NCBI GenBank assembly: GCA_964187785.1
Contig: OZ076417.1
Location: forward strand, 52,452,001 to 52,516,000
Direction of reading: 5' to 3'
DNA length: 64,000 nucleotides
Source: Amphiscolops sp. MND2022
Lineage: Eukaryota
Shown: positions 1-64,000 of the stretch, piece after piece
Position numbering within the stretch: position 1 is the stretch's first letter
Layout: the number at the start of each line of letters is the position of its first letter
Program-made: the position numbers and the translations under genes
The notes under the pieces: model-generated
Seen by the model: only the letters and a program-made list of their open reading frames with translations
What the model was told of the DNA's origin: nothing
The model's database searches: none

Positions 1-113
1 GGTCCTTTTTTTTGCTTTTTCGATTTTCGAGTATTGTAAATTGACACTTGGAAGTCCTTTTGCTATTTTTGAGCCTTGGATATGGCGCCGACTTGGGCCG
101 GTCCCGACTTGTT
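1..113 (+). repeat. 3' end of a dispersed non-autonomous repeat (Helentron/HINE-like family, also at 19.1 kb and 52.6 kb)
   Basis: TTTTTGAGCCTTGGATATGGCGCCGACTTGGGCCGGTCCCGACTTGTT matches 19386-19432 and the reverse complement of 52608-52660. Confidence 0.6.
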
Positions 114-902
114 GATATTATTAAACGAGCTATGTTATCAAACGAGGTAATGTTATTAACTGATATCCACTGTAACACAAAAAGAATTCAGTGTAATTGA
201 GTCTTCAACAGTGGCCAGTGGTAGCAAATTTCACAAAGTTGTTTCAACTGCCTTGCGGCTATGTGCTAGCTCGATACTTCTTCACCCTTTCAGTTGAAAC
301 TTCAGACACAAAATGCAAGAAACTGACAGATTCTTCATTCAAGGTCTTCCGATTTGAATGCCTTACTTATTCTGCCAAGTTAATGTAATTTTTATGTGAT
401 CTAACAAGATTTTGATAGTTTCTGATTGATCTCACTTGACATTAGGACATTAAAAACTGAAAATAGAACCAATTTTCAACAGTAAAAACTGAATCTTGGA
501 TGTGAATGGCAACTATTTCCTCGTCTAATGATGAGAGTTCAATCTTGAGGAACGGAAACAATCACGAACCTTTTTTCGAAGTGTTTTCACGACCCAAGTG
601 GCTCAGTTAGCATGAAACCCATCTGGTTTGAAGAAAGTTACGAAGAACTCTAGCTACTTTCTTGTAAGTTTTTTGTCAGACACTTTTTGCAAAATCTGTC
701 CCAGAATCTCGCAAGATATGTCTACTTGCAAGTGATTTTGACATGTAAGGCGGTTGCATGCTTTATCTGAATCTTGACAGACATGCAAAAATGTTACAGA
801 ATATGTCTGACGTTAAAAGTTGCTCATTAGATTTTATGACGGAGAAATTTTGCATTAAACCAGGGGCCTTGCTATGAATTTTGGCTAGTTCCAGCCCCTT
901 GA

Positions 903-2261
903 TGTCGCGATTTTGTTCGCCTATATATGAATCTACTGAACTATCTCTAGACGTTTGTCTGGAATTTTCCGTGTAAAACACGTTTTGGGGTGATTTTCCC
1001 ATATTTTCTGGGTGTTTACAACTTCGGGGCTCCGTTGTAGCCCACGGGAACTTCGGTCCACCACGGTGAAATTACTCGTCCTTGGGCCCTCTTGTAGCCC
1101 GACGGACTCTCGGTTCACCACGGTGAAATAAGCTCTCCCCTGCGTATCTAACGTATTTTGGATAAAAGGAAGCACTTTCTCGGTTATTGCTGTTGTAATT
1201 GCGTTTAGTATCTGAGATTTCAAACTCGACTTGATCTCATTGAGTTTCCTTGACATCTGATTAAAAATCTCTTCACTATTCATTCCAGTTGTTTCAATGG
1301 TCGTTTTGCAATTCTCTTTACTATTTGGATTGAGTAACGACCTAAAGACTTCCCCCAACTAAATTCGAGTTTTGCTGAGGACTAATGGACCCTGAGTCCA
1401 GATTGAATTCACGATCACTTTGATCATTCCTCTCATCTTCCCTAGAGTAACTTCCTTGCATTATGTCGACATTTTCTACATCAAACATCATGTCTAACTG
1501 TCTTGAACGTCTTTCTTTAGCTTTCTGTTTTCCAGTCGAAGAAGGCATTGGAGAAAAATTGAATGATAAAACAATAAATTGACTGGAAGTCTTGGTTGTT
1601 CACTAGAATATTATTAAATTGTGTAAAATGAGTATGCAATAGCATATTCATTGGAGAATGAGTAGCAGCTAGATTGAGTTGCTTTTGGTCAAGAAGGAAC
1701 AGAATTTAATTCTGTCCTGCTGGTCCCAACTATTTATAGTTTTCCTTACATGACAAGAAAAAATGTGTTGGCCATGTTACTAAAAATAGCAACCAGGTTA
1801 ATTCAGGTTGATGACATCACCGTTACGTCACTATATGTCGTATGTCGGGTTAAACATAGCTTCAAAGAAAAACTAAGGGAGAGTGGTGACAACCGATTGA
1901 CCTAATTTATATGTAGTAAAATCTAACCAAATGCCAGTATAATATTTACATGCATTGTTCGTTTAAAGCAGCATTACATGAAGAAATAATCTACATGGAT
2001 CAGTATTTTCCTGAAGTGGACCGTGAGTCCTACAGCTACAGTAATATACTTGTAGTCTATACCACTACTGGTTACGCGATAATTCAACCGCGGTGGACTA
2101 CAATTCTACGCGGCTACATCGCAATTGGCCTAATTACTTCACTGTGATTGGATTATTAAATTAGGACAGCGAGTACATTTAGCTAGAGAACGAATTCATT
2201 TGAACTCGTTTCCTCTACTGTGATTATTGCTCTCTCATCGTTTGCGTATTGGTTTACGACA
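903..2261 (-). mobile_element. Solo-like LTR (about 1.36 kb) of an LTR retrotransposon family with an ORF inside the LTR
   Basis: Minus-strand termini TGTCGTAAA...ATCGCGACA (TGTCG/CGACA inverted ends). Homologous to 24462-25110. No PBS, PPT or TSD adjacent (flanks CTTGA / TTTCT). Confidence 0.6.
933..1548 (-). pseudogene. LTR-embedded gag-leader-like ORF (MPSSTGKQKAKERRSRQL...), frameshifted
   Basis: ORFs 1342-1548 and 933-1358 join through a frameshift. A third frame continues ...SYIGEQNRD to the LTR edge at 903. A paralogous start MPSSRKQKAKE lies at about 25073. Confidence 0.55.
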
Positions 2262-4234
2262 TTTCTATAAACAGCAATTATAACAAATAACAAAACAATA
2301 GCAGCTTTCTAGTATAGCAGACACACAATTGCGTATTATAATATAACATTTCATGTTGATCAAATTGGAGTTTGTTGTGGCTGCTCGGACTGAGTGTCCT
2401 AACGATAAAAATAGGGAGTACTCCTGGAGAGAGGTTGGTATTATCCCCTTCCAATAAGATTTGATAGTAAGCCTGCGACACTTGAAATTCCGAGTTTTCG
2501 AAAAACGTGAATGAAAAACGTAGTTCATTTTTGCTGGAAGTGTCAGAACTTCTGTAGAGACAATTGGAACATCTGAAAGAATCTTCCAAAACCTTTCAGA
2601 CAACCAATAAAAACATGTAAAAAGCTCATGCACTTTGAACAAGGGAATCCTCTAAGTATTTATAGCCATGCGTGCATTTTTTTTTATTTTCGCAACTTCT
2701 TTTCAGAAATAGAAGTGACTTTCCTGTTGTATCGCGGTTTTCGTGATTTTCATAGGATGTATAAAACAAGGTGCAAGCATTGGGGGGGGGGGGTGGATTA
2801 GTTTATATAAAAATACGAAACTTGGTCCGAAACTTATTCAAACAATGATTCATTTCTAATGATTGATGACTGGTTATTAAAATAGTGGTTATTATATAAT
2901 AGTTAGTGCATAAATAGAGTTTTGACATTGTTTTGACTGATCTGATTCGGAGACACAGGAGTTTAGCTTGGACTGATTAATTGTAAAGAGTATTGGAGGC
3001 TCTCGTTAAGTTTGGTAAATTTGTTCTGTACAAAATTTCTGTGTTAATCTGTTTGGTAATCTTCGCTCTTCATATTAATAAAATATCTCAAAATCACATC
3101 GATGTAATATTACAATCACTCACGCGTAGCAAACGTGAAAAGATAATTTTTCTAGTCTACAAAAGCTGCCTTTGAAGATGAGATTTTTCTTCGAGTTTTG
3201 ATGGGTAAAAACTTTTTTTTTTAAATTCAGACCAGAATAACCTTAAAATTGGATCATGCTGACAATCTATTCAGTATTGATGTGCATACAGATTTTCTTT
3301 GTAATACGACAACTCAATTTTGATCTACGATTAACTGGAATTGCGATAAGTATACATACAGTAGTAGAACTTTTCTGAGAAATACCCTGGAATGAAGTAA
3401 AACATTCTTTGTAAGCGTACCATTTACCATACACCATTCTAAATGTTAAGGCTTTCAAAAAGGCATGTTTTCGAATGGTATATAAATACAGTTTAACTTC
3501 AGTATCACACACGTGCACTATAGTGTAACCTTCAGAATAACGCACATATTTTGTGCCCCCGTGTTTGGTTTTCATCATTTGGTCTTTTTCGCTTATAACA
3601 CACCATTCAGAATAACATACTTGAGCGTTTTCTCCCAACGAGGTGTGTAATACTGAAGTTAAACTGTATACCTCTCCACTTTTATAGCTCTATGAATGTG
3701 TTTTCTTCTAAGAATTGATCAGTATTTGTAGATTAATACATGTACATGCACAGATAAATACATGTATTCTCAGTCTGGGTCTTACAAACTACATACGTAA
3801 AATATGTAGAATTTTAGAGCTGTTGCATTTCTGAGAAATTCAAAATTTATTTGGTCCGCAGTCGTTGGTTGCTTTTGGAAAATAAATGTAGCGTGTCGTT
3901 ACTTGGAGAAACCTTTTTCAGCCGAATATATAGTGATTTCTATCATAATTTTAATCATGATTCGGTGACATACGAATTGGAAACCGTTGCTTCGGTACCT
4001 TCACACCGTATTTTGCGCACATTCATAAGCTTATAATTTTATGGTTTGCATAATTTTATGAACAAACTTCGAAGTAACGAACGTTCGTAGAAACAAAATA
4101 TCGTCTTTCCTTCATTAAATATTGCCATTAAATTCGTTTACTGCACCGGAATAAGCAGAGGTAAGCAATTTATTTTTTTAATGATGTTGGCATGTTTAGT
4201 TGAGTTTATGGTGTACCGTTGAATATATGGTATA

Positions 4235-4760
4235 CAGAGGTGTAAAAATTTATATTGTATTGCAATATATTGCAATTAAATGCAATTAATATATTTATTT
4301 AGTTGGAGCAAAAATACAATATATTTATTGAAATAAGGCAAATATTGTCAGAGCTCTACAATATATTGCGCAAAAAATTATTGCAAAATAGAAATAAAAT
4401 TTCATTTAATATGCATTTTAAACGGACCTCCAAATTTGACTGGGTGCCTGGGACTTCTAACTTAGCGGAAAGACTTTTCAGCCATGCTCGATTCGCCCTT
4501 ACTGACTACCGCAAGGAAATGCTTCCTAATAGCTATTAATTTCGAGAGTGTAGTCTTTCTTTGTACAAATGAACAACATTGGGATGTTTGTCTTGTAAAT
4601 GAATGTTTCTCTGCCCAATAAAATATTTCACAATCTATTGTTTTTCTGAAATATTGCAGGACAATAAATAGGATATATATATTTATTGCTGAAATTGAAT
4701 AAAACAATATATTTATTTTTTTTGAAAAAATATATTTAAATACAATATTTCACACCCCTG
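4235..4760. mobile_element. hAT-type MITE, 526 bp
   Basis: Imperfect TIRs CAGAGGTGTAAAA / CAGGGGTGTGAAA. Perfect 8-bp TSD ATGGTATA at 4227-4234 and 4761-4768. AT-rich subterminal ATATTG repeats; non-coding. Confidence 0.85.
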
Positions 4761-4847
4761 ATGGTATATAAACAATATTTATCACGTACTGAGACTCCAT
4801 GGCATAGAGTATGGAATATTCCAATCATTAGCCACGGATGGTTCTTG

Positions 4848-4910
4848 AAAAACTTCCATCAAACTTCCATCAAAAACTTCCATCAAAACTTTTCATCAAA
4901 CTTATTCAAT
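4848..4910 (+). repeat. Short tandem repeat of AAACTTCCATC-like units (about 5 copies)
   Basis: aaaacttccatcaaacttccatcaaaaacttccatcaaaacttttcatcaaactt. Confidence 0.8.
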
Positions 4911-5735
4911 CGAATTTTACAAATCTTTTCTCTAAGAGGTTGACTACTATTGTTTTTTGATATGTTCAGTTACGAAAACGCATTTTTCGAACACTAAGAG
5001 CCACACGTTCGGATAAATTTGGAAATGTGCGACTTTCAGTCGAGAAAAAGTCTTGTTTGCCCTGCCTCAAACGTTCACACTACAAACATTTTGCTATTTT
5101 GTATTGTATGTTGTTTTTCGAAATGGTTTCTCTATGAACAATTCCTCTCCTCTACCCGGAAAGTTCCCAGCAAACTCTTCGATCTTCTGTATTTTCAAAT
5201 TTGCGCTATGATAGTACCGATTTCGGGTAAATATCAATTAAATGAAAAACCACTATATCCGAATGGTTTATACAGGGACAAATTTCCATTCGAGCTAATT
5301 GTTTTCAAATCTTTGTTTGTTTGCAAGATGAACCAAACTAAAAATGTTTTCCGACTTAAATTGTTGACATTTCTGTGTTAGCTAAAATGATATAGATATC
5401 GAGCATGTGTAACTTTTCCCAGATTTCTATCGTTTGATTTCGTTGTCTGTCAATGCTGGTAGCAGTGAGGCTGCGCTACTCCCAGCCTTCAACTAGTTTA
5501 ATCAATTCTCGTAGCAGCAAGGCAGTGCTTTTAACGAGATGAAGCTGGCTGCTGAGTGTTAATTATTCGTGCGCGCTGCAAAAACTCCGCGAAACGGATT
5601 ATCAGAAGTGTGTAGTTATTTCAGATGTTTTGAAAATCGGACGTTAAGGGTTGTTGTAGCCTAAAGCAGAAATATTACGCAGCCCTACAAGGGCCTATTT
5701 TACAACGCAAAAAAGCAGCTGTAACGAGTATTCTC

Positions 5736-6005
5736 TGTTCTATATCTTGGTTGGAACGAAAAAATAAGTTTGAACTCAGACTTTTTTCTTTGGTATGCGA
5801 TCTGTCAATGTACGATCTAAACTAATTTCTAGCTCAAATGATATAATCAAAGCACAGTACAATAGCATAGTATTTACAAACAGAAAGCATCATTTGAATC
5901 TGAATTGTTAGGCTGGTTTTCTGATCGAAACGAGTTTGACTGACAGTGTCACTGAAAGATTCGGTATCGGCATATGTATTGCATATATATCGGCACCGTA
6001 TTACA
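5736..6005 (-). repeat. 3' LTR (270 bp) of the decayed gypsy copy
   Basis: Minus strand starts TGTAATACGGTG and ends ATAGAACA, matching the termini of the 13130/18758 LTRs (TGTTATACGGTG...ATAGAACA). Directly follows the PPT. Confidence 0.8.
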
Positions 6006-9000
6006 TTCCCCCTTATTGGCTCTCCTCTGCTTACATTCTGGATGTTCCAGGTGTTGGGTTTTTTTTCTCTTGCAAAGTCCGCTGGTTTGGGAAGCGGTTG
6101 TGGCGTTCCTTGTAGGTTGTTCCATTTGTTGCATGTAACATTTCAAATTTGTTAATTCATACCCAAATGTTTCGAGTATTTGTAACCCGTATCTACTCGG
6201 TTGTTTGCTTTCACGGTTAGACCGTGTAACACTATTTTCGGTTGATATATTTTCTGTTTTATTCTCACCCGTATTCAATTCGCCGTCCGTGTGGAGATTT
6301 AATTCATCTTCGGGGGAAGTCGTAATTGGTCGGTAGCAGCCGTCCCGTTCAGAGGTGTCGTGATTCTCTAAATCACTTTTTTTCATCTTCTATTTCCCCT
6401 TTCTCACTTTCTGAGGCTGATTCCGTTCTTTTGTTTTGAACGATTTTTAATTTTCCGTTCAGCACATCTCTCAGGATTTCGTTCCATTGTAAGTACTTTC
6501 CGTCGACCCCTCTGAGGCAGTGTCAGTTTTTCGGAGTTATTGTGTCTCCGATCTTCTGTGCTGCTTTTCTTTCTTTCTGGAATGTAATAAGACCCGAAAT
6601 AAAATTCCGGTGAATGTTTTCCCTGTATCGGTGGTTACAGTGTGTTCCGTACCTTTTATTGCCGTTTGTAAACTCTTTTGAAATCTACCTTCAAGTGATT
6701 TCATGTGGTGGTTCTTTTCGAAGAAATGAAAAGGGTATTGACTAACCGAATTTCTCTTTTTCCGTGACTTTTCGGCTAAAGCCCTTTTGTCGTTTTTTGT
6801 TCGGGCCATAAAAATGTGGCTACCTCTCCGTCTCCTTTTCTGGTAACGTAGATTGGTGCCTTCGGTCGGTTTTTTGCTGAAACAAACATTTCCGACGAAT
6901 TTAGAAACGAATGACTTCCGGTTTAAATTACATTCGTTAGTTCGGTTCTTGGTTGCGGCCTGGTGTATTCCAAACGGTGTGATTTTCAGTCCCGTATGTT
7001 TTGTAAATCGCATTAGGTTTAGCGCTCTTATTACTCATTCGGTCAAGCATAAATTATCTTCCATGTTAGCAAATATTAAATTCTTCAATGTTTGTATTGC
7101 ACGTTCTACTGTTCCCGTACCGGTATGTAATCTCGGTGTGCTATATTCAATCTCAATGTTTTTCAATTTGCAGAATTTGTTATATTCTTTTGAGATTATT
7201 GCTCCCCCGTGTCTGTTTTTCTTTTTTCTGGGAGTCTGTATGAATTAAAATTTTGTTTAAGGAAGTTCAGTACTTCTTCTCTTTCCGACGATATACAAAT
7301 CTTCACAGTTAGCTCTTTGCTAAGTCTATGAATGACGATTGAGGTTTAGTGTTCTCCATTTAATTTTCTGTGGTTTAACTTTCCGGAAAGATCAATTTTG
7401 ATTTCTTGTCCTGGTTCCGTTACTGTTTTTAATATTGCGAATTCATTTTTCGGTATTTGATAGATTCTTACCCGATGCCATACAGCCTAAACAGATTTTG
7501 GTCTTTTCCTTTATTTCTTTTGACATTTTTGGCCACCAGAATACTTTGGCTCCCACTGTCTTCTTTGTGGCTCCGGCAAGTCCGAAGTGCAATGTGTCCA
7601 GTAACCTTCTTCTCAACTCGGTCGGTACAATTATCCAATCTTCGTTGAAAGTCAGCCCCCACTTTTTCGACACCTTTTCGAATGCCGGTCGGTAGGTTTC
7701 TCTGGGGCTGTATTTTTTGGCCTGTCTCATTGCGTCTCTGACCCTGTTCAACTCGGCATCCGTTGCAGATTTGGGGATAAGTGTTTTCAAGTCGAGCATA
7801 AAATTGATCTCGGTCTTCTTGATCGCATCTTCCGTGGCCTTTTTGTCTCCCACCATTTTCTCGATGAGTTGATTTATTTGTATGACTTGAGAGCTTCTTT
7901 TCTTTCGTTGTTTTTTGCCTTTAGCTCCACGAGCGGGAAGTTGTCCCGCTGTAGTGTTTGGCTTTTGCCCTCACTTTCTGGTTCGTTTTCTTCTATGATC
8001 TCCGGTTGTTGCTGGTTGTTGTTGTTGTTGTTGTCGAAGTCTTCGTCTTGTACTATTACTATTCGGTCGTTCAGTGGGTGGTAACCCTGCCGAATCAGTT
8101 TGCCCGTCATAACAGTTCGCCGTCGATTTCAGCGATTTCCCCTCGAATTCTTTTGTTCGGTCAAGTGGAGACCCAAATTTGTCGTTTCGCGTTCATATCG
8201 AATTTGCGGCTCATTGTCCCAGGTCTTGATGTTTCTAGTCTCCTTTCTGCCCGTCTGGGGGTATCTGTGCACTCACTTCTTCGTCTGATGATCTCCATGA
8301 TCTCGGGACGTGCGCCCCTGTGAAAATAGTCCCGGTCCATCTCTTTCTTAAATAATGGTAATTTTGGTGAGTAATTTGAATTCAAATTTGAATTTAAATT
8401 CAGGTGTAAGTTCCGGATTTTACTTCCTGGTTCGATCTTTTTTCGCCGTTTGGTCGAAGTAACTTTCGCTTGACCGTGAATTTTGTTCACGTCTCGGTTT
8501 TGCTTGGATGTTTTATTGCGTTCTGATTGGTTGTCACTTTTCGTTTCGTTTGTTATAGTTCTTTCCGGTACAGTTTGTGACTGGTCGGCGATTAATGATC
8601 CGTATTTGAAGTTTAATTCAGCTTATTCTGAGAGGATGTTAATTACATATTGCGCATCGTCTAGTCTTCGGTCGTTGAGTTATCTACCGGATTTTTACTC
8701 AAGAAAACGGTAAACCTTAGACTGCTACCGGCGATTAGTTGTATAGCTATATCAAAGTACGTGCGTCGGTCTCTCCATCTAGTTAGTTTTGCTGTGTATT
8801 GTCGGTTGCACCGGTTTTGTTCAATCATTAGTTCAAGTGCTTGGTGGTCTGTTGACAAGAAGAAATTCTTTCCGTATAAACAAAATTGGAATTTTCCTAG
8901 GCCCCACACAATTGTCAGTAATTCTAGTTTCCCAATTGAATAATTTTTCTCATTTTTAGTTCAAGTCTCTGCTACCGAATGCTATCGGTTTTATTTCTCC

Positions 9001-10000
9001 GTCCGACTGTTTTGACATGATGTTATTCCGCGTCAGGTTTTGCTCGCGTCAGTTGTAACGATATTATTTTGGTCTTTAGCGTAATGGGCTAGGGAGGGTT
9101 TTTCGGTCAATAATTTCTTTAGGTTATTGAAATATTCATCTTGTTCTGTTCCCCAGTTCCATTTTGAATCCTTCTGTGGGAGTTTTAGGAGTCTTTCTGT
9201 TCATTCCGATAATCTAGATATAAACTTTGCGAGGTATTGTATTGCACCGAGCAATGATTCCAGTTGTCTCTGATTTTCCGGGTGTTTCAATTCCAGTATT
9301 GCTTTTTCTTTCTTCGTGTTCGGTTTGATTCCCTTTTCCTCAATTTCATGTCCCAACAATTTGGTCTTATTGACGTTTAATTTTCTTGAGTCTAATGCAA
9401 TCTTTACCAGTTTATCATTTTCACGATGATTACTACCGGAGAGACAAAACACTCTTCATCCACATTATTTTCTTCTAGTAGGTGTCCGGTTTGTATTAAA
9501 TTCTCCAATTCTTTACCGACTTCTTCTTGTAAGTGTAGTGGAATAGTTCTAGCTCTATGTTTCATCGGATAATATCCCGGTTTAACTGAATGTTAATTTC
9601 GGTATCGTTTATTGTGGTATTATTTTTGAATAAGTCCAGGAGCCTTTTCGATCACTCGTTTCTTTTTTGATTGGTTCTTTTCGTCTGTTCGGACGTTCCT
9701 GATTGTTAAGTTAAATTTCTTCATCCAATCCATTCCGAGTAGTGGTGTTATGTCATCTCTTTCGGTGATCAATCTCTGCATTTTTTGTTTATTGTTCTCG
9801 TTTTCAATGTCTGTCGTTATTTGTCCCTGAAATTTTACTTCGTTTTTATTACATCTTGTTATCGATGTTTTAGTTTTTGGATTTCGGTTATCCTCAGTTT
9901 GTTTTCATCTGCCGGTATTTTTTTCCGACTTCACGTTTTTTTACTAAAATACTTGAAAGCTTCTGAGGAAAATCAACTTGATCCTCGTTTCAAGTCGTTT
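5736..10000 (-). mobile_element. Decayed, 5'-truncated Ty3/gypsy LTR retrotransposon, same family as 13130-19010
   Basis: Frameshifted homology to the protease C-terminus (ITERDDITPLLGMDW), RT start (VKIALDSRKLN), RNase H (FFLSTDHQALE), integrase (LHFGLAG...CLGC) and C-terminal tail. PPT AAGGGGGAA at 6006-6014; 3' LTR at 5736-6005. Confidence 0.9.
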
Positions 10001-10440
10001 GTTCCGAAGAATAAATTAGCTTAGCATGTTAAGCTTAGCATGTTCGCACCTTCGTTTTCTCTTTTCCGGGAATTCCGTCTCATGGCAAAACATTTTTCAA
10101 GCATGTTTTCCAACAGTTATGCCAAAAATGTCGCTTTGAGGAATTTTGTTCAAATGTTAATAATTATTGTCGAGGCATGTCAAATAATGCTTGGGAAGAG
10201 GCATAGAACTTTTAAGTAAATTTCGTGAAATCATTTAAATTTTTGGGCGATTGCTTCGAATCAGTACTAAATTAAATAATTAAATGTAATAGCAATAAAA
10301 AGTTAATTTGTTGCATTCGAACACTCTTTGAAAATGCCAGAAACTTTGGAAACACTGGCGGAAATCTCACTGGAAAAAACCAGCCTAGTTATTGTAATTT
10401 ACTCCAAACACTTTTCTCAAGGAGTAACGACGGAATCACA

Positions 10441-10713
10441 ATGATTGTGACTCGGTCAGATTCGAAGAAACGATTATTGGAAGGAAGTGCTGACTCAGAT
10501 ATTTGTGAAAACACCAACCCGAAGCAGTCAAAATTGGAATCAACTTCCGGTCACGTCATCAACAGTGACGTCATCAAAGGAGACGCCATCAACGGTAACG
10601 TCATCAACTGTGACATCATAAACGGTGGCGTCATCAGCGGTGATGTCATTAATTGTGACGTCATCGACGGTGGTGAAGGATCTCTAAGTCCAACAGATTG
10701 CTCAGAATTGCAA
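10441..10713 (+). CDS. Putative first coding exon (91 codons) with a pentapeptide x-D-V-I-N repeat; product unknown
   Basis: ATG-initiated open frame (ORF 10441-10833). Phase-0 consensus donor CAA|GTGAGT at 10714. No downstream exon identified. Confidence 0.3.
10549..10668 (+). repeat. 8 x 15-bp minisatellite (consensus GGTGACGTCATCAAC)
   Basis: Units ggtcacgtcatcaac, agtgacgtcatcaaa, ggagacgccatcaac, ggtaacgtcatcaac, tgtgacatcataaac, ggtggcgtcatcagc, ggtgatgtcattaat, tgtgacgtcatcgac. Confidence 0.85.
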
Positions 10714-10979
10714 GTGAGTCCTATTATTTTTCAATCTCGATTTTTGAAGTGCTCGTTTTTCTACTGGCATATCTTCATTTCCATTTCAACCAATTGGTTG
10801 ATTGACGTCATTCGTGAACCTCTAAAGTTTTAAACCCGAAAGTTCACTTATCAATTGATTTTTTTTCATGGTCCTTTCTCACGATAGTGAAATAGAAGTT
10901 TTAAAAAATAACCGCTGTACGTAGCCGAGGTAACTGGACAGGACTGCTTTAGTACGGACCAGAGTTGGAACTAAGAACA

Positions 10980-12950
10980 ATATTAAATGTTGCTGGGGCA
11001 GACTTATAGCCGAGTTTTTTTGAGCTTAATTTTTTTTCGAGTCGGGTATAACAATTCGGAAAATAAATCAAAAATTCATTAATTAACCTGGGCTGTATAA
11101 TTTTGGCAATTGATTCCTTTTATTTGCTCACTGTAGATTTAGACGCACGGTAATTACACATCCGCACAGCTCATAAAGCCCAGATGTCTGCCAAAAATTT
11201 GTCTGATGTTGACGTTTAGAATTCTGTTGTAAAAAGTGGTTTTTTGAATTCTCATGATGCTTATATCTGATTTTCGTTTGCAATTTACTTTCGGGTATCA
11301 AATTCGTTTTTGGTCATATTCGTCGGTTATTAAAAAATGTTCAAAAATATCGGGTCGTGTTAGGACTTTTGAAACAGGCGCTCGGGCTGGGCTTCGGGTG
11401 GAAAATCATGACCCGAAATTATGGTAGTTCTTTGTTTCTGAAGCAAGCATTGTGTAGGTTCTCATTCATTCCATTCAATAGTACCGTTGAATATTGTAGA
11501 TGGCTGATTACCAAAGCATTGGGTAGCAAAATACAAGTTTTCTCCGGGAATAAATCGCGTACCGAATATATTGTTTTAACACGATGAGCCATTTTCATCA
11601 AAAATTTTTGGACCTGATCTTGATAGGTTGGGTTTTGATCCAAAAACATTCAATCATCTCAGATGCTTCACGTGATTTAAAGGCGAGATGGTCTCACTGT
11701 CAACTTGAATTTCCAGATCTTTCACTTTGTTGTTTTTCGACAATTTGAAAAAGTATCAGATTCAGTTTTATCCCCATTAATTGTTAGACGATACAATTCA
11801 AAAAAGTCTTCCAATTTTTTGAAATTTTCTTCCAAGTTTTTCAAAGATTCTTTTTCGTTAGTATTCGTTGGTATTTTCAATACCATCAGCATTCTGTATT
11901 AGTTCATAATTCTCCTTGATTGTTTATTTCATTCAATTGATATAAATTTTGAAAAGCAAAGGCTCTAAAAGAGTTCCTTGAGGAACACCTTGGTATGTTT
12001 CGATCCAGTCTGATTTGCAGTTATTGAGCATCACTTTTTGATTTTTCCGGGTTAAATAGCTCTGTATTACCGAAATAGCGAATTTGTTAAACTCTCTCAA
12101 TTTTTCCAAAAGAATTGAATGCGAATTTGAATCAAATGCGTTAGATAGATCAAGGAATGCTGCTGTTACCAATTCGTTCTGATCTATCTTTTTTCTAAAT
12201 TTTCAGTAGCAAAATGTAGTGCATCTGTTGAAAACGAACTGAGCTTGAAAACGAACACCAGCTTGAAAACGAACTGAGAAGGGCTCAGTACATTGTTTCT
12301 TATCAAAAAGGTAATGTTTCGATGTTTTATAATTTCCTCGAGTTTTTTCGAACGAGCTGGAGTTATCGAGATGGGTCCGTAGTTACATGGGTCCTTGCAG
12401 TCTAATTTTGTGAAGATTGGTATGACATTGGCTGATTTCAAATGATTAGGGAACAGGCCTTCTAGGAACGCGTTTATCAGAAAGGTGAGAGGCTCAGCAA
12501 GCATATCCGAAGAGTCTTTTAGTGCCCAGGCTGGAATGTTTGAAGGACCCAAGGAATTATTGATGTTCGAACTTTTGATTTGTTTTCGACATTCAATAAT
12601 CCTTAGTCAGCGCATTTATCGGATGGAACCTATCTACAAACAAAGCTTCCTTTCCAATGTGAAGTTTAATTTCTGTTTCTCAGGGGAGTAACAATATTTC
12701 AAACCGAATGGTCGAGTTTAAACTGAAAATCTAAAGATTACCCTTTGAGTATTGAAAATTTTACTTGATCTACAAAACCATATGAGACCAAAGGGTTCGA
12801 TATCTCCTTCTGGCTTTTTTCGCCGCTGTGCGTTTTCATATTTCAAAATCACCAAAAGGTATTCTTTTTTTGTTTCAGATGGAAATATTTTGACAATCTG
12901 GGATTTTTTGGTTTCCATAAAAACAGCCTTCCAACAAATTTTGGGTTTTA
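10980..12950 (-). mobile_element. Decayed non-LTR retrotransposon (CR1/L2-like) reverse transcriptase fragment
   Basis: LINE RT motifs GPSNIPAWALK, ANVIPIFTK..PCNYGPISIT, AAFLDLSNAFD, QGVPQGTLLEPLLFKIYIN and a degenerate QNADG (YADD). Several stops and frameshifts. Confidence 0.9.
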
Positions 12951-13129
12951 AGCCTTAAGCGAGGTAGCGATTTTAGAGGCTCTCACCTTGTTAATGCTTC
13001 AGTTGCTAAATTTTGGTTTAGGAAAATTGTTTCAAGAAAAATTGAGGGATGCAATTTCGGTTTCCGAAGTTTGTTTTATTTTCACTGGCGAATACAAAGA
13101 GCGAAAATCATTAGATTTTCTGATGGTAT

Positions 13130-13382
13130 TGTTATACGGTGATATACCGCGTCCGAATTATTCGGTTCAATGAAGTGCCAATCAAACTGAAAATGAACAT
13201 ATACCAACAAACTATAATTGTTCCTCTTTCTGTTTATACATATTTATATACATATGTACACTAGATTAGTTTCGTAAGGAACCATTGTTGTTAACGTAAA
13301 TTTACGATACAGTTTGGCATTAGAAAATAGAAATCAGTACTGACATTGTTCTATTATATCTCAACAAAGCAGAAATAGAACA
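13130..13382 (+). repeat. 5' LTR
   Basis: TGTTATACGG...AATAGAACA; identical to 18758-19010 except TACGATAC vs TACAATGC. Confidence 0.97.
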
Positions 13383-13395
13383 TGGCACAGTCAGC
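13383..13395 (+). promoter_or_regulatory. Primer binding site (TGGCACAGTCAGC; tRNA-Ser-like by inference)
   Basis: TGG immediately after the LTR's terminal CA; resembles the TGGCGCAGTCGG-type tRNA-Ser PBS. Confidence 0.65.
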
Positions 13396-13428
13396 TTCCT
13401 AATTTGATTTTATCGAAACAAAGAAACA

Positions 13429-16400
13429 ATGACACAAGAAGCAACACAAATCGAGGTGCCAAACTTCGAAGCAACAACAGACAGAAAGAAGATATTCACA
13501 CCGAAACAATGGCTTGAACGATTCCGGCAATGTACAAAACGGAAATACAAAACGGACATTGCGGAATTGATCCGAGGAGAAGACATGACGCAAGCAGACT
13601 GGGCCACAAAAGAAAACCAAGTACAAGACGATTTCATATGGGGTATTGGCCCAGAAGCTCTATACCAAATGACAAGAGCAGAGTACAAGACAGAACCGGA
13701 CAAAATCGCAATCAAAGAATTAATTCGGCTATTCAACGAGTATTTCTTAACGAAAAGAAATACATATAACAACCGGGGAGAATTTTTCTGGACTAAACAA
13801 ACAGAATCCGAAACACCAGAAGACTTCTGGCGAAGACTGATAGAAATCGAAAAAGAATGCAACTTCGAAAGCATAACAGCCGAAGAATTACTCATTTCCA
13901 AATTTATGACCGCAATTACGGACAAGAAACTCCGAGACAAATTAATGAAAGAAAAGAAACTCGAGATGAAAAAAGCGATAAAAATGATCAAGCAAAACAC
14001 ATACGAGAAGAAAAACAACAAAAACACAATACCGGAAGCACTAATATCAAACCGAGAAAAAGAGATTAAAGAAGAACCGATACAGAGAATGGACAAATTT
14101 AACACACGACCGAGAAATAAATTCAACAATAACAGACCATGTAGATTCTGCAATGCACCGAACTGGAACCAATCACACAAATGCCCAGCATTAGATCAGA
14201 CATGCAATAATTGCGGAAAGAAGGGCCACTTCGCCCGGGCATGCAGACAAAAAGTTTATCACAAACGCAAAATACGGAATGTAACCGAGAACGAAGCCTC
14301 AACAATTGATGAAGAAAGCGACGAATCAGAATCGAGTATCTACAGAATTGAAAGAATAAACAGAATCGTGGACAAAAACAAATATTTAACAACGACAGTG
14401 AAAATCAACGGAACGGAGAAAGAATTTATAATAGACACCGGATCACCAATATCAATAATGCCGGCGGATAAAACAATAGTGAAAGATACCGAAGTCCAAA
14501 AAGTGAGACACCGGTACCAAGATGTAAACAAGAACGAAGTAAAATTCCGGGGAAAGATACCGGTAGACATCGAATATGAGAACAACAAACAAAAGATGCA
14601 ACTAATAATTACCGAACGAAATGACATAACAACACTACTTGGAATGGACTGGTTAAAGAAATTCAAATTAACAATCGGCAACATCCGATTGGACGATAAC
14701 AACCAATCAGAAAAGAAACAGATCGTAGAGAAATTTCTGGACTTGTTCAAGAATAACACAACCATGAAAGATGCTGAAATAAATATACAATTGAAACCGG
14801 GACATTATCCGGTTAAACAAAAAGCAAGACCGATTCCTCTTCATCTACAAGAAGCAGTCGGAAAAGAAATTGAAAAATTAACGAAATCCGGACACTTGGA
14901 AAGAGTGAAACAAGTAGATGAAGACTGTTTTGTGTCACCGGTAGTGATAACTGTGAAAAACGATAAATCGGTAAAAATAGCACTTGATTCACGAAAACTG
15001 AATGACAGTTGCATCAAAGTCCGACCTCACATGCCGAACATGGAAGAACTGCTGAACCAAATTTCGGTGGAGATAACAAAAGACCGAACGAAAGAATTAA
15101 TGACGTCAAAAATAGATCTTGATTTTGCATACGGTCAAATGATGTTATCGGAAGAAACAAGCAGACAATGTGTATTTGCAATTACCGGGAGAAATTTTAG
15201 CGGCTACTACCGATTTAAAAAAGGATTCTACGGATTAGCCGACATACCCACAATTTTTCAGGAAAAAATTGATCGAACACTGGAATAATGTACACCCGCA
15301 TGGTTAGACGATATTATAGTTGTAACACGGGGAGACCGAAAAGATCACGAAAAGGAACTGTTCGATGTACTGAAGAAATTCGAAGATGCCAGTTATAGAG
15401 CAAGTGAGAAGAAATCCGAATTCTTTCAAAACAAAATGAAATGGCTCGGACATGAAATAGACGAAGACGAAATAAAACCAAACAAAGAAAAAGTCAAAGC
15501 CATACTGGATTTGAAACACCCGGAAAACCCGAAGCAATTAAAATCGTTTTTCGGGGCAATACAGTACCTAGCAAAAATCCTACCGAGGCTGTCAGAAAGA
15601 ACCGACAAATTACGAAAACTACTGAAGAAAAATACAGAATGGAAATGGGAAACGGAACAACAAAATGATTTCGAAATGATCAAAAAAATGCTCACCGAAG
15701 AACCGGCATTAGCACACTACGCAAAAGACAAAGACAACATTGTATCAACCGACGCAAGCAGAACCGGTCTCGGAATAACATTATGGCAAAAACAAGCAGA
15801 TGGAGAATTAAAACTGATAGCGTTCGGCAGTAGATTCCTTAATGACAGCGAAAAGAATTATTCGATCGGAGAACTTGAATTATTAGCAGTTGTATGGGGA
15901 TTAGAAAAATTCCGTTTTTACTTATACGGGAAAAAGGTGTTTTTATACACCGATCACCAAGCATTAGAACCCCTAATTAAACGAAATAGATGTAACAAAC
16001 ATTACAGCGCAAGACTAACCAGATGGTTAGACCGGCTAGCACATTTTGATATCTCAATACAACATATAGCCGGAAGCAACTTGAAATTCACGGACTATTT
16101 AAGCCGCAATCCAGTAGAGGGCGCCACGACCGAAAACACATACGATGAACAATACGTAATAAATACTCTCACGGAACAAGCCGAATTGAATTTGAAATAC
16201 GGAAGAGTTTTTATAAACCAATTACAGCACGCACCGAACGCAAAAATTACACCCGACTGTGAATTGAGCGGCCAATCAGAAACGAATAGAACATTCGAGA
16301 AAAACCGACACGTGAACAAAACAAACGAACGAACGGAAACCAGTCCAAATAGCGACGCGATAGAATTCAAACGCCAAGAAACTTTACCATTACATAATCA

Positions 16401-18624
16401 TTTGAAACCAGCAACAGCATCAATTGAAAAAGAAATTGACCGCGATTACTTTCATTGGGGCGCAACTGCCGAAATCATGCAAATTATACAAAGGAGAGAA
16501 AAGAGTCCGGAAACCCGAAGATTAGTGGAGAGAAGGCTAGGGATCGCTAGACCCGGCACAATGAGAAGAAGATATGACCAGAATGCCCAAGGAACAATCT
16601 TTGTCCCATCCCGACCAAACGAAAGAAGTAGGGAAGAAATTGCCGAAATAGACGGACAATTGATACAACGGGCAAACAGGTTGGGAGGAGGATACCAACC
16701 CCTACAAACAATTAGAGAAGAACAGGAACAAATCCCGATGGAAGAACAATTGCCGGAAGAACAATCAAATGACCCGGAGAGTGAAGGAGAAAGCCAAATC
16801 ATACGCGGGGACAACCTACCAATTGTTGATCTAAAGAACTACAACACGGAAGGAAAAGAGGCGCACTACGTGCAAATCAATCAAATAATCGGAATGGTCA
16901 CCGAAGTAAAGAAAGTCACCGAAGAAACAATTAAGAAAGCGGAAATGGATTTCATGCTGGACCTGAAAAGCTTAATTGCAAAATCGGCAACAGACGCCGA
17001 ACTAAACCGGGTAAAACTAGCATTAACAAGAGAAGACCGCAGCATGGCACCCGAACATTATCGACAAGAATTCGAAAACATCTCAACAAGATGGGGACTA
17101 ACTTTCATAAACGACAAAATAATTGTACCAACCGAACTCCGAAAGAAACTAATGAATACCTTACACTTCGGACATGCGGGAACCACCAAAATGGCAGCGG
17201 AAGCAAAAATCGTTTGGTGGCCAAACATCATCAAAGACATCGAAGAAAAAGTCAAAAATTGTGTAGCCTGCTTATCATCCTGTAAGAATTTAAAATATCA
17301 ATTACCGAAAAACGAAAGCAGAAAATCAAAAACACTTACCGAACCGGGACAAGAAATTCAAATCGATTTTACCGGAAAATTACACAATAAAATATTGAAC
17401 GGGAAGAACCAGCTACTAATTGCGGTAGATAGATTTAGTAAATGGCCGACCGTAAAAATTTGCAAAACATCCGAAACAAAGGAAGTAATTAACTTCCTAA
17501 AACAAAACCTTAACTTGTACGGAATACCGGAAAAAATTAAATCGGATAAAGGCGGAGCATTCATTTCAAAAGACTACATTGAATTCTTTAAATCGAAAAA
17601 CATTGAAATAGAATACAGCACACCGAGAATACATACCGGTACGGGAGCAGTAGAACGCGCTATACAAACCATGAAGAACTTAATAGTGGCTAATTTAGAA
17701 GACAATTTATGCCTGACCGAATGTGTAAACAGAGCATTAAAAGTAATGCGATTTACAATACACACCGTATTAAAATTAACGCCATTCGAACTACTCCACG
17801 GTAGAAAGCCGCGAACCGAATTAACCAATCTGGTTAAAGACGGTAAATCATTTCTCTCTGATTGGACGGAACTATCTGTTTCAGCTGAAAGAAAGCCAAA
17901 AATCCCAATCTATGTATCGAGGGATGAAGAGGGGGATGTAACAAATTACCTGGTCATGGCAAAAACCAAAGCCGAGGAAAAGGCGGTGGACAAACAACCG
18001 AAAAAGAAACATTCGGTTAGTGAATATCCCTTTGAATTTGTAGGAAAAAACTACAATAGAAAATCACTAGAAGGAAAATTTCAAAAGAAAATTCAAACCG
18101 CGGTAAGCGGAATCGAACATACCGTAAACACCGAAAGTGGAAGAATAATTCACCGAAAACACATTTCGGGACCAATTGTATTTCAGACCGAAAAGAAGAA
18201 AGAACGGGCACCGCAAATCGGAGACAAAATTACACCGAAGAATCGACACTGTCTCCGAGGCGTCGACGGGAAATACATTCAGTGGAATGAAATACTCCGC
18301 GATATACTGAATGGAAAATTGAAAATCATACAAAACCGGACACATAAATACGAATCGGAATCAGAAAGCGAGGAGGGTGAAATTGACGAGGAAAGCGATT
18401 TCGAGATGGAAAATCCGGATACGTCCGAAAGAAACGGGTACAAGCCGATCAACACTAATCCCGAAGACGAATTTAGACTACACACTGACGGTGAGATACC
18501 TATCGGTGAGAATGAAAATAAATTTCTAGAAACCGAAAAATCACCTGTTAGAAGGTCAAGCCGAAAATGTAGTCAACCAAATTTGTACGGGGGAGTACGA
18601 TATACAAAAAACTTTTGGTTATAA
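13429..18624 (+). pseudogene. gag-pol polyprotein (about 1731 codons, one frame) interrupted by a single in-frame TAA at 15286-15288
   Basis: ORFs 13429-15288 and 15436-18624 are in the same frame and the gap is open. Motifs: zinc knuckle CNNCGKKGHFARAC, protease IDTGS, RT ALDSRKLN and WLDD (15301-15312), RNase H TDAS/ELE/TDH, integrase H-H-C-C plus IDF/SDKG/VER. Confidence 0.95.
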
Positions 18625-18745
18625 AAAAATGATCTGTTTCAGGAAATAACCAAAGTAGTTCAGAACCAGCACTACCGAAACCAGCAGATTTCCAAAGAGA
18701 GATGAGCCCAATGCCGGGAACTTCGAAGATGTGAAAGAGAAGCCC

Positions 18746-18757
18746 AGAAGGGGGGAA
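18746..18757 (+). promoter_or_regulatory. Polypurine tract
   Basis: AGAAGGGGGGAA directly before the 3' LTR. Confidence 0.9.
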
Positions 18758-19010
18758 TGTTATACGGTGATATACCGCGTCCGAATTATTCGGTTCAATG
18801 AAGTGCCAATCAAACTGAAAATGAACATATACCAACAAACTATAATTGTTCCTCTTTCTGTTTATACATATTTATATACATATGTACACTAGATTAGTTT
18901 CGTAAGGAACCATTGTTGTTAACGTAAATTTACAATGCAGTTTGGCATTAGAAAATAGAAATCAGTACTGACATTGTTCTATTATATCTCAACAAAGCAG
19001 AAATAGAACA
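18758..19010 (+). repeat. 3' LTR
   Basis: 253 bp, TG...CA, followed by TSD GGTAT. Confidence 0.97.
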
Positions 19011-19049
19011 GGTATAAGCAAGAAAAATAGTTAGAAAGTATGTACAATC

Positions 19050-19432
19050 CTGAAACCACCTGAGGCCAAGTCCTACCGAGGGAGACTTAGTCCAAAGGGT
19101 CCCCCCTTTCATTTTTTCACTTTCTCAAGGAAACCTACAAAACCGGACGTGCCTAAAGGGTCCCCCCTTTGGATTTTTTTTCGGCACTGTGCGACTTTTT
19201 TTCGTTAAAATTTTTAATGTCTCAAAAGGGTCCCCCCTTCGAGTTTTTTCATATTTTGCAACTGAATGTATGTTAATAAATCCCAAAGGGTCCCCCCTTC
19301 TACATTTTTTGGCACTATGCAACTTTTTTTGAAAGAAATTTCTTTCAAAAATTACAAGTTTTTTTCCAAAAAAAATGTTTTGCGCTTTTTGAGCCTTAGA
19401 TATGGCGCCGAGTTTAGACGTTCTCGTCTTGT
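19050..19432 (+). mobile_element. Non-autonomous dispersed repeat with four internal AAGGGTCCCCCCTT boxes (Helentron/HINE-like by inference)
   Basis: Boxes near 19096, 19157, 19226 and 19286. 3' end GAGCCTTAGATATGGCGCCGA...CTTGTT. Reverse-complement copy at 52608-53118. Confidence 0.65.
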
Positions 19433-21399
19433 TGTTTCTCAGGGGAGTGGCGAGAATTCTAATCAAACTGGAACCAATGAAATTGTGGAAGCAGAGAAGG
19501 CTGCTGAAACTGAAGTCTCAGATGAATCTTCGAACGTGAAAGGTTGGAATCGTGGACAAATTCCTTAAATCGGTGCTAAACTAAGCTAAGCACTCACATA
19601 ATTTCCCCTTTGTTGTAGGAGATGAAATCATTTCAAGTGGTTTAACATCTGGCGATGAAAACTTGATTGAAACGGATGCTGACATTAACTCCACTACTTT
19701 TGGTGAAGGAGGTACTCAAGAAACATCACTTTAAATAATTTGCGTCGTCTAGCTTGTGTTTCGAAAGATTTTGTAAGAGTTTTGTAGAGCATTAACTACG
19801 CTCGACTCCTAAACCCGCATAAGGCTCAAAAAGCGCATAGTTTAAATTTACTTCGGATATAACATCCAAACTTTGGATTTTGCGTGCTGGGACAAATGGG
19901 AGCGCTTTTTTGACCTCTGCCTCCTCGTTAGTGAAACGCAATATAGTTCGGATATAACGTCAAAAATTTGGATGTAGCGGGCTGGGCCAAGGCGGCCGCA
20001 GGAGTGTGGCGGCCGAAGATTGTAGGAGTGGACCATACCTTGTAAGATTGTCATCCGACGAAAAAAACTTGCAGCTGTAATAGTCGGGCACATTTTCTTC
20101 CAAAATGCACCGACTAAAATACTGATGTCAACTAGATGAAAATCTAAGAAACTTTTGCTTGTAATTTTTCAATAAATTTTCGGCCAGTTTGTGAAAATTT
20201 GAGCCTAAAATCGCTCGGGGATGATTTCTTGATCACAGTACTCTACTAACCGTTTCCACTATCTGCTTTTGCAGATTGCAACAGTGAACGCGATTTCACT
20301 GAAAATTTGTGAAATGTATATGTAGAACTATGTAAGCTTACATAGTTCTAAGCATACAATTGACTCCTTCTCAGTGTAACCGAGTTCTCCCATTTGAGCT
20401 GGCAAACAGGCATTTGTCTGCAATTAGATATTTTGATCGCCTTATTAGGAAAAGGAGATGCACCGAAACTGATTTGAAACAAAAACACAAACGCCATCGA
20501 ACAGATTCGCAGCGTCTGCAACACAATCCATGATCAAATCTTAGTAAGTAACTTTTTGGACACTTCGAGGGGGTTGGGGGGGGGTGTTAGGGTGTGAAAA
20601 TTGAGTACTTCCCACTTTCGAAGTTGAGCAAGAATCGGATGTTATCGTGGAAAAAGTGGAAAAAGAAGAAACCGAGAAAATAGAAGAAAACAAGAAAAAC
20701 AAGAAAACGGAAACTGCAGAAGATGTGAAAGAGGAAAAAACGATGGCTAAGAAACTTGCCGCTACTGCGGTTAGTTGTTTGTTCCAATTCTGGTTTGAAT
20801 TTTAGCCTGCCTGGTTTTGGTTTTCTGGATATGGGCGAATGAAATTGGACCTCAGGATAAATGCTGTAACTGGTTGAAAGAAATGATATTGATCCCACGG
20901 AACATAAACTCACCAAGGGAACAGGCCAGCCAAAGGATTACGAGGAAAACATTTCGGAAGCCAATGTTTTGGCACTAATTCAAGTCCCAAGTTCTTTGTT
21001 GTGTGCGACTTACCGAGAAAAAAAGAAAAAAAACTAACTGAAAAAACAAAAGATGTGATGTACAAAACCAACTGCATAAAACTTGAAACTTGTAAACTAT
21101 AACTTTGTTTCAAACATCGTTCAAAGTATTTAATAACTCGAGCTGTTTTGTTTTATACTTCACTATTCTCCCATCTAGTGCTGAATACTGAACAAGCTCG
21201 AACGTGTTCAATTCTTTATTCTTTCTTCACGATGCTAACATACATTTCATTCACGACTACACCAAGTCAAGTGACGTTACTCTATTTTTAGAGGTTATGT
21301 CTATACTTAATACGTGACGAACGCTTTCATCTGCATGACGCGCAACCTGACGTCATTTTACGTCATTCTCGTCAGCCAATCACAAAACAAGGTTCTATT

Positions 21400-22660
21400 T
21401 AATTGGCTGGCGATGCGGTAAAATTTAGTATAAAGGTATATCGAATATTCACCTCTCAGAGCTCTCTCCTTTCTTGACACAGCACAAACTGGACAGATCC
21501 ATTATTGTCAATCCTTCAATCTGTCATGCCGTAAGCATGATCGGAATTAGCATTTCTCAATGACGTTGCTATACAGCATCGAACAATACCGCCTGCAACA
21601 AATTGTTAGTGAACGAATTGATGCAGTCAAATTCACAGCATCACATGAGCGGAATCAGGAAAGAACTAGCTGAAATAATTCTACTTTAAGAAGTGATGCA
21701 GTCGAAAGCACAGCATCGCAAGGCCGAATTACAGATTACAGGATGGGTAGTTGAAGTACAAGAAATTGAAGGTGACGCAGTCTAACACACAGCAACACAA
21801 AAACAAACTCAAACATTTTTACATGCACTCTTAGTAGAGTAATCCCAATAAGCTAGATTATCTAGTCAATGCAGTAACTTTTATAACCTACTATGACATT
21901 ACAAATCTTATTGATAGACGACTGGCCTATATGATGTTACCTCACGATGGAAACGCACCATCGTCACACTCATATTGTAACAGGTATTACCAAAGTGCGC
22001 AACTATTTACCAAGTGCTATACAACACCTGTGCAACACTGAAACGCGATTGGCCGATGCAGTCACGTGACCAGCATTGGTTTACTCGCTAGCAAGTGAAA
22101 ACGCGCAACGATTGACTTTCGCTACAGCCTTAGTTACAGTGGCTACCAACATCAGTAAAATTCAAACCAATCTTCGCTTATATAACGAACTTTCAATACT
22201 AAAAATCTCTTCACATTTCAATTCAACCTTAAAACGTTCATTTTATCTCTATCGTAATTATCAGATTCCAGAGTTCAAAACGCGATCAGTCAGTAACAAC
22301 TAGTATGGAAGATTATAGCGATAATGAAAGCGATATTCCGGAATTGAATTCGCGAAATCTTGTTGCATTGTTAGAAATACAACTTTGAGGTAGAGAATGG
22401 CAGACTTAGATAGAGTTCATGAAAGGATCAGAATTGATCGAAGATTCGCTGAAATGAATTACCAAATTAGAGAATTGACCTCAATAGTTAAAGCTCTTGC
22501 CGAACAATTCACGATTTGAAAACTCAATTCAGAACGAAACGCTCCCTTTAGTAGGAAAGAGAATACACTTATTGCAGTCAACTTAGACAATTGTGCAATT
22601 CTGACACAATCATCCTTCACGGGTTCAATCCCCGTTATTATCGCACAGTATTTGCTAGTC
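21400..22660 (+). mobile_element. Possible decayed LTR plus leader-ORF remnant
   Basis: Decayed reading frame from 22305 (MEDYSDNESDI... DLDRVHERIRIDRRFAEMNYQIRELTSIVKAL), preceded by repeated GATGCAGTC..CACAGCATC motifs. No termini or TSD located. Confidence 0.3.
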
Positions 22661-24224
22661 AAGTCTTTTCATTTTTATGCTGTCTAGTCTTTCGATCCTT
22701 TGGCTGTGTGTCAAAATGTAGAATCATTTTGATTGTATACTGCGCAACCCCGGCAGTACAATGGGATAATAGGAAGAACGCAATGGTAATAATGGGGTTT
22801 TGATTTATATCATGTTACAAACAATCCCACATGGAGAACTTCAATGTTAAAAAAGTTTTTCTGAACTGTTAACACCGTGAAAACTCGTTATTGTAATTAG
22901 AATTTGTTTTTTTTCGATCTTATCTTCCAAATATGTTCGTTTCCGGCATTATTTCCACTGAAAAGTCAGCTTTCCCGTTTTTTTCTCCTGTTTTCCGGCA
23001 TTTTTGACCACAATTGACAAAAGAGGAAAACTTAACACCAACTCGCATAATACCGAACAAAATCAAATTGAATCATAGTGTAGTCTGTTATGTAGAAACG
23101 CTAAGAAAGCAGAGAAAAAAATTTTCAAGTTAAATGATTTAACTTGAGCAGTATTGTTTTGAAGCGAAGAATCTAACTTTATCAGCTGACATTGTATTCT
23201 CCTATGCAGCTTTTTACGTATATCGAACAATCTTTTTTCTACTCTGTTGTGGTCCACCTCAACTTTGCGTCAGCTTGCCTAAAGGTTCTTCCTTTCTCTC
23301 GTAGAAAAAATTCCTTTCACTTTTTACACGTTCGAAGAATGTCATTATCCTTTATATGATTTTCTAAAAATCTTCAAGGAACTTTCATGCATTAAGGTTT
23401 ATTTGCCAGTTGCATTCAAATTTTATCGAGCTGCTTGAAAGATATATCTAAATTGTGGCGCAATTTCAAGCTCAACACTGCGAAACTGTGGTTTCTACTG
23501 CAGGTAATGGAATCATGTAGAAAGAACATATATGCGACAAACCCAGCGTCGAAATTGACTGTTCGTTCATTTTGCAACAGCTGCGCATTCGGTATCTAAA
23601 ACGTTCATCAAAGACGTCTGATTTTCCCCATTTTTATTCCCATTGTTCCAATTTTTGAGCACTCACATATTATCCGTTTTGAACGGGCATAGGAAAACTA
23701 GAATCAATATGAGCATGTTTTAGACATTCTTTTCTCCGGCAAAATCACCGCTCAATTTTTTACGATCTTGTTCCAGCATGTTTATCGGCAAGATTAGTTC
23801 ATTTCTGCAGTCTAGTGTTTTGGACGGAGATTTTGGAATGAAAGAGCCGACCTTTACAGTTACTCGGTTTTAATTAAGACACGTTCGATTACGACGAAAT
23901 TTTTGTTTACTTTTTCAGCTAAACAAAAACCTCGTTCGGAAATGCATCCAAGTTACTACAAAGTGTCCCACTTTCAGTTTTATAGTGACATGCAAAACTG
24001 GACGAAGCTAAAGGGTCGATCGTTTGAGTTTTTGGCTTCGTGATGTTTTTTTGAAAATGTTCGAATGACTCCAAAGGGTTCCCCCTCTTTTATTATTTTG
24101 AAAACTTGCAACAAATTGGAGGTTAAAAACCAAAAGATTTCAGTTTTTTGGCACCATGAGACTGTTTCACAGTGAGACTGCAATTTTTGTTAAATCCCCT
24201 CTCAGGACAGTCAAACAATCCCCC

Positions 24225-24362
24225 GCCAGGGGTATTGCCTATTTGAACCGTGGGAACCACCAGACCAAGCAGCTACATCGAAAGTAAACCACAAAGAGGG
24301 GTCGCCCTAATTAAACCGTGCGGACCCTCGGGCCGTACGGCCATATCAAGATTAGATTATTT
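24225..24362 (+). mobile_element. Probable 3' tail of a 5'-truncated LINE/SINE (stem-loop plus short-repeat tail)
   Basis: Hairpin CCGTGCGG-A-CCC-TC-GGG-CCGTACGG (24316-24340) followed by ATCAAGATTAGATTATTT. Confidence 0.45.
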
Positions 24363-24461
24363 CAACTTTTAAAATTACATTTTATTGTTAAATGTAGCTT
24401 TCTGTGCCTCTTTTAATGGTTATTTACTGTCGATTATTGAATAGTTCAATGCAATTAGAAT

Positions 24462-25110
24462 TGTAAAGTAAACTTTGAAATCAGACAATAAATAATATGC
24501 AATTACACAGTAAAAAGGAAACGCGTTCGAATAATCTACCGCTGTAGATTAATGTACGCGTTGTCCGATTCACAATTAGCCCATAAGCGGAGCGTTTTCA
24601 TTCATTTCTTGTAGCCCGATAGACCCAGCGTGCATCACTGTGCTCTTACAGCGTTAATTGTTTGCTCTCATATTAATAGGAATGAAGTGTTGCCACTGTT
24701 AATATATACATGGAAACAGTAGCTTTAGCTGCATCATGCAATGTTAGACCCACTGGCTTTACCGCCTTCCCCATTTATTTCGCTTTGGTTCTATTTATAT
24801 CTCAATGGATAATATGACGTAATTCTGATGTCACCCAACAGGGCTATATTTTATAAAACCCGTTACTATTTTTAGCAAAATGAAAAACTAAAGTTTGCTC
24901 GTCAAGCTTTGTCTACCATAAATATCAGGAATGCGTGACCGCAGGGACACAATTCTGAATTTGCTGATTACAAATCACACGCTCTTTGATTGAATTGCTA
25001 TTTGTTTCTCCGATACTTGCTGCTCAATAATGTTAGTGTCCCAATAAATTGTTGAAGTAAACACCATACCAAATGCCATCTAGTAGAAAGCAAAAGGCGA
25101 AAGAGAAACT
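24462..25110 (+). mobile_element. Truncated LTR homologous to 903-2261
   Basis: Aligns by eye to the reverse complement of 1540-2260 (CACAGTAAAAAGGAAACGCGTTC vs CACAGTAGAGGAAACGAGTTC). Ends shortly after ATGCCATCTAGTAGAAAGCAAAAGGCGAAAGAG (MPSSRKQKAKE). Confidence 0.65.
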
Positions 25111-25439
25111 CTCTATCTAGACAGTCGAACGTAATGTTTTATATGGAAAATGTAGACATAATCTTAGGAAAATTTCCAGGAAGTGAACAAGATAGTTAGT
25201 TACATGAAGACCATGAGTCTGATAAGCTACATTGAAATACTCACCAATACTGGTCGAAAAAACATGTGTACCGAAAAAATCAGTAGAGAAGAAAAACGAG
25301 AGACCGAAAGTACCCCTCGAACAAAAAAAGACACGAGAAACCCTCGACAAAAAGAAAATGGTAGAAAGGACGCCCCGACAGGACAGAGACATTCAGAAAG
25401 GGATGATCTACGGAGAAAACACAGAAGAGCACCAAGAAT

Positions 25440-25900
25440 GCGGAAAAACCCGGAACTTTGCAGAAGCGACTTAAACCCATACCATACATGGACTGTTTGA
25501 CAGATCAAGGTCCCGATGAGGATGTGATTCAAGATATTAAGGGTGTATTTCTCTGTATTTATACCTTTTGCAGGTATTTGGATCACATGATCATGTTAGA
25601 CCAATGAAATGTACTTTGGCAAAAACGACTTTTTGACCCGGTAGTATGTATGAAGTCAAGGGAACCTTGGGGATTGTTTTTACATGGTTGTGAGACGTGG
25701 TCGGACTTTGAGTGTGCCGACATGTCGCTACAGAGCTCAAAATTAGGAGTCGCCTTGACGTACGAAATATTCCGCCAGGAGACTGTTTTTGGGTGAAAAA
25801 TGTGTCTAGGCTTGCAGTAAGACCATGGTCTCCTGGAGAAGCAACCTATGCACTTCCCCAGCTCTAGAATGTATGCCTCTAGCTTGACGCTACATCTAGA
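25440..25900 (+). repeat. Unclassified dispersed repeat with decayed coding potential, copy 1
   Basis: Shares GACTTAAACCCATACCATACATG..CAGATCAAGGTCC and GTAAGACCATGGTCTCCTG..GCACTTCCCCAGCTCTAG with 46400-46720. Confidence 0.7.
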
Positions 25901-26799
25901 ATAAATTATATAGCGACCGCAGAAAGATATTTATCATTGTTTGCGTCTCACTTGGAGTTTTTTCTGTTTTTCGGCCCTGTAAGGTCCACATCTAGGAAAA
26001 ACGTTTAGGAGGGTCCTATATGTCTGTACTGCTTCTCTCAAGCATGTCAGGTTTTCTTCTAACTGAATACCTGCGTTTTTCTGCTTTTTTCCGAGGTCTG
26101 GCGAAAGAAATAGACTATTTCTAGCAACGTAACCTTTTGGCCTTTTCTATACCTTTCGAAATTGACCATCCGATTCTTCCGGATTTTGTTTTAACGGATT
26201 TTACAGCTTCGTTTCAGCTAATTGTTAAAGTACTGGACCTTTCAGGAGGTTTAGTGAAAGTCCTCAAAGGTTCAGACGATCACGAGGCGCATCAGACTTC
26301 ACCGCAAATGCCCTTGTGACCACTTGATTGACGCACACACAATCTGCGACTAGATAAGTCACCATGTCTTCTTTGTGTTTTCCAGACCCAGATGCTTTTT
26401 CCAAGGCATAGCCTTCATAGTGTTAAACGAGAAAAATACCCATTGGGTTTTCTGATTGAGTATTAAAAAATAAAACTGAAGCAAAAAAACACCGCTTGCA
26501 AAACACTTTTTGTACCGATTTCGATTTCATTACTTTTGAACAACAAACCTTTTGAGAACAGGGTACAGCCAGTTGATTAAACAAAAAAAACTTTCCATCA
26601 GGCCTGTCAAGTCAGGAACGGAAACATTTTCCTGGCTTGATTGCTTTCTAAATGAAAAAAAACGTCGCAATTTTCGTTGGGAAGTAGCCACATTTCACCA
26701 TTTTGACGAGGGCAAAGCCTCGGGCACTTTTCCTGAGCCTTTATATTAGCCCCAAATACCCCTTTTCCGAGCTTCGTAAAACAAAACATTAGTGCCAAG

Positions 26800-28002
26800 C
26801 AGTGTTGTTGGATTTTATGCAATTGATTTCAATCAATGAATAAATTCATGATTTAAATCAAGCAAAAAAAATCAATTCTCTCGATTTTAATCCAATATTT
26901 GCGTAGCGCCATCTATCGTTAACCGAGAACGCTCGTCACTGCAAGTAAATAATCAAATACACTGTTCTGACTGGTTGACGATGCAGCTTAACAATTCCTC
27001 TTTTATCATTTCACAACCATAAGCTATGTGGTTCCTTTGCAACGCAATTAGGCATGTATTTCAGAGTAAATTGATGGCAACAAGGCCGGTCGCAAAGGAT
27101 GTCCACTGTGGGATTACTTTAACAAAGGGCGAAAGGAGTACAACAAAGGGCCGCGGGATGTTTGCAAAAAATGCGGTACCGGCTTGCAAGGAATGATTGA
27201 CCGACTCGGTAGAAAAGTCAACCTACTGAAACAATCCAACAAGAGCAGAAAAGGGCAATTGGATCAACCACAGAACAACAAGTGGTTCCTTTAAACTTTC
27301 AAAGAGTTGACAAGTATGTTTCCAAATTATTCGACAAAGTTGTGAATTTAAGGTTGTTTGGTTCACATGCTATGTTTCAAACTATTCAACTATAAACAAT
27401 CCATACTTTCAAAACGACGATCAAATGCTCTCACGTCCCAGTATTTTCCGGCCTTATTGCTGGATCCGATAAACATTGACTAGAAGCTCAACGCAAATGA
27501 AGAAAAGGCGGCAGCCATTGAACTCGCAGAGGAAATACATCTAAAATTGCTTGACCCTTTGACGAAAGTTAGAACGAGTCTTTGCCTTTTATCGATACAT
27601 ATTATGGTTCTGAAAATGCAGTTCATGCTGCAGATTGGTAGAAATAGTTTCATTTTGAATAACCGATTGTTGACGTGTCATTCTCAGCTGTTGCCCAAAC
27701 ACAGCTCCTCTTGAACGATTGTTTAGTGCATTCGGCTGGGTCCACAGCGATGTTTGAACTCTACTGGGCGTAGGAAAAGCAGCAAAGCTTGAATTTTGGT
27801 CAAAGGTGCTAAATCATAAGATGTAAGGTACCCCGCTGTTAATAATCGATCGAGGAAATTCAATTTTCCATTATAAAATATGTTTTCTAATTGAGTTTCT
27901 TAATTGTCAGAAGGCTTAGTTTTAATCGGACTTTTTTTATTAAATCAAAAAAAATCCATAATCATGACTTTTTCAATGAAAATCGATCTTTTTCCAACAC
28001 TG
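26800..28002 (+). mobile_element. Internally deleted hAT DNA transposon (1203 bp) with a BED zinc-finger remnant
   Basis: TIR CAGTGTTG / CAACACTG. Perfect 8-bp TSD GTGCCAAG (26792-26799, 28003-28010). Subterminal GATTTAAATC/AAAAAAATC motifs. From about 27084 it translates AGRKGCPLWDYF...DVCKKCGTGLQGMIDRL. Confidence 0.9.
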
Positions 28003-29829
28003 GTGCCAAGACAATTGTTTGACTCCCCAACATTTATTTAAAAATTTACTACCTGTTTTTCAATATTTACATAGTCCTGAGTAGATGATGCTATAGATTT
28101 GAGAAGTAAAAGAACTTAAATAAAAATTGGAATAGCCACAGTCTCCTAAAATTAGTTGCAAAACAATGCTACGTTACTGATGAAACAGCCCTGAATGTCC
28201 GAGAACGGAAAAACAACAAGTTCTTGGTGGACTTTCGTGTTATTGGTACCTATCCTTGAGTGTGGAAAAGTGTAATATGGAAATTTTTTGAGGAACCTCT
28301 ATGGGAACCTGTGAGAATTCAGTTACTCATTTCCAGTTACCACACAGTATAGCGTTGCCAACGCGGAAAACCGCGAATAATTCCGAACAGTGCTCGCCGA
28401 GATATTGTAAAAAACGCGTTATTTTGCGACATTTTGGCAATTCAGAGGTAGTGCTCCTGAGACAGATCGAATCCTCTCTCGACAGGAGCATCTCAAAACA
28501 GATTACACCAATATTCAGCAAACTGATACGTTAGTGCAGCAATGTTCGTTGCGTTAGTGTTGCTAGTCACTCAGAAAACATAATCGCACCCTTGCCCAAA
28601 ACGCGAGTGATATTGTCGAAAAAACGTACCTGTAGTTGAGCATAGTGCCATATCTCAAGGATATCCCAGCACCAAAAATGTTGCATTTTCTCCCACACGG
28701 TACTAAATCCCAACGATTTGTGCATTTGGAGCAGCATGCTAACGCCCAACTCAGAGAAATTGACTTCTTCGTAAAATTAGACCCAAAAAAGACAGCACCT
28801 AGGGTACTTTATTGTTTAGTAACTTCGGATCACCAAATATCAACCCAGGCACCCCACTAGTTTGATTTTCAAGTTTTGTGTTGGTGTAATTCAAGCCCCC
28901 ATAAACAAATTCAGGTAGCTAGGAAGCCTCGAAGGCGAGTTGGACAAACAAGTGAAATTTTCGACATTTTTTTAACAACGCTAAGTTTTCGAAAGATATT
29001 GCTAAGCAACCGCTTTTCACGTGCAGTCAAATCGAAGGTCGACCCACCGAAATTCAAGTCAACTGGCGTAGTATAGAGTGTGTAATTGTCAGGTCGCTAG
29101 TTGCTCCAAAAATGACTTACACCTTCCTCCGGCGTGTGTGTTGAATAAAAATCGCAGACTTTGGCAAATTTCGCACAAACATAGCATGCTTTCGCTCTTT
29201 GAGCCCTGCGCAATCACTGTTTTGATCTCAGCTCTACGCTAGGCACCCGTGCTGGTATTTGTTCAAAGGTTTTGTGGAGCAACTGAACCATAACAACAAT
29301 CTTGGTCTATTCAAACAACCCTCGAGGCCTAGTAGTGAAAGGCCTGAAAATCGCGATTTTCCTCCAAGCCTCTTGAGAATTCATCTAAAAAAATTTATGC
29401 AATCAGGCAACACTTAACCAGTTTCCAGCGTCCTGTGAAGGAGCTAATACAATAATGGGTAATTGAGAGGTTTAGACTTTGTACGCAGTTTGTCTCAGAG
29501 AAGGACATTGAGTCCTGTAGTATCACCTATTGTTGAAAAAGTGCGATTCTTCTGATTGCGTAGCAATAGGGGCAGCATAAATCTCTTTGAAGTCAGTGTC
29601 TTTTATCCTACTCACCCGAATGTCCACCCCGATCCCTATTTCTTTTGTTTATCCCAACTTGTGCGCTTCGAATAAAGAAAACATACCGTCCAAATCCTCA
29701 CCTCTTTGTCCAACTTTCACGTGATATGAAATGAGTGAGTACACAGTTTGACAAAAGTTCAATAATCCCTAGAAGTGTAGAGACTGAAAATAAGACAGAT
29801 GTTGAGTTCGTACACAAGTGAATCCCTTA

Positions 29830-32800
29830 GACTAGTAGACGAGTTGACACCAGAATCCAGCAGCATCCACGCCAGCAATCCGCTCGCAAGCAACTTGGAG
29901 CATTGGAATTGACGCACTGAAAACGTCAAGAACTAGACCAGAGCGTGTTTTCAGAAACCATACCTGACAACTTGCTGAATGCTGAACAAAACGCAGAAAT
30001 CGAACAGGCAAACATGCTGGAATTCGCACCAGCTTCATTAGACAGTGATAATCCGGTAGATAGTGCTGCCGCGGACCCCTGTAGCATCTGGCCTCTGCTG
30101 CATGGTACTTTGGACAGTTTGGAATTTGGCCTAACTCTAATGCAAGACTAGCCACCGAGCAAATACCAATGAATGGGTACAGCAAGCGAGTACAAGTGTA
30201 ACCTCTGGAGAAGCTTCTTCCGCACTAGGCACAAGCGTGGACGGGTCCCGTGATTCCAGTATTCAGCACTAGCAGAAGTCCATTCCTGGACATACATGAA
30301 CGAAACCATAGAAAAAGAATAAGATACCGAGTACAGTTCGAGCTAAGCTGTGCTGTAATATTGGAACAGATACCATGACTTATATGTTATCATTTGATTC
30401 CTTTTCCAGACGCATTTCGACCACCGGAGACTTTTACTCCGCAGCCAGCGGACTGATGAAAAACAACTCGGAAATCAAACGGCACAGTCCACTAGCACAC
30501 AGAGAAAATTTCACACTAAAAGAAACCTACACATGGTAACTGAAATAGAAGCGCCAAAGTCTGAAACTCTCAGAACATTGCAAAAGCAAGCATTAGCTGA
30601 AGCAATTACAACCACAATGTCTTAGGTTTCAAACCGCTGTTGGCGGCTAAAGAAACCAAAAACAAGCCATTTCTGATCATGGTAAGCGTGATGGCACCAT
30701 TGACGGTTGGATGATGTTGATGAAAGCCACACGCGAAAGTCGCACCTTCAGACAGAGCTTGTACCATTGTAGAATTCTTAGAGAATGAGGCTAGAGACTA
30801 CATCCCGAACAAATCTGAAGCGGAGCGAGACATTGATGAGAAAATATTTGCACTACAAGCGCGCCGAATCAGCAGGGATCGAGCAAGATCCATATACATC
30901 AGCACGCGCAACCAGACTACAAGCAGTACCTGGACGCACTAGAAGGGCTACGCATTTAAAGCTTCTCAAACGAAAATGTAGCCGGGCGACGTTGTGAAGT
31001 CATGCAAAACTCACAGCAACTATCTTAACAGTCAATGGCTTATCGACAACCACCATCAAGAGCTTGCTTCAATTGTTGCGAACCTTCACACTTTGAGGCA
31101 GGTCGTCCATTGAAAGACAGAGCAAGGAAACCACTGCAACTACAAGTCAACGCATGCCATACCAACCAATCCGGCAGCTGGGCATGCCCTTCCAATCCGA
31201 ACGGCCTGACCAACGACATCTTCCCGGCAACTACCAGTGCAAGGAACGGTGGCATTTTGCATCAACTGTGGAGGCAGCGGTCACTCGGCACCCGATTGTA
31301 TGCTGCCGGTGAGTTTAAGGCAAGACGATCAGGTCAGAGCGGCATGGTATGCCATTGTCACCATTCCGACAAACACGACTGACTCAGACGATCAATTAAG
31401 AGTGATTTCCATAGTGTAAGCAGGTTGCCCATTCCGTCCAGTAAGTATAACCATTCGAGAAAAACGAATACTGATGATGCTAGATACTGCGGCACCTGAT
31501 TGCAACCTTACTTTAAATTTATTCACTTGCTGCTATCAGCAGAACAAAAGTTACGTCTCAATCTGACATGATCTTCATTGAAAGAACTATTTCGAAAAAC
31601 GAAGCCCCAAATAACATCAAGACCATTTCCCCACTTAATAAGAAACGACGAGACTAAAATGGTTTTAATTGAAAAAGTGAAAACAATGGCGCCAGTTGCA
31701 GTAACCATTAACGTCGACGGCGTCGACATGAAGTTTGACGCGATAATGGTCCTGGAAGGACACTTTCCGCAAGGCCTATACTGGGCAAAGCAAGAATTGA
31801 GGTGCTACAACATAGAGGTTCTGGACACTCAAGGGAAAGCTCAGATTGATGAGTGGGCCTCTCTTGTAGTTACATTCAGTACTACTCTCCAAAAGCGAAT
31901 ACCACTGTCCGGCATAATCAACGCAGAGCCAAGACTCTCCATCCTCTCTCTCAGGGCGTACCAAAAAATTGCTTCTGCACATGTTTTTAGTCTCCTACCA
32001 AACGACGAGGAACTCTACGAAGGATGCATTTCCGCTCCCTAGGATAGATGTGAGTCTTCATTGAATATGGAACGCGAAAGTATTCACCAGCATCGATTTA
32101 GCGTTGGCCCTCTGACAGATACTTCTGAAGAGGCGCAATCGAGGTCAAACTGCCATTGGGTATGCGCGCGGCTCATTTGAATGGCAAAACATGCCCTTGG
32201 GGCTATGCAATGCATTATCCACTTTCCAAAGGTAGATTACTAGGGAACTTCAAACGATCAAGAGCGACTTGGAATGTCGTGGTAACCTATATCGACAACA
32301 TAGTCATCGCAACTGAGACAATTGAGGATCACCTGGAGATGATTAGAGAAGTTTTCGAGTATCTCACAGATGCAGGTTTCAAAATGCGCGCTGAGAATTG
32401 CGATTCCATGCTCATGGAAACCAATAACCTAGAGCGAGTAGTTTCAGGAGAAGGCATCATTTGGGACCCGGAAGATGTTTGCAAATTCCAGGACTGGACG
32501 TCCCCGAGAAAAACGGACGTAACATAGAGGTTTTTGGGGTCTGCAAACTACTTTCGAGACTTTATCCCGTTCCACGCTGCAAAAGTGCAACATATACAAG
32601 AGCTTTTGAAACACAATCAACATTTTTATTGGAACGCAAAACATCAAGATGCATTCAATTCGGTGAGGCAAGCGTTAGTTGATGACAGGGCTTTGATAGC
32701 GCCAAACGATTTTTCGTATTAGACACGGACGCTAGCGCAGTTGCAATAGCTGGAATCCGGCACCACCCAGGGCAACATCACAATGCAAAGACCATCGTGC

Positions 32801-35500
32801 GTTCTATTGTGTCCGGCAGTAAATCACTAACGTGAACACAACTTTAAAACTACCAAAACTATGCTTTGAAATTGGAAACATACGCTGTCGTCTACTTTAT
32901 CAAACTTTCCATTCATTCCTTGTATGTTGAGAGTTCACGCTTCGTGTGGACAATCAGGCCCTTTCATGGCTAAAACGGTATTCCATGGAACAAGCCATGA
33001 TTGGACGCTGGATAGCACGTCTTGATCACTATCACTTTATTAGCTTGATTCATCTTGATGTCCCAGAATTACGAAAACTTCAACAATCGTGCCATACATC
33101 GGTAAGCACGGAAGGTTTCTGCCAAGTCATCCAGAGCTTCCAGTGGAAGCTCGAGCGCAACTCCCCGTACTGTACCTTTTGAGGAAATAGCCAAACAATA
33201 ACTGTCAGACGATCAATCCGAGAATAACACGCCTTGGTACCTGGGCGGAATTTCAGTAGGAAACACCTCAACAACAAGTGGGGACGACAGGCCAATTTCC
33301 ATTCTAAGCGTGACGAAAAAGGTGCCGCCACCACGTCTAGACACCACCAAGCGCAACTACTCAGCGTTGCGCAAAGTGCCCGCTATGTGTGATGAACAAC
33401 CCGACGTACTCAGGCTATTATGGACCGAATTGCACGACACCATCGTTCAACCATTGGCGGACTCCGAAACCTACATTTAGTACAAAAGAGAAATATTCAC
33501 CATCTAGCGTTGAAAAAAAGTTGATGAACAACGAGCAACTGAGTGACGCTCTATCCCCTGACGACGTCCAGGACTTTACCAAGTGGACGTCAACAAACAA
33601 AAAAAGAAGGACCGAATATTGATGAACCCAGATGACATCTTTTGTCTCAACTACGTGCAATGCACGGGAGACCGTGTATGATTTTCATACAACAGCTGTG
33701 ATTTTTTCAGAGGGCATGACGAGTCAGGATACCAGGGCGTAGGAAAAGTACTGGCGACGATACAGGAAAAACACACCTGGCCAGGATTCAACGAGATGTA
33801 GTTAACGACATCAATCACTGTTTAATTGGTCAACAGACCGAATATCCCGCTGGGAACCCCTGTTGTTCTCTACAAATCTTCAACAGTAGCAATTTTAATC
33901 ACTTAGTTCGATTTGATTACTTGAATTCCTGCAAAACCATGACCGGGCACACCGGTCTGTTAGTCAGTATTGATCATTTTATGACTTTTGTCGAAGCAAT
34001 CACGTGTGCTCACGACAAGTAGGATGCATTGACGACTGCAAAAATCACACTACCAAGTTTTCCAGGCATGGTACCTCAGCTAGGATGCAATCAGACAAAG
34101 CCACCAACTTTGCTGCAGAAATACCGCAAGAGCTCACGATATCCTCACATGCCACCAAAGTGACTTCGACCCTGCTCGCCCCAGAGGTAATGGCTTGGTA
34201 GAAAGACAGTACAGGACTTTACTAACACTGCTCAGAGTTTACACTTCTCGCGGGATGCAAGATTCGACGAGCTCATTGACGGAATTGGGGGGCATACAAT
34301 TCCACAATACAATTGACAAAAAAGTCACTTTACCTTCTCCAGCATGAAGTTGAGAAATCAACTCCGGTGTTCTTGATTTACCCTGAATTCGCAGCGCCAG
34401 CATTTGAGTCAAAAGAAGATATTATAAAACACCTGTTAGCGAGGCAACGATAAAATCACGAGCTTGTTCTTAGAAATACACACCAAGTTCTGTCACATTA
34501 TACCAAGGGTGGTACAAGCATCCTTTTTCGCGCTTGGCGTGTCCCTCACAAAGTAGCCGATGTACTGAAAAACGGCCGACATTACGTACTGGATACTGGT
34601 CAAAAGGTTCGTTTTGAGCGCTTGCTGTAACCTGTTCCCGCACCTTGGGACTGGATAGCGAACCACACCTTTTGGGTTGGACCAAAATGTGGCCATTATC
34701 GCGGACCCGGAAGGGGACCACCGTGGAGAGGAAGGGAATGAAAAATCAGCATCCGATATATCTCCTGATTCTTTCCTGCCGGAACAATAGCCAGAGGCAT
34801 CACTCCAATTGGAATCAACTAGGCCAGTCCCACCTCGCACAATCCAAACTCGCATTCAGACAGCCCTAAAGCAAGGAGTCTCACGTAGGCGGTTTATTCA
34901 TTTTAGATCTCAGTGTGAGTCAGGTCAGGTGATGATTGAACAACCGACTGTAGAACCGCAGCTATCCATGGTCTTCTCTGAACTGGATAACTTAGAACCA
35001 CTGTTTACTAATTCTTATACCATCACTAACGGGAACGTCGGACCCGTTATCGAACTCGTCGCTCACCGACACTCTCAATAAAATACCACTTTATTGACCC
35101 TGTGCGCTATGGACCCTGTAAGAAATTGACAGTAGAAACCCAAGAGCCGGCCGAAATCCCGCACTGTCCCTAACATTAGGTTGATACAAACAATAGGGGT
35201 AGACCCAAGTCGTAGGAGAGAAAGCACTACTACGCCAAGCAGAGCAACAGCGACTTCCAATAAATCAACCACTCGAGCTCGAGCCCGGAGAGGTTGAAGA
35301 AGTCGAATACAAACCCGAGCTCAATCTAAAACCTTAGAACGAGCAATGACATTGACAAAAAATTCCTGAAAAACCTCACAAAACAAACAAGATCAGGAAG
35401 AACGATCATCGCAAGCCCAACGTCATCAAATGATGACTAACCAGGCACCACGATGCCGATGTGGAATCTGTGGTTCCCTTAACTATAGTTGCGTCAACCT
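29830..35500 (+). mobile_element. Old, heavily decayed Ty3/gypsy gag-pol relic
   Basis: Zinc knuckles (CFNCCEPSH near 31065; CINCGGSGHSAPDC near 31258), protease MLDTA near 31480, RT VVTYIDNIVI near 32290, RNase H DTDASAVAIA near 32720 and VDNQALSWL near 32947, integrase RMQSDKATNF near 34082. Many stops; no LTR pair found. Confidence 0.85.
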
Positions 35501-36097
35501 AGTCGCTGAGAAAGCACTGAATCAGAGATTGACCCGGGAGTGGGCACACCCAGCCAAGGAACGAGCAAGTTGCATTTCCTAGGTTACCCCCAGTATAAAA
35601 TCTTAGCCAGACAGGCCAAAAGGCATGATCTACCAGCAATAGGTCATATAGTCTTAACAGTAGAAATGACCATGTCAGGTGTTAAACCAGGAAACGTTTC
35701 ACCACTTGAAGGAACCTTGACAGTAATGTATAGCACGTCACACTTAGATTGCCCCAACTGTCGTTTCAGAAATGGACACAACACGAAAAGAGCGGACTAG
35801 GGTTCATGCTAGCTGCAATCATTTCCACCACTCCCACCATCGATGGTGTTTGGAAACATTGATCCCGAGGAAGGAAAAAAGTGGAAATGATAGGCTGCAT
35901 CACTTCAGGTTAACTCGGGGAACAAAACTGCGTAACCGCCCCTCGGTAGACATGCCAACTAACTAAAGGTTGGTGGCTCTTAGTCACCCCTCTCGAGAAA
36001 ACTTCACCAGTGTTGCCCGGGACAAGGGTAATTTGCCTAGAAAACCTGCGCACACTCATAGAGTTAGACAAGACAATTGGTTTCCATTTAGCAGACA

Positions 36098-39000
36098 TTG
36101 TCTTGCAGACCTTGTATGTCGTATGACAATACATACATATTACAAGCACATGGTACTGTGGTAGTATGTTGTTCGGTGGACCTAACGTCCTACTCAGCGA
36201 TGACGCGTTATATAATTCGAGAATACGGACAAGAAAGCGCTTTTAAGCAGCGACCAGTGGTGGGAACAGCTATGCACCTAGCCAGATTATCAAGCGCACA
36301 CTGGAACAACGACACGTTTTTATTGTTCACCAGAGTCTCTAATACCCGTCCTTTGTTGCATGTTATACTGCATCTCTGTTTTATCGACTTAGTAAATTCA
36401 CTTACGACAATTCGAATCCTGCAAGTCTACTTCCGAATATACGACACGAAAAATTCAAATAAAATCTTACCGACGTGGTACGCCGTGTTGAGAGACCATT
36501 TTATCGATTCGAACATCGACGTCATCCTTCACGACGGAGTATATGTGCCAATAGCATTATTCAACGAAAAAACAGTTAGCGCTCAAAACACTTCGCATTA
36601 GCATTAGCAAAGCCTCTAAGGGAGGAAGTCTCTTAGACCAATGGCTTTCCCTTTTTTTTTTCATCGAGAATTGAGCCCTTTCTTAATGAGAACTGATTTT
36701 CGGTTTTTATTGCTCCATTTCTGACAACCGTAAACCCCGTGACCAGATCATTCAACAGCAATTGATTCATCAGAAGGTGCTACCTTCATCCTTATCGATG
36801 GATCCATCGTCAAGGCCCCGACCGTGTACCCCTCGCAATGTGCAAGTCATTCTTCCTGTTCGTTTATAAACGTTCGATTATATAAACCCAGAACCAGTTC
36901 AGTTCTGTTGCCCGTTGGGACGAATGGATAAACTATCCCTAGTTCAGAAAAAGCTTAGTACTGGTTTGACACCCAGGCTTTTTGCAGGAATAACAATGCT
37001 AATAGCAACGATTTTCTTCCGAGAGAAACATTCAGACTTAAAACTGACTCTGTCAAGTGGCATATGAACTTTCCAACGCACAGCAGAATTCCACAAAAAA
37101 AAGTGTGGCGCTGCCAAAATCTAACTCACACCTTTAACGACCGGATGTCGCATATCACTTTGGTGAGCCTGCGAGGCCACCCATGGAACAAGAATGGTCA
37201 CTTAGATTTCAAACAACACCACAACAACTAATAATGGTTGACCTCCCGCCCCTAAGCACAACTGGCACCATGCGTACTTTCACGCCCCATACCAATACCA
37301 CTTCAAGTGCGTGGTGCCTATCAGGCCCCCCGTCTATGGCGACTCCCCCAAACCCCTAATAGGAGTAAGATCAATCATGCAACCAGAACCCACTCTCATG
37401 TTACGTTCTTCCTTCGAGGGAACAGATGCGAAAGTACATGCCCAAGAAACGATTCATCCTGCAGTGGGCGACTTGATGGTAATCGTTGAAGTAATTCAGG
37501 ATTCGTTCGATGCACTGGCACCGTCCACCTCTAGAGCAAAGAATCCAGTGAAAAATTCAAAGTATTTACTTGGCTCTCAACAAGATCCAACGAAGAAATG
37601 AAAAAGCGCTTCAATAAATTTGAGGCAACATTACAGCCGGTATCCAACAAAAGGAGAGCAGGATAGGCGAACCCTACCGGCACTAGACAAGCGGGCCTTT
37701 CACCAACACAACATGTTGCTGGGATGGTGCTTTTGGCCAAAGAACTATTCTCGCAGACCGCGATCTTACAACTAGACATCACCACTAGGGACGCGCTGCG
37801 TCTGCAGGCAAAATTCCCCCAAGAGAACGAACACGACTACCTCCGATATGCGAATGCAAACTGACTTTGTACCCCTGAGGGTTCAGAAGAGAGGAACGCA
37901 CCCACGGATGAATGAATGACGACCGAAGTGACAGCGTTTGTGGAAGCAATGCGCCAAATTGTCAAAACCGAGAACTTCTCGGTTTTGACAATTTGGCGCA
38001 TTGCTTCCACAAACGCTGTCACTTCGGTCGTCCTTCATTCATCCGTGGGTGCGTTCCTCTCTGAACCCTCAGGGGTACAAAGACTGTTTGCATTCGCATA
38101 TCGGAGGTAGTCGTGTTCGTTCTAGAAGAAACCCCCACGCAGGAGTATATTTTGTCTCCCCTCCCGAATACAACTACCTACCGAATGCCCTACAATATTT
38201 CTGTCACCAGGATTTCGAAGCGCCCTTCTCAAGAGAGTTGCTTGTTTACATCTTTGCGCCAAACCTGAGAATAAGTTCGTCCTCTTTAGCGTCCGTAGGC
38301 ACTTTCATACCTTGCAATCATTGCAGGAGCATCGAAAGCCTTGCAGGCATACACTGGTTACAAAGTAATTTCAGAGCTGTTAACACACGACAGAACCGCG
38401 TATGACTACGGCATGCACGTGGCACATCGCAGTTTTGATGGCAATGGCGAGTGACAAGTCTCTTACCCCACAGAAGGCTCTGTTCGAGGTTGCCTTCACG
38501 AGTGGATTGAAGGTTCTGCCTTCGGGTGGGTAAAGCTAGCATTCCCGGCAGAGCCGTCACCAGAGTATGAGTGCTACTGTTGAGTGTCAACTACGGTTGC
38601 TCAGTAGACGATGCCTGGAACTAAAGCCTCAAGAATCCTGACAACAGGGGGGACTCAAAAACTACCTGCACAGTCCTTAAATGAGAATCGGGGTATGATC
38701 CCATCTCAACTTCTTCGGAAGTGGCAATTTTCTGTCGAAACACATCATTGTCTTGAAGTCAGTGAACTTGTTGGTGAAAGGTACTCTCTTCGTAGAGATG
38801 CTTTCCGGGACTAGGTCGATCTGGAAGGTGGGAAACCCTTATAAACGAACCCTCTTCACTATCAGATCTTCCTTAGTCAATTGTGGTTGTATTTGTAATT
38901 GTAAGTGTCTGATTGAAGTGCAAAAGAGCTCAGTGACATTTGGGTCGATGCCACCACTACTGATTGTGCTATAGATGCTTTTCTGGTATCGCGGTCTGGT

Positions 39001-41251
39001 AAAAGGTACTTACCATGTTCATGGCAGCCCAATGCCGAGTAGAAGTGGATGCTTCTGTAACCAACGTTATTTCGATGGGTACTAGAAGGTACGCTTCTGC
39101 AAAGCTTCTGAGTAATGGCGCAGGCATTGACGTCGCTTGAACGCACGGTCCCACCTGTCATTTATGAGGCGGGTCGATGAGGTGATTCTTTTTCATTGAT
39201 CGTGTTCACTGATCTGATGGACTTTGCTGTGAACTCAGTAAAGCCCCATGACCAAACGGCTCCAAAAGAGCGCTGAGACACCCCACAGAAGGTAAAAAAG
39301 AAAACGATGATTGACAACTTGTAGAATCCCCGGTAGATGAGAGTACCCATGAAGTCAAGTTCCATAAGGAGCAGTTAGCTGTTTCACGAGACTGGAACCA
39401 TAATACCAGACAGAGGCTTCCTGTCAGTATTCCCTGTAGCGATATAATCAACGGACTCCCTCCCTAACAAGGTCTCGCCATTCTTGACATTGCTTCTGGT
39501 CTTAGCACGCAACACTGTAGTAGCGAACACCGCAGCGCCAAAACAGACGTACCAGTCCTGGTGTGAAGTGTTAAACAAAACTCTGGCACATGTAGCAGAG
39601 AGATACCAGATATCATTCAGAGTGTACTTTAGATAACATCTCACCATTCTAGCTGCCATCCACTGGCCAGTCCGAGAGTGACTTGAACAAACAACAGACT
39701 AGACGGTTCGTAGAGGAAGTGGCAAACACGATTATGGGAGAGGTGTTAGTCAATCTCATGACCGTTGGCCTTTCAGGCTACTATGAAGGCACAGCCCACC
39801 TGGTGCAACGATTAGTGCAAAAGAAAGTCGTGTCTAATCAAGTTTCTAGTGTTTGCAAGAAACCAAAGAGGATGAATCCAAGCACTGGTACGCAACATTA
39901 ATACAGCGGGCGCCTTGAGACACCGAGCCCAATTGGAAAAAAGCATTCAACGGCTCCTAGCATGGATATACTTGACGTGCGTCATTGTATCAGGAGTAAT
40001 GCACACTTGAGAAATCCCCGCAAATTGCAGCGCAGCGCAAGTAACCTACCAGGTTTCGTGTTCCTCTCTCCAGTGTCTAGCTTGATGCTAGTAGAGACGG
40101 AAGACTTAATTCCGTTCATCGCACCAATCACCTGGCCAATCTTCGGCTCAATGACGGCATTGCGCTACCCAACTCAGCCATTTGGACACGCTACTAGAGT
40201 TCCCTACCTGTCCGTATTCAACTTCAAATCGTCAAAATCCGACTCGTCAAAATCCGCCAAGCTTGAAGAATCTAGTAAAATCATTTGCGAATTTTATACC
40301 GCCAATGGCGCAAACCGTTCTCAAAGCAAATAGCAAGTTGAGCCAGAGGGCGCAGCGCGCTCCATATACCTCTGGAGATACATCCTGTGTAGTGGCTGCA
40401 CATTCCTTTGTACCCAAACTCGGGAACAGCCAGTGATTTTCCGAACTTAGATTCCTGACTTCTCTCAGCTTTGGTACAGCGCTCAGGTAGACGAACAATG
40501 GGAACAACACCAAAAACGCTTGTGTACTCTTTAATAAGTGACAGATCCAGAATGTATAACGAGTGTCATGTCGCCCAATCAATATTGCCGCTATAATTTT
40601 ATCCATAGCTTCTTGGCATAACCAAGTCTTGATGGATCAGACTATTCCTCAGAAATACCGCAAGCTAAAAATGTCCACAACTCAAATTGTCATGCAGACG
40701 ACGTGCAAAGAACTGCTTATGAACAAAAAGATGCTGCAAAATCCACAGACGATGATGGCACAATTCATGTCAGCAATTACCAAACAAACGTCCTGGAGAA
40801 CCCCTACTGGAAAAATTAGGCGACGGCGCTGAACACATAAAATAAACTATTCTCGAATTTGGCTACCAGGGATTCGCAGAATACGTGCACTACCTGACAA
40901 CACAAGACGCAACAAGTCGGCCAAACGTCAAGGGAAGTGACTGCCAGCGGCAGCGTTCCTGCACTAGCTGGAACTGGTTCCCCAAAGGCTCAGATACCAG
41001 AGAAAGTGGAAATGACTGAGGAATCTCCTCTAGAAGAATCTCAGCAAAGTCCCGAAGGCAATGATGTCCCTCCAAAAACGCCTCTGAGTGACGATCCTGA
41101 GCAAGGTCTTGCAGGAATATTGCTAGTGGACGCAGCTGCAATCGAACACGAACTCAATGAGTTATCCAGTTTAAAATTTGCAAGCTGTCCCTTATCTGAA
41201 GCAACAATACCCTGCTGGGACACTGAAGCTCAGTTGACAGAAAACCCCTGA
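36098..41251 (+). pseudogene. Long decayed coding-like region of unknown family downstream of the gypsy relic
   Basis: Successive + strand frames read as protein between scattered stops: 36098-36601, 37311-37601, YDYGMHVAHRSFDGNGE..GCLHEWIEGSAFGWVKLAFP near 38401, ETGTIIPDRGFLSVFP near 39390, and 40937-41251. No recognisable domain. Confidence 0.4.
37824..38123. repeat. 300-bp near-perfect palindrome (arms 151 and 148 bp, 1-nt spacer at 37975)
   Basis: 37824-37974 is the reverse complement of 37976-38123 with 3 substitutions and one 3-nt indel. Confidence 0.97.
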
Positions 41252-41757
41252 GACGACAATCCACAGGGTTAAATTGTGGACCCTCACCAAAAAAACAAGT
41301 CTAACCAAAACTTTGGTACTATGAAAGTGCAATTCAAGTTATGTGTGTTATCACTAAGTTATCAGTTGATTTGTATTAGAAGTACTAGCTACCTGTTAGG
41401 TAGGTCCCAGTTTGGTCTAATCAATGGAAAACCCCACTTCATGGTTGTGCACCACGGTTTTTCCCTAGTTCCTGAGCTACTTTCCTCAAAGTTAGTTTTT
41501 AATAAAAAACGTGACGCGACTGCAAAATTGTAACTTTTAACTAGACTGATCCTGTATATGTTGATGCTTCGAATTCAGCGCAAATTATTTTGCTGGAGAA
41601 CAATGCTGAAGTTGCTAATCCTATTCACAGTGCAGTTAGTGATTGATATGCATTGCGACGCTTTTTCATCATAGCTGTCAGTGTACGCCCTTCGAATTTT
41701 GTGTGCAGCTCACGAAAAACTGCCTGTTAAGCGGGATCTAGTTTGGTTGTTACGAGT

Positions 41758-43204
41758 TGTGATAATCCTCTTCTGAAGCTAAGATTTCGTTTTCTAAGTT
41801 TACTTCGTTTTGATAAAATGATTTGGCTGGATGCTTTAATTGTTTCATGTCTGAGGCTTTGAAAGGATCTCATTTTTGGATCCCAATGATCTTGCGTTTT
41901 GCATTGCATTTGTTTCCCGTTCCTTCTATATTCCAACTTTGCTCAGCGAAAATCAATCTTGGTGCAAGAAATATCTGAATTGTTGATTGAAACTCTCCCA
42001 AATCAAAGTATTCATTTCGAAACAAAAGTTGATGATTTATGTAAGGGAAGCTACTGTTCAGTGTGATCGTTTTATTTCAAGTGAAGGAGATATTTACAGC
42101 ACTTGTTATCCTTAAAATTGTCAAGCATGACATCCCTCTTTTGAGATGTCATATACCCTGGTGAGAAACATAAATAGAGTTACGTCAAATGATGTCTTCC
42201 TATTTATAGTATTCAAATTCAATGCTACATGACATTCGAAATAACATATCTGAATGAAATTAAGGGTCGTTACTGCAAATGTACTATACCGTATAGACGG
42301 CATACTGAAAAACGTATAGTGACGCATATTCGTCACTTGTAAATATTCGTCACTAAATTTTCACTAAATATTCGTCACTATGTTTAGTGGTGTAAGTTAT
42401 ATGTCAACGTATAGTAGCAACACTGAAAGACGCATAATACCGCACATACACAATCCTACAATGCGTACAACGCCGCATAATGAAAAACGTATAATGCCGC
42501 ATATACACAATACTGGAAAACGTATGATACCGCATAATCAAAAACGTATAATGTCGTATTCATCATAGGATAAATTCCGCATGACAACGTATGGTCAGCG
42601 GCTGGTTCAGCATAGTGACGTATAGTCGCCAAACCTCGTTCCGCATAGTGACGTATACCCAATCTCGCTGATTCCGCATAGTGACGTATAGTCACCACAC
42701 CTCGTTCCGCATAGTGACGTATAGCCAATCTTGCTGATTCCGCATAGTGACGTATAGTCGTCACACCTCGTTACGCATAGTGACGTATAGCCAATCCTGC
42801 TGATTCCGCATAGTGACGTTTAGTCGGTGGCTGGAAACTGCACAATAACGTTTTGTCGGCGGCTGAAAACCGCATAGTAACGTATAGTTTACTCAAGGTC
42901 GACATATTAGCATGGAATGAGCTCTCACAAACTGCGTGAACAAATATTATGAGTCATAATAATAACTAATGATGAATGAAAACTACGCTTCCGATATTTG
43001 AAATGTATAATAATGTAAAACAGAACCCATTTTGAAATAAGAACAACCAATGTGAAATTACATGACTAATGTAACAAGCTGGGGAATTAGTTTATGGTCG
43101 TTGCTGACCATCCAAAATTCATAATCTTCTGGAAATCGGGTTTGGCAGTTCTAGTTTTCTTAGGAATTGCCCAATGGCAACAGCACAACAGTGGGGTTGT
43201 GACA
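41758..43204 (-). repeat. 3' LTR
   Basis: Direct repeat of 44611-46098 (high identity by eye, with one extra deletion of about 60 bp near 41870). Confidence 0.9.
42600..42830 (+). repeat. 33-bp alternating A/B tandem array inside the LTR
   Basis: Constant CCGCATAGTGACGTATAG followed alternately by TCGCCACACCTCGTT or CCAATCTTGCTGATT. Confidence 0.9.
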
Positions 43205-44610
43205 GTCCCGCACTTTTGAAAGAAAACAGATGCCTCAAACCCGTCGACAAAGGGTTCTTTTATTTACACTCCCCGTTATAGGCAGTCGAGATGCAATATT
43301 TGCCCCGGTGCTTCCGTTCTTCTACGGGGGTCCCGCTCTTGAAAAATCCGTGGTCAGTTCGGTTGTTTTTGATTCTGTACAGCAGTATAGAAGCGAAGTA
43401 GTTTAATATTATGATAGAGACTCTTCAATCCTGTGGAAATCCGTCAAAGCTTTCATTTGTAGAAACGTATTGTCATGGGGTTCAAATCAGGGGTCAAGGT
43501 AGTCACCTGATGAGTTCATTTGGTTTTCATTTACGTCATTTCCAAATTTGACAAATTTGTGTCACAAGATTTCCATTGCCCTATTTTGTTTTAAAGTCTT
43601 TCGTTTTTTGACCAGTCATATATTTTAATGATATGCTGTCGAGGATAGCATCGGAGATGTCCTAAAATGTTTCGGACAACATCCACGATTCTTTTGAAGT
43701 ATTTTCATACTTCCGATTTTGGTTTGAAGCATTTTTCAACGCTTCGGAATTCTTGTGGGAGCACATCCAAATACTTGCGATATAAAGTCAACTCGTGCTT
43801 CCGGATTTCATTTGAAGCATTTTTCAACGCCTCTGGATTTTTGTGGAAGCACGTTCTAATTTTTGTGGTATGAAGTAGGTTCATGCTTCCGAATTTCATT
43901 TGTCATTTCTGTTTTTGCTCAAGAAATGAACGAACGTTTGTTTTGGTTGAACTCGGTGTTACAAACAATCGCCGGGACGATCGCCCATTAGGAAAAATAT
44001 TCCTTTTTTACCGTGCCTGCCACTCCAGCTTTTCCGGAAATTCCACTTTTTTGAGTCCCACAGTACTGCTTTATCTAGTCCGTCAGTATAAACTCCGCAC
44101 GGATAGTCAGGGAAAAAGAGTTTGCGTCCGAGTTGGTTTTTAGCAGCTGTATGAATTTGAGAAAGTTGGGTCGGGATTAGGGCGTAAATCGTATATTTCA
44201 ATTGTTTCTTATGGGTTCTTTTTGCGATGGCGTAAATTTAAGTTTTCTGTTTTTTGCGCTTGTTTTTCTGTTTTGTTCTTTTTTGGGTTTTTTCGAGTTT
44301 CTGAAGTAACTAAATCATTATCATGTGTTTGTTGGGTATTTTCATCGACGCATTTTGTGTTGGGTTCAGTGGGTTGATCCACTGGGCTCCCCCCACTGTT
44401 TTTTGAATTGATGAGGTTGGGAGGGTGTTTGTTTTTGAGTGGAAGAAACAGTTGAGAGTTATTGAAAGCGGGTTTTATATCGCTATTGCAACTTGATTAA
44501 CTGGATCGAGTTGTGTTTCTGTTGAAAATTATGTATTTTGGCCGGTATGGGATCATGTCGTTCATTCAGTGAGCTTTGTCTATGGAGTTGTCGGTAGGCG
44601 CCTGTCACCA

Positions 44611-46098
44611 TGTGATAATACTATTCTGAAGCTAGTATTTCGTCTTCTAAGTTCAGTTCGTTTTGATACAATGATTTGGCTGGATGCTTTAATTGTTTCA
44701 TATCTGAGGCCTTGAGGGGATTTGCTTCTTCTTCTGATTCTGGATTTTTGTTATTAGATGCGCGAACTCCTATAGACTGTTCATTTTTGGATCCCAAAGA
44801 TTTTGCGTTTTGCATTGCATTTGTTTCCCGTTCCTTCTATATTCCAACTTTGCTCAAGCGAAAATCAATCTTGGTGCAAGAAATATTTGAATTGTTGATT
44901 GAAACTCTCCCAAATCAAAGTATTCATTTCGAAACAAAAGTTGATGATTTATGTAAGGGAAGCTACTGTTCAGTGTGATCGTTTTATTTCAAGTGAAGGA
45001 GATATTTACAGCACTTGTTATCCTTAAAATTGTCAAGCATGACATCCCTCTTTTGAGATGTCATATACCCTGGTGAGAAACATAAATAGAGTTACGTCAA
45101 ATGATGTCTTCCTATTTATAGTATTCAAATTCACTGCTACATGACATTCGAAATAACATATTTGAATGAAATTAAGGGTCGTTACTGCAAATGTACTATA
45201 CCGTATAGACGGCATACTGAAAAACGTATAGTGACGCATATTCGTCACTTGTAAGTATTCGTCACTAAATATTCACTAAATATTCGTCACTATGTTTAGT
45301 GGTGTAAGTTATATGTCAACGTATAGTAGCAACACTGAAATACGCATAATACCGCACATACACAATCCTACAATGCGTACAACGCCGCATAATGAAAAAC
45401 GTATAATGCCGCATATACACAATACTGGAAAACGTATGATACCGCATAATCAAAAACGTATAATGTCGTATTCATCATAGGATAAATTCCTCATGATAAC
45501 GTATGGTCAGCGGCTGATTCCGCCACACCTCGTTCCGCATAGTGACGTATAGCCAATCTTGCTGATTCTGCATAGTGACGTATAGTCGCCCCATCTCGTT
45601 CCGCATAGTGACGTAGAGCCAATCTTGCTGATTCGGCATGGTGACGTATAGTCGCCACACCTCGTTCCGCATAGTGACGTATAGCCAATCCTGTTGATTC
45701 CGCATAGTGACGTATAGTCGGTGGCTGAAAACTGCAAAATGACGTAATGTCAGCGGCTGAAAACCGCATAGTAACGTATAGATTACTCAAGGTCCACATA
45801 TTAGCATAGAATGAGCTCTCACAAACTGCGTGAACAAGTACTATGAGTCATAATAATAAGTGATGATGAATGAAAATTACGCTTCTGATATTTGAAATGT
45901 AAAAGAATGTAAAACAGAACCCAATTTGAAACAAGAATAACTAATGTGAAATTACATGACTAAAGTAAGAAGCTGGTGAATTAGTGTATAGTCGTTGCTG
46001 ACCATCTAAAATTCATAATCTTGTGGAAAGCGGATTTGGCAGTTCTAGGTTTCTTAGGAATTGCCCAATGGCACCAGCACAACATTGGGGTTGTGAAA
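44611..46098 (-). repeat. 5' LTR (terminal TG mutated to TT)
   Basis: Followed on the minus strand by PBS TGGTGACAGG; flanked by TSD CGAGT. Confidence 0.9.
45520..45725 (+). repeat. 33-bp alternating A/B tandem array inside the LTR (second copy)
   Basis: Same units as 42600-42830. Confidence 0.9.
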
Positions 46099-46399
46099 CG
46101 AGTATGGATGCAAATACCTTTCAAAAGATGCTTGATTTCTGAATTCTTCGATACAATGTTTCTAAAACTAGTTTAGTATGTTTTCTCCCGTTTGCCGAGG
46201 ACGGCAAACAACGGCCCAGGAAGGATGTAACGTCCACAAGTTTCCTGGACGTGTAAGAATTTCTTGAAAAGTTAGGAAAAAACATCCTTAACCTAGCAGG
46301 TACCCAAAAAGTTAGTTGAGAAGAAAAAAGAGATCAACAACACGCCCGATCGAAAATAAGACACGATCAACCGCCGACAAGAAGAAAGTGATGTTTTCT

Positions 46400-46720
46400 G
46401 AGAAAAAAGACAGAAGAGACTTAAACCCATACCATACATGAACTGTTCCGCAGATCAAGGTCCTGATGCGGACTTGATTCAAGATAAAAAAATTTGAACT
46501 CGGAAGTATGTAGGAAAATGCAGGAACTTTCGGCATACTTGTGGGACATGTTTGGACTTTGAGCTCTAAGGGAGGAGTCTCCTTAACGTATGAAAGTTCC
46601 CTCAGGAGACCGTTTTCGGAGAAAAATCCAGGCTTGTAGTAAGACCATGGTCTCCTGTCGAAGCAACCTAGGCACTTCCCCAGCTCTAGTATGTTGGCCT
46701 TCTAGTTCGACGCTACAAAA
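46400..46720 (+). repeat. Unclassified dispersed repeat, copy 2 (paralog of 25440-25900)
   Basis: KRLKPIPYMNCSADQGPDADLIQD here vs KRLKPIPYMDCLTDQGPDEDVIQD at 25.4 kb. Confidence 0.7.
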
Positions 46721-47848
46721 GAACCTCAGGGTCAAAGTCACTCACATTTTGATCAGCAGTACAAAGGTTTTTTGAGATTATCAAAAGTTATATCACATTG
46801 TTATGAGGAACTTTGGAGATTTTTGAACCTTTTTGAGCAATATCTCAGAAACCACTGGAGCAGAAAAACCTCATTAAATCATTTTTGCAAATTTTACACC
46901 TTTTTTTACTTTTTATAACTTTATAACAATTATTTTGAAAATGCTTTCTAAAAACTGAACAGCGAAAAAAATCTGTAAAAGCAATGGTTTTACGGAGTGA
47001 AAATTGAAAATTGTGCATTTTGTGATTATTTTGTGGTGTCAATTCTTCAATTCTTCAAAAAGGGCGTTTTCAGAAAAGTGGTAAAATCTAAGGTTAGAGA
47101 TCTGAACGAAAGGTACAAAGTTTTTCTCAAACACTTTTGGTAAGAACAGGTTAGGGAGATTTCTGTTAGCTATTAGCTTTTGTAGTTTTTGTGAAAATGG
47201 CGTTCAAATCGAAAGAACTGAATTTCAGACAGCGTTTTATGATAAGAAAAAAGGGTTTTAAGCAAAAAGGGTCCACCCTTAGGCTTTTTTGACAGTTTTC
47301 AATGTTTTTCAAGAATAGCATATGACTTCTCAGAATGGTTCTTGCTTTGGTTTTGTGGTTTCATATGGTGAAAGAAGAAGAAAAAGTTGATATTTTTTGA
47401 GGGTTCTCGTGATAATGAAAGCAAAAAAAATCTAATTAAGCCCAAAAGGTCTCAGTTTTTTTGATATAGTGGAAGAAGAATTTTTTCAAAAAAATCACTG
47501 ATGCTTTGAAGTTTTTTTTTGATTTTTGGGGGCTTTTATTGGGGCGCTTTTAGGTTGCCAACAAGTACTTTCGCATCACGCCAAGAGGTAATCAATGAAT
47601 TTCTAGGGACTTGGGTTTTGAAGGGAACTCTAAAAAATGGTTGAACGCAACATAAATTTCATTACAATCACGATCACATACCTCTAATACCCTGAATGCA
47701 GCAGAAAATGGAAGTGCTAGTAGTGTTTGGCGAAACAGTTTTTGAACAAAAACACAGCTTTTTGAGCCAAAAAACAACCAATGTTTTAAAAATATATATT
47801 TTCCATTCATTGCTATCACAATCGAAGGACACGTACATGAAATTTTAG

Positions 47849-48319
47849 GTTGCAGAATCTGAAGTCAGAAAATCTCCCCAAGATTACTATTATCACTACA
47901 CTACGACTTATGCAACGAGTGAAATCCAGAAAGATCAATATCTTAAGCAGTCGACGCCGCACTACAAAGCAAACATAGGCGAAGGCATTTATGTTACAAC
48001 ACTGGACCCATTCACCAACACTAGATTGCATCTTCGGAATGTCTTGTTCCTGGGAGGCAGCAGCCCTATCACCAAGAGTAAACTAGACTGCTACTTTGCC
48101 CTGAAGAAAAATGACGTAATGACTGCATGTTGCCTTGTGCAGCAGTACCCTAGAAGACCGAAATGTTTTCGACTGGTACCCCAAAACGGCAAATTGTATC
48201 TCAGTAAAACTTCACACTACAGCGGGCCCACAAACCTCACAGGAGACGAGTCTGATTCAGATTCGGATCGTTACTCTGATGGCGCCTACTACATTTCTGA
48301 CTCCGATTATTCTTTTTGA
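47849..48319 (+). CDS. Terminal exon encoding a putative HYD1-type ADP-ribosyltransferase (Tox-ART-HYD1-like) domain, 156 aa
   Basis: Stop-free frame after a TTTTAG acceptor: VAESEVRKSPQDYYYHYTTTYATSEIQKDQYLKQSTPHYKANIGEGIYVTTLDPF...SKLDCYFAL..., ending in an acidic D/S/Y tail. Carries HYT, GxGxYxTxLxP and KxDxYF motifs. The ORF track reports only the 3' part (48026-48319). Confidence 0.65.
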   Translation, partial: VAESEVRKSPQDYYYHYTTTYATSEIQKDQYLKQSTPHYKANIGEGIYVTTLDPFTNTRLHLRNVLFLGGSSPITKSKLDCYFALKKNDVMTACCLVQQYPRRPKCFRLVPQNGKLYLSKTSHYSGPTNLTGDESDSDSDRYSDGAYYISDSDYSF

Positions 48320-49279
48320 AGAAACTTGAAGTCATTTTAATTAATGACTTTGATAGTTCAACCCTTACTGACACAAATTTGAGCTCAAGATCTCTGAAGA
48401 CTTTTCAAAATTAGTAACTACTTGACTTTATCAGGGCCTCTCAAAAATGTTTTTGTTGAAGAAGTATGTCGATTACTTTTTTTCCTCAAACGAATATTCA
48501 ATATATTGTCGTCTACCCTAAAAGAATCACCAAGATATCCTTATTCTGACAGTTTTGACCGCATGTTGATTTTCAGGTCCAACTTGAAAAGAAACATCTG
48601 GTTAATATTGAGAATCTCTACCATTTAGATCTTGTCTTGCAACATTCAATGTTGCTTCGCACTTAAAGAAAGTTCAATATTTTGACGACCAATATGTTTA
48701 GGACTCGATCGAGCTAGAATTGTAGAATCGTAAAAATGGTAAACATTGTCCTGGAATCGAATAAATTTGACTTTTTATTCTACTAAATAATGAAATGCGT
48801 TGAAGTGTCAGTACGGGAATGCTCTATCATCAATGAAAAGCCCCGCATTGGCCAACCCTGGTAAAAACAATATTCCTCACGGATTGCAGATAAATGCTGA
48901 AAATTGAATGCTATTGGATGAGCCTGTTCTTTATATTCCAAAAACTTGGAGAAACGTCCACTTAAGCTTGAATTTTCAAGAAAAGAAACCGTTAATTTAA
49001 TTCTTAAGTATTTTTCAAACTAATGTTCAAGTTCAAGATCATCGAGTACTCATTCGCAATTTTTTTAGAAGAATTCTGTCAGGGATCTCTGTGAATCTGA
49101 CGCGCATAGTTCTTCAAAATGATTTCACCAGCGCAAATTTTTCAGATAATTCTATGCTGCAATGGGATGTTTAAATATTGTCCAGAAAAGACATATCACA
49201 AAGTTTGTCTTCTAGGCTGTCCCGCCTTTTCTTCCAATCAACGTCGTCAAGTTTGAACGTAAGGACTTTTTCAGTTGTG

Positions 49280-50025
49280 GACGAGCTCGGCAGAACAAAT
49301 TTGGCTTATACAGGGACGCGCCCACAACCAGGGTACCCATTTAGTAAGTCCGCGTCAGTGTCAGTAAAAAAAGTTGACTTCCAATTCGTAAGTTGGTCGG
49401 TAGTCATACATAGGTCAATAACTGAGCTACATTGACATCGTAAAAAGTTTTTTCACCATTGTTTAGTATGATCACCAGCTTGTTCTCGATATAATGCTCC
49501 AAAGTACAACCATTCTTGTTTGTTAGTGAATCTCCCCATAAAGTGCTTCTGGCATTCAGATCTCCAACAAAGAGAACTCCCTTCATGTTATTTTCTCTTG
49601 CAAAATCGATTGCACGTCCAAAAGTAATGATAAACTCCTCCATTTCGTTCACTTTCCTCGCTGGGGGTATGTAGGCGGTAGCAACAAGGTTGAATTGTTT
49701 GCAGTAATGTACAGCACAACAAATAGAGACGAACTTTTCATTTTCTAATTCTTGTATTTCACAGCAACTGGTGTCTTTCGACACTGACAGTGACACACCC
49801 GATGAATTTGTCCTCTACATCTCGAGAAAGTGCGGTAGTCCGTGAAAAAGTCTTCGGGTACTTGTTTCTTGGGATCGTTCAACGCAACAAAGTCAGGTTT
49901 CTGATCTTCGAGATATTTGTTCAGAATGGTTGTTTGGCATTTGAAAGTCCGGTTGGAGTTAGCTGCAGTACAATAATAGAGTTCCTGTTAGCCATTACTG
50001 ATATAGAACTCAAGTCTTTCATGTA
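49280..50025 (-). pseudogene. LINE ORF2 apurinic-like endonuclease domain (frameshifted, truncated)
   Basis: ATAYIPP, VLFVGDLNARSTLWGD, LNNGEKTF and SVIDL motifs. Confidence 0.9.
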
Positions 50026-50029
50026 AGTG

Positions 50030-51334
50030 CTTCGGAAGGGGAACGTTTCTTTGGTGATAGTCTTTCCTTGCATGGTTTAGGTAAGCTTCACAGTTGGGAT
50101 CGTTTGAAGCCTGTTTTGATTGGCAATTTGCACAAGTGGGTTCTTCTGAGTTACAGTCTCTAGTGCTGTGATTTCCTGCACATTTGCCACATTTCGGAGC
50201 GCTCTTGCACGTTTTGGCTATATGCCCAAAATTCTGGCAATTATAGCATCCGACAATTGGTATTTTTTCGTCTTCATTGAACTCATTTGCTCGAAACTAT
50301 TGATCGTTTAAAAAGATTCCACTTGTTACTGCTCTTTCCATGTCGTTGCGGTTGCGGAAATCAATTTTGACAGTATTTAACGTACTTTTGTCTTTTTTCA
50401 CAAATATACGAGCAGTAGCATCGTGGAAGATCTCTTGTAGTAGTTCAGTCATTTTGGAGTCCGTAAAAACATTTTCCTTTGCGTCGTCTTTAATGATAAC
50501 GGAGTGTTTCTTTTGCAGCTTTCGTGGTCTCCTACAAGTAGTTTCTGTGCCCAGGAAAGTTGATTTCCATGCTTCCTCATTTTCTTTGGATTTTTGGTGT
50601 GTCGCGAATTCCAAATTGATATGGCTCCTCGTTGTTCTGAATGCATACATCAATTTCTTTTTCGGGAATGCCTTGGAGAAAAATATAGAAAAATAGAAAA
50701 ATAGAGAAATCTCGCTCTATTGTTTCATTTTGGGTTATCGCATTCCTGTTGTTCCTGTTGATGCAACTGAGGCATAGGTTGATGTCGTTTTTTCCACTGC
50801 ACGTTTGACAAAGCTGATTTTTGGTACCACTCCGTGGGCGACTTTGTTGAGAGACGGAAGAAGCGCGGATAGATCTTTTGATAGCTTGAGAATTCTGTCA
50901 GTCGCTAAAGTAGTGGCATGTGTGGCGTTGTCTACTTTAAGTTCTGTAACAATGAGACTATCTTGATGTTGTTGACTCGATTCCAATAAAGCTTCTAACT
51001 TTTTGTCTAAAGATTCAAATGCTTTCGGCCTCGAGAACGTTTTCGCTGCAGGCAAACATTCCTTACAAAACCAAAGTATAGACTGGATTCTGTCAATTCC
51101 ATTAATGTTTTCTCCCGTTAGGTCAGAGCAATTGTGGTGGAACCAACCTTCGCAAGCGGCGCATTCGATGGCGCTAGTTCCTGTGGTAACTATGTTGTTA
51201 CATAGGCCCCAGGCGTCATTGTGTTGTTCAGTCAATGAAACGGTTCTATCTTTTTTGTTTTTGGAAGGCTTCTTGGCCAAGACGTGCGACTGCTGCTCCA
51301 AGATAATGAAACCTCGAAAGCTGCCGACGCACAC
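50030..51334 (-). pseudogene. LINE ORF1: PHD finger, coiled coil, RRM and CCHC knuckles; disrupted by a frameshift (tandem duplication near 50680-50710) and a stop at 50297
   Basis: PHD (W)GLC..IECAACEGWFHHNC..WFCKEC; RRM-like VKIDFRNRNDMERAV; knuckles CYNCQNFGHIAKTC and CGKCAGNHSTRDC, plus a degenerate CANC. Confidence 0.85.
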
Positions 51335-51430
51335 TAAAGCAAGAGCTTGAGCTGACTTACCAAGTTAGCAAGCTTTCTTTTTCTTTTTGGATTCTCTTTT
51401 TCGTGTCTTAGAGCGTTTCTGCAACACCAA

Positions 51431-51997
51431 TTAGTAGATGTTGGCAGATTTTCGCAGTATTCCAGTGATGAAATTTCGTTCCAACACAGGCCAGGGTTGA
51501 AGTTTCCCAATTTCGCTTGTGATTGCAGGTGTTTTCGGTTCCAGTTTTGATATAAGCTTTTTCTTGACGTCAACAATGAGTATGTTCAGAGTTCTAAGTT
51601 TGCCAAATATGTTTGGAGTCCCAAATCGTTGACAGTAAATGATAGCAGCAAACTTCTGCGAATGTTTTCTAAGGATTTCCAACAACTGTTCAACTGAAAG
51701 TGGTTGGTTTCCGTTTGATTTGTGAAGGGTAATGCTATTGTTGATCACGTCGTGCCAGCAGACTATGTCAACCCGATTTTTCAGGAAGCCTTTTTCAAGT
51801 AAAAGACTAAGGTCTTTGAGTCTATTTCTTGTTCGTGGGTTGAGGGACAATCCGGGGATAGCTGTAGACTTATTGTAAACAGGGGAACGTACAGAATAAG
51901 GGGAAAAGTTAAAGGCTTGATAGAGTGAACTCGCTCCTATTAGGTAAACCATAGGAAAAAGGAACGAACTAACGATTTGACTATTGTAGGGAAGCAA
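51431..51997 (-). CDS. SGNH/GDSL esterase-like ORF, 188 aa
   Basis: Block-like motifs YLIGASSL, IPGLSL and WHDVINNSI. A basic tail KRSKTRKRESKKKKK follows the stop in the same frame. Confidence 0.55.
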   Translation of the reverse strand: MLPYNSQIVSSFLFPMVYLIGASSLYQAFNFSPYSVRSPVYNKSTAIPGLSLNPRTRNRLKDLSLLLEKGFLKNRVDIVCWHDVINNSITLHKSNGNQPLSVEQLLEILRKHSQKFAAIIYCQRFGTPNIFGKLRTLNILIVDVKKKLISKLEPKTPAITSEIGKLQPWPVLERNFITGILRKSANIY

Positions 51998-52607
51998 TGA
52001 TGAGCCGAACCAACAGGCTTCCAGAGTCCAGATTTACCAGTCAGGGTCCGCCAGAACAATAACTTCTTTGAAACTCTTTATTGAGTTTATCACAACAATT
52101 AGGCTTAGAAGATACTTAGAAGATGATAAACAATGGATGTTTCCAAGACAACAAAGAGAAATAGGAGTTTTTTCAACTTTCAACCATGAAAACAAAAATT
52201 GAATCCAAAAGAGTTGAACGTTTGCCCAATCCTGCTGTCAATTTCAACACATAAAATGAATTAAAATCCAAATTTTCTTGAGGATTTTTTGGGAAATGTT
52301 TTCAAAAATAAACGTATCACAGAGTTGCAACTTTCCAACCTGGAATTCAAAGTTGACAGCATTTTTGTCACAGTTTCTGTTTATCAAACCTTCTTCAACT
52401 CCGCTCACTTTCTAAAAGTTCGCACCCTCAAACCGTCTCCAAAATTTGAAAACTTAGGACTTTTATACAACAAAATGTATAAAAGCGTTCGATAGAGGAC
52501 AGAAAAGAGTCTAGCGACTCGACAAGTTGCTCAACTCAAAAACGTCTAAAGTGACATCTTAAGGTACCTCTCCTACTCTGAAAAGATATTTTTGTTGGCT
52601 GGATTAA

Positions 52608-53118
52608 GGACAAAACGAAATGTCTAAAGTCGGCGCTATATCTAAGGCTCAAAAAGCGCAAAACATTTTTCTTGAAAAAAAAACTTGAATTGTTCGAAAA
52701 AATTTTCCTTTCGGAAAATGTCGCATAGTGCCGGAAAATGTAAAAGGAGGGACCCTTTGGGGCTCATTAACATACATTCAGTTGCAAAATATGAAAAAAC
52801 TCGAAGAGCGACCCTTTTGCGACATTAAAATTATTTCGAAAAAAAGTCGCACAGTGCCGAAAAAAATCAAAAGGGGGCCCTGTAGTCTCGTTCGGTTTAG
52901 TAGGTTACCTCAAAAAAGTTGAAAATGAAAAGTGGGACCCTTTGCACTAAGTTTGCACTGGCCGGATTTGGCCCTAGGGAGTTTCAGTAGTATCTCTAAA
53001 AAGTTGAGCGATCAGCGTGAGGTCTGTGGTCTGAAGAAAAAATAAAAAAGGGGTCACTGTTTTGGTCGGGCATTTTTCCTTAAAAGGAAAACGCGCCAAC
53101 TAAATAACAAAGACTAGC
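52608..53118 (-). mobile_element. Helentron/HINE-like dispersed repeat (reverse copy of 19050-19432)
   Basis: AAGTCGGCGCTATATCTAAGGCTCAAAAAGCGCAAAACATTTTT end plus degenerate GGGACCCTTT boxes. Confidence 0.65.
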
Positions 53119-54537
53119 CAGAGTCCTCTAAAATGTCACAGCTCGATACAATCCCAAAACAAACTACACAGTCATCATTCACTAAAAACACTTCTTACCT
53201 TGCCCTACGTCTGCTAAATGAGACACTTGTGACAAGATTTTTGATCGAAATTCGATCTTCCCTTAGTGTAAAAAATAATTTTGGACAAAATTTCCCCGGA
53301 AACAGCTGGCTGTTCCGATAATGAATTCCTGTTTCTCGGCATTCTCGTAAAATTGACAAGAAAAGAACTTGTAAAACGCCTGGAAAAAACTTTCAAGTCA
53401 AATGATTCAACTCTTACAAGTTTACGAGAAATTTACGAATTTGCATGAGAAAGAAAAATCCGATCTTATCTGATGATGAAATTTCCTCTCAAGCAGATGT
53501 TTTGAACGTAAATCAAAATAGCGTTTTTCAATAAGGGCAATAACCTTGTTCTTGCCAACTTTGCATCTTTGCTGCTGTTTGCTAACAAATGCCGACAAAA
53601 GCTAACAAATATGATTAAAAACAAGCAAAAGCCGTCGTCAAAGAAAAATTAACGCTATGTTGCTCACTCATTAAGTTCAAACAATTGGCAAATATCCATC
53701 TTTTTTCTTTCTTCTCTGAACAGAAATCCAGCCCCACGTTCCACTTTCTAGTGAACTTTCCTGTTCGCTGTGATCGTACTAACAACTTTGGCCCCACTTA
53801 ATACAAAACATTTTGAAACTCTTGATAAGAATCTTGCAGTTTTGTAAAATCCTCGGCGAGAATCTTGGCAAGATTGTTATCAAGAGCCCCTAGATTAAGT
53901 ACAATCTTGCAAGATCCTGCAAAAAGTTTCAAGGGAAAAACCAACAAAAGTGAATGAAAACAAAGAAAAACTTACGCCACCTACTGTTTTATCAGCGTTC
54001 TTTTTATGTGGCAGTTGTTCAGATTACCAACAAAGCACTGACGTCCTGAATTTCAATACTTCCTGTCGTCATATAACCAACACTTCATAAAGACTGTGAG
54101 GCTGGTAGTACCAACAATAGCGAACAAGTTGTGAACGACATTGTCTCTTGTTTTGCAAGTTATTTATATTCTTGATAAGACTCTTACCAAGATTCCAATA
54201 AAGTAATGCAAGAGGTTCGTGTAAAGCAAGAATGAACAAGATCGGGAATTCGTAAGAATATGCAAGATCTTGGCAAAAGTTTCAGCACATTTTACAAGGG
54301 TTACGACACATCCAACGTGGATAACAGTTGACAGTTAGTTCACTCACTTCTTGGACTACTTGCATCAGTTGCATGTTTTCTATTTGAAAGTTTCATCTAG
54401 AAGACTGATTATATGCCCATTTTACACACTTCATTAAAGATGGTGCCCATGAGATCATCTTTAGGTCATTCATTTTCGATGATACACTTTTTGAAACCTT
54501 TTCATTCACGTATTTCACGAAGTCATTGACATCATCA

Positions 54538-55236
54538 TCATGTTGTATCACGCTGAAATAAATTGCAGCAAACGAAATTCACAATTGGGTAGAGAACTCC
54601 TGGCGGAGGAATTGTATTGTCTCGTTCCGGGGTGATTTGGTTTGCCGTATTGTGATAATCCTCCACTTCCTCTGCGTCGGACTCTTCGTCCAAATGTATA
54701 GTTACATCTACATCAGATTCGCATCTGAACAATGGTTTAGCAGGATGTTTCAGGTCTCCCATTTTAGAAGCTTGTAGAGGATAATCGTCGTTTCTTGAGT
54801 CTGAGTTATACATGTGAGATGCGTGTACTCCAATAGACCTATTAGTTTTGGATGCCGAAGGCTGTATGTTTTGTATATCATCCATTTCAGATCTTGGGTT
54901 TGTTACTGTTGATACACTTTTATTAGATTTCATCTCCTTCAGGATTGCATCTAGTTTGTTCTCCATTTCTTCTCTCATTTTTGTTATTCTATCATTGTTC
55001 TTTTGTTCAAAATTCTCAGTCCACGCTTGTATTTCTTTGCTTAATTGGCTAGGTTCAATTAATTGGTTCCTAAGTTCATCATTGTCAAGGTTTCCATGGG
55101 TATTAGATTCGGCATTTGTCAAAGTAATATTACCTTGGGTTGATGTTTCTACCTGTGTTTCATTGAGTTCTCTTTCTGGAGACGGGGTCTCCAATCTCCT
55201 GGACCTTCTACTTCTTTTGTTCCCCATCTTTCTCAA
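54538..55236 (-). CDS. LTR-encoded ORF (MGNKRSRRSRRL...EDYH), probable gag leader; codons beyond 54651 are flanking DNA
   Basis: Open 232-aa frame with a coiled-coil-like segment. Its C-terminal part is homologous to 44621-44815 (SIGVRAS...LKHPAK...). It reaches the LTR edge at EDYH. Confidence 0.7.
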   Translation of the reverse strand: MRKMGNKRSRRSRRLETPSPERELNETQVETSTQGNITLTNAESNTHGNLDNDELRNQLIEPSQLSKEIQAWTENFEQKNNDRITKMREEMENKLDAILKEMKSNKSVSTVTNPRSEMDDIQNIQPSASKTNRSIGVHASHMYNSDSRNDDYPLQASKMGDLKHPAKPLFRCESDVDVTIHLDEESDAEEVEDYHNTANQITPERDNTIPPPGVLYPIVNFVCCNLFQRDTT

Positions 55237-56307
55237 AGGAAAACGATATTTTGGCTGTTGGGGAAGAATTTGAATTTATTCAAAAGAATTATCTAAAGAC
55301 AATTCGGGAGATAAAACAATGTTAGTCAAAAAGACTGCTTTCAAAAAACCAGGTTGAAAAGTGAGCAACTGCTTGATGGGAGAGATAAAATTCGAATGAA
55401 TGGTCCCTTCAGTTTTCCAAAAAATACAAAAAAGATGACAATCACATTTACAGGTATCATTATTTAAAGAGCTAAAAACAGTATAACGTCAAAATCACAT
55501 CATTCTGTTTATATCATTTAAATCACACTACAATGACACCCTAAATATTATCAAGGGACCGTGAAAATCCTAGGAAAACAAGGCTAGACGCTGTATAATA
55601 CGTTTCAAGTATCAATATTTAAAATAAACGCTACATGACTTCAAAATGATGAGAGTACAGCTAAAAATGCATAATGACGTATATGCGGTATTCCCTGTAC
55701 CGCAGGATAGCGTATACAACATGTAAGCATCAACATTCAATAACGCACAATAGCACATACACTCCATAATCCATATTCGTTCATACTTTCCCTGCGAAAA
55801 CCGCTTGTTGACGTACATACGATAACATAAGAACTGCTCAACAGTGTATAATTGCATTGTAAAAACGCATATTGCCGCATATGCAGTTTATCCAAAAACG
55901 TATATTGTCTTGTAGTTAAAAACGTACAATGCCGCATAAGCGTGAGTCAAGTTTACGTATGATGACGCATATAAAATATTCTATAAATGACTTTTGACGC
56001 TTATACGTCACAACATTTACGGCATATTGACGCATAATAAGCACGGAATTCATAGCATAGAGAGTTTTACACTAATATTTGTAATGAACCATGTATTTTA
56101 GCGCCTTCTTACATGAATTGTCTTTCAATAACAGCTCAGGAAAATCTCACAATGATCCAAATATACAAAATATACCTAGAATTTACATGACTTGATAAAA
56201 ATGAAGAGAAAAGAAACAAAAATATCAGTATTTAGAATGTTTGTCGAAGTCGTTGGTTATCTTTTACTGATGCACTCCGGACCCATCGCATCTTTGGGGC
56301 TGCGACA
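54651..56307 (-). repeat. 3' LTR (about 1.66 kb)
   Basis: Ends GAGGATTATCACA like the 41758 and 44611 LTRs. Starts TGTCGCAGCCCC (cf. TGTCACAACCCC). GACGTATA-rich middle. Confidence 0.8.
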
Positions 56308-56845
56308 GTCCTGCGTTTTCAAAGATAAACAACGCAGCTTCAAAACCGTCGATGAAAGCTCTCGACCTCACTCCACGATCTCTGACTTCCCCATCATAGG
56401 CAGTTGCTCCAAGATAGTCCCCGAGGGTCTCTAACGCAATTTGATCGAAAGTGCGACCACACCACTGACAGTATCCGGAAACGTTGGGCATGACCGTGGG
56501 AAACAGCCGGAAGATTTGTCCTTCGTTGGCTACCATCGCAGGAACGTTGGGGCAATGTAGGATGTTGAATGGGAATCCAAATTGGGTAACTTGTTGAGAT
56601 GGGCCAATAAAATTGGCAGAAACATCCACCATAGATCCAGGGGGCAAATGTATTACCATGGGTGTGATGTCCCCTACAGCTGGGTATTGCGGTTCTGTTG
56701 ACACGAATGCATTTTGTGAATGTGTACCATCTGCTTCGTACGCTGAAGGGTTTGTAATTCCTTGGTCATTCGTTGTATTGATTTGCTGAAAATCGGAAGA
56801 TTCTTGTGAGAAGTTCAGTGGGTATGTTGGTATCGGTCTGATCAT
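56264..56845 (-). CDS. Accessory ORF B (193 aa, CQWC motif) overlapping the PPT position and running into the 3' LTR
   Basis: Intact ATG ORF. Its tail FIDGFEAA..AGLSQP is echoed at 43205-43260 (FVDGFEAS..AGLSQP) in the related element. Confidence 0.65.
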   Translation of the reverse strand: MIRPIPTYPLNFSQESSDFQQINTTNDQGITNPSAYEADGTHSQNAFVSTEPQYPAVGDITPMVIHLPPGSMVDVSANFIGPSQQVTQFGFPFNILHCPNVPAMVANEGQIFRLFPTVMPNVSGYCQWCGRTFDQIALETLGDYLGATAYDGEVRDRGVRSRAFIDGFEAALFIFENAGLSQPQRCDGSGVHQ

Positions 56846-57309
56846 CTCATTTGATTGTTGTCTGGGAATCCGAGGCGCGGCAAAATAGCAGCGACGGGTC
56901 GCCCGTAATTGTTTAACTGTCTTTCTGGTGCTCCGGTGGAGTCTCTCGGCGACATGTCCACTTCTTCAAATTCTGAGTCTATGAAAGACAAGGAGGAAGT
57001 AGAAGGCGAAAGTGGACTTTCTTCAATCAACTCCATGATCTCCCTTTCGATAGTGGTGCCAGCGATATCAATGGTCCCTTCTCGATCGACTGAGTTCGAA
57101 GGAGGGAACAAAGCGGCTGTCGCTGATCCCACAAAAGCGGCCATGATATTAGATCCCATAGTGTTGATTCTAAATCTTTCATTTAGTTGTGCGATATTGC
57201 CAGGTTCCACGACAAATTCTTCTCCGGACTCGCTTGATATATCAATCACATCAGGGGAAATGGGCGAAAACCCCAGATCTTCAGTGATGTTAGATTGTGT
57301 TGGATTCAA
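56842..57309 (-). CDS. Accessory ORF A (155 aa, acidic/Ser-rich), stop overlapping the ORF B start (ATGA)
   Basis: Intact ATG ORF with a 4-nt overlap at 56842-56845. Confidence 0.55.
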   Translation of the reverse strand: MNPTQSNITEDLGFSPISPDVIDISSESGEEFVVEPGNIAQLNERFRINTMGSNIMAAFVGSATAALFPPSNSVDREGTIDIAGTTIEREIMELIEESPLSPSTSSLSFIDSEFEEVDMSPRDSTGAPERQLNNYGRPVAAILPRLGFPDNNQMR

Positions 57310-57939
57310 TATTTTGAAGATGTATTTATGAATTAAGGATCAGCAAATGGCAAAGTTTTGAAATTAGAGACAACTGAACTTTAAGTTATTGTAGACCATA
57401 TGATGATATCTTTTTCAGTTCTCCCTTTTCTTCGACAAAAACCCGCGAAAAAGTTGAGTGTCATGATTCTCAGGGTTTCACTGCTTCCTTATTTGGTCTC
57501 TACCCTGACGCTAGGATTTGGATTCAAGAAAATTGTCGTAATTCCTTGTAACTCAACGTAAATAAATTCCATTTAAGGCTATTCTCAGGATGATGTCTTC
57601 TTCACCTCAACCCTTTGGCGGTGTTTCATTTAGTTTAATAGCTAACAAACAAAATTATGATCATCATCAAAGGATTACATGACTCTCCTTCCGTTATATG
57701 AAAATATAGTATAAAAGGAACATATAATCATCTTACATGACTAAAATTCAGTTTTCCCAACAAGATGTTCGAAACTAAAAATTCAAGCAACCATATTGAA
57801 ATAAACATCAGTTTATACGTTTTTGTTTGTAAGTTTTACTTTAAAAGCGCATTGTAATCAGTTGTCCATTGCCATTGAGTAACCAGTCACCTTTCGTTTC
57901 TTTCCAATACCCACTCTAACACCGTTGTGTGTGGCTATC

Positions 57940-58300
57940 GTGCATCGTATTACGTAACATAATTGTTCGGTCTGTTCTGTTGCCGTTCGTGTGGTTCAGA
58001 ATACCTCTTTATACTCCGCTATGGTAATTCCGCATATTACCGCGTAACCACTTTGTGAATCCGCATATTACAGTATAATCATCTGCAGTTGATCCGCATG
58101 TTGACGCATAATCTCATGTAGCTCTGTAAGTTGTATTGCACGTGGCTATGGTATTTCCGCATAATGCCGTATGCTCATCATTGCTTGGTATGGGCGTTGA
58201 CGCTCACTCACGTCCTGTAGTTCGTATACTGACGTATGTTCGTCACAGCTTAAATCGTATACTGCCGCGTGCTTGTATGTATTGAAGTTTATATATTACG
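57940..58300 (+). repeat. Degenerate CCGCATA/GACGTAT motif cluster
   Basis: Repeated ccgcatattac, gacgcata and gacgtatg motifs resembling the LTR arrays. Confidence 0.55.
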
Positions 58301-58718
58301 TCATCTAACCATCTCTGCTTTGCGCATAAGTAGGAAGTAATTTGTGGCTGTCAATTAATCAATCTATCACCCTGGCAGTGGTGAATGACATTTTAATTGA
58401 CCAATCAGCGTTCAGTTTGAACAAGCATATTCAATAAATACATGTTTCATTTGCTTCTTTGCCTCGTTTTGTTACGCCACGCCTTTGATTATTTCACCAG
58501 TTTCTGCAATCTGTTCAATTTTAAACTTTTTTAATCAGTCTTTTCGTCGTATATCATAGTTAGTTTCCAGTTGTTTAGTCTTTTCTCGTACTCCCCTCAA
58601 TCCAAGGATCCTAAATTTAATTTCAATTCTTCACTCATTTTAACTCCCGTATTCAATTGTTACCATTCTGAAGTATTTATTGTACTTTCAACACCCTTTA
58701 CACTCATTTGTTCGAGAG

Positions 58719-61700
58719 ATGGATTCTAATTCAAGGCGGAAATCCCGGAAGGATATGCTGTCTCGTAAACACTTCACTTCTTGGGGCTACAAATCTCCGA
58801 CTACCGTTACTCCTGGTAAGTTTGACTCATTTTTTTCTTTCGAGTGAATTTTGTTTCTGTCCAAATTTTTTCCGATCGGTAATTTTTAAAAGATGAAAAG
58901 CTGGCCAGGCTAACATCTATTTTGAAGCTAGAGTACTACAATAGCTAAATTTCTCTTCGTGGAAGCTTATCAACTTCCGGTTCGGATTTTGTGACTTCCG
59001 AATTAGCTGTATTTCCGCTTTCTTTTCCGGTAATGCTAAAACAGAGATCATTTGTTTTGAAACCAGTCCGATTTACTCAGACGGTGACGGTTTGATTGTT
59101 TTAGTCGAACTTGGAGCAACAGAGAGGTCTCCTGGAAGATCCCCTACCAAGATATATACCCCATTGGAAGTCATTTCCCCAGCTATCCAGACAAACAATC
59201 CTGGTCCTTCCACGTCTGTATTGCCCCATTCTACTGCAGAGAAAACTCTCGTCCCAAAAGTTCCCCCAGCAGAAGAAGGGGTGCCAGATTCTGTCGTGCG
59301 AGACGATGATTCGTCGGTAGTTGTGCTCCATCAAACTTGTGAAGGGATTGAGCATCACGTAGAACAGCCCCTCGGAGCAGAACAAAGCGAGAACACTCAA
59401 ACTCAAAGTTGTGACATTCCTCCTCCACCTGCAATGGATTTATTTCCTGGGGAAATATCCCAAGAATTGCTGGAAGGGATTATGGCAGCTGGAAGTTCCC
59501 ACATGATGTCTTCTCCTTTTAGTCGTTACATCCTTGATCGTTCTCACGAAGAAGAGATAACCTCCCCTCCTCACCATATTGCTGAACCGGAACCAATTGC
59601 TCAAGCTAATCTTACTAATACCCCGACTGAAAACCTTGTGATCGATGAAGGAGAGATGATGCCTCAAGTGAATCCAGGGAGAATCAGCATCACGAGAAAT
59701 GAGATACTTGCCTTGTCTAGGGTACTAGACCGATTACCTCCTGCTCTTCTGCATAGTGAGGAAGCCGAGTGGGACCGACCGATTTCATTAATGGTCACAA
59801 ACGAACCCGTGGGGAACCGAGGAGACACAACGAATGTCCCCAATCCCAATGCAGCAAACAGTTCCGAGCTGCCTATGGTGATTTACCCTCCAACAGCTGG
59901 ATCTTCTTTTGTGCGAGGGAAAAGGCAAAGACCTAAATACTCCCTGAAAACCCATATGTTCAGGAAACATCCTGTCTTAAACTTTTCGGCTACTGGGCCC
60001 CTTGACAAGGAGAAAACACCCTACAAATGGTGGTGTAGGGTCTGCAAAGTGGAGTTATCCCTTATGAGCAGAGGGGTTTTAGAATTAATGTCCCACTACC
60101 GTACTGAGGGCCACTTAATAAAGGAACACAGGATTCGCATGGAAATTCCTGGAATGCCACTCTTCGATCGGGAAGAGAAAGAACTGCAAGGAGTGCCTCT
60201 CAGCGAGGCTAAAAGAAAGGCGAAAGACACCTACCCGATTGCGCCCCAACTGGATCCTTGCCGGCCCTTGGTAAACCAAACCTCAGTACCTGATTTAGCC
60301 AGTCATACCAGCCCTTCCGAAGAAGTTCTGTCGCAAATTTGCATCCTTGAGTTCGGGTTGCGGTTTGGAGGCCACCTAAATAGTCTGACTGGAGTCCATG
60401 ATGAGTTGGTACGACACCTCCCGAGTGTTCAACAAGCTACATCACTCAACTGGAGCGAACATCGCTTTTTTGTAAGTAAATTCTCCTACTTTCCAATTTA
60501 AGTTAGCGTTCTCAACCAGGAAATTCTACCCATGATCAAATTGTCGTTTGAGTTTCTGAGTTTTATTTTGTTCCCAGGGAATCTTGGTGTACATGTTTCG
60601 AGAGCTGGTAAATTATTGCGTGACTGCAATTTCATCTTCTGGGGTCTATTCAATCATCTTCCAGCATGACCCAACTCACGTTCGTCTCTTTGTGTGCTTC
60701 TGGACAGTAAATGTACTCTACCGTGTCTGCATCGGTACTGGCCCCCGAGGGGTTTTGATTCCCCGACGCATTTTGGATTTAATTTCATCGTTTCTGAGCC
60801 TACTCGAGCAACCTCCTTCTTGCATCAGTGTCCTTCGGGGTGTAGACAAATAAGGCAATTGCTTGGCTTCGACACTGCCCGGGAACCGAAGACCGAAAGT
60901 TGTCAAAACATATGGACCTGCTGATTTTGAAAAGTCTCTTGAAAAGCCCACAACCCAAATTATCGAGAGGCACGACTTCCGGTCGATACTCGACTACCTC
61001 CTGATGAAGCTTCGTACAGCTCTCGATCGAGACTGGCTCCACTCATTGCCGACCTTACACAAAGTTGGTATTTTCCTGAGAGCATTTGTCTTGGTTAGTA
61101 TACTGAAAATAATACCAATTTTTCGTTTTTAGTGTGTCATCACACTCGACTACTCGCTCCATGAGGCGTCCATCATTATTGAACAGCTTTCTGCGAACTG
61201 GGACCATAAGTTGCAGCATCTCAATCAGGTTTCGCGACTGCCAATTTATCGCTTTCACATGAGAGAGGCCGGTTTTCTTTATCACGTATTACAAAAGTCC
61301 GAGTTTCAATTTATTTCATTCCCCACTGCTTTTAGCCAAACACCCTTGATGAATGTTTCAAGCTGGACACAGCCTACCTGGCCCGACTATTCATCATACG
61401 ATGTGTGATTGACCATTGTGAGTTGTCTTTATATATTTAGTCTTTTCGGGACAGTTTTGTTAACCTGACTAACTTTTTGCATATTATGTGTGTTAACTTC
61501 CCAACGTCCAATTTCTTTCCTAATTCCTAGTAGTTGCGTCTCATTTTCCACATTTTGTTGCTTTGACCGTTACTACTGCCCTGCTTTGTCCGGTGCGAAC
61601 AAAACACTGCAATTTTTGCTTTTCTAAGGCTAATTCCGCATATTTCAGTGTAATCATTCCAGAATAATCTGCATATATGTGCATCTTCCTTTTAGTTTAG

Positions 61701-63210
61701 CATTACAAGCTAGCTTCGCAAAGTTATTCGTATTCCGCATAATGGCGTATGGTCATTGTAACTCGTTCTGTGTAACGACGCCGTAATTTGCTCTCTGTCA
61801 TGCTGGAACCGCATAATGACGTATAGTTTTTATAGCTCGTTCCGTATAATGATGCATCCCATTGATGTCTTGTTCTTCGTTCTACTGTATCCGCATAATG
61901 ACGTATAGTCATCACACCTCATTCCGTTTAATGATGCATTACCATTGTGACTCGTCCTTCATACTGCTGTATCCGCATAATGACGTATAGTCATCACGCC
62001 TCATTCCGCATGATAGCGTAAAGACATTACAATTCATTCCAATCGTTGACGTCATAGCTTTTCTTGTAAGATGCGTATAATGACGTACACTCACCATCTT
62101 TCTTCCTGTACTTTGACGTATAGTATTTATACACGTGTTCGTATAAGCTTTGCAGCGAATTCCATATAATAACGATAATAACGTATACTCGGCATAGCTT
62201 AAAGTGTGTAATGGCGTATATTTGATAAAAATTTCCTTCTAATGACGTATATTCTTCGTAAATCAACATGGGGAATAGTGTATAGTATATCTTTTCGACG
62301 TTCTTCTTGTTGTATTTTTCGTATATCTGACTTCAGGGGAATGTTTAACTGGATTCCATGTTGTTTGTTTTAGATAATTCAGCTTTCTCCGAATTGGAAG
62401 GTCGAATGGATAGTGGATTTAGACTTTTCAACAAGTTTGCTGTGTTTCTGTATTGCCAACTGCAGAATTTTCTACCCTATCAAACTTTGGGAAGCATTTC
62501 TGATTGGGACAATTATTTGTGTCTTGATTTGGATCGAACCGACCTTCCCTTCAAAACTGCTTCGGAATTCGTTTTGAATGTTGACTATCATAATTTAGTG
62601 ATCGCTAGCAAATTGCCCCGGCCGGGCAAATTCATTGATCAATCGATTGCATTTTGCAAATCTTTTTGCAAAATTCTGCTGAAACATGAGCTTGTCAATT
62701 CAAATCTGATTAGAGGATTGTCGTCATTCGATTTTGCTGTTATGGTAGAAGGACCAGAGAGGCACTACGTTAGTGCAGTGGAAAAGCTCACAACCTACTT
62801 CGTTAATTCAGGATGACTTTCTCCTAGCGATAAGTCAAGTTTCCAGTTTGTACAGAAATCAGCGTTCAATTGGGCGAGCATTTCGCTTGTTGGGCAGAGG
62901 TCAGGACTTGTTGATTGACAAAAAATTTTCAATTTGGAATTTCCTCAAGGGTAGTGGCCCGCGAAGAACTGCTCTACGGGGCAAACTTGAAGCTGCCTAG
63001 AAGAGATCTGTCCTACAAGCTGAGAAAGTTGTTGTAGAGTCTGGTGGGACCACTCCTAGTTTCAGTAGATCGACCAGTAATGCCAGTACTCCTTCTCCTG
63101 GGCCCTCCCTTGGGCGACTTAGCGTGTCCGTTGCCCGATGCTCTGAAGACGATTCTAGTGAGTCTGTTGCAGCCACCAAGCCAAAGTCTTCTAAGTCGAA
63201 GAAAAGCTAA
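58719..63210 (+). pseudogene. Antisense five-exon gene (about 1000 aa) with a Cx2Cx16Hx5H zinc finger; a few nonsense and frameshift lesions
   Basis: Exon 1 58719-58815 (MDSNSRRKSRK...), G|GTAAGT. Exon 2 59081-60471 (TACTCAG acceptor, phase 1 restores frame). Exon 3 60578-61063, exon 4 61133 to about 61402, exon 5 62337-63210. Introns 1-3 are GT-AG and phase-consistent. Zinc finger CRVC...HYRTEGH at 60034-60114. Stops at 60851, 62346, 62814 and 62998. Confidence 0.8.
61730..62010 (+). repeat. CCGCATAATGACGTATAGTC array within intron 4 of the antisense gene
   Basis: Units such as ATCCGCATAATGACGTATAGTCATCACACCTCATTCCG nearly match LTR unit A. Confidence 0.8.
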
Positions 63211-63394
63211 CGTTGGAATTCAACTTATTGTAGATTGAACTTTAATTATTTGTATCACATTTTGTATTTATTTGTGATTTAGTAAGTCGTTCCATTATTT
63301 ACTTGTCAGGAGCGTACTTGCTTATTGAAAAGAAAAAAACAAGGACTCCCGAATTGAAGAAGGGTACTGAAAAAGTGTTATTTGTTTGTATTTT

Positions 63395-64000
63395 TTAATA
63401 TCTGTAAGAGTCTGAGAAGTTTGGGTTAGGGTTAGGGCGTAAGTTGTATTTTTCACCACGAGTATTTATGGGTTCTTCTTGCAATGGGGTATTTTGTGAA
63501 ATTTCTGGAGTTTTTTGGGTTTGTGTATCTGGTGTCTTTTCTTTTGGGGTTTTTTGGGAGATTTCTGTATCATTATCTTGGGATTTCTTGTTGGATTTCA
63601 TCATAATTTTCTTCTTTGCGTTCAGTTGACTGTTCCACTGGGCTCCCCCCATTGTTTTTTGGAAATTCGAGGGAGGGAGGGTGGTTATTTTCAGGTGCAT
63701 CAACAGATACGTATTCAATATCATCAGTGTTCTGTGTATGATCCGGAGGGCTGTCCTCGAAGGGATTAGGTCCAAAATTTGTGTTCCATGATTGAGCATA
63801 TAAGTCATCATGAGCCACTGGCATTTGATCATCTTTTTGCCAATCGGATTCTTGGACAAAAATGTCAGCTGAAGGTGCGTGCGGTGTAAATTTCCTCAAC
63901 CGAATTCGGTGTAAGAGTTGTGTTTTGTTTGTTCCTAGTCTCCTAACTATGTAATTGTTGTTAGGAAGGACTTTTTCAACCTTGTAAGGACCCTGACATC
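63395..64000 (-). pseudogene. C-terminal tail of the gypsy pol polyprotein (frameshifted)
   Basis: ORFs 63573-63899 and 63395-63859 join: FTPHAPSADIFVQESDW...GGSPVEQSTE...KYNLRPNPNPNFSDSYRY. Confidence 0.7.

Follow-up and report, generated by a model that had tools for sequence, protein, structure and literature searches.

A putative main coding exon of a small, tandemly expanded animal gene family related to the bacterial Tox-ART-HYD1 ADP-ribosyltransferase toxins

Bacterial Tox-ART-HYD1 toxins and the gene family in the window

In the searchable literature, Tox-ART-HYD1 is described solely as a bacterial T6SS or Rhs (interbacterial) toxin domain. One member has been characterised: Tre23, which forms the C-terminal toxin domain of Plu0353, an Rhs protein of Photorhabdus laumondii. 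Residues His8 and Tyr33 of Tre23 are required for toxicity, and the enzyme ADP-ribosylates helix 44 of the 23S rRNA (PMC8661411). The published HYD1 signature is H, [RK], [FY], [DE] (Zhang et al., 2012; PMC3482391). No eukaryotes were given for HYD1 by these authors, unlike Tox-ART-HYD2, which was reported to have passed from bacteria into eukaryotes such as fungi, choanoflagellates and cnidaria (Zhang et al., 2012; PMC3482391). Tox-ART-HYD2 is a sister family of H-Y-D toxin ADP-ribosyltransferases (ARTs) and has a different signature (H, D, GFY, W, R). Imm-My6CBD, the immunity partner of bacterial HYD1 toxins, is reported to have given rise to the cargo-binding domain of metazoan myosin VI (PMC3482391).

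In the current study, a region of the window (the whole 64 kb stretch of DNA that was analysed) was compared with these systems. With a probability of about 0.8, positions 47849..48319 are the main coding exon of a member of a small animal ART-fold gene family, homologous to Tox-ART-HYD1 and expanded in this genome, the window copy being derived from a tandem cluster of such genes. The window family and the bacterial toxins share a homologous domain of approximately 100–120 residues, with the YHYT motif that contains the histidine, an invariant G-x-G-x-Y-x-[TS]...P strand, and the [RK] and [FY] positions (K78 and Y82). Unlike Tox-ART-HYD1 and Tre23, the window family consists of stand-alone, spliced eukaryotic genes lacking any Rhs or PAAR delivery part, and in place of a polymorphic-toxin context there is a stand-alone two-exon gene on a retrotransposon-rich eukaryotic contig. 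The neighbouring ORFs that were tested gave no immunity-family match in searches of general scope rather than ones directed at Imm-My6CBD. The window protein also differs from the bacterial domain in having Lys at the D/E column of the signature, with a conserved D89 instead, and in extra insertions between the His and the Tyr and past the central strand.

In existing annotation, this spliced and tandemly expanded animal HYD1-like clade, with its altered catalytic signature, is represented solely by 'uncharacterized protein' entries from two acoel genomes. Should the proteins be active, they would be an example of a toxin domain domesticated within a bilaterian group that branched early, and would provide a small and tractable ART that might have RNA as its substrate.

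The exon and its reading frame

On the forward strand, 47849–48316 comprises 156 codons without a stop, closed by a TGA at 48317–48319, and the frame opens immediately behind a TTTTAG at 47843–47848. Translation bears out the stop-free frame that an earlier note on this DNA had placed behind this acceptor, and likewise the statement there that the in-frame ATG at 47837 is interrupted by a TAG (47846–47848). The mechanical list of ORFs has just a 97 aa ORF with a TTG start at this site, and thus overlooks the exon, as had been pointed out. The length of the frame could be due to chance, given 14 ORFs of at least 150 aa in the 64 kb window, and its reality therefore rests on homology, with homologs at E values down to 1e-64 and a match to Pfam family PF15633 at E 0.0013. 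On this basis 47849–48319 is predicted to be a genuine coding exon of an HYD1-like ART, equivalent to exon 2 of its sister genes.

The exon contains the entire ART-fold domain and an acidic tail. The ART-fold core (residues 13–130; 47885..48238, + strand) has predicted strands at residues 13–18, 46–50, 81–86, 94–100, 103–111 and 123–127 in the AlphaFold models. The Y-Y-H-Y-T motif lies at 47888..47902 (+), with the codon of H16 at 47894–47896, and is followed by the strand and loop G44-x-G46-x-Y48-x-T...P54 (47978..48010, +) and by K78, Y82, K86, K87 and D89 (48080..48115, +), which were assessed by their column shares in the family alignment. The motifs named in the earlier note lie where it had put them: YYYHYT is present, with the His codon as above, IGEGIYVTTLDP begins at 47975 and SKLDCYFAL at 48077. 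The Ser/Asp-rich C-terminal tail (48239..48316, +) is predicted to be disordered (pLDDT < 55). Its length varies between the paralogs, including between the window copy and L002, by in-frame differences. The earliest in-frame Met within the exon is residue 91, so that the ART domain is untranslatable from 47849–48319 alone.

Homologs, Pfam assignment and predicted fold

The window protein matches Pfam Tox-ART-HYD1 (PF15633) with 19.7 bits (E 0.0013), below the gathering cut-off of 25; the match spans residues 15–89 against profile positions 2–72 of 97 and is the sole Pfam match of this protein. Four of six paralog frames also match PF15633. A word-indexed search recovered five close homologs, with E values between 1e-19 and 1e-64, from a single ENA assembly (ERZ25074608). 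An exhaustive HMMER search of 1.84 billion representatives, with a query profile built from the window protein, P0002 and P0005, matched just 16 proteins. These include 'uncharacterized proteins' in RefSeq from two acoels, Convolutriloba macropyga and Symsagittifera roscoffensis, as well as a diatom transcript and a protein with a SAP domain. Six relatives (P0008, P0009, P0010, P0013, P0017 and P0018) exceed the PF15633 cut-off, at 25.5–36.2 bits. A profile of 16 family members brought in 17 more proteins, every one of them annotated PF15633 and several with Rhs-type N-termini. The identification as Tox-ART-HYD1 made in the earlier note therefore stands only in part where HMMER and Pfam are concerned: the window protein alone remains sub-threshold, and homology to HYD1 is established transitively, through relatives that pass the cut-off and through the PF15633 proteins that the family profile retrieves. 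No family member has a Pfam match to Tox-ART-HYD2, and an NCBIfam search of the window protein yielded only a chance repeat match.

The acoel relatives, C. macropyga XP_075261400.1 and XP_075252075.1 and S. roscoffensis XP_063717974.1, share a clade with the window protein (E 1e-12 to 1e-23 against the window profile). They are of the same size, also have a non-acidic residue at the D/E column, and conserve K87 and D89. In gene structure, too, they are similar to the window family: short exons encode the N-terminus, and the next exon begins shortly ahead of the HYT motif. Unlike the window protein, to which they are 32–35% identical, they have no acidic Ser/Asp tail, and their intron positions are near the window acceptor but not identical to it.

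AlphaFold2 models were built with family alignments. The 156-residue model has a pLDDT of 84.7 and a pTM of 0.77, with the tail disordered, while the 130-residue core reaches a pLDDT of 94.1 and a pTM of 0.88. When compared with the PDB by Foldseek, ADP-ribosyltransferase-superfamily proteins made up 49 of the best 50 matches. The neighbours are Agrobacterium 6b (probability 0.95–0.98), followed by Tpt1/KptA, CC0527, Tne2, exotoxin A (ExoA), PARP1 and cholix, with E-values all of 0.011 or worse and TM-scores of at most 0.52. These models support an ART fold (a split beta-sheet) that is remote from every solved structure; a comparison with the ART fold had been suggested at the outset, and the core does match ART folds almost solely, if weakly. 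Searches of PDB sequences with the window protein and two family profiles gave nothing significant.

The nearest solved structure is that of Agrobacterium 6b (PDB 3AQ2/3AQ3; RolB/RolC 'plast' family), with a TMq of 0.50–0.52. The tRNA 2'-phosphotransferase Tpt1/KptA follows with a TMq of 0.44–0.48, and the His of its HGT motif aligns with YHYT. Both of these and the window protein are minimal ART folds, but sequence identity is 8–15%, E is 0.01 or worse, and the R-H-R-R catalytic tetrad of Tpt1 is absent from the window protein. Membership of RolB_RolC (PF02027; cut-off 23 bits) was considered and rejected: the window protein has no match, and two of six paralogs together with P0006 reach only approximately 16 bits (E 0.0065–0.0097).

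Signature residues and possible activity

The family alignment comprised 16 bacterial-type HYD1 proteins, three of another eukaryote type and nine of the animal clade. H16, G44, G46, Y48 and P54 are invariant in all 25 members (25/25). The K78 column is R or K in 15 of 16 bacterial-type sequences and in each of the nine animal-clade sequences, and the Y82 column is Y or F in the same proportions (15/16 and 9/9). By column order, K78 and Y82 probably represent the [RK] and [FY] of the published HYD1 signature, and according to the family alignment H16 corresponds to the catalytic His8 of Tre23.

The conserved D/E column, at the end of the central strand, is acidic in 13/16 bacterial-type sequences but in only one of the nine from the animal clade; the other eight have N, H, R or K, and the window protein has Lys86. 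In the animal clade, K87 and D89 are both present in 9/9. The earlier note had read the H-Y-T, a GxGxYxTxxxP strand and a later acidic residue as the HYD1 signature. The His and the GxGxY..P elements of that reading hold, but the later acidic residue lacks support in that form: the column of D80, within SKLDCYFAL, is variable, and conservation of an acidic position fails in the window protein, where the D/E column of the family holds K86. Catalytic competence is consequently not assured, the column being non-acidic in eight of the nine animal-clade sequences.

Without the canonical acidic residue, the proteins of the animal clade, if not of the entire family, could be ART-fold pseudoenzymes, or could simply bind NAD+ or a nucleotide or hydrolyse NAD+. 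The basic or amide residues at the D/E column are in keeping with this, and the NADase Tne2 and the ART-like CC0527, whose function is not known, are among the structural neighbours of the window protein. Such a loss of transferase activity is a serious rival, which we nevertheless consider less likely than not. His16, Tyr48 and the Gly-rich strand are invariant, and coding constraint has been maintained in the family. D89 lies three residues past the missing acid, and its retention with K87 throughout the animal clade is what would be predicted if these proteins preserve an acidic group close by. Several H-Y-x PARP-type mono-transferases function without the glutamate.

An active enzyme remains the preferred interpretation. 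NAD+ binding is suggested by the intact His-Tyr pair together with the Gly-rich strand. The most likely activity would be ADP-ribosylation of a macromolecule, which by analogy with the modification of 23S rRNA by Tre23 may be RNA. Family proteins would be of approximately 130–170 residues, with an ART fold and no secretion signal. The second exon would provide the entire enzyme domain and the acidic disordered tail, and the encoded ART-fold protein, small and with a disordered tail rich in Ser and Asp, would reside in the cytoplasm or nucleus, acting as an intracellular NAD+-binding enzyme through the conserved His16 and Tyr48. In the sister genes, the four residues of the first exon followed by the unaltered second exon yield no signal peptide.

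The tandem expansion, fast evolution, variable tails and moderate dN/dS of the family would fit a role in conflict or immunity. A more specific proposal is that an acoel-like lineage domesticated an ART toxin domain of the ribosome-targeting type from bacteria, that the carboxylate moved to Asp89, and that the protein ADP-ribosylates nucleic acid or translation components of invaders, which may be viruses, transposons or symbionts. This proposal is speculative and, taken as a whole, improbable. If true, it would reveal a so far undescribed family of innate-immunity effectors in animals, derived from a bacterial toxin.

Gene structure in the tandem cluster

Four close paralogs are located on one 155.7 kb contig of ERZ25074608 (ctg182380), on the same strand and 11–27 kb apart, and constitute a tandem cluster. 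All five close copies (the window copy and the four sisters) open the same frame from the same TTTTAG, the four sisters directly behind the same ...CACGTACATGAcTTTTAG. The 3' end of the intron in the window (47770..47848, +), with its TTTTAG acceptor (47843–47848), is conserved in the four sisters at approximately 80% identity over roughly 60–110 bp, and TTTTAG followed by GT is invariant.

Upstream of each cluster gene there is a common block of approximately 750 bp. At its end are a strongly conserved ATG and three further codons, and behind these a donor, either GTAAGT or GTGAGT. Each of the four genes has this first-exon pattern upstream once and once only. Introns of 606, 2460, 2335 and 7220 bp would follow from it, all in phase 0 relative to the acceptor. 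A first exon of four codons (Met and three residues, with a GTAAGT-type donor) would thus be joined in phase 0 to the TTTTAG acceptor in the cluster genes. The acoel RefSeq models have two short 5' exons, with the acceptor shortly ahead of the HYT motif. Together, the first exons of the four sisters and the introns of the acoel models uphold the proposal of an intron-containing eukaryotic gene, and of TTTTAG as a real, conserved splice acceptor, which the earlier note had assumed.

Codons 1–12 behind the acceptor differ between the window copy and L004 by four changes, all of them synonymous (4/4); translation must therefore enter the exon from upstream. Only in L001 does the second exon (L001 9980–10513) have an ATG as its codon 8; the window copy and two sisters have AAA there, and L002 has CAA. 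To judge from its sequence, the L001 domain could be translated whole from this ATG even without the first exon.

Besides the cluster, the same genome carries at least two more divergent family copies. The distant copies L005 and L008 have a pyrimidine-rich acceptor ending in ...CAG at the same place, 12 codons ahead of the [YF]Y[YF]H motif in L005 and 15 codons ahead in L008. A different structure is found on a third contig (ERZ25074608 ctg185118), where P0010, encoded at L009, is a single uninterrupted ORF of 133 aa with its own ATG (L009 10001–10402). P0010 matches PF15633 with 36.2 bits and is 42% identical to the S. roscoffensis protein.

Origin of the window copy

A 7189 bp stretch of the window is 100% identical to contig ctg184121_97x of ERZ25074608, so the window and the cluster share one genome, though on separate contigs. 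To judge by the nearest named relatives of the family, this genome is probably that of an acoel-like marine animal. An origin in different species, which the lack of high-identity repeats had suggested, is ruled out by this identity. Neighbour-joining of the exon sequences places the window copy together with L001 and L002 (82% bootstrap). Being nested within the cluster, it descends from a cluster gene that possessed a first exon. It differs from its nearest sister by 12% at the nucleotide level.

The duplicated segment that can be traced comprises approximately 1.1 kb of intron, the exon and approximately 0.8 kb of 3' flank, without the first exon or the promoter block. A segment at 46734..47208 (+) is collinear with the L002 intron (L002 8983–9355), and upstream of it detectable homology to L002 ends. 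The 3' flank at 48320..49114 (+), a candidate 3' UTR, is shared with L002; the regions aligned to L002 are window 47815–48639 and 48775–49114, at 73–81% identity.

Patterns (up to three mismatches) and nhmmer profiles (--max) drawn from the alignment of the four sister genes did not find the first exon or the promoter block in the 47.8 kb upstream of the exon. The earlier note had been unable to find an upstream exon, and this is still the case after pattern and nhmmer searches across the window. Comparison of the 6–10 kb upstream with the four sister loci by blastn and tblastx revealed no common coding block. Several candidates were rejected. The splice sites of a mini-exon candidate of 34 nt at 47554–47587 are not retained in L001. 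An nhmmer match at 47019–47148 (E 2.5e-7), considered as a promoter or first-exon block, is also found twice in L002 and is therefore probably a dispersed repeat. None of three in-phase ATG...GTRAGT mini-ORFs upstream is supported, and two of them lie inside a direct-repeat pair. Trans-splicing affects 30% of S. roscoffensis genes, and the published leader is without an ATG (PMC9911081). A start codon supplied by a spliced leader was rejected for this reason, and the S. roscoffensis leader has no match within the window.

The duplicate as traced, lacking first exon and promoter, leaves two readings: either a 5' exon that has gone unrecognised drives the copy, or the copy is 5'-truncated and yet intact. 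It could thus be a dead partial duplicate, an orphan second exon that no longer gives rise to a translatable mRNA and of which the frame is open only for lack of time. We place the odds of this slightly below even. The first exon and the block of approximately 750 bp lie 0.6–7.2 kb upstream in 4/4 cluster genes and are absent from the 47.8 kb upstream in the window, the homology to L002 ends within the intron at approximately 46.7 kb, a 1.2 kb direct-repeat pair of up to 99% identity lies just upstream, and the exon has no Met before residue 91; all of this favours a relic. Selection on the window branch is borderline (P=0.054 in a weak test against neutrality, from 8 synonymous and 12 non-synonymous changes).

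Against this, the 156 codons have acquired no stop or frame-breaking indel despite the 12% divergence from the nearest sister, and the tail differs from that of L002 by an in-frame change of length. The ratio of 8:12 on the window branch equals the 8 synonymous and 13 non-synonymous changes on the branch of the intact sister L002, and pairwise dN/dS among the five copies is 0.4–0.6, with one pair at 0.87. By this weak test there is no sign of relaxed constraint in the window copy. The acceptor and the proximal intron are also conserved. The first exon may be situated more than 47.8 kb away, or may differ in sequence; the model of a C. macropyga homolog has an intron of 24 kb. The window copy itself is of smaller significance than the family, as it may be a promoterless duplicate.

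Surrounding sequence

The exon lies in transposon-rich surroundings, as the earlier note had described: the window contains a Ty3/gypsy-type element, a LINE fragment and a second decayed retroelement. These surroundings, together with the sub-threshold Pfam score of the window protein alone, would suit a chance ORF, an ORF borne by a transposon or bacterial contamination, none of which would be a host gene. Such an origin is very improbable, given homologs at E 1e-64 with divergence biased towards synonymous changes. Every copy in the cluster comes with a first exon and an intron of its own, and terminal repeats that would mark a mobile unit are absent. The contigs that bear the family are of 130–430 kb with 97–128x coverage and carry retrotransposons, and bacterial promoter and terminator signals in the window are at chance level. 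A coding exon of a host gene family is thus retained as the explanation.

The Ty3/gypsy-type LTR retrotransposon occupies window positions 13130–19010 and has LTRs of 253 bp that are 99.2% identical, indicating a young insertion. Its gag-protease and RNase H-integrase regions are on two separate long ORFs (one break), and neither ORF has a match to the reverse-transcriptase family RVT_1 at E<=0.001. The direct-repeat pair consists of two copies of approximately 1.2 kb (41758–42926 and 44611–45820), 87–99% identical with a spacing of approximately 2.9 kb, situated 2–6 kb upstream of the ART exon. Each copy contains 33/57/66-nt tandem arrays. The two copies may be LTR-like repeats belonging to a small non-autonomous element or, alternatively, the result of a local duplication. 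A GC-richer stretch at approximately 31000–37000 (GC 0.44–0.46, as against 0.36–0.40 elsewhere) was considered as a host gene; it contains pieces of zinc-knuckle and RT-like ORFs in several frames and is instead another decayed retroelement.

Just downstream of the ART exon, two ORFs are present on the opposite strand. One is a fragment of a LINE-type endonuclease ORF (Exo_endo_phos_2; 49404–49796, –) and the other a PHD-finger ORF (50735–51334, –). A PHD_Pygo ORF is also located approximately 3 kb downstream of the paralog L001, on the same strand as L001.
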